Source: Candidatus Aenigmatarchaeota archaeon (lineage in GTDB: Archaea; Aenigmatarchaeota; Aenigmatarchaeia; GW2011-AR5). From it: DNA of 25,878 nucleotides. The notes under the pieces were generated by a model. It worked only from the letters and a program-made list of their open reading frames with translations, had not been told where the DNA came from and did not search any database. The translations under genes were made by a program, and so were the position numbers. The DNA lies in assembly GCA_043799385.1 (NCBI GenBank), contig JAZDNV010000011.1, positions 1 to 25,878 on the forward strand, written 5' to 3'. This document shows, in pieces, positions 1 to 25,878 of the stretch (positions are counted from its first letter, which is position 1; each line of letters opens with the position of its first letter).

Positions 1-47
1 GACAGAACAAGCTTTGCTATTATCTCCAATTCTATAGGCGAAAACAT
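1..47 (-). CDS. 5' fragment of a membrane protein running off the window start, possibly MgtC/SapB family
   Basis: Minus-strand ATG at 47 reads MFSPIELEIIAKLVL... This resembles the N-terminus preceding the first TM helix of MgtC proteins, and it lies just downstream of corA on the same strand. Only 15 codons are visible. Confidence 0.3.
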   Translation of the reverse strand, partial: MFSPIELEIIAKLVL

Positions 48-84
48 GATTCTATATCGTTTTTCCGGTTAATAAAACTTATTG

Positions 85-1032
85 CTATATCCATTTTCTC
101 CATCTGAAATAGACGAGCATGACCGCTGTAATGGCAAGCATCAGGAACAGTACAGCCGGATAGCCATACTCCCACTCCATCTCTGGCATGAACTGAAAGT
201 TCATGCCGTATATGCCTACTATAAGCGTCAGCGGAAGCACGATTGTAGATATTATCGTCAGCGTCTTCATTATCTCGTTCATCCTGTTCGAAATAACAGT
301 AAGGTACGATTCCATCATGCTTGATATCATGTCGCGGAACGTATCTATCGTCTCGCAGATGCGGTAGAGATGGTCATATATGTCCATGAAGTATATGGTA
401 TGCTCGCTTGGTATCAACGACGAATCGCGCTTTGCAAACATAGCGATTACGTCTCTTTGCGGAGCGATTATCTTTCTCAGCAACAGCGAATTTCTCTTGA
501 GATGAAACATCCTATTTATCAGCTCGTTGCTCGGGTTCTTCATTATTCTTTTCTCTATGCTGTCAATCTCGTCGTCCAGACGGTCAACAAGAGGGAACAA
601 ATCGTCAACCAGTATGTCCATTATCGTGTACAGCAAGAAGTCAGGGCTCTTGCCGAGAATAAAGCTTGCTTTTTCAAGGCGCTCTTTCGCCTCGTCTATG
701 CATTTCATTTTTTCTGAATGTGCGGTGACAAGAAAGTTCTTTCCCAGGAAGAAGTCAAGTTCCACTGACCTTAATTTTTCTTTCTCAAATTCAACTGAAT
801 GCGTAACAATAAAATAAAAGCTGCCATAGTCGTCCAGCTTCGGCCTCTGTATCGAATGCACGCAGTCTTCTAGAGCGAGCTTGTGGAAATTGAAATGCTT
901 TTTCAGGAACTCCATGTCCTCTTTATTCGGATTCAGTATATCTATCCACACTTTACCCTTTGTTCGCTTGAAATCCGACTGCTTGATTTTCTTCAGCTTT
1001 CCGTTTTGCGCAATGAATATGGACTCTATCAT
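85..1032 (-). CDS. corA: CorA-family Mg2+/Co2+ transporter
   Basis: 315 aa. Contains WIDI and LALEDC...QRPKLD, the signature YGMNF-x-x-MPE, two C-terminal TM helices and a basic tail (FRWRKWI). Confidence 0.96.
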   Translation of the reverse strand: MIESIFIAQNGKLKKIKQSDFKRTKGKVWIDILNPNKEDMEFLKKHFNFHKLALEDCVHSIQRPKLDDYGSFYFIVTHSVEFEKEKLRSVELDFFLGKNFLVTAHSEKMKCIDEAKERLEKASFILGKSPDFLLYTIMDILVDDLFPLVDRLDDEIDSIEKRIMKNPSNELINRMFHLKRNSLLLRKIIAPQRDVIAMFAKRDSSLIPSEHTIYFMDIYDHLYRICETIDTFRDMISSMMESYLTVISNRMNEIMKTLTIISTIVLPLTLIVGIYGMNFQFMPEMEWEYGYPAVLFLMLAITAVMLVYFRWRKWI

Positions 1033-1097
1033 ATTATTGAATTATTATCTGAGCTAATAAATAAAGGCTTTTATTCATTCAGTCAGCTTATTCTAAT

Positions 1098-2636
1098 ATG
1101 CAGTCGATTCGAGAACTAATAGAAAAAATCAATTCTGGAAAAATCAGCAGCCAGGAACATCTTGAGAGAGAGAAGATACGGATGGCGAGAAAATATCGCT
1201 TGAACAAGGTAATAAAGAACGCCGACATCCTGCTGTATGCGAAAGAGAGCGGCATCGAGATAAAAAACTTGCAATTACTGAAGACAAAACCTGTCCGCAC
1301 TTTATCAGGCGTTGCGAACATCGCTGTTATGTGGATGCCGAATGACGCCAAAGGCGTCGGTGTTTCTTGCCCGGGCGAATGCATCTACTGCCCGAGAGGA
1401 GATGATAGCCCTAAAAGCTATACGGGCGTTGAGCCAGCAACGCTTAGAGCGAAACGCAATAACTATGACCCATTCCTGCAGATTCAGAACCGATTAAAGC
1501 AATTGCAGGCAATCGGCCATGCGACTGACAAATGCGAACTCATAATAATGGGCGGGACGTTCCTGTCCTGGGGAAAAAACTTGCAGGAATTATTCGTTAA
1601 GCGCTGCCTGGACGCAATGAACGAGAAAGAATCTTCGTCCTTGATAGAGGCGCAACGCCTCAACGAGATTGCAAAGCACCGCTGCATCGGGCTGACGATA
1701 GAGACGCGTGCCGATTACTGCAAAAAAAAGCACATAGAGCAGATACTGAAACTTGGCTGCACGCGAGTCGAAATAGGCGTTCAGTCAACGGATGATCGTC
1801 TGCTGAAAAAAATCAACCGCGGTCACAGCGCAGGAGACAACATAAAGGCGATACGCTTATTGAAAAAAGCAGGATTGAAAGTATGCGTTCATTGGATGCC
1901 AGGACTAACAGGACTAAGCAAGCTAGACGTAAAAAAGGAGCTCAAAGACTTCAAGAAACTTTTTTCTAATGATGATTACCGGCCTGACGAGCTGAAAATC
2001 TATCCGACTTTGGTCATACCGAACACAAAATTGCACGAGCTGTGGAAAAAGGGTAAGTACAAGGCATTGAGTAGTGATGAAGCCATAAATCTTTTAATCG
2101 AAATGAAAAAAATCGTTCCGAAATACGTGCGCATTAAACGCATATCGCGCGACATATCGGAGAAAGCGGTTGTTGCAGGACCGAAATCAACTAATCTGCG
2201 ACAGATGGTTCACAAAAAAATGGAAAAGTCTGGCATTGTCTGCAACTGCATACGCTGCAGGGAAGTGCGAAACAGCAGGATTGGGGAAATGAAATTGCAA
2301 AAAATAGAGTATCGAGCTTCAGACGGCAGAGAGGTATTTCTTAGCTTTGAAAGCGACAATGTAATCGCCGCATTCCTGCGGCTGCGCATGAACGGCAATG
2401 CCAAGATTCGCGAATTGCACGTATACGGCGAGATGGCACCGCTGGGCAAAAGCGGTGACGTACAGCATCGCGGGCTTGGAAAAAGATTGCTCGAGGAAGC
2501 GGAAAGAATAGCGAAATCAAGAAAAATCAGAACTGTGCAGATTACTTCTGGCATCGGCGCACGCGAATACTACAGGAAATTAGGCTATGAATTGTGCGGC
2601 AGTTACATGTTGAAGCGAACAAAAACAAATCCTTAA
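1098..2636 (+). CDS. elp3: Elp3 tRNA uridine(34) acetyltransferase (radical SAM + KAT)
   Basis: KPVRTLSGVA, CPGECIYCP, PKSYTGVEP, ELIIMGGTF, ETRAD, RVEIGVQS, LKIYPTLV, CIRCRE, IRELHVYG, QHRGLGKRLL and SGIGAREYYRKLGY. Confidence 0.96.
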   Translation: MQSIRELIEKINSGKISSQEHLEREKIRMARKYRLNKVIKNADILLYAKESGIEIKNLQLLKTKPVRTLSGVANIAVMWMPNDAKGVGVSCPGECIYCPRGDDSPKSYTGVEPATLRAKRNNYDPFLQIQNRLKQLQAIGHATDKCELIIMGGTFLSWGKNLQELFVKRCLDAMNEKESSSLIEAQRLNEIAKHRCIGLTIETRADYCKKKHIEQILKLGCTRVEIGVQSTDDRLLKKINRGHSAGDNIKAIRLLKKAGLKVCVHWMPGLTGLSKLDVKKELKDFKKLFSNDDYRPDELKIYPTLVIPNTKLHELWKKGKYKALSSDEAINLLIEMKKIVPKYVRIKRISRDISEKAVVAGPKSTNLRQMVHKKMEKSGIVCNCIRCREVRNSRIGEMKLQKIEYRASDGREVFLSFESDNVIAAFLRLRMNGNAKIRELHVYGEMAPLGKSGDVQHRGLGKRLLEEAERIAKSRKIRTVQITSGIGAREYYRKLGYELCGSYMLKRTKTNP

Positions 2637-2670
2637 AACCCTTTCTATGCGAATATTATAATAGGTGTGG

Positions 2671-2952
2671 ATGATGGCTGATTCTGACACGATACGCATT
2701 GGTGAGAATATGTCTCTTGAGAATGAGATGCACAACGAGGTAAGGCGTCTGGAGCGCGAGATTGAAGTTATAGACGAGGAACTGGAAAAGCTGCATAAGA
2801 AAATCCTGCAGCTGATAATGATACGCAAGAAGAATGACCACGACCTCAAAGCGTTGCGGTCGAGCTTCATAGAAGAGCCTTTTGACGAACGCGAATTCCA
2901 GACGACATTAGCAAAGTTATTGGAGAAAGAAGGGATAAAACATCTGGGATGA
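2671..2952 (+). CDS. Small coiled-coil hypothetical protein (~93 aa)
   Basis: AGGTG SD-like motif just upstream of ATG 2671/2674. Heptad pattern VRRLEREIEVIDEELEKLHKKILQL. Confidence 0.7.
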   Translation: MMADSDTIRIGENMSLENEMHNEVRRLEREIEVIDEELEKLHKKILQLIMIRKKNDHDLKALRSSFIEEPFDEREFQTTLAKLLEKEGIKHLG

Positions 2953-3216
2953 TCACTTTTTATACGGAAGGGTAGTTCTTGGTCCCCATTCACTAATCAG
3001 ATTCATTAAAAACATTCCTGGCACTTCTCCGCTATCTACCTGTTTTTGATTAAAACCATACAAACCTAACTGTGTGACAACAAATGCATAGCGGGATTCA
3101 TGCATACCTCTACCTACGGTAGCATCTTGAAAATCATAAATACTCATTTGCACACCAATTAAATCAATAATTTTTCTTGCTTTATCTGTAACTTTCGGCC
3201 TTTCTATCTTTTGCAT
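2953..3216 (-). CDS. Hypothetical protein (87 aa, AT-rich)
   Basis: The ORF fills the gap exactly and its stop abuts the stop of the convergent gene. A TTTAAA lies about 30 nt upstream on the minus strand. No recognisable motif. Confidence 0.55.
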   Translation of the reverse strand: MQKIERPKVTDKARKIIDLIGVQMSIYDFQDATVGRGMHESRYAFVVTQLGLYGFNQKQVDSGEVPGMFLMNLISEWGPRTTLPYKK

Positions 3217-3277
3217 TTCAATCGAAGGTATTGATTATGTTAACCTTTAAATTCGTTTATTTTGTTCGTTCAGATAG

Positions 3278-3856
3278 TCACTTTTTCACACTTTTATGTA
3301 ATCGTTTGTATATGTAATAAACTAAAATTGCAATAACAAAAGCAATTCCTATCGCGATTAATATCGGCGTTTCCAAACCGATTAGCAATGAGCCGAAATA
3401 GCCAAGTATCAGCGCCCGCGGTATCGTTCCGATGAACGTGAACAAAACAAATACCGAAAGGCGCATGCGCAAAATTCCTGCAGTTATTGAGAATACCTTG
3501 TACGGAACGAACGGGATTAGGCGCGAGATTAGTATCGTCCAGTTGCCGTATCTCTTGAACCAGTTGTCCGCTTTCTTTATTCGCTTTTCTGTGACTAAGA
3601 TGTATTTTCCATAGCGGTCGATGAAACGGCGGCCGCCCCTACCTATATAATAGCCGATTATCGAGCCGAGCGTGGAGCCAATCGTGCCGAAAACGACGAT
3701 TTGCCACAGCGGTACGCCAGCCAAGCCTGCAGTGACGAGAACGATTTCGCTAGGTATCGGGACAATCGATGATTCGAGAAACATGCCTATGAGTATGCCC
3801 CAAGGACCATAAGCCGCTACAATAGATAAAACCCAATTTAGCAGTACGTCAATCAT
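3278..3856 (-). CDS. DedA/VTT-family membrane protein
   Basis: LESSIVPIPSEIVL, GSTLGSIIGYYIGR, WFKRYG and SRLIPFV motifs of the DedA family. Confidence 0.93.
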   Translation of the reverse strand: MIDVLLNWVLSIVAAYGPWGILIGMFLESSIVPIPSEIVLVTAGLAGVPLWQIVVFGTIGSTLGSIIGYYIGRGGRRFIDRYGKYILVTEKRIKKADNWFKRYGNWTILISRLIPFVPYKVFSITAGILRMRLSVFVLFTFIGTIPRALILGYFGSLLIGLETPILIAIGIAFVIAILVYYIYKRLHKSVKK

Positions 3857-3911
3857 CTGAGTAATTGATTCCGAGTTTTTAAATCGTTTTTATGGCATTG
3901 CTCTGCACAAT

Positions 3912-3926
3912 AGAAATCTTTATATA
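3912..3926 (+). promoter_or_regulatory. Archaeal BRE/TATA promoter of the GGDEF gene (leaderless)
   Basis: AGAAA at 3912-3916, then TTTATATA at 3919-3926, 25 nt before ATG 3951. Confidence 0.6.
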
Positions 3927-3950
3927 TATGTCACTTGTTAGTAGTTAAAT

Positions 3951-4568
3951 ATGACTAACTTTAATGATATTGACATAAGAAAGTACGACCCTTTGCTGAG
4001 CGAAAATCCTGAATTAGGCCAATATATAAAATATTTGGAAGAGGCGAACAAGCAACTGAAGGAATTGTCGTCCACCGATGAACTGACGGGATTGCCTAAC
4101 TTCAGGCATTTCCAGGAGGTTCTTGACCTTGAGTTCGAGAGGGCAAAACGTCTTGTTGAAAGAGGCGTTAATTACTCATTGTCCCTTGTTCTTTTTGACA
4201 TCGATGATTTCAAGAAGTATAATGACGATTTTGGGCATGACAAAGGAAACAAAGTACTGGAAGGCATGGGACGCATATTGAAAAAAGGCGCGAGAAAAAT
4301 AGACATTCCTTTCAGGTACGGCGGCGAGGAACTAGGAGTGATTCTGCCTTCAGCGGACCTTAAAGGAGCAAAGAAATTCGCTGATGTTCTAAGGAGTAAA
4401 GTGGAAAAGATGGAGGCGGAAAGGACTGTTACCGTTAGCGGAGGGATAGGAACATACCCGAATCATGACATAATAAGCCCGATTGGATTATTCGAAGCAG
4501 CCGACTCCTCATTGTACGTTGCGAAGAATTCGGGCAAGAACAGAATATGCACCTATCTTGACAGGTAA
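3951..4568 (+). CDS. Stand-alone GGDEF-domain dinucleotide (diguanylate) cyclase
   Basis: Coiled-coil helix LEEANKQLKELSST followed by DELTGLPN, then DIDDFKKYND-GH, I-site RKID (115-118), RYGGEEL (GGEEL at 124-128), VTVSGG and AD..LY.AK..GKN. Confidence 0.95.
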   Translation: MTNFNDIDIRKYDPLLSENPELGQYIKYLEEANKQLKELSSTDELTGLPNFRHFQEVLDLEFERAKRLVERGVNYSLSLVLFDIDDFKKYNDDFGHDKGNKVLEGMGRILKKGARKIDIPFRYGGEELGVILPSADLKGAKKFADVLRSKVEKMEAERTVTVSGGIGTYPNHDIISPIGLFEAADSSLYVAKNSGKNRICTYLDR

Positions 4569-4722
4569 TCGGATATTGCGGGTAGTATATCGCAATTTTT
4601 ATCCTACAATTGCAAAAACAATTTAAAACTTTTGCCGCAGGTTAAGTGAAATTTATACTACCATTCCCTCTACGAAGAGGTTTTCTGGGGAGATATTTAA
4701 AGATTTTTATCATATTGCTGAA

Positions 4723-5850
4723 ATGGAAAAAATATCAATAGCATTATGCGGTCCAGGTGATGTGGGGAGTAAATTACTTCAACGTACAATAGACATCCCT
4801 AGATTCGGGTATGTTGTAATTGCTGACAGTAGCGGAGCAACCGCTAAATATGCAAATGGTTCTTATCATTTTTTTGATAAAACTGAATTACAACAGATCA
4901 TTGGTCTTAAACAGAGGGGATACAAGCTTAAGGACTACAAGAATGACAGAACTGTATTTTATAACGAGGTAATCGATGCGATTGGAGAAATACCTTCGAT
5001 AGATGTATTGGTTGATACGACAGATGTTCAGAGTTATCCTATTTTAATGGTAGCAGCAGACAGGGGGCTCCACGTTGTTGGTTCCAATAAACAACCCTAT
5101 GCAGATGTTACATTTTCTCAATACAAAGAGTTGATTGCCAAAGTAGAGGAAAAAGGGTTGATACTTGATGACAGAACAACTGTTAGTGCAAACCTTGGAG
5201 CTCTGCCGAGAGTGAGGGAGTTTGTTGACACTGGTGGCATTTCCCATATTAGAGGATGCCTGAGTGGAACAATGGCTTATATCCCTTATAGGATGAATCA
5301 AGGTTCTAAATTTTCTCAGGGATTGTCAGAAGCAAGAGACAGACAATATACAGAACGGGATGAGCGTGTTGATTTAATAGGCAAAGACTTTGCCAGAAAG
5401 GTTGTTGAAATAGGCAGAGCGGTCGGAGTACCGCTTGAACTCATCTCAATAAAGGTTGAGGAATATCTGCCAAAAGAATTATTAGATATTCCTATTGAGG
5501 AATTCAGAAAAAGGGTTCCAGAACTTGACGATGTGATGGAATCGCGCGTTAAAAAGGCGCAACAAAATGGTTGTGTGCTCAGATTTATTGGTGAACTTGA
5601 TTTTGACAGGAATGTATACGAAGTTGGGTTCAGGGGATTACAAATGGATGACCCGCAAGCCACAACTAAGGGTTGCTGGAACAAGGTAACTATTTATCCT
5701 CGTGCTTGGGAAGGTGAATCAATGAGTGTTGAAGGTCCTGGTGCAGGACTTCCATATACTGCACAGGGTCTGGAAGCAGGACTACATGATATAAGACGAC
5801 TGAAAGAAAGAATAAGTTCAACCAACGAAAGTAGGCCGCTTGCTAAGTAA
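4723..5850 (+). CDS. hom: Homoserine dehydrogenase (monofunctional, ThrA/MetL/Hom6-like domain, divergent)
   Basis: Rossmann GPGDVG, VLVDTT, HVVGSNK, IRGCLSGTMAYI, EA...YTERD...DLIGKDFARK (catalytic Asp/Lys region) and GPGAG..TAQGL. No aspartokinase or ACT domain. Confidence 0.8.
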   Translation: MEKISIALCGPGDVGSKLLQRTIDIPRFGYVVIADSSGATAKYANGSYHFFDKTELQQIIGLKQRGYKLKDYKNDRTVFYNEVIDAIGEIPSIDVLVDTTDVQSYPILMVAADRGLHVVGSNKQPYADVTFSQYKELIAKVEEKGLILDDRTTVSANLGALPRVREFVDTGGISHIRGCLSGTMAYIPYRMNQGSKFSQGLSEARDRQYTERDERVDLIGKDFARKVVEIGRAVGVPLELISIKVEEYLPKELLDIPIEEFRKRVPELDDVMESRVKKAQQNGCVLRFIGELDFDRNVYEVGFRGLQMDDPQATTKGCWNKVTIYPRAWEGESMSVEGPGAGLPYTAQGLEAGLHDIRRLKERISSTNESRPLAK

Positions 5851-7692
5851 TCGCGGCAATGACAACGGCTTGTACGGATATTTTTTCATCTTTTCCTTGA
5901 CGAGCTTCATCAATTCCTCTAATTTCATCTTTTCCGTTTTTCCTGTTTCATGAAACCGCACAGGAAGATCGCCACTCTTCTCTTTCTCGCCGAACACGAT
6001 TATCATCGGCACCCATTCGCTCTCTGCTTCAGCGACTTTTCTCGCAATTCCTTCGGTGCGGTCGTCAATATCGACGCGCGCAAAATCAAACTTATCCGCT
6101 ATTTTTTCTGCATCCTTGATGAACGAATCGTTTACAGGGCACAAACGAATCTGAGTCGGCGATAACCAGAAAGGCAGAGTTGGCGATTTCGGATTTTCGA
6201 TATATGCCTTTTCCAGCAAAGCGTACATCACTCTTTCGATTCCTCCTGAAGGTGATGCATGTAGTATAGTCGGATATTTCCTCTTGTTGTCGCTGTCTGT
6301 AAATTGAATTCCATAACGCTCGGCATTCTCATGGTCAATTTGCACTGTAGAGAGCGCAGACGCTTTGTCTGATGCGTCAATTATGTTAAACTCGAATTTC
6401 GGGTCGAAATAGGCGTAGCGGAAATTCCATATTTCTATCAGCACCGGTTTTTTGACTATTTTCACAAGCGATGCAACGAAGTCTTTGTTGTCCTTCCAGA
6501 AATCTTTCGTGAAGCGTATTGCTGTTTCGTAGTCGCCTATTTCCAAATCATCCATGCATGACATGCACAATTCGAACTGATTTCTAAACTCGTTTCGCGC
6601 GGCTGCAAGGTCTTTGCAAAGCGTGTGCATATCAGGCATAGTGAACGCGCGCAGACGCTTTAACCCAACTAGCTCGCCGGCTTTTTCAAGGCGGAACGAT
6701 TTCGTTAATTCATACATACGTAGCGGTAAATCTTTGTAAGAAATATTCATTCCAGACTTCATCAAGAACTGGCCGAAACATGCGCTGAATCGCAAAAAGA
6801 ATTTCTTCTTCGCGCTCTCGACTACATACTGCCGGGCCGGAAAGCGGTCAAGATAGCTTTTCAGCGCCGGATGCTCGAAATCATACATTACCGGCGACTC
6901 GATTTCCATCGCGCCGTAGTCAATAACTTTTTTCGTAACCCACGTTTCCAGCAGCGATTTTATTAAACGCCCCTTGGGATAAAACCTTAAATTTCCGGGA
7001 TCGCTGCCTTCCTCGTAATCTGCTATTTCCAATTTCTTCATCAATTTTATATGCGGCGGCTCCTTTCCGTAGACGCGCACTTTCTTTATTTCGTAGGAAG
7101 CGAATTTTTCCAGGTTCTTATGCTTCGAGAAATCAAAACCAGCTAATTTGCCATTCTTCATCTCTATGTCATGAAGTTCGCCATTGGGCGTTAGTATGTG
7201 CCACGTTGACTTTACCTTTTCCTCCTCATCTACGGCTTTTGAAACAATCTCCTTGTCTTTTTTTTCGTCGCCGATAATTATTTCTCTCGATAATTCGCTC
7301 AGCGGGTGGCCCTTGCACTTGATTGTAAAGGCTTTGTACCAGCCAAAGGGAGCGCGAGTCACGGAAAAGCCGCTAAGCATAGCCTCGCTCTCTTTCATTA
7401 TTTTCAATGCGATTTCGGGCGAAGCCAAGTCTTTGCTCAGATGCGCGTAAGGATAAAGAACAATCTTTTCCGCTTTTACCTGCGTTGCAACGTCGCTTAT
7501 TTCTGCAACTAATTTTTCACAGGCTTCTTTTACATTCTTTTCATCCGACTTTTCTGCGGCAATGAACACGACTAAGCAATCTTCTATCTTTTTCTTGCCT
7601 GCTGCTTCCTCGGCTGATTTAATCGCCTTCTGCTTTGGCTCGAATTCCAGATAGTCGCTGTGTATTAGCAGTATCTTCATGCAATCACTCAT
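5818..7692 (-). CDS. thrS: Threonyl-tRNA synthetase, archaeal type with N-terminal editing domain
   Basis: MKILLIHSD, LYPYAHLS, RAPFGWYKAFTIKCKGHPLSELSR, Zn ligands RFSAC / MPDMH / ILHAS, SFRLE, GGIERV and a C-terminal anticodon-binding domain. Confidence 0.97.
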   Translation of the reverse strand: MSDCMKILLIHSDYLEFEPKQKAIKSAEEAAGKKKIEDCLVVFIAAEKSDEKNVKEACEKLVAEISDVATQVKAEKIVLYPYAHLSKDLASPEIALKIMKESEAMLSGFSVTRAPFGWYKAFTIKCKGHPLSELSREIIIGDEKKDKEIVSKAVDEEEKVKSTWHILTPNGELHDIEMKNGKLAGFDFSKHKNLEKFASYEIKKVRVYGKEPPHIKLMKKLEIADYEEGSDPGNLRFYPKGRLIKSLLETWVTKKVIDYGAMEIESPVMYDFEHPALKSYLDRFPARQYVVESAKKKFFLRFSACFGQFLMKSGMNISYKDLPLRMYELTKSFRLEKAGELVGLKRLRAFTMPDMHTLCKDLAAARNEFRNQFELCMSCMDDLEIGDYETAIRFTKDFWKDNKDFVASLVKIVKKPVLIEIWNFRYAYFDPKFEFNIIDASDKASALSTVQIDHENAERYGIQFTDSDNKRKYPTILHASPSGGIERVMYALLEKAYIENPKSPTLPFWLSPTQIRLCPVNDSFIKDAEKIADKFDFARVDIDDRTEGIARKVAEAESEWVPMIIVFGEKEKSGDLPVRFHETGKTEKMKLEELMKLVKEKMKKYPYKPLSLPRLLSKRPTFVG

Positions 7693-7758
7693 ACATCACA
7701 AATGTAATTAATTAAATTGGCAGGATATTTTTAAATGCGTTGCAAACATCGTTTTTAT

Positions 7759-8709
7759 ATGCCAGAACTGGGCCAGGACGTAATCAAGAAAATAAGGTCT
7801 TATCCTATTGGTACGACTGAAGTAGAGATTAAGGAGATTCTGTTTAAAGAAAACAACATACACTTGACCGAAGTGGAGATAGGGAAGATAAGATACGGCG
7901 ATGCCATAGACAGGCTTCTAAAAGATAAAACACAATCCACGGGAAAAATGGCTGAAGAAACAATGCCTTACAGAACGGGTTCTGAAACAAGAACCGAGCT
8001 TCCGAGTCAAGAGTCCGGCAAGACAGAATTAATATTGAAACCAAAACCGAAACTGTCAAAGAAGCAGAGACTGGCTGCATATATCGGAATACCTGCTGCT
8101 TTCTTACTTGGAGCATATTTATTCGGGTTTGCTCTTCGCGCTCAACCTGCACCTGTCGTGAATCAGCCTGAAAAACCTGCTGTGGAGGAATATGTACCAG
8201 TAGCAGGCAATCCTCTGGAAATCCCTGTTGGATACAGGAGCATAGGGCTTCAAGAAGCGCGGAAAATGTACCCAAACGTTTTAGAACGCATGGAAAAATA
8301 CAAATTCACATACATAGATTACATCCTTGCCGGCAACATGGACGGCAAAGGAATGGATGATATATTTATGGTAGGAATGAGCAACGCGAACACCGTGCCC
8401 TGCGGAAAAATAATACTAAGCGATGGCGGTACAACAGATTTTAATCTGGGCGGCGATAAAAATTCAGTGCGACTTCTGACTGATATAACGGGTAACGGAA
8501 TTGTGGAGATTGCAAGAGCTTATCCGAAAACTGTGTATGTCGATGAGGCTGGAAATCTTTCTTATCATTTATTCGAAGGCGTTAATCCAAATGGCGTTAC
8601 AAACGTTTTCTCCAATGATTTTATGTACCAGTTCAAGAATAAGTCCATCATAAGAAGAACCGACGGTAAAATGGCGTTATGGAACGGCAGAATTTTTGAG
8701 TACAAATAA
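7759..8709 (+). CDS. Single-pass membrane protein with extracellular FG-GAP-like Ca-binding loops
   Basis: Start probably at ATG 7759. A basic patch KPKPKLSKKQR precedes the TM helix LAAYIGIPAAFLLGAYLFGFAL. Motifs GNMDGKGMDDIF and DITGNGIVEIA follow. Confidence 0.65.
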   Translation: MPELGQDVIKKIRSYPIGTTEVEIKEILFKENNIHLTEVEIGKIRYGDAIDRLLKDKTQSTGKMAEETMPYRTGSETRTELPSQESGKTELILKPKPKLSKKQRLAAYIGIPAAFLLGAYLFGFALRAQPAPVVNQPEKPAVEEYVPVAGNPLEIPVGYRSIGLQEARKMYPNVLERMEKYKFTYIDYILAGNMDGKGMDDIFMVGMSNANTVPCGKIILSDGGTTDFNLGGDKNSVRLLTDITGNGIVEIARAYPKTVYVDEAGNLSYHLFEGVNPNGVTNVFSNDFMYQFKNKSIIRRTDGKMALWNGRIFEYK

Positions 8710-8715
8710 AGGCTA

Positions 8716-8723
8716 TTTATAAA
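8716..8723 (+). promoter_or_regulatory. TATA box of hel308
   Basis: TTTATAAA ending 23 nt upstream of ATG 8746. Confidence 0.6.
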
Positions 8724-8745
8724 TCTTCTCCAATCATTTATCACT

Positions 8746-10866
8746 ATGGACGAACTGCCACTGCAGAAACATTTTCTTGAAATACTGAAAAATGAAGTAA
8801 AGGAATTCAATCCGCCACAGAAGATGGCATTAAAGAATGGATTACTTGATGGAAAGAACTTGGTTATCGCTTCGCCTACGGCTTCTGGCAAAACAATGAT
8901 TGCAGAAATCGCGATGCTGAACAATTTCTCTAACAGCAGCGGAAAAACGCTCTACCTAGTGCCATTGAAGGCATTAGCCTCTGAGAAATACCACGAGTTC
9001 AAGGAAAAATACGGCAGATACATGAGAATCGCTATGTCTGTCGGCGACCTAGACTCAGGTGACGAGTGGTTAGGCAACTATGACCTCATCATTCTCACAA
9101 ACGAAAAGGCGGACTCGCTATTGCGCCATCAAGTCAGCTGGATGAAATCAGTGAATTTGATAATCGCTGACGAGATTCATCTGTTGAACGACCCTGGCCG
9201 CGGACCTACTCTTGAGATAGTTCTCACCCGGCTAAGGCAGACGACAAAGAGCCAGATTATCGCACTGTCTGCGACGATAAGAAACGCGGACGAGATAGCA
9301 ACATGGTTGAACGCGAATCTAGTGAAGAGCGATTACCGTCCTGTAAAGCTAAACAGCGGCGTATTCTATCCGTACACACTGGCATTCGATGGCAATAGTT
9401 ATGAATTAGAGGGTCGCGGCGATTCAGAGACGCTCTTGAGCGAGGACACGATAAAGAAAGGCAAGCAGGCATTGATATTCGTATCGACGCGCCGCAGCGC
9501 CGAGGCAACAGCGGAAAAGATATCGAAAAAAATCACGTCAAGCAAAGAATTGTCCGCGCTAGCAAAAGACGTGGAAAACGCTTTATCAAGCCCGACAAAG
9601 CAGTGCAGAAGACTCGCAAAAATCGTTGCTCATGGCTGCGCTTTTCATCATGCCGGACTTGTGGCAAAGCAGCGAAAACTAATCGAGGATTCATTCAAGA
9701 GCGGAGCGATAAAAATACTTGCGGCAACGCCGACGCTCGCATTCGGCGTAAATCTGCCAGCATATCGCGTCATAATTCGCGACATGAGGCGATACGATGG
9801 CAATTACGGTTCCTCGTTCATACCGATACTCGAAGTTCAGCAGATGATGGGCCGGGCTGGTCGCCCAAAGTATGACAAGGAAGGTGAAGCGATTTTGATT
9901 GCAAAAAACGAGGATGAAGCGCAATCACTGAGAGAGCGATATATAGACGGCGAGCCTGAGCCGATTTATTCGAAATTATCGATGGACTCGGTCCTGAGAA
10001 TGCATCTATTGGCGCTAATTGCGTCAGACGCAATACAGAGTAGGGAAGACATGGAAAAGTTCTTCTCAAAGACGTTCTTCGCTTTCCAGTATCAGGATAT
10101 CGGCGAAGTCATGTATAAGCTGGATATAATTCTTGAGCAGCTGAAGAACTACAACTTCATAAGAATCGCGGAATCGATAAGCCCCACAAGAATCGGAAAG
10201 CGCGTTGCAGAACTCTATCTCGACCCCGAATCGGCGTACCATATAATAAAGAATCTTACTGCGAAGGACGACATGGAACTGACGATGATGATAAACGAAT
10301 GCATCGAAATGCATCCTTTGCTGAGGCCGAAGAGCGGCGACTGCTTAGAGGAAGAGCTGGCGAACTACTCGCTGCAGCAGCCGGACGTCTGGGACCTTGG
10401 CTACGAGGATTTCATGGCTGCTTTCAAGACGTCGCTGATGCTTCGCGACTGGATGGCAGAATACGGCGAGGATAAATTGCTCGATAACTATGGCATTGCT
10501 CCAGGCGAACTTTATAATAAGATAACCAACGCAGAGTGGATGCTCTACTCTGCGAAAGAGCTGGCGATACTGCTAAACAAGAATGAAATCGCCAAATCGC
10601 TGAAGAAAATGCAGGTCAGGGTAAAGCACGGCGTCCGCGAAGAGCTACTGCAGTTAGTGAAGTTAAGGAACATCGGCCGCGTGCGCGCGAGAATGCTCTA
10701 CCGCAAAGGCATAAAAACCGCGAGCGATATAAAGAATACGCCAGAAGCAACGATAGCAAAAATACTCGGCCCGAAGATTGCCAAGCAGCTTAAAGAAGTT
10801 TTGGAGGAATCATTAGACGAAAAGATGGGCAGGATAAAGAAACGCAGACATGGGTCCGTGGTTTAG
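8746..10866 (+). CDS. hel308: Hel308 (Ski2-like SF2) DNA helicase
   Basis: ASPTASGKT, PLKALASEK, DEIH, RGPTLE, LSATI, FHHAGL, ATPTLAFGVNLPA, QMMGRAGRP and C-terminal HhH with IGRVRARMLY. Confidence 0.96.
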   Translation: MDELPLQKHFLEILKNEVKEFNPPQKMALKNGLLDGKNLVIASPTASGKTMIAEIAMLNNFSNSSGKTLYLVPLKALASEKYHEFKEKYGRYMRIAMSVGDLDSGDEWLGNYDLIILTNEKADSLLRHQVSWMKSVNLIIADEIHLLNDPGRGPTLEIVLTRLRQTTKSQIIALSATIRNADEIATWLNANLVKSDYRPVKLNSGVFYPYTLAFDGNSYELEGRGDSETLLSEDTIKKGKQALIFVSTRRSAEATAEKISKKITSSKELSALAKDVENALSSPTKQCRRLAKIVAHGCAFHHAGLVAKQRKLIEDSFKSGAIKILAATPTLAFGVNLPAYRVIIRDMRRYDGNYGSSFIPILEVQQMMGRAGRPKYDKEGEAILIAKNEDEAQSLRERYIDGEPEPIYSKLSMDSVLRMHLLALIASDAIQSREDMEKFFSKTFFAFQYQDIGEVMYKLDIILEQLKNYNFIRIAESISPTRIGKRVAELYLDPESAYHIIKNLTAKDDMELTMMINECIEMHPLLRPKSGDCLEEELANYSLQQPDVWDLGYEDFMAAFKTSLMLRDWMAEYGEDKLLDNYGIAPGELYNKITNAEWMLYSAKELAILLNKNEIAKSLKKMQVRVKHGVREELLQLVKLRNIGRVRARMLYRKGIKTASDIKNTPEATIAKILGPKIAKQLKEVLEESLDEKMGRIKKRRHGSVV

Positions 10867-10975
10867 TTTGGTAGAATCCAGGCTTCGGGTGAGCTTTTCT
10901 TAAAAAGAAAATCTCAATCAAAAGAAGACAAAAACGGAAAAGCCTGTGACCTGAGTTCAAATCTCAGCGGACCCA
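10852..10975 (+). tRNA. tRNA-Pro(CGG) with 51-nt intron at canonical 37/38 (intron 10890-10940)
   Basis: Acceptor GGGTCCG/CGGACCC plus A, D-stem GTTT/GAAT, anticodon stem CAGGC/GCCTG, anticodon CGG at 10886-10888, T-arm CTGAG-TTCAAAT-CTCAG. The BHB central helix is TTCG/CGGA with a 3' AAA bulge. Confidence 0.93.
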
Positions 10976-11015
10976 TCCATCAACCCTTTTAAGATTGTTC
11001 TTCCATATTCTTTTC

Positions 11016-11645
11016 ATGAAAACGCAAAAATTACTTCTGGTAAGCGTAATAGCGATAACAGTGATGTTCGCAGTGAGCGTCGCTAAGCCGTTGCCAAAAA
11101 TCGTTGATGCAGACAAGGGGTTGTTCAAGAATCTTGTAAAAGACTATCTGCATCCTGAAATGAATGCATGGGGCATCGGACTGAACACAGCAAAGGACAG
11201 CTACATCGTCGCGAAACTGCACGTAACCTCGGTCAAGACTCTGCCAAGAAGCCAGATAGTCCAAATCTTAAAAGATGCGAAGGCTGGCGACATAACCACG
11301 TGGGGAGAGGTCAAGGACAAGATAAAAGAAGCCCTGGACGCCAGTGGCGTAACCACGACAAGCGGCAGAATCCAGGTAAACAAAGTCCAGTACGTTTTGA
11401 CTGACATTGCAAGGACTGACACGACATTTGCAGCAACGATAAGGGAAAAGCCGGTTTATCTGACATGCACCGCAGCGAATAAAACTGCAGCTGAATGCGA
11501 CGAGCAGGCAGCAACGATTGGCGACCTATCGCTGACGAAAAAGGATGCAGAGTTCGAGAATAAGCAGAAAATCTGGGCAGGAACAATGAACTTCAATAAT
11601 ACCGCCTACACGTTCGTTGCATTAGTCCAGCCAAAGGGTGTCTGA
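11016..11645 (+). CDS. Secreted hypothetical protein (~209 aa)
   Basis: Signal peptide MKTQKLLLVSVIAITVMFAVSVA from ATG 11016. Beta-rich mature part with one Cys pair (CTAANKTAAEC). Confidence 0.75.
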   Translation: MKTQKLLLVSVIAITVMFAVSVAKPLPKIVDADKGLFKNLVKDYLHPEMNAWGIGLNTAKDSYIVAKLHVTSVKTLPRSQIVQILKDAKAGDITTWGEVKDKIKEALDASGVTTTSGRIQVNKVQYVLTDIARTDTTFAATIREKPVYLTCTAANKTAAECDEQAATIGDLSLTKKDAEFENKQKIWAGTMNFNNTAYTFVALVQPKGV

Positions 11646-11646
11646 A

Positions 11647-11868
11647 ATGAATAAAGCAATAATTGTCGTAATCGCGGCAGTAGCGATAGCAGCAATAGCT
11701 TTATTCATGTCGGCAGGAACGCCGGTAACGAACGATGAAGAGAACCTTCTCTACAGCCAGATGGAAGTCGCGATAAACGAGCAGCTGGCAGGAATAGCGA
11801 TTGACGAGGATTTCTCAGCAATGGAGAACGATATTGCGAGCGATGAAAGCCTTTTCCTTTATGAATGA
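11647..11868 (+). CDS. Small membrane-anchored acidic protein (~73 aa)
   Basis: GGGTG SD-like motif at 11636-11640 before ATG 11647. N-terminal hydrophobic helix followed by an acidic tail. Coupled to the upstream gene. Confidence 0.7.
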   Translation: MNKAIIVVIAAVAIAAIALFMSAGTPVTNDEENLLYSQMEVAINEQLAGIAIDEDFSAMENDIASDESLFLYE

Positions 11869-11892
11869 TTTTTTATTTTTCTTTCATTTATT
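11869..11892 (+). terminator. Oligo-T tract, probable archaeal terminator
   Basis: TTTTTTATTTTTCTTT immediately after the stop codon, between convergent genes. Confidence 0.45.
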
Positions 11893-12126
11893 TTATATTT
11901 TACCATTCCTGTAAACCTTTTCGTCTATTATTTCAACGCCCTCAAACTTCCTTATATATTCTTCAACAGGCACCTTGCCGTTCACGGAAATATGAAACTC
12001 GTAAATGCCGTCTTTTAGTAAACGGGCGGATGAATAAAATTTTGAGTCCTGATAGAATCCGGTGACATCGAGTATGACCCTGTTTGCGTTGCCGTCAACC
12101 CGGAGAAGAACCTTGTGCAGCACCAT
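11893..12126 (-). CDS. Small hypothetical protein (77 aa), possibly ACT/ferredoxin-like fold
   Basis: ATG-initiated ORF filling the gap downstream of uppS. The pattern is compatible with beta-alpha-beta-beta-alpha-beta (inference). Confidence 0.6.
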   Translation of the reverse strand: MVLHKVLLRVDGNANRVILDVTGFYQDSKFYSSARLLKDGIYEFHISVNGKVPVEEYIRKFEGVEIIDEKVYRNGKI

Positions 12127-12169
12127 ATAATACTATGTGTTCGCAAGTTTTTATTTATTAGAATATGAT

Positions 12170-12877
12170 TTATTTCCCGAACCGTCTCTTCCTGCTCTCG
12201 AAGTCTTTCAATGCGGCGTTGAAGTCTTCTTTCTGCATCTCGGGCCATTTCTTGTCCAAGAAGATAAGCTCGGAATATACGGATTGATAGGGCAGGAAAT
12301 TGCTCAACCGCTTCTCGCCTCCGGTGCGGATTATCAAGTCCGGATACGGCTGGCCGTTCGTGTACAAATGATCCTTGATCAAACGCTCGTCAATATCAGA
12401 CGGCTTAATTATTCCCTTTAGCCCTTCCTCGAGTATTTTTTTCATCGCGTCAACGATTTCCTGCTGGCCGCCGTAGGCGACAGCAATGTTCAGAAAATGA
12501 TTATTATAATTCTTTGTTTTCTTTTCTGCCAATGCCATTTTCTTCTGCAGCGCTTTCGGCAAGAGATGCGTTCTGCCCGTGAATTTCACGCGGACTTTGA
12601 ATTTATTTACGACGTGATTCGAGTCTTTTATTATATTGTCTGCCTCGCCGCCGATGTATCTGAGAATCATCGTCAATTCTGCTTTCGGCCGTGAGGTGAG
12701 ATTCTCTAGAGAGAGCACGTACGCAGTCATGCATTTTATTCCCTTCTCGCACGCCCACTGCAGGACGTCTCGCGATTTCTCAAGACCGTATTTGTGCCCG
12801 ACCCATGGGTGCCTCATCAGCTGCTTAGCAAATCTTCTATTGCCGTCTAAAATCAGCCCTATGTGTTGCGGAAGCAT
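12170..12877 (-). CDS. uppS: cis-prenyltransferase (polyprenyl/undecaprenyl diphosphate synthase)
   Basis: PQHIGLILDGNRRFAK, LSLENL.SRP, AVAYGGQQEI, PDLIIRTGGEKRLSNFL and C-terminal RRFGK. Confidence 0.96.
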   Translation of the reverse strand: MLPQHIGLILDGNRRFAKQLMRHPWVGHKYGLEKSRDVLQWACEKGIKCMTAYVLSLENLTSRPKAELTMILRYIGGEADNIIKDSNHVVNKFKVRVKFTGRTHLLPKALQKKMALAEKKTKNYNNHFLNIAVAYGGQQEIVDAMKKILEEGLKGIIKPSDIDERLIKDHLYTNGQPYPDLIIRTGGEKRLSNFLPYQSVYSELIFLDKKWPEMQKEDFNAALKDFESRKRRFGK

Positions 12878-12952
12878 AGAAATACCTATTTATTTTTACG
12901 TATCGACTTTTTAATTATTATTGGATATAATTTAAAAGCTTACGGTGTCTAA

Positions 12953-13741
12953 ATGCTGGAGATAGCGATCGGTATTGCGGTAGCAGGATTGGTCATTTCA
13001 GGCATATGGGACCTGATGACGACCGAAGTGCCTGACGAAATACCGATTATGATGGTGTTTTCAGGCATATTCTTGTGGTACATAAACGCCATGATTACCG
13101 GTGACTTCGCGCCATTGGCTTATTCGCTGATTATCGGCACGACGCTACTGGCGGTTGGCTTGATTCTTTACAAAAAAGGAAAGTGGGGAGGAGCGGACGC
13201 CTGGCTTTTGGCGGCCGTAGCTTATCTTATACCGCTTTACAAGGGCGTATTCATATTCAGCTTTATGATAAACCTCGTTTTTGTCAGTTCGGCGTATATG
13301 ATAGTCTATTCGCTAGTTCTAGGCGCGATGAACCGTTGGGTCTTTCTGCTGCTACTCAAGGACATAAAAGACAATTTTAGAATTGTAGTCCTCATACCTG
13401 CGATGTTTTTCCTGTTCATGCTGTTTTCAATATATTTAATCGGTTTTGACATTCGTTCAGTGAGCATGTTCGTACTGATTACAGCGATGACCATGTTCTG
13501 GCGCTATGCGTTGGTGATAGAAAAAAACGTGTTCAAGAAAAAAATAGCGACATCGCGATTGAAGGTAGGCGACGTGCTTGATGAAATGATATGGCGCGGT
13601 TTGACCGACGACGAGGTTAAAAAGATTAGAAGAGAAAAAAGATTTGTGGTGATAAAAGAAGGGGTGCGCTTCGTCCCTGCATATACGATAACGCTGGTAG
13701 TTACGCTAATCTACGGAAATCTGTTCTGGATGATGCTATGA
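12953..13741 (+). CDS. Prepilin/prearchaellin peptidase (A24 family, PibD/FlaK/EppA-like)
   Basis: Polytopic protein with catalytic Asp motifs IWDL...EVPD and WGGAD. C-terminal LKVGD...GLT..E...IKEGVRFVPAY is typical of archaeal A24 enzymes. Confidence 0.88.
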   Translation: MLEIAIGIAVAGLVISGIWDLMTTEVPDEIPIMMVFSGIFLWYINAMITGDFAPLAYSLIIGTTLLAVGLILYKKGKWGGADAWLLAAVAYLIPLYKGVFIFSFMINLVFVSSAYMIVYSLVLGAMNRWVFLLLLKDIKDNFRIVVLIPAMFFLFMLFSIYLIGFDIRSVSMFVLITAMTMFWRYALVIEKNVFKKKIATSRLKVGDVLDEMIWRGLTDDEVKKIRREKRFVVIKEGVRFVPAYTITLVVTLIYGNLFWMML

Positions 13742-14763
13742 TAATCAATCTTCCATACAAAATACTGATAGACAGGTCAGTTGACGGAAAGATAGTCGAT
13801 TTCCTCAGGAGCATGAACCTGGGAAAGAACGTTCTTATAACATGCGGCCCGAACGTGAAGAAGAAAGTCGGGACAAAAATCATGAAAATTCTTTCAGAAT
13901 CATTCAGGGTAGGGATGGTGACCATAGAGACGACTGAAAAAAATTACATCGAGAACCTGGCAGAAAAGATAAGCGGATTCGACTTCGTCGTAGGTCTGGG
14001 CGGCGGAAGAAGCATAGACATTGCAAAATACGCGTCGTTCCTGGCAAAGAAGCCGTGGATTGCGTTTCCCACTACGCTGAGCCATGACGGCGTAGTTTCG
14101 TCACGGGCTAGCATAAACCACAACGGAGACAGGATATCGATAGACGCAATAGAGCCAATAGCCATAATCGCAGACCTGGATATAATAAAAAAATCATCCT
14201 ACCGCAACATAGCAGCAGGAGCCGGCGACGTAATATCGAATATATCATCCGTTGAGGACTGGAAAATCGCAGCAAAGAGGAACAAGGAAAGATACCATAC
14301 GCTGATGGCTGAGCTTTCGCTGCTTTCGGCACGGGCAGTGATAGAGCATATAGACGACATAAAAAAGAAGAACTATCACGGGCTTGAGATTCTGCTCTGG
14401 TCGCTGATATGCTCAGGCTTCGCGATGAACATCTACTGCTCCTCGCGGCCGTGCTCAGGAAGCGAGCATAACTTTTCGCATGCGTTGGATAGGATCGGCA
14501 CAAAGGCGATGCACGGCGAACAATGCGCGTTGGGAACGATAATCATGGCATATCTGCAGAAGAAAGACTGGAAGTCTGTGAGGGAACATCTCATAAGACT
14601 TGGCTTGCCGACAAACGCCAAAGAAATCGGAATAGGCGAAGAAACGTTGGCGATGGCGTTAGTCAACGCAAGGAAGATAAGAGAACGATATACGATACTC
14701 AATGAAAAGAACATAACCCGCGATGAAGCGAGAAAAATACTGAAGGAAGTCAAGATAATCTAA
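13738..14763 (+). CDS. egsA: sn-glycerol-1-phosphate dehydrogenase
   Basis: GLGGGRSIDIAKY, PTTLSHDG, GAGDVISN, SSRPCSGSEHNFSHALD, HGEQCALG and RERYTIL. ATGA overlap with the peptidase gene. Confidence 0.95.
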   Translation: MIINLPYKILIDRSVDGKIVDFLRSMNLGKNVLITCGPNVKKKVGTKIMKILSESFRVGMVTIETTEKNYIENLAEKISGFDFVVGLGGGRSIDIAKYASFLAKKPWIAFPTTLSHDGVVSSRASINHNGDRISIDAIEPIAIIADLDIIKKSSYRNIAAGAGDVISNISSVEDWKIAAKRNKERYHTLMAELSLLSARAVIEHIDDIKKKNYHGLEILLWSLICSGFAMNIYCSSRPCSGSEHNFSHALDRIGTKAMHGEQCALGTIIMAYLQKKDWKSVREHLIRLGLPTNAKEIGIGEETLAMALVNARKIRERYTILNEKNITRDEARKILKEVKII

Positions 14764-14765
14764 AC

Positions 14766-15500
14766 TTATTTCTTGTGATTTTTAACAACGCTTATTATTT
14801 CGCGGATCGCAGAAAAATTCTCTTCAGTTATCGTCCCCGTATTTATTATGTCTGCGCCGGCGCGAACGCATTCCTTCGCCTGCTTTGCGGAGCGTATGCC
14901 GCCTCCTACGATAAGCGGTATGTCTATATTTTTCTTCACTGCACGTATCATCTCTGGCGGAACAGGACGATTTGCGCCTGAGCCTGCTTCCAGGTAAACC
15001 AGAGCCATGCCAAGGTATTGCGCGGCCAAGGCATAGCTAACTGCACGATTGATATCCTTGCGCTTTATCAAATCCGCTTTGCCTACTTCTCCGACTTTCA
15101 TGCCCGGCTCGACAATCAGGTAAGCCATTGGTATTGTCTCAACGTCTATTTCCTTGACAGAAAGCGAGCCTTTTGCCTGCACGCCTGTTATCCAGTAAGG
15201 ATCTTTCGAGTTCATCAGCGACATGAACAAAAGTGCGTCTGCGTATTTTGATAAACCATTAAGACCGCCGGGAAAAAGCATTACAGGAATACGCGAGGTG
15301 TTTTTTATCGTCTTTATTGTGCTGTCAAGAAAAGACTGGTTGACGTTTGTCGATCCGCCGATAAGTATTGCGTCTGTCCCGAACGCTTCCAGGGATCTTA
15401 TTTTTTCCTTCAGATTCCTGAGCTTTCTAGGGTCAGGGTCAATAAGCGTGAAGTGCATTGCCCTTTTCTTGACCGTGTTGTAGATGTATTCGCGTATCAT
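14766..15500 (-). CDS. Geranylgeranylglyceryl phosphate (GGGP) synthase
   Basis: HFTLIDPD, DAILIGGS, PVMLFPG, LFMSLMNSKDPYWITG, YLEAGSGA and PLIVGGGIRS. The likely start is ATG 15500 (MIREYI), not 15554. Confidence 0.94.
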   Translation of the reverse strand: MIREYIYNTVKKRAMHFTLIDPDPRKLRNLKEKIRSLEAFGTDAILIGGSTNVNQSFLDSTIKTIKNTSRIPVMLFPGGLNGLSKYADALLFMSLMNSKDPYWITGVQAKGSLSVKEIDVETIPMAYLIVEPGMKVGEVGKADLIKRKDINRAVSYALAAQYLGMALVYLEAGSGANRPVPPEMIRAVKKNIDIPLIVGGGIRSAKQAKECVRAGADIINTGTITEENFSAIREIISVVKNHKK

Positions 15501-15566
15501 TATAAGAAATATTTTAAAATGCTTATAAAGATTGCATGTCCCGGAATGCGTCATTCGTTTTTCGCG

Positions 15567-17444
15567 TTATTCTACAATAACTGGTATGCGGTTGGAGAAG
15601 TCCTTCATCATGTCGTGTATCTCGTTTATCCGTCTGTCCAGGTAATTCACCCTTGCTGACAGCGGTATCGCGGACTGATCAGGACTATACGGTGTCTTCT
15701 GCTTTATTTCCTTCAGGCTGCGCTCGAATTCTTCCCTCGTGACCATGTTCGGCAAGCGTTTGTCCAGGGCTCTTGCAAAGTCTTCAAGGTTCTCGGCAAA
15801 GAATCTCTTTGCAGCTGAATCCAGCTTTCCTTCTAGGTTCTGCACAGTCTTCCTCTGCGCGAGTATCTCCTCTCTTATCTTCTTCATCTCGCTTAGGTCA
15901 AGAGTCTTCGAGAACTCCTTGCTCTCCATCTCTATTTTTAATCTTAATTCATCAATCTTTGAGTGCAATTCTCTGGTCTTGGCAGAAAGCTCTTTTTCAA
16001 TCTTGTCTTCTATTGTGCGGTACGGCTGCTCTGACCTCGCGCGGATATCTTGCATCGCCTTCTCGAGCGACACTCTTTCCGCGCTCTCTTCGTCAAGAGC
16101 GCTCTTGATTGAATTGACTTCCTGCACGGCATTCTCGAACAGCATCATCTTGTTGCTGAGGTCCTGCATCGCCTTCTCGAGCGACATCCTCTGCGTTGTT
16201 TCCTCTTCCAGTCTTTGCAGCAACTCTTTGCTTGGCTGGCGCTGGAAGCCGTAGCTTACACCAGTTTTTTCAACGGTGTCCATCCTGCCGGAAAGCTCTT
16301 TTACTGACTTCTCGAGCAGCGTTTCCTTTGTCGCTTCTCGTCCGAGCGTCTGCCTCATCTGCATCATTTTTGAGACATCGCCCTCTATTGACGATACTTT
16401 TTCATGCAAAGCCTCGAGATTATTTTCAATCGACGTCCTTCTCGAAATCTCCATGTCAACGCTCTTTTTCAGTGAAGAGACATCAGCCGTGTTTTTACTG
16501 AATTTATCGTATTCCTCAACCCGCTCTTCCAGAGAAAGCAATTTGGTATCCAGCGAATCCTTGACCGAATCCAGTTTCTCGAATCGCGATTTGAATTTTC
16601 CTTCCAGCGTCTGTATCCTGCTCTCCATGTCCTTTCTTATGAAATCGACCTCGCGAATATTATTCTTTACCTTGCTGTCCACTTCGTTTTTCATGTCCTC
16701 GATTCTTTCAGCGTCAGCGCTTATCTTTTCCTCAATCACCTTCATCCTCGAAATGAGCGCGTCAGCTTTTTCGACGTTGACCTCTGCATCGCCTATTTTC
16801 GATACAAGGGTGTCCCTTTCAACCATGACCCTGTCAAACTCGCCCTTCAGTGCTTTGAGTCTCTCGTACTCGCTGCTTAATTCCCTTTTCGCAGTGTTGA
16901 ACCTGTCTATATAATCCTGAATTTCTTTTTTCGAGATTTTGCCTGAACTCTGCATGGCATCCTTTATCTTGTTCATCGATTCCTCTATCGAGAGGATTTT
17001 CCTGCTCTGCATGTCAACAGTTTTCATCGAGTTCATTATATCGGGCGGTATAGAAACGCCTGATTTCATCTTCTCTTCTATACCAACCAGTCTATTCTCC
17101 AAATCAGGGCCGATGATTGGCATCGCAGGAATTGGCTTTGCTTTAACGTCGCTCTCCAATCTCGCTAGCCGCTGCTCCATATCAGTTGATATAACCGGCA
17201 CTGACGGTGCTGCTACAGCCTTTGGCGCAGGTGGAGCTTCCTTTATTTTCGTATACTCGACCTGCAGAAGAAGTAGTAAATCCTCAAGCTCATGCATTCG
17301 TTCTTCGACTTTTTCAGGCAGGCCTTCTGCTGGCTTTGACTCAAAAGTGGTAAATTTCTTCTCTATCTCAAAGAAGTTCTCCTTGCTGCGATTCTCCAAC
17401 TTTATCAGCCTTCCTTCGAGGTCCTGGAGCTTGGCGTCTACCAT
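15567..17444 (-). CDS. Long coiled-coil protein (625 aa) with internal 38-aa repeats
   Basis: E/K/L-rich heptads throughout, Pro-rich linkers near the N-terminus, no TM helix and no ATPase head. Ends in RIPVIVE. Confidence 0.85.
   Translation of the reverse strand: MVDAKLQDLEGRLIKLENRSKENFFEIEKKFTTFESKPAEGLPEKVEERMHELEDLLLLLQVEYTKIKEAPPAPKAVAAPSVPVISTDMEQRLARLESDVKAKPIPAMPIIGPDLENRLVGIEEKMKSGVSIPPDIMNSMKTVDMQSRKILSIEESMNKIKDAMQSSGKISKKEIQDYIDRFNTAKRELSSEYERLKALKGEFDRVMVERDTLVSKIGDAEVNVEKADALISRMKVIEEKISADAERIEDMKNEVDSKVKNNIREVDFIRKDMESRIQTLEGKFKSRFEKLDSVKDSLDTKLLSLEERVEEYDKFSKNTADVSSLKKSVDMEISRRTSIENNLEALHEKVSSIEGDVSKMMQMRQTLGREATKETLLEKSVKELSGRMDTVEKTGVSYGFQRQPSKELLQRLEEETTQRMSLEKAMQDLSNKMMLFENAVQEVNSIKSALDEESAERVSLEKAMQDIRARSEQPYRTIEDKIEKELSAKTRELHSKIDELRLKIEMESKEFSKTLDLSEMKKIREEILAQRKTVQNLEGKLDSAAKRFFAENLEDFARALDKRLPNMVTREEFERSLKEIKQKTPYSPDQSAIPLSARVNYLDRRINEIHDMMKDFSNRIPVIVE
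16051..16186. repeat. 22-bp exact direct repeat within the coiled-coil gene (114-nt spacing)
   Basis: TGCATCGCCTTCTCGAGCGACA at 16051-16072 and 16165-16186. It encodes SLEKAMQ twice on the minus strand. Confidence 0.9.
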
Positions 17445-17470
17445 ATTTCTATTTTGTTCGAAGTCATATA

Positions 17471-18046
17471 TTAAGTTTTGCCAGCACGTTTTGACGAAGG
17501 AGTAGTCTGTTTCTTCTTCAACTTTTTATGTTTTTTATCAGGAAACCGTCTCATCCACACTACCCATAACACGAGTATCGTTAAAATCAGTCCCCAGCTC
17601 CAGACGGTCGCGTGGACGAACTGATAATGAGCGGTTCCAAAACTTGAAACGTAGAAGAACATGAACCATATTCTGGCTATGTTCACAGCGTATACGACCG
17701 GTATCAGCGCCAGGCCGTAAAGTTTTTTGCGAAGGCCAAAATCAGTCGCAAATATCAATGCAAATAACGCGAGCATCGACTTCCAGCCAGTGCAGTCCCA
17801 ATCGATTGAAGCGGCAAATTCTCCGTCCTGCGTAGGAACTGAAATCAGGCCGTTTCTCGTTGCGTCGATGCCAGAAAAATGAATCAACGAGAAGGAAAAA
17901 TCAGTCGTCAAATTTATGAGAAACGGCGACTGAAATCCAGACAAAATTATCAGATAGAGCGGAATCGCGAAGATGTTGAATTTCAAAAGGAAGCCTAAGA
18001 TTCTTTTTAGCTTAGCATTGTCGATATTTCTTTTCATTGCAATCAT
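17471..18046 (-). CDS. Archaeosortase/exosortase family protein
   Basis: Polytopic protein with the Cys-Arg-His pattern IDWDCTG, VNIARI, FVH. The likely start is ATG 18046, which forms an ATGA overlap with the DUF460 stop. Confidence 0.85.
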   Translation of the reverse strand: MIAMKRNIDNAKLKRILGFLLKFNIFAIPLYLIILSGFQSPFLINLTTDFSFSLIHFSGIDATRNGLISVPTQDGEFAASIDWDCTGWKSMLALFALIFATDFGLRKKLYGLALIPVVYAVNIARIWFMFFYVSSFGTAHYQFVHATVWSWGLILTILVLWVVWMRRFPDKKHKKLKKKQTTPSSKRAGKT

Positions 18047-18522
18047 TTTTTTATCATCAGCAATGCGCGGTCGACGTTGCATGCCTTTCCTTTCAGTATC
18101 AGGCTTTTTACTTCATCACTGAACTGGGCGCAGCCTCTGCTTTCCATCATCCCGTCGATTTTTATCAAAAAGGACGACGCCGCTTTTTTGGCCTTTATCG
18201 CTGCCGCCAGGGCGTCGCGCTGGTGCTTGTTTCTGCACGGAAAGTTCTTTGTCAGCTGTTTCTTTTTTTCAGTCGTCATGTTCTCGCCCGGCTTGAAGAT
18301 GACTGCATTGAAGCTGGCTGCCACGCGTTTTATCATTTCCGGCGGCTTCGCAACGTCCGTGGCCACGATAACCGGCGTGCCTATCCCGGATATATACTCG
18401 CATATGCGGTTAAAGGAGAAGCCTTTTTCGCTGAATATCTTGCAGAAAGAAGAATTTTTTTTCAGGTCAATTATAGCTATGCCTGTGGTTACCCCTGGGT
18501 CTACGCCCACGATAACATTCAT
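18043..18522 (-). CDS. DUF460-domain protein (RNase H-like fold), short form
   Basis: IVGVDPGVTTGIAIIDL, GTPVIVATDV..PP..I.RVAASFNA and N.HQRDALAAA. Confidence 0.85.
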   Translation of the reverse strand: MNVIVGVDPGVTTGIAIIDLKKNSSFCKIFSEKGFSFNRICEYISGIGTPVIVATDVAKPPEMIKRVAASFNAVIFKPGENMTTEKKKQLTKNFPCRNKHQRDALAAAIKAKKAASSFLIKIDGMMESRGCAQFSDEVKSLILKGKACNVDRALLMIKK

Positions 18523-18572
18523 AATATTATTTCATCGCAGGCTTTAAAAAAACTTTTGCCCATCTATCGGGT

Positions 18573-19214
18573 ATGATAAAAGCTGCCATATTTGACATGG
18601 ACGGTTTGCTGATCGACAGCGAGCCGATGCATTTCGCTGCCTGGAAGAGCGTGTATGAAAATCATGGCTTAACGCTCACCGAAGACGAATATCCGCAGTT
18701 CGTCGGAACCGGCGACATAACCGTTGGCATATACGCAGCATCGAGGTTCAAGCTGGCGATAAATCCTGAGAATCTCGTCGAGGAAAAGAAGAGGATTTAT
18801 CTTGATTTAATCAAGGGCATAAAATTCGTGGAAGGCGCGGTTCCGCTGATAAAATCCTTCAGGAGCAATAAAATCAAGACAGCAATCGCCACTTCCTACT
18901 GGCGCAATATAATAGACAGCATCATGAAACCGAACGGCTACGGCGAGCTCTTCGATCTGGTCGTCTGCGGCGACGACGTGAAGGAGGTAAAGCCGTCGCC
19001 AGAAATATATATTCTGGCTGCGAAGAAGCTTGCTGTTGAGCCACGTGAATGCATCGCCCTGGAAGACTCTCGTTCTGGCGTTCTTGCAGCGAAGGCAGCG
19101 GGCATTTTCTGCGTAGCAATACCGAACATGTATTCAAAGCATCAGAATCTTCCTGCTGACATGATAAGAAAAAGTCTGAAAGAAGTAAAATTAGAGGAAA
19201 TCTTAAATATCTAG
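18573..19214 (+). CDS. HAD-superfamily phosphatase (subfamily IA, beta-PGM/CbbY-like)
   Basis: FDMDGLLIDSE, IATS, KPSPEIY and LEDSRSGVLAAKAAG. Confidence 0.93.
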   Translation: MIKAAIFDMDGLLIDSEPMHFAAWKSVYENHGLTLTEDEYPQFVGTGDITVGIYAASRFKLAINPENLVEEKKRIYLDLIKGIKFVEGAVPLIKSFRSNKIKTAIATSYWRNIIDSIMKPNGYGELFDLVVCGDDVKEVKPSPEIYILAAKKLAVEPRECIALEDSRSGVLAAKAAGIFCVAIPNMYSKHQNLPADMIRKSLKEVKLEEILNI

Positions 19215-19233
19215 TTATCAATACGAATTGTAT

Positions 19234-19336
19234 AGCCCCGTGGTGTAGTGGTCAAATCTTTGTTACTCGGAACAAAGTAGATTAAGCATAAGGGCCTTTG
19301 GAGCCCTGGACACCGGTTCGAATCCGGTCGGGGCTA
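19234..19336 (+). tRNA. tRNA-Gln(TTG) with 30-nt non-canonical D-loop intron (19256-19285, position ~21/22)
   Basis: Acceptor AGCCCCG/CGGGGCT plus A (A1-U72, as in archaeal Gln), D-stem GTGT/GCAT after intron removal, anticodon stem AGGGC/GCCCT with TTG at 19298-19300, T-arm ACCGG-TTCGAAT-CCGGT. Upstream CTTAAATA box and downstream T-tract. Confidence 0.93.
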
Positions 19337-19349
19337 TTTTTATTTAATA

Positions 19350-20564
19350 TTAAGGTAGAACGATTTCCCGTATTCTTCTTTGGGATGTTTCTATATCTTC
19401 CATGCCTGTATTCAGTATATAAACTTCTGTTGTGTCGAACAATCTTCTGAAAAATCCTTCTTGAGCCTTATTATCCTTGTTCAAAAGATAGGGGTTGTAC
19501 CAGGGTTCGTAATCAAATTGTCCCCATTTTTCCTTTGGAGCTGACCCAGGGCCAAGCATAACCTTTCCTTCTTTCAATATCTCTATTGCCTCATCCGAAG
19601 AAAGTTTTTCAATGGGTTTTGATTCCCTGTCTCTTCTGAACAAAAACACATACTTTGCCTCACATTCATGAATAAATCTATCTGGTCCGTGAATAGCTTC
19701 TGGTCTCAGAATTGCTCGGGAATTTCCAAAGCCCCAATAACATTTCTCAGCTTCTGCATCAAAAACGCACTCCCTGACGTTATCTTTTACTCTCTCTTTA
19801 CAGGCATCGTTTTGGCATTTTTCTTTATCGTCGACTACGTTTTCTAGTTCACATTTAGGAAATAAGTCTCTTAACAACGGATTATGCTCTGCCGCATCTG
19901 TCCTTATATAAAACTTTCTTTCTGATATTGTTGCCACTGATTTTTTGTCCCTCTCCTCGACAAAAAGCCAATCGTCACTGTGTATTCTAGTATCAGGCAA
20001 TTCCAATAGCTTATAGCAATGCGTGCTTTTTCCAGTGCCTGTAGGTGCTATCATAATTATGCCTTTATCGCTGATGGTGACACAGGAGCCATGAATGGAG
20101 TGGATTCCTTTTTCTTCAAGAATATCTGCTGCCAGGCCTAACGCCCAAGACTTGCACTGACCGTAATAGTCCGTATTCATGAAAACAGCTGTTTTCAATT
20201 CGCTGCAATACCATGCAAACGGCTTTTGGTCGCTCACGCCAAAAATTGCATATATGGTCCCGTGCGGTTTTTTATCCTCTTCAGCCGGAAACCAATTGGA
20301 AACCCAGAAATCATATAGATGCGGAGAAGTCGTTTGAAGCTGCACAATGACACGGTTATCCTCTGTTCCGCTATCGCTTTTTCTGACATTTTTTGGATTT
20401 ATATATGCGTTCCAGAGTTCAAGGCTGTGAAAATTCAACTCATTGATATTATACTTAGCAAACTCGATTAATCCTCTCATCTGTTCCGGGCTTGTTTTTT
20501 TATTGCTGTCTACTCTTCTGGAAGGGTCTGTATGATAATTGGCCCATCTGTCGTAGACGCTCAT
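19350..20564 (-). CDS. PEP carboxykinase/HPr kinase-like P-loop protein of unknown function
   Basis: YYGQCKS, IHGSCV, APTGTGKST, IHSDDW, NSRA and VFLFRRD follow the order of PEPCK/HPrK nucleotide-binding motifs. Confidence 0.75.
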   Translation of the reverse strand: MSVYDRWANYHTDPSRRVDSNKKTSPEQMRGLIEFAKYNINELNFHSLELWNAYINPKNVRKSDSGTEDNRVIVQLQTTSPHLYDFWVSNWFPAEEDKKPHGTIYAIFGVSDQKPFAWYCSELKTAVFMNTDYYGQCKSWALGLAADILEEKGIHSIHGSCVTISDKGIIMIAPTGTGKSTHCYKLLELPDTRIHSDDWLFVEERDKKSVATISERKFYIRTDAAEHNPLLRDLFPKCELENVVDDKEKCQNDACKERVKDNVRECVFDAEAEKCYWGFGNSRAILRPEAIHGPDRFIHECEAKYVFLFRRDRESKPIEKLSSDEAIEILKEGKVMLGPGSAPKEKWGQFDYEPWYNPYLLNKDNKAQEGFFRRLFDTTEVYILNTGMEDIETSQRRIREIVLP

Positions 20565-20624
20565 AGAGAACCGATGTCATAAATCTTTAAAAATACTTAA
20601 ATTTGCATTATTTATCTATTAGTT

Positions 20625-21137
20625 ATGATAACCATTCTCCGCCTCGGCCATCGATTAGGAAGGGACGAACGACTATCAACGCATTGCGGTCTTATCGCAC
20701 GGGCGTTCGGCGCGGCAAAAATAATATTTACCGGCGATTATGACAAGAAGCTAATCGAAAGCGTCAACGAAGTAGCGAACCGCTGGGGAGGTCCTTTTTC
20801 TGCAACGTATGAAAAAAATTGGAGAACGTCAATAAAAACGCACAAGAAAAAGAAATTCTGCATCGTTCATTTGACGATGTACGGATTGCCGTTCCAGAAA
20901 AAAATCAGGCAGATAAAGAAGAAGAGGAATATTCTCGTCGTCATCGGCAGCGAAAAAGTGCCAGGCGAAGTCTATCACAACGCCGACTACAATATATCAG
21001 TAACGAGCCAGCCGCACAGCGAGGCGGCAGCGTTGGCCGTATTCTTGCACGAATACTCTCGCGGAAAGGAGAAGAAGTTCAGGAAGGCGAAAATAAAAAT
21101 AGTGCCGCAGGAGCGCGGAAAGAAGGTTGTTGATTAA
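20625..21137 (+). CDS. trm56: tRNA (cytidine(56)-2'-O)-methyltransferase (aTrm56)
   Basis: LRLGHR..RD.R.STH..L.ARAFGA, RWGG.F, VHLTMYG, IGSEKVP and QPHSEAAALAVFL. Confidence 0.95.
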   Translation: MITILRLGHRLGRDERLSTHCGLIARAFGAAKIIFTGDYDKKLIESVNEVANRWGGPFSATYEKNWRTSIKTHKKKKFCIVHLTMYGLPFQKKIRQIKKKRNILVVIGSEKVPGEVYHNADYNISVTSQPHSEAAALAVFLHEYSRGKEKKFRKAKIKIVPQERGKKVVD

Positions 21138-21138
21138 T

Positions 21139-21375
21139 TCACTTGCGTTTCAAGAATTTCGGCCTCAGCTCCCTCGAGTGAGGACTCGTCAGATTCGTGA
21201 TTGAAAGGTTTCCAGTATCGCCATAAACGAGGTTGCCTTTGTTATCAGTAATATAAAACTCGCAAACGTTTCCGTTATCTTTTTTATAGAATATACCAAA
21301 ACCAAGCACGTATTCCGCTACAAATCCGCGCTTTTTCAACAAGTCTGAAAAGTATTCCTGTTTTTTATTTTCCAT
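21139..21375 (-). CDS. Hypothetical protein (78 aa, AT-rich)
   Basis: ATG-initiated ORF filling the gap between trm56 and taw1. No motif recognised. Confidence 0.55.
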   Translation of the reverse strand: MENKKQEYFSDLLKKRGFVAEYVLGFGIFYKKDNGNVCEFYITDNKGNLVYGDTGNLSITNLTSPHSRELRPKFLKRK

Positions 21376-21405
21376 ATTGAATCGTGTTTAATAATCAAAA
21401 TAACT

Positions 21406-22329
21406 TTAAATCTTTGTCATCAACACGACGCGGGAATCAGACTTTTCGTCCTTTACTCGATAACCGCTCGCTCGCTCTATCTCTTTCGAGAATTTCTTTA
21501 TCTCCTCGTGCAAAGGCATCGACTCATAAGGTAAATTTTTTCGCGACATTCCTACGCTCATGAACGACTTCACCTCGACAAAATTCGGTGACGCTTCGTC
21601 GATTATTTTCGCGTACTCTTCAGGCTTGGCAAAATTCAACCCCTTCACAAGCGTCAGCCTTATGACAGAACGGTCGAAATCCTTCAGCAGCGACAGCGAC
21701 TGCGCTATCCTTTTCCAGCCGTCTTTCAGCAGCGGTCTGCATGTCTTCTTGTATACCTTCTCGTTCGGCGCAGGAAGCGTTATGTACATGTTGGACGGCT
21801 GGTGACCGAGCAATTTTTCAACCATCTTCGGCACCGTGCCGTTGCTCACAAGGAACGCGGTCATGTTCCTGCCCAGTATTTCGTCTATCAATTCTGGCAA
21901 TTTCGGATATAGGCATGGCTCGCCCACTAATGAAATTGCAACTTGCGTAGGCTCCATCGCCTCGCGCAGTTTCTCCTTGTCGCAGCTGCTGCCCCAGAAG
22001 CCCTGCAACAGCTTTTTCTGCTCAACAATCGCGTTGTCAACCATGACCTTCGGGTCATCTATCTTTCTTGGGAATTTCTTGTCGAACCGCGTCGCCCGCC
22101 AGCAGTAGAGGCAGTTGTGCGTGCAGCTAAAGACGGACGGCGATATCTGCAAACAGCGATGGCTCGCTATTCCGTAGAATTTTTGCTTGTAACAGAACGG
22201 TTCGCCATCTTTGTTATATTTCTTATTTCCGCGTATCGCATTCCTGGTCCATTCGCATATCTTCACAGCTGAATGCGAACCGATAAAGCGGTAGCCGCGC
22301 TCTTCCAATTTTTGCATATTTTTCAACAT
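21406..22329 (-). CDS. taw1: 4-demethylwyosine synthase (radical SAM, Taw1/TYW1)
   Basis: HSAVKICEW, CYKQKFYGIASHRCLQ, CTHNCLYCWR, AISLVGEP and FLVSNG. The start is likely 22329 or 22317 rather than 22386. Confidence 0.95.
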   Translation of the reverse strand: MLKNMQKLEERGYRFIGSHSAVKICEWTRNAIRGNKKYNKDGEPFCYKQKFYGIASHRCLQISPSVFSCTHNCLYCWRATRFDKKFPRKIDDPKVMVDNAIVEQKKLLQGFWGSSCDKEKLREAMEPTQVAISLVGEPCLYPKLPELIDEILGRNMTAFLVSNGTVPKMVEKLLGHQPSNMYITLPAPNEKVYKKTCRPLLKDGWKRIAQSLSLLKDFDRSVIRLTLVKGLNFAKPEEYAKIIDEASPNFVEVKSFMSVGMSRKNLPYESMPLHEEIKKFSKEIERASGYRVKDEKSDSRVVLMTKI

Positions 22330-22400
22330 ACAGAAAACCCGATTACTTCGAATGTTAAATACAAATATCCTATTAAACCCTTCCATAAAATATCTTAAAT

Positions 22401-23183
22401 ATGACGTTCAAAGAAAGAATCGAGAAAAAAACAGGACTGCAAGGTCCGGGCGGTTATCAGATAATCGGCAACGTTCTGCTGCTAAAACTCAGGAAAATGC
22501 CATTGAGCCAGAAAAGAAAGATAGCAAGAGCAATACTCGATATTTTTCCGTACGTCAAGACCGTGTGCGAGATAAAATCAGTTGGAGGTGAATTAAGGAA
22601 GCCAAACGTAGTCAAGCTCACGGGCGATGGAACGGAAACCGTGCACAAAGAGCATAATATTCTATACAAACTAGACGTATCAAAAATAATGTTCTCGAAA
22701 GGCAATCTTTTCGAGCGCCAGCGATTGATCAGCCAGGTAAAAGAGAACGAGGTAGTAGTCGATATGTTCGCAGGCATCGGCTATTTTTCGCTCAGCGTTG
22801 CCAAAAAGGCGAAAGAAGTCTATGCGATAGAAAAGAACAAAGTCGCATTTCGTTATCTGAAGGAGAACATATCGCTGAATAAGGCGGGTAATATTCATCC
22901 GATTCTAGGCGACAATCGAAGAATAGCGGAAAAATTGGCAGGAAAAGCGGACAGAGTAATCATGGGCTATTTTCCAGGAACAGAGAAATTTCTGCCATAC
23001 GCGTTAATGATGCTAAAGAAGAACGGCATAATTCATTACCACAACATCTACAAGGAATCAGAACTCTGGAAAAAACCGATTAATGAGATAAAGAAAATTG
23101 GCGCCATCATCCTGGAAAAGAGAAAAGTAAAGAGCTATGCACCAAGGGTATGGCATGTCGTTCTAGATGTAAAGTCTGCCTGA
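22401..23183 (+). CDS. taw2: Trm5/Tyw2-family SAM-dependent transferase, probably tRNA(Phe) aminocarboxypropyltransferase Taw2
   Basis: ETVHKEH, LDVSKIMFSKGN..ERQR, DMFAGIGYF, ADRVIMGY and IIHYH. At 260 aa it lacks the Trm5 D1 domain. It is divergent from taw1. Confidence 0.8.
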   Translation: MTFKERIEKKTGLQGPGGYQIIGNVLLLKLRKMPLSQKRKIARAILDIFPYVKTVCEIKSVGGELRKPNVVKLTGDGTETVHKEHNILYKLDVSKIMFSKGNLFERQRLISQVKENEVVVDMFAGIGYFSLSVAKKAKEVYAIEKNKVAFRYLKENISLNKAGNIHPILGDNRRIAEKLAGKADRVIMGYFPGTEKFLPYALMMLKKNGIIHYHNIYKESELWKKPINEIKKIGAIILEKRKVKSYAPRVWHVVLDVKSA

Positions 23184-23789
23184 ATTATTCCTATGGAACT
23201 TCACCACCTCAAGGCCGTTATCTGCAACTTCGATACGCGCATAACCCAGCTCGCCATGGCCGACATCATGGTGCACAAGCTGGATTCCTTTGCCAATGAC
23301 ATAGATTGAAGCCACGCATGAAGGATGGCATCCGTTTCTCTTAAGCGCATCCGAAATGTTTACTTCTGTTCTACCGCTTGACATCAGGCGGCGCATTATT
23401 ATCACCTCTTCGCCAGCGTTGAGAGGCGCGCAGTATCTTGGCGCGTCAGAGCCCTTGTGAACGTTGTAAGGGTATATGCATATCTGGTCCGGCAAAGAAC
23501 GATCGTCTGTGTAGATAGGCGAAACCGGAAGGCTGACATTTCTGCAGAATTCCGAGAAAACAGGAATATCCTCCTCGGGCATCACTATCCTTGTTGACCT
23601 TTTGATCTTGTCATCAAGCATATGGAGCATGCATTCAGCGACCGCATCGAGAAATTTCTGGGGAATCACCTCAGGAAGAATAAGGTTGTAATAGGTGTCG
23701 CCGTCTACTGCATTGATTTTTTCAACCGAAAGGCAAACAGTGAAGCCCTTTATCACCTTCTCGTTGCGGTAACGCCTTATGAAATCCAT
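23163..23789 (-). CDS. Degenerate type I phosphoribosyltransferase-fold protein (archaeal Hpt-like), PRPP loop DD replaced by RR
   Basis: GEEVIIMRRLMSSGRT...DALKRNG matches the consensus GDKVIIIDDVISTGGT...ALERAG. RIVMPEEDIP, SLPDQI and the C-terminal RIEV also align with archaeal Hpt. Likely start is ATG 23789. Confidence 0.7.
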   Translation of the reverse strand: MDFIRRYRNEKVIKGFTVCLSVEKINAVDGDTYYNLILPEVIPQKFLDAVAECMLHMLDDKIKRSTRIVMPEEDIPVFSEFCRNVSLPVSPIYTDDRSLPDQICIYPYNVHKGSDAPRYCAPLNAGEEVIIMRRLMSSGRTEVNISDALKRNGCHPSCVASIYVIGKGIQLVHHDVGHGELGYARIEVADNGLEVVKFHRNNSGRLYI

Positions 23790-23932
23790 AGCAACACCGA
23801 AAACATATATTACCCTTAATAGTGCAAAAACTGTTTTAAAACTTTCCAAGAATCTTTTCGTAATTGATTCGTGATGCAGGGAAAAGTTCTTAAACCGCCA
23901 AACCTTTTATAGCTTTTCAACAAGCTCTGCGA

Positions 23933-24196
23933 ATGGAATACATAGACGCTGCAAACAGGGCAATACGCGAGCTGAAGAAGAGCTGCATGAAAAACATGGA
24001 CCCGTCTACAGATTATACCAAGCCGTTGCCTGGGTTTGACTGCATGGAACTCAGGGAAAATGCATACAACGCAATATCAGACGCGATGACGGTCTCAAAA
24101 AGTAAAATCCGTGATGCAATCGAAATCAAAAAGAAACTTGAAGTATTTGAAAACCAATGCAGAGCGAAGGGATGCCCAAATTACAATATATTATGA
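23933..24196 (+). CDS. Hypothetical helical protein (87 aa, 4 Cys)
   Basis: ATG preceded by TTTTATA about 22 nt upstream. No family recognised. Confidence 0.6.
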   Translation: MEYIDAANRAIRELKKSCMKNMDPSTDYTKPLPGFDCMELRENAYNAISDAMTVSKSKIRDAIEIKKKLEVFENQCRAKGCPNYNIL

Positions 24197-24343
24197 TTCT
24201 TCTTACAACCATTATTCTTTAACCAATATCATTCTATTTTGCAGTCTTCAGGAAGGTTGCAGTCCATATCCTGTACTTGAATTGTAATTGGACCAAGGCT
24301 TATCTTTATATTGTAGTATAAGAATTTATTATATTAGGTGCGT

Positions 24344-25878
24344 ATGAATAAGTTCATATTTTTAAGCTTGGCATTGCTTCTGCTTATTCAGATAGCAAAG
24401 GCAGACGTTATTTCATGTACGGTCAACCCGCAGGAGGTTAATTTGTCTGCTTCTATTCAGGTTACAGTCCAATTGAACAATACCCAAAATGTAACAGCTA
24501 ACGATACTGTTGAAATTAGTTTTCCAACAGCTTATTTATCTTGTACTGAATGCGTAAAACAAGTTACAATAGAACCATACTCTACCAAGAGTATCAGTTT
24601 TACTTTACAAGCTTTAAGCGCAACAACCCAGGAACAATCTATTAATGTTATTAAGCCAACTTCTTACGCTTGCCCGCCAGTTTCAAAAATAACTGCTGCT
24701 GATACAACGCCGCCGACGGTTGGTTCTGTGAGTCCGACTTCTGTGGTATCGGATAAATCCACAACTTTTACAGCGTCGGTATCTGATAATGTTGGGGTTA
24801 TAGCATGCAATTTTTCATCTAACAGCACATCATACTTAGCTACTGTGAGCAATAACATTGCTAGTGTCACCATGAGTTTGTCTGAAGGGACTCGTTCTGC
24901 GTATTTCAAATGCTGGGATGCCGCTGGTAATATCGGTACAGGAGCAGCTACTACGATAACGAGTTCAAAACCACAACTGTCAGCTAGCATAACTTTGCCT
25001 AAAAAGACCTATTACCCAGTTGAAAGTTTTGAGCCGAGGGTTATCGTTAGAGATGATGAAAAAAGTGTTGTTGATGCAACTGTAAGCGGTAACTTAATTT
25101 ATGGAAATAAATCTACGTATATCAGCTTCTTTTACTCTACTCTATGCGACTGTTATAAAGGCTCGTACTGGCTTGGTGAAGGAGCTCTACCGGGTGACTA
25201 TACTCTAACGATTACCGCCGTCCGTTCTGGCTATCAATCAGCTATAGCTACGACTACTTTTTCTTTAATCAAGCCTAGTCTGCAGATGACGATGTCGACT
25301 GACAAAAGTGAATACAACCCAGGAGATTTTATCAAAGTGACTGTGGATGTAAAGGATATTTTAGGTAACGCTATAACTGACGCTTCGGTGAGGGGTGAAA
25401 TCAGGGATGCCAGTACAGGCAGTTTGATCGTGACAGCTCATCCACGGTCAAAAGACAGCAATTATTACTACGAGTATTATGTTGGCTCAGACAGTTTAGG
25501 AAAAAGCTATACCATCTCCATGAGCGTAAGCTGGAAAGAGCAATCTGCTTCTGCTTCTAAAACAATCTCCATTACCAAAAGAGGATTAAATGCTGAAATG
25601 GTTTTGGAAAAAGATGTTCTAAAGCCTGGGGATACTTTGCAAGGAAAGATAAAGGTCTTTGATAAAAATAGTAACATAATTGCAGATGCGAAGGTTAATG
25701 TAGAGGTTAAAGGTCACGCCTATGATAAACCAGCTGAAATTGCCATGCCTACATCGTTCAGATGGTTGTCGTCTGAATATAAAGACGGTTTTTATGAGAT
25801 TGAAAAATGGGTAATAGAAAACAATATTCTGCCGGGAAATTACACCTTGAGCGCGAGGATAGAAAAGGACGGAGACGC
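24344..25878 (+). CDS. Large secreted/surface protein with Ig-like and tandem macroglobulin(MG)-like domains, 3'-truncated by the window (>=511 aa)
   Basis: Translated by hand. It is absent from the ORF track because there is no stop in the window. AGGTG at 24336-24340 precedes ATG 24344 and signal peptide MNKFIFLSLALLLLIQIAKA. An Ig-like domain DTTPPTV...SDNVGV...WDAAGN is followed by repeats LPKKTYYPVE / TDKSEYNPGD / LEKDVLKPGD. Many N-x-S/T sequons. Confidence 0.88.
   Translation, partial: MNKFIFLSLALLLLIQIAKADVISCTVNPQEVNLSASIQVTVQLNNTQNVTANDTVEISFPTAYLSCTECVKQVTIEPYSTKSISFTLQALSATTQEQSINVIKPTSYACPPVSKITAADTTPPTVGSVSPTSVVSDKSTTFTASVSDNVGVIACNFSSNSTSYLATVSNNIASVTMSLSEGTRSAYFKCWDAAGNIGTGAATTITSSKPQLSASITLPKKTYYPVESFEPRVIVRDDEKSVVDATVSGNLIYGNKSTYISFFYSTLCDCYKGSYWLGEGALPGDYTLTITAVRSGYQSAIATTTFSLIKPSLQMTMSTDKSEYNPGDFIKVTVDVKDILGNAITDASVRGEIRDASTGSLIVTAHPRSKDSNYYYEYYVGSDSLGKSYTISMSVSWKEQSASASKTISITKRGLNAEMVLEKDVLKPGDTLQGKIKVFDKNSNIIADAKVNVEVKGHAYDKPAEIAMPTSFRWLSSEYKDGFYEIEKWVIENNILPGNYTLSARIEKDGD

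Follow-up and report, generated by a model that had tools for sequence, protein, structure and literature searches.

Reviews up to 2023 describe c-di-GMP as not detected in archaea, and the enzymes concerned as almost exclusively bacterial (PMC10249747, PMC5847659). Archaeal use of c-di-GMP is only now being opened up by experiment. Sidorov et al. (Mol Microbiol, September 2026; PMC13725321) report on GGDEF proteins of archaeal isolates together with 20 MAG-encoded proteins, described as "mainly from DPANN and class II" clades, several of which are GGDEF-only. Three of seven MAG proteins were positive in a Vc2 riboswitch assay, none of the seven was consistently active in all three assays, and several archaeal proteins gave phenotypes independent of catalysis. 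These data render outdated the view, taken in an initial annotation of the locus discussed below, that GGDEF signalling is not characterised in archaea: DPANN GGDEF-only proteins are now described, some of the MAG proteins being reporter-active (PMC13725321). The authors name phosphodiesterase co-occurrence and receptor identity as open questions, and their main text mentions neither Aenigmatarchaeota, nor GGEEL, nor PilZ.

Bacterial enzymes supply the structural framework. In the DgcB/DgcR type, a coiled-coil linker is the dimerising and register-setting element; the heptad register of the WspR and DgcR linkers is described as "slippery", and fusing GCN4 in the active register reportedly gives a highly active protein (PMC8041772). 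Within the active site, Asp344 of PleD pairs with the Watson-Crick face of guanine, and Ser348 occupies the equivalent site in the cGAMP-forming Hypr enzyme GacA (PMC6456294, PMC7288161, PMC12943098). One review names D327, N335, and D344 as reportedly essential for activity (PMC7288161). Hypr enzymes switch specificity via this single residue; the class is described for Ser or Thr with GGDE[F/Y] only, and Ser combined with GGEEF is inactive (PMC6456294).

The window analysed here, 25,878 bp, is an entire contig of a 786-kb, 31-contig genome from the Aenigmatarchaeota (DPANN), 91% complete with 0.08% contamination. It encodes a short GGDEF protein with the following features:

3912..3916, forward strand: BRE-like purine-rich AGAAA preceding the TATA box; the promoter region spans 3912..3926
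3919-3926, forward strand: TATA box TTTATATA, from a reading of the sequence; it ends 24 nt before the ATG
3951..4568, forward strand: coding sequence of the stand-alone GGDEF protein P0001, 205 aa, stop codon included
4008..4073, forward strand: predicted stalk helix, residues 20-41 (a 22-residue heptad helix), from the AlphaFold2 model and a heptad reading
4071..4544, forward strand: GGDEF catalytic domain, residues 41-198, matching PF00990 profile positions 2-161 of 161
4248..4250, forward strand: codon AAC for Asn100, at the site of PleD D344 and of Ser348 of Hypr GacA by alignment to WspR
4293..4304, forward strand: I-site RxxD, R115-K-I-D118, the allosteric product-inhibition site, aligned with RSSD of WspR
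4320..4334, forward strand: signature loop G124-G-E-E-L128, GGEEL instead of GGEEF, by alignment to WspR
4575..4600, forward strand: terminator-like hairpin, 7 pairs, loop of 8, then TTTTT; a match to the consensus, which does not show function

The open reading frame at 3951-4568 is a real gene. Its product matches the whole of the Pfam GGDEF profile (PF00990, E 2e-35) as well as TIGR00254 (E 3.2e-40), so the domain is complete, as the initial annotation had proposed. That annotation also saw no sensor domain, and there is no room for a hidden one at the amino terminus: the stop-to-stop frame comprises just 207 codons, an in-frame TAG (3942-3944) lies two codons before the ATG, and the upstream gene, of the DedA/VTT family (3278-3856), is divergent. 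An AlphaFold2 model (mean pLDDT 93.6, from an input alignment of 52 rows) shows a single long helix (residues 20-41) leading into the GGDEF fold; confidence is weaker for residues 1-20 (pLDDT 62-74). The top solved structures retrieved by Foldseek, with E values down to 7.5e-20, include a GCN4-zipper-WspR fusion (3i5c, rank 1) and DgcB (6ttr; TM 0.81/0.87). By sequence, the nearest solved chains are WspR, DgcR, and PleD (E 1e-27 to 1e-22), all of them active cyclases; matches to WspR range from E 1.5e-27 to 1.6e-26, and that to PleD is at 1.5e-22. PADLOC matched neither the protein nor any of its four neighbours to a defence system.

The gene is read from what looks like an archaeal promoter. 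A genome-wide count over 688 ORFs shows that TATA-like motifs most commonly end 20-24 nt ahead of the ATG (37 of 115 motif occurrences), and the box upstream of the GGDEF gene falls at this modal spacing. The gene thus has the ordinary promoter geometry of its genome, and the BRE/TATA element originally proposed is borne out. No Shine-Dalgarno-like run was seen on reading the sequence before the ATG; with the TATA box so close to the start codon, the transcript is apparently leaderless or nearly so. The terminator-like hairpin begins 7 nt past the stop codon, and the gene looks monocistronic. A sequence matching the sigma-70 consensus perfectly occurs within the coding region at 4195-4223, which matters for the interpretation of any expression in E. 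coli.

A short dimerising helix before the DxLTGLxN motif had been proposed, and the model places a helix there. The stalk reads as three heptads in the pattern a-x-x-d-e-x-x: L22/Y25,I26; L29/A32,N33; and L36/L39,S40. The last heptad "e" position lies three residues before D43 of the DxLT motif, and in a phmmer alignment residues 27-40 pair with the zipper portion of 3i5c. This register equals that of the WspR and DgcR linkers, which makes stalk-mediated dimerisation likely; two active sites would thereby be brought together. A homodimer prediction with two copies scored 0.26 against a mark of 0.42, which is uninformative either way.

Comparison with the solved bacterial enzymes brings out both the family likeness and what is missing. 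WspR of Pseudomonas aeruginosa (3bre) and the 3i5c fusion share with the archaeal protein a GGEE-type signature, an RxxD motif five residues upstream of it, and the stalk register. WspR, however, carries a REC input domain, Asp in the sequence GHVAGD, and Phe in its signature, whereas the archaeal protein has no input domain, Asn100, and Leu; identity is about 36%. DgcB of Caulobacter (6ttr) and DgcR of Leptospira (6zxb/6zxm) have the same helix-plus-GGDEF architecture. Their linkers relay a signal from an upstream domain, whereas here only the approximately 20 weakly modelled residues precede the helix. Among archaeal proteins, the DPANN GGDEF-only set of Sidorov et al. is similar in its archaeal flanking genes, short amino-terminal extension, conserved signature, and I-site; a cluster reported there lies closest to WspR/AdrA, and WspR is likewise the nearest solved relative of the present protein (PMC13725321). 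The main text of that paper notes only that the Hypr serine is absent and does not mention Asn, which this protein has. Short GGDEF-only DPANN proteins as such are thus already known; what is unusual here is Asn at the guanine-reading residue.

Alignment to WspR recovers every motif listed in the initial annotation: DID, KxxND, GGEEL, RKID, and DxLTGLxN. The metal-binding Asp is D83, within D83-I-D85; K88 and N91-D92 form the KxxND motif; the DxLT turn reads D43-E-L-T-G-L-P-N50, of which D43-T46 align to WspR; and K192 and R198 are present. Counterparts of PleD D327, K332, E370, K442, and R446 are accordingly all kept (D83, K88, E126/E127, K192, and R198, respectively), residues whose roles in metal binding, phosphate binding, and transition-state contacts are described for GGDEF cyclases (PMC7288161, PMC12943098). 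The signature loop keeps both Gly and both Glu, with Leu rather than Phe as fifth residue, and the RKID I-site sits five residues before the loop. The guanine-binding pair is altered: Asn91 is kept, but the Asp of GHVAGD in WspR is replaced by Asn100, giving GHDKGN. This substitution had been overlooked when the protein was termed apparently active. The active site is, on this alignment, not fully canonical. The kept catalytic residues make cyclase activity plausible, although Asn100 and GGEEL leave it less than secure; the substitutions may signify altered specificity, or may have no meaning.

Asn at the base-reading column is uncommon but recurrent. Asp occupies the column in 121 of 129 sequences of a first alignment, 27 of 31 homologues from the same phylum, and 142 of 149 nearest relatives. 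Asn appears in six of the 129, in four of the 31, in six of the 149 (representatives at 50% identity), and in three of 119 matches from a word search. Every Asn-type homologue retains RxxD and the signature, and two database relatives, P0154 and P0175, combine Asn with GGEEL. Of the 31 homologues aligned from the phylum, 27 retain RxxD and nearly all retain the signature.

If the protein makes a cyclic dinucleotide, its partners are not the familiar ones. The 91%-complete source genome yielded no match to EAL (PF00563), to the HD-GYP-type HD_5 (PF13487), to PilZ (PF07238), to MshEN (PF05157), or to YajQ (PF04461), in searches whose positive controls all matched, and no c-di-GMP riboswitch was matched within the window. 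The absence of EAL, HD-GYP, and PilZ partners first noted for the window therefore extends to the genome as assembled, with MshEN now covered too. No complete c-di-GMP pathway can be drawn from these parts. The GGDEF domain occurs once and a DAC domain not at all, so P0001 is the only recognisable cyclic-dinucleotide cyclase of the genome. One DHH-DHHA1 protein (339 aa) and four generic HD proteins are unspecific candidate degraders; the five matches to ATPases of type-IV filaments or secretion (frames of 419-743 aa) are unspecific candidate targets.

The same gap runs through the phylum. Of 371 genomes given a family search, 61 (roughly a sixth) contain GGDEF, among them 22 of the 98 rated high-quality; 43 of 170 genera are represented, as are 11 of the 43 others belonging to the same family. 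The genes are nearly always present in one copy, in frames of roughly 200-300 aa, and occur in one- and two-contig genomes as well. Known partner domains are far rarer: EAL in two of the 371 genomes (one of the two 5% contaminated), HD_5 of the HD-GYP type in 23, PilZ in three, and DAC in 25, of which 17 are above the cut-off. Among the 61 GGDEF-positive genomes, by hand comparison of the lists, HD_5 occurs in eight, EAL in one, and PilZ in one; 52 of the 61 thus have no known phosphodiesterase domain (EAL/HD_5) and 60 have no PilZ, figures to be read as counts rather than tests because the genomes are related and many are incomplete. The idea that GGDEF replaces DAC was also considered and rejected: the two are not distributed in complementary fashion, and four of the 17 DAC-positive genomes have GGDEF too. 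With so few phosphodiesterase and PilZ domains alongside GGDEF, either sensing and turnover in this phylum are new, or the proteins do something else. That known domains for turnover and reception are almost entirely missing from a phylum in which about a sixth of genomes retain the cyclase bears on the co-occurrence question left open by Sidorov et al. (PMC13725321).

The reading that seems most probable, with considerable room for doubt, is that P0001 is a native, single-copy, minimal nucleotide cyclase of the Aenigmatarchaeota, built from a coiled-coil stalk and a GGDEF domain. In such an enzyme the heptad helix would pair two chains, bringing two GGDEF domains, each loaded with NTP, face to face to form a cyclic dinucleotide; the product would then bind the RxxD I-site and switch the enzyme off. 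As there is no sensor domain, transcription and product inhibition would mainly determine output. The most likely product would be c-di-GMP, with Asn100 leaving both rate and base specificity open. Degradation and sensing would presumably fall to proteins outside the EAL, HD-GYP, PilZ, and MshEN families, for which the DHH-DHHA1 protein, the generic HD proteins, and the type-IV-filament ATPases are candidates. It makes a clean test object: 205 residues, no input domain, and no other recognisable cyclic-dinucleotide cyclase in a 0.8-Mb genome.

Degenerate bacterial GGDEF domains serve as nucleotide-binding receptors or scaffolds, and P0001 could be of this kind: catalytically dead or weak, and binding GTP or a cyclic dinucleotide at its I-site. 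The replaced Asp is one of the residues reported as essential, the signature is GGEEL, and the genome offers neither a turnover partner nor a known receptor; moreover, several archaeal proteins gave catalysis-independent phenotypes (PMC13725321). Such a role is nevertheless unlikely: the metal, phosphate, and transition-state residues and both catalytic Glu are all kept. Degenerate domains usually lose several catalytic residues. Leu or Ile as fifth signature residue is also common in otherwise canonical relatives (Leu in 13 of 129, four of 31 from the phylum, and eight of 149 aligned homologues); no activity data for a GGEEL variant were found in the literature. A receptor would also need a source of ligand, and the genome encodes no other recognisable cyclase.

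The Asn could instead mark a re-specified cyclase, in which the GHxxGN site takes ATP besides or instead of GTP and the product is 3',3'-cGAMP or c-di-AMP. A carboxamide is able to pair with N1/N6 of adenine. Asn100 stands exactly at the base-reading position, the one residue through which Hypr enzymes switch specificity (PMC6456294), and it is kept in four diverged forms in the phylum (G000, G010, G033, and G339; 35-47% identity) with RxxD and signature intact, as well as in the handful of database relatives mentioned above; the source genome, furthermore, has no DAC-type c-di-AMP cyclase of its own. Several considerations make this reading quite unlikely all the same. Asn equals Asp in length and could still read guanine; the complementary distribution of DAC and GGDEF that might accompany such a switch is not seen; and the four Asn forms do not cluster in a 100-row tree. 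The likeness to Hypr enzymes such as GacA (GSU1658) and Bd0367 goes no further than a naturally exchanged base-reading residue in a GGDEF domain that is otherwise intact: with Asn and GGEEL in place of Ser/Thr and GGDE[F/Y], the defining features are missing, and P0001 is not a member of the Hypr class. No paper assaying an Asn-form enzyme was found in the literature covered, which does not include the founding Hypr paper (2016).

A broader conjecture, and decidedly improbable, is that GHxxGN GGDEF proteins form an unrecognised natural specificity class that would take ATP, make cGAMP, c-di-AMP, or a mixture, and feed an archaeal receptor of unknown kind. One of the genome's type-IV-filament ATPases or an ion transporter could serve as that receptor, or a host cell could receive the signal; the organism is a tiny symbiont-type archaeon. 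Whatever its meaning, Asn at the base-reading site of the minimal cyclase favoured here offers a cheap and direct handle on how GGDEF specificity can vary.

GGDEF domains are overwhelmingly bacterial. Archaeal genes flank this one on both sides; those in its surroundings encode a threonyl-tRNA synthetase (ThrRS) with the archaea-specific editing domain, Hel308 with the archaeal domain 4, glycerol-1-phosphate (G1P) dehydrogenase, GGGP synthase, aTrm56, and Taw1/Taw2, confirming the archaeal core-gene setting initially described. ThrRS, which lies two genes from GGDEF, shares 56-71% identity with its 119 best relatives; among the 120 matches listed, 14 name an organism, 12 of them Candidatus Aenigm(at)archaeota and two simply "archaeon", with no other phylum named. 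Composition is typical of the genome: GC is 0.433 (genome ORFs, 0.436 +/- 0.034), GC3 is 0.483 (0.493 +/- 0.068), and the codon score stands at the 79th percentile of 700 ORFs. No database protein exceeds 51-52% identity over the GGDEF domain, and the best 80 loci in a collection of species genomes, all bacterial and from many phyla, show 35-48%; judged by these comparisons, the gene has no recent donor. A groundwater DNA run, possibly of the source sample, contains contigs of about 200 bp at a depth of 2-4 that tile parts of 2751-7261, among them 4070-4354 and 4478-4662; none of those listed bridges 3856-3951, the 5' boundary of the gene, and no RNA dataset is among the listed matches. Contigs of a related strain differ at 4004 and 4298 only, both third positions and read as synonymous.

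Bacterial contamination or a chimeric assembly, which would place the gene outside the archaeal chromosome, is scarcely credible: the bacterial character of the best 80 loci, the equally bacterial type of the next gene (discussed below), and public contigs too short to span the 5' boundary speak for it, against genome-typical composition and codon use, an archaeal promoter at modal spacing, archaeal genes on both sides within one 25.9-kb contig of a genome with almost no contamination, the lack of any close database relative, homologues in 60 of the 370 other phylum genomes (single-contig ones included), and an orthologue beside ThrRS in another genome. The GGDEF gene is a genuine, single-copy resident of this archaeal genome.

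Among 40 related genomes searched with the protein, ten have a homologue, the best at 47% identity. The synteny for which the initial annotation proposed a search is recognisable in one relative: in G033, an Asn form from another family of the same order, the GGDEF orthologue directly adjoins a ThrRS gene (58-59% identical), Taw2-Taw1-aTrm56 lie 2-5 kb from it, a HAD hydrolase gene lies about 10 kb off, and in all, counterparts of six of the window's 25 genes fall within 16 kb. GGDEF and ThrRS are not oriented to each other in the same way in the two genomes, and in the window a homoserine dehydrogenase gene intervenes. This enzyme is a ThrA of bacterial type with almost no counterpart elsewhere in the family: four of 43 genomes gave matches, all weak. 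The differing orientation and the near-unique intervening gene suggest that the place beside ThrRS is an old position, with later rearrangement and insertion.

Trees are less informative about descent. Two were built on the GGDEF domain (165-168 columns), one of 286 rows with FastTree and one of 100 rows with a quick IQ-TREE run; rows with fewer than 130 and 95 aligned positions, respectively, were excluded, and the 100-row tree took only the 70 best-scoring database matches. Both are star-like and do not distinguish inheritance with loss from repeated acquisition. The phylum's sequences do not form one clade in the best trees, and well-supported branches force only two origins in the 286-row tree and one in the 100-row tree.

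The window also encodes an A24 peptidase and an exosortase-family protein, and genes of this sort had prompted the suggestion of a role in attachment or surface structures; action on a host had been suggested in case the organism is a symbiont. Gene context gives such roles no support: the GGDEF neighbourhoods of nine relatives have no common partner gene, and that of the closest homologue, in G010, has no neighbours in common with the window. Shared neighbours do occur singly among the nine, namely ThrRS in G033 and a small membrane protein encoded beside GGDEF in G003 and G004.

The homoserine dehydrogenase gene that separates the GGDEF gene (CDS 3951-4568, + strand) from the threonyl-tRNA synthetase (ThrRS) gene looks like a separate acquisition that was inserted there.

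4723-5850, + strand: homoserine dehydrogenase gene, just 3' of the GGDEF gene

Its top-scoring model, at 2e-46, is the C-terminal half of bifunctional aspartate kinase/homoserine dehydrogenase I from bacteria; archaeal homoserine dehydrogenase models score much lower. Only weak matches were found, in 4 of the 43 other genomes of the family. The gene shares 33 nt with the 3' end of the ThrRS gene.

Besides ThrRS, the sole recurring neighbour of GGDEF genes seen in relatives is a small multi-pass membrane protein, encoded directly 3' of the GGDEF gene in two other genomes of the phylum (G004 and G003), each with a Na+/H+ exchanger gene one to two genes away. The closest relative, G010, carries a RimK-type ATP-grasp gene two genes 3' of its GGDEF gene; this arrangement was seen in that one genome only, and the intervening ORF is without a Pfam match. 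Pseudomonas RimK has been reported to bind c-di-GMP.

Locus L138 (own coordinates, not the window's) 7506-7874, - strand: small multi-pass membrane protein, homologue of the L139 protein
Locus L139 (own coordinates) 9303-9734, + strand: small multi-pass membrane protein, homologue of the L138 protein
Locus L135 (own coordinates) 6170-7084, - strand: RimK-type ATP-grasp gene of G010

Elsewhere in the phylum, genome G167 holds three GGDEF and three EAL matches (loci L104, L122, L124, and L125), two of them adjoining on the same contigs. This genome has a contamination rating of 5%. The set represents either a genuine, complete c-di-GMP module of the phylum or contaminating bacterial DNA. The window's own 786-kb genome yielded five type-IV-filament/secretion ATPase matches (L162-L166, on contigs C11, C19, and C25), in frames of 419-743 aa with long N-terminal parts; a recognisable MshEN domain was found in none of the five.

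Within the GGDEF coding sequence, the stretch that encodes the conserved FDIDDFKKYN motif forms a perfect bacterial promoter consensus.

4195-4223, + strand: sigma-70 consensus TTGACA-17-TATAAT, 12/12

The match is probably due to chance, and it could give rise to internal transcripts when the GGDEF gene is expressed in E. coli.

Upstream, near the DedA gene, a contig from a groundwater run joins position 2961 to 3336 through 37 other letters, replacing window positions 2962-3335. A related strain thus lacks the following ORF and carries a different DedA 3' end.

2953-3216: 87-codon ORF

Three large ORFs in the window gave no match in a Pfam search.

15567-17444, - strand: 625-aa ORF, adjoining the exosortase-family gene
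19350-20564, - strand: 404-aa ORF
7735-8709, + strand: 324-aa ORF

The first may be the "adhesin-like" gene of the initial annotation.

Finally, a tRNA match begins within the final few codons of the ORF for Hel308, which ends at 10866.

10852-10975, + strand: tRNA match, 124 nt

Because of this length, the match presumably contains an intron.

Follow-up and report, generated by a model that had tools for sequence, protein, structure and literature searches.

Annotation of GGDEF genes as encoding diguanylate cyclases is routine. One such gene lies in a 25,878-nt contig (hereafter the window, meaning the whole stretch of about 26 kb that was analyzed), and the 205-aa protein that it encodes has Asn in place of the Asp that reads the guanine base. 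The question raised by this locus is what such a protein makes. The original prediction was that the product may not be c-di-GMP. We compared the protein with sequence relatives, solved structures and published GGDEF enzymes, and found that a second base determinant, the residue supplied across the dimer, is also changed and that the two changes occur together in related domains.

The GGDEF gene and its protein

The gene and the features that frame its catalytic domain are as follows.

3919-3929, + strand: TATA-box-like run TTTATATATAT, centered about 27 nt 5' of the ATG, read by eye from the sequence
3951-4568, + strand: GGDEF gene encoding a 205-aa stand-alone protein, a putative stalk helix plus a GGDEF domain (open reading frame list, Pfam, TIGR00254, AlphaFold2, Foldseek)
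4008-4073, + strand: N-terminal helix (residues 20-41) that continues without a break into the GGDEF domain (AlphaFold2 model)
4293-4304, + strand: RKID, the RxxD inhibitory site, residues 115-118, five residues before GGEEL (translation)
4320-4334, + strand: GGEEL active-site hairpin, residues 124-128, a GG[DE]EF variant with Leu last (translation)
4524-4544, + strand: KNSGKNR, in the AKxxGRN phosphate-binding helix, with K192 and R198 (Asn-type alignment A2 and structure alignments)

A spacing rule is established for archaeal promoters, and the placement of the candidate TATA box TTTATATATAT would be compatible with a leaderless or near-leaderless archaeal transcript. The GC content of the gene (0.43) and its GC3 (0.48) fell inside the range of the window's genes, and the gene therefore bears no mark of recent import.

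GGDEF was the sole Pfam domain of the 205-aa protein, which is without a sensor domain. Residues 41-198 aligned with positions 2-161 of the 161 in the Pfam model PF00990 (E 2e-35; 122.4 bits, cut-off 23.8), and the NCBIfam model TIGR00254 matched with an E value of 3.2e-40 (137.6 bits, cut-off 37.4). No named-enzyme model in the NCBIfam scan exceeded its cut-off for this protein. An AlphaFold2 model built from an input alignment of 12 rows had a mean pLDDT of 91.6 and a pTM of 0.82, and its best structural matches in Foldseek were WspR, a GCN4-WspR fusion, the Idiomarina phytochrome cyclase PadC and a coiled-coil/GGDEF fragment of DgcB.

Within the N-terminal helix, Leu22, Leu29 and Leu36 together with Tyr25, Ala32 and Leu39 have the a/d spacing of a heptad repeat as read from the sequence, which suggests that residues 20-41 form a putative dimerizing stalk. 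The alignment with the GCN4-WspR fusion (3i5c) begins at residue 27 of the protein. Homodimer prediction with two copies and the Asn-type alignment A2 gave scores of 0.24, 0.31 and 0.22 (mark, 0.42), a result that is neutral on dimerization.

GGEEL was the third commonest motif form among relatives, at 22 of 375 stretches. D83, D85, K88, N91, G124, G125, E127, K192 and R198 were invariant in alignment A2, and K192 and R198 are probably the counterparts of PleD K442 and R446, as judged from alignment position and the description of those residues in PMC7288161. The full catalytic set is thus intact in the 205-aa protein.

Asn at the guanine-reading position

Two features of the nucleotide pocket lie upstream of the hairpin.

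4221-4223, + strand: N91, a conserved residue equivalent to PleD N335 and GacA N339, in contact with the base on its sugar face (alignments, PMC6456294)
4233-4250, + strand: GHDKGN, residues 95-100, in which N100 (AAC, 4248-4250) replaces the guanine-reading Asp (sequence and structure alignments)

The original prediction had read GHDKGN in place of GHxxGD and had taken Asn100 as the equivalent of PleD D344. Both claims held. The codon and the translation of the open reading frame agreed on AAC and Asn at 4248-4250, and N100 lay under the Asp of GHxxGD in 5 of 5 alignments to WspR-type solved structures; counting offsets places N100 at chain index 343 of 1w25_A, the position of PleD D344. In the same number of WspR-type structure alignments (5 of 5), N91 lay under the conserved Asn of FKxxND, and Asn occupied the N91 column in 365 of 375 related stretches.

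Asn was found at the D344 position in 2 of 97 intact domains recovered by a word-indexed search and in 7 of 226 recovered by an exhaustive representative search, both sampled around the query. Asn at this position is uncommon, yet it is found beyond the 205-aa protein. In the two protein collections searched, no protein was more than 51% identical to the 205-aa protein. We did not find, in the full-text literature, a study of Asn at this position, of D344N, or of Asn-mediated use of ATP by a GGDEF enzyme; Hallberg 2016 (PNAS), known to us via citing papers, may list Asn variants.

Phe at the cross-dimer position

In GGDEF enzymes, Hallberg 2019 distinguished two residues that determine the base, the Asp (Ser348 in GacA) and an Arg from the partner subunit (PMC6456294). 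The partner-subunit Arg (Arg537 in the Idiomarina enzyme) stacks on the base through a cation-pi interaction and favors guanine, and 94% of predicted diguanylate cyclases have it (PMC6456294). In Hypr enzymes this Arg is replaced by Tyr, Ser, Ala or Gln (Tyr304 in GmGacA), and the Y304R change in GmGacA moves the product toward c-di-GMP (PMC6456294). The corresponding feature in the window is the following.

4077-4112, + strand: wide-turn motif DELTGLPNFRHF, residues 43-54, with F51 encoded by TTC at 4101-4103 (structure alignments)

In WspR alignments, F51 aligned with the first R of NRR in DxLTGLxNRR, and the cross-dimer Arg is therefore replaced. N100 and F51 are 49 residues apart, or 44 after subtraction of a 5-residue loop insertion that was present in all alignments. 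The corrected offset equals that between S348 and Y304 in GmGacA and between D581 and R537 in the Idiomarina enzyme (numbering of PMC6456294), which confirms the assignment of F51 as the cross-dimer residue. The TTC codon is at least two base changes away from any Arg codon. As read from these alignments, both base determinants are changed in the 205-aa protein, from charged Asp and Arg to neutral Asn100 and Phe51. A search of solved structures with a 65-residue segment spanning both sites gave Asp/Arg proteins in all of the best five alignments, with 40-odd further GGDEF chains matched. The original prediction, in which Asn might relax the choice of base, had included neither this second determinant nor the covariation described below; both lend weight to it, and it is partly supported.

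Covariation of Asn with an aromatic residue

Relatives were pooled from protein searches around the query, and each GGDEF stretch was anchored on it. The criteria for an intact domain were a GG[DE]E[FLIMYV] motif and presence of the conserved Asn; 556 domains were kept, with the query excluded. All domain samples were drawn around the 205-aa query, and the frequencies given here are not family-wide. The 556 domains divided into 505 with Asp at column 100 (Asp-type), 48 with Asn, 2 with Ser and 1 with Glu.

Among the 48 Asn-type domains, 7 of which were near-identical cluster-mates, column 51 held Phe in 26, Tyr in 19, His in 2, Thr in 1 and Arg in none, so that 45 of 48 had aromatic Phe or Tyr. 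The Asp-type domains had Arg in 335, His in 104, Tyr in 14, Lys in 10, Gln in 8, Phe in 7, Ser in 7 and other residues in 20; Phe or Tyr thus accompanied Asp in 21 of 505. One Ser-type domain had Tyr and the other Met, which agrees with the published Hypr pattern, and the Glu-type domain had Arg.

The association was also present after thinning. In an earlier set reduced to less than 70% identity, the residue was aromatic in 17 of 17 Asn-type domains compared to 10 of 345 Asp-type domains (Fisher p 1.4e-22, uncorrected for phylogeny). New proteins from a third, profile-seeded search had an aromatic residue in 13 of 15 Asn-type and 10 of 98 Asp-type domains, although this is not an independent or unbiased sample because that search was seeded with the Asn/aromatic profile. 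Column 51 was the best class-discriminating column besides column 100 itself. In an unsupervised analysis of 443 thinned domains, columns 51 and 100 ranked 8 of 12,246 pairs by APC-corrected mutual information, and column 51 accounted for 63% of the entropy of column 100. These data show that the Asn/aromatic pairing is real.

Two other features were tabulated in the Asn-type domains. All 17 thinned Asn-type domains retained RxxD, compared to 270 of 345 Asp-type domains, and the ratio of GGEEF to GGDEF among Asn-type domains was 11:6.

Origins of the pair

Asn-type domains occurred as stand-alone proteins or behind REC, GAF, HAMP, cNMP-binding, CHASE2 or PilZ domains, and their named sources included Omnitrophota, Acidobacteriota, Thiodiazotropha and Infernicultor. 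For many of them, the most similar Asp-type domain was as close as the most similar domain of their own type, and the nearest to the 205-aa protein were 54% identical for the Asp type and 49% for the Asn type. One family of proteins of about 225 aa contained members with D/R, D/K, D/F, N/F and N/Y, written in the order column 100/column 51. This family suggests an order of change in which Arg gave way to an aromatic residue before Asp gave way to Asn.

Trees were built with FastTree on 199 and then 435 domains and with IQ-TREE on 95 domains. With the two columns removed, the 435-domain FastTree tree needed 13 D/N changes. Well-supported branches gave 4 independent pairs, of which about 3.6 went in the same direction and none in the opposite one (sign test p 0.125, underpowered). 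In the IQ-TREE analysis, 13 of 92 inner branches were supported, and forcing 26 Asn-type domains to be monophyletic cost 72 log-likelihood units with a p-AU of 0.049, a borderline rejection. This value calls for caution because the free search was suboptimal, a constrained tree being 15 log-likelihood units better. The 199-domain FastTree tree grouped the 205-aa protein weakly (0.74) with Asp-type REC-GGDEF proteins, and the family as a whole was poorly resolved. Taken together, these trees and similarities make multiple origins of the Asn type likely, without proving them.

The archaeal host and a second archaeal protein

The window encodes a threonyl-tRNA synthetase (ThrRS) with an archaea-specific editing domain, GGGP synthase, glycerol-1-phosphate dehydrogenase, aTrm56, wyosine enzymes, a Hel308-type helicase and an archaeosortase-family protein. 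In a search of 185,579 species genomes, the nearest relatives of the ThrRS were 55-71% identical, and those that were named belonged to Aenigmatarchaeota. Overall, the contig is archaeal, with Aenigmatarchaeota as its nearest relatives. The GGDEF gene lies 1.25 kb beyond the 3' end of the ThrRS gene. A scan of 23 open reading frames of the window gave no EAL, HD-GYP or PilZ domain, and an Rfam scan of the window found no c-di-GMP or cGAMP riboswitch; in a stretch of about 26 kb such negatives carry little weight.

We searched 80 loci (1.2 Mb) around the ThrRS relatives by tblastn and with a profile run over 7,729 six-frame open reading frames. A single GGDEF was found, in an Aenigmatarchaeota locus, L022. 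Its gene encodes 244 aa and is divergent from the ThrRS gene at a distance of 170 nt, an order unlike that of the window. The L022 protein was 37% identical to the 205-aa protein and had the motifs NFA, GHAAGN, RRSD and GGDEF, that is, the Asn plus Phe pair. A tree that joined the L022 and window proteins was better than the free tree (p-AU 0.65), and their placement as sisters was not rejected; common descent of the two archaeal proteins is thus possible. The closest database relatives of the L022 GGDEF, P0272 and P0273, both have Asp and Arg, and the difference between them and L022 reads as a further coupled switch at the two positions.

Comparison with known systems

The 205-aa protein is like the canonical diguanylate cyclases PleD and WspR in its fold, GG[DE]EF hairpin, metal and phosphate ligands, sugar-face Asn, RxxD and putative helical stalk, and WspR and the GCN4-WspR fusion were its best matches in both sequence and structure. 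It differs from them in having Asn100 for the Asp and Phe51 for the cross-dimer Arg, in being without a sensor domain and in its archaeal host. Among the features of canonical class I enzymes, the RxxD site is present, whereas the Asp at the D344 position, which reads guanine N1/N2, and the cross-dimer Arg are absent.

The original prediction had stated that the residue at the D344 position of Hypr GGDEF enzymes is Ser or Thr and that these enzymes make 3',3'-cGAMP. The literature bears this out, with a change of Ser to Asp restoring synthesis of c-di-GMP only (PMC6456294, PMC9140294). The Hypr cGAMP synthases (GacA, GSU1658, of Geobacter and Bd0367 of Bdellovibrio) are like the 205-aa protein in that both base determinants are altered and the I-site is kept. 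They differ in having Ser or Thr with GGDE[F/Y], where the 205-aa protein has Asn with GGEEL. Natural Ser/Thr Hypr enzymes are described as carrying GGDE[F/Y] exclusively, and the Goldilocks rule bars GGEEL with Ser (PMC6456294). Two of the three Hypr sequence features, Ser/Thr and GGDE[F/Y], are accordingly missing from the 205-aa protein, and the third, a non-Arg cross-dimer residue, is present. The protein is not to be filed as a Hypr enzyme, though it may act like one. The Asn type and the Ser type also differed in frequency, at 48 and 2 of 556 domains in the query-centered sample. By its sequence pattern, the Asn/aromatic pair parallels the Hypr pair yet is distinct from it; it forms a class that we define here and did not find in the literature. 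With N100 and F51 in an otherwise intact domain, the 205-aa protein belongs to this class as defined.

The retained RxxD had also been offered as an argument that c-di-GMP is still bound. The site itself is there, as RKID; as an argument on the product it does not stand. RxxD is uninformative in this respect, since an I-site through which c-di-GMP inhibits is found in Hypr enzymes as well (PMC8835794, 10.1101/600031).

Sidorov, Romling et al. (September 2026) described GGDEF-only proteins in archaea, mainly in DPANN and related clades, some of which behaved like diguanylate cyclases in Salmonella and E. coli assays (PMC13725321). Those proteins are like ours in being short and GGDEF-only, in being flanked by unambiguously archaeal genes and in having mostly conserved canonical motifs; the 205-aa gene likewise has archaeal flanking genes and no sensor domain. 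In the text of that study, the Hypr residue checked for was Ser (0 of 20 proteins), a term search found no mention of Asn or of the cross-dimer residue, and "Aenigmatarchaeota" had 0 occurrences (PMC13725321).

A parallel exists among phosphodiesterases. HD-GYP enzymes in which Rxx(K/R) has become RxxQ/N prefer cGAMP where the others prefer c-di-GMP, and the RxxQ/N variant is reported to be more widespread than the known Hypr synthases (10.1101/600031). Both cases have an amide in place of a charged base-reading residue, but the HD-GYP enzymes have another fold and catalyze the opposite reaction, and they are a parallel only, neither a relative nor evidence on the product of the 205-aa protein.

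Proposed mechanism and alternative explanations

Our preferred reading, held tentatively and with a chance that we place slightly short of even, is that the 205-aa protein is an active cyclic-dinucleotide cyclase of the Asn/aromatic class, from a DPANN (Aenigmatarchaeota-like) archaeon, with relaxed purine selectivity, accepting both GTP and ATP. An ordinary Asp at the D344 position accepts two hydrogen bonds from guanine. Asn100, being isosteric with Asp, would keep the base in its usual place, and its amide could turn either face to pair with guanine (N1-H, O6) or with adenine (N1, N6-H). The phenyl ring of Phe51 would stack on adenine or guanine alike. With a flippable amide and phenyl stacking, the pocket would no longer be guanine-strict and would take GTP and ATP. 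Because Asn is isosteric with Asp, no Goldilocks shift would be needed, which fits the use of both GGEEF and GGDEF by the Asn type. The enzyme would work as a homodimer with one purine NTP per half-site, as GGDEF enzymes are dimers that hold one NTP per half-site and catalyze across the dimer (PMC6456294). The products would be a mixture dominated by 3',3'-cGAMP and/or c-di-GMP, with feedback through RKID. Guanine-containing products would still be expected, since the guanine-reading RxxD is kept throughout the thinned Asn-type domains. Recurrence of the pair in many bacterial GGDEF families and in L022 argues for a selected state and not an accident.

Several considerations run against relaxed selectivity. 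Asn can pair with guanine O6 and N1-H, in which case GTP may be the sole real substrate. The covariation could amount to charge compensation, from negative Asp and positive Arg to a neutral pair, with the product unaffected. The strict retention of RxxD in the Asn type also fits a guanine-containing product, and the Asn type, unlike Hypr, uses both GGEEF and GGDEF. Ras-like GTPases in which the Asp of the NKxD motif is changed to Asn come to prefer XTP, not ATP, which cuts against an easy switch to ATP. A strong alternative, which we think somewhat less likely than our preferred reading, is that the protein is an ordinary diguanylate cyclase. Asn100 would then read guanine through O6 and N1-H, the neutral pair would stand in for the Asp/Arg ion pair, perhaps with a change in the Km for GTP, and c-di-GMP would feed back on RKID. 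This alternative is consistent with the intact catalytic residues and RxxD and with the occurrence of both GGEEF and GGDEF alongside Asn, as alongside Asp. The Asp-type domains that have an aromatic residue at column 51 indicate that such a residue by itself requires no new substrate. Some archaeal GGDEF proteins do behave in this way in heterologous assays, their residue at the D344 site not being stated (PMC13725321). Against it, Asn was never found with Arg (0 of 48), Asn is stable within several families, unlike a freely interchangeable D/N, and the two altered residues are those that set the preference for G or A in Hypr enzymes (PMC6456294).

Other outcomes seem less probable. A different single specificity, be it that of a dedicated diadenylate cyclase or that of an enzyme cyclizing another purine NTP such as ITP or XTP, is improbable in our estimate. 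By chemical reasoning the Asn amide complements adenine N1/N6, and the GTPase change from Asp to Asn is a precedent for XTP. The strictly retained guanine-reading RxxD argues against any such specificity, the amide flip makes a strict preference for adenine unlikely, and ITP and XTP are both minor metabolites. GacA does accept unnatural purine NTPs (PMC6456294). We give still less credence to a catalytically dead GGDEF domain that serves as a nucleotide receptor or scaffold, although degenerate domains with such roles are known (PMC7288161) and catalysis-independent phenotypes were described by Sidorov et al. (PMC13725321). Degenerate domains normally lose GG[DE]E, the metal-binding Asp and the residues equivalent to K192 and R198, whereas these are conserved here and across the Asn-type families.

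The least credible explanation, and one that we consider very improbable, is that Asn100 arose by error in sequencing or assembly, or by mutation of an Asp-type gene in the very recent past. The original prediction had raised this concern, as GAC to AAC is one transition, and the absence of any relative above 51% identity leaves room for it. An error at codon 100 is unlikely because Phe51 covaries with Asn, an aromatic residue being present in 45 of 48 other Asn cases compared to 21 of 505 Asp cases, and because the L022 homologue has the same Asn and Phe pair. The open reading frame is also unbroken, and in composition it resembles the rest of the window.

Implications

The paired change is present in 2-3% of the domains nearest the 205-aa protein and across many architectures. 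If the product is altered, many annotated diguanylate cyclases would be mislabeled. A broader proposal, which is possible but which we would not yet favor, is that GGDEF domains with the Asn/aromatic pair constitute, alongside Hypr, a second natural class of specificity, one that would have arisen repeatedly in two steps in many bacterial phyla and in at least two DPANN archaea, with a product that is not pure c-di-GMP but cGAMP or mixed purine dinucleotides. If this is true, GGDEF-based cGAMP-type signaling would be much commoner than the published Hypr figure of 0.17% implies, and the class could supply the synthases that seem to be missing for the cGAMP-selective HD-GYP phosphodiesterases (10.1101/600031).

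Reports of archaeal GGDEF proteins date only from 2026 (PMC13725321), and c-di-GMP has not been detected in archaeal cells (PMC10249747). If the proposal is true, archaea would have a GGDEF-made second messenger other than c-di-GMP. The product of the 205-aa enzyme bears on whether archaeal GGDEF signaling is c-di-GMP signaling.

Gene arrangement around ThrRS
The stand-alone GGDEF gene of the window lies close to the gene for threonyl-tRNA synthetase (ThrRS), and the same is true of the Asn/Phe GGDEF homologue at L022, a locus from a second Aenigmatarchaeota genome; however, the arrangements differ. At L022, the two genes are divergent and separated by 170 nt:
L022 9106-9840, minus strand, Asn/Phe GGDEF gene
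L022 10010-11890, plus strand, ThrRS gene
In the window, by contrast, the GGDEF gene is located 1.25 kb past the 3' end of ThrRS. L022 has aTrm56 and a wyosine radical-SAM gene close by as well; in the window, these two lie at a distance of 16-18 kb. The window ThrRS ORF is convergent with a homoserine-dehydrogenase-like ORF, and their 3' ends overlap by 33 nt (window 5818-5850).

Other features of the window
The homoserine-dehydrogenase-like ORF is one of three with GC3 values of 0.31-0.39, far below the 0.48-0.63 of the remaining genes:
4723-5850, homoserine-dehydrogenase-like, adjoining the GGDEF gene
19350-20564, 404 aa, weak PEP-carboxykinase/HprK-like match
24338-25876, open-ended, weak MG2 match
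This low GC3 may indicate a foreign origin.

Two further features were identified:
10852-10975, plus strand, tRNA (Rfam match, 49 bits, model 1-71 in full)
15567-18082, minus strand, archaeosortase/exosortase-family protein and adjoining 625-aa protein
The tRNA was not called by ARAGORN, and it shares the final 15 nt of a Hel308-like ORF (8746-10866). Its length in the Rfam match, 124 nt, suggests an intron-bearing archaeal tRNA. The archaeosortase/exosortase-family protein is small (203 aa), and its top NCBIfam matches, of the XrtH and ArtE types, were all under cut-off. Pfam gave no family for the 625-aa protein beside it, which had only weak Rad50/SMC-like coiled-coil matches.

Covarying positions and a bacterial GGDEF family
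In the GGDEF alignment, D86-K196 and F54-G129 (query columns 86/196 and 54/129) were the top covarying column pairs, ahead of the 51-100 pair. The states D/R, D/K, D/F, N/F, and N/Y (residue at the PleD D344 position/residue at the cross-dimer Arg position) all occur within one stand-alone bacterial GGDEF family of approximately 225 aa with 55-66% identity, in which the proteins P0406, P0293, and P0414 were compared with P0290, P0302, P0400, and P0403. Its members form a naturally occurring series in which the order of the two substitutions, and their effect, can be tested.
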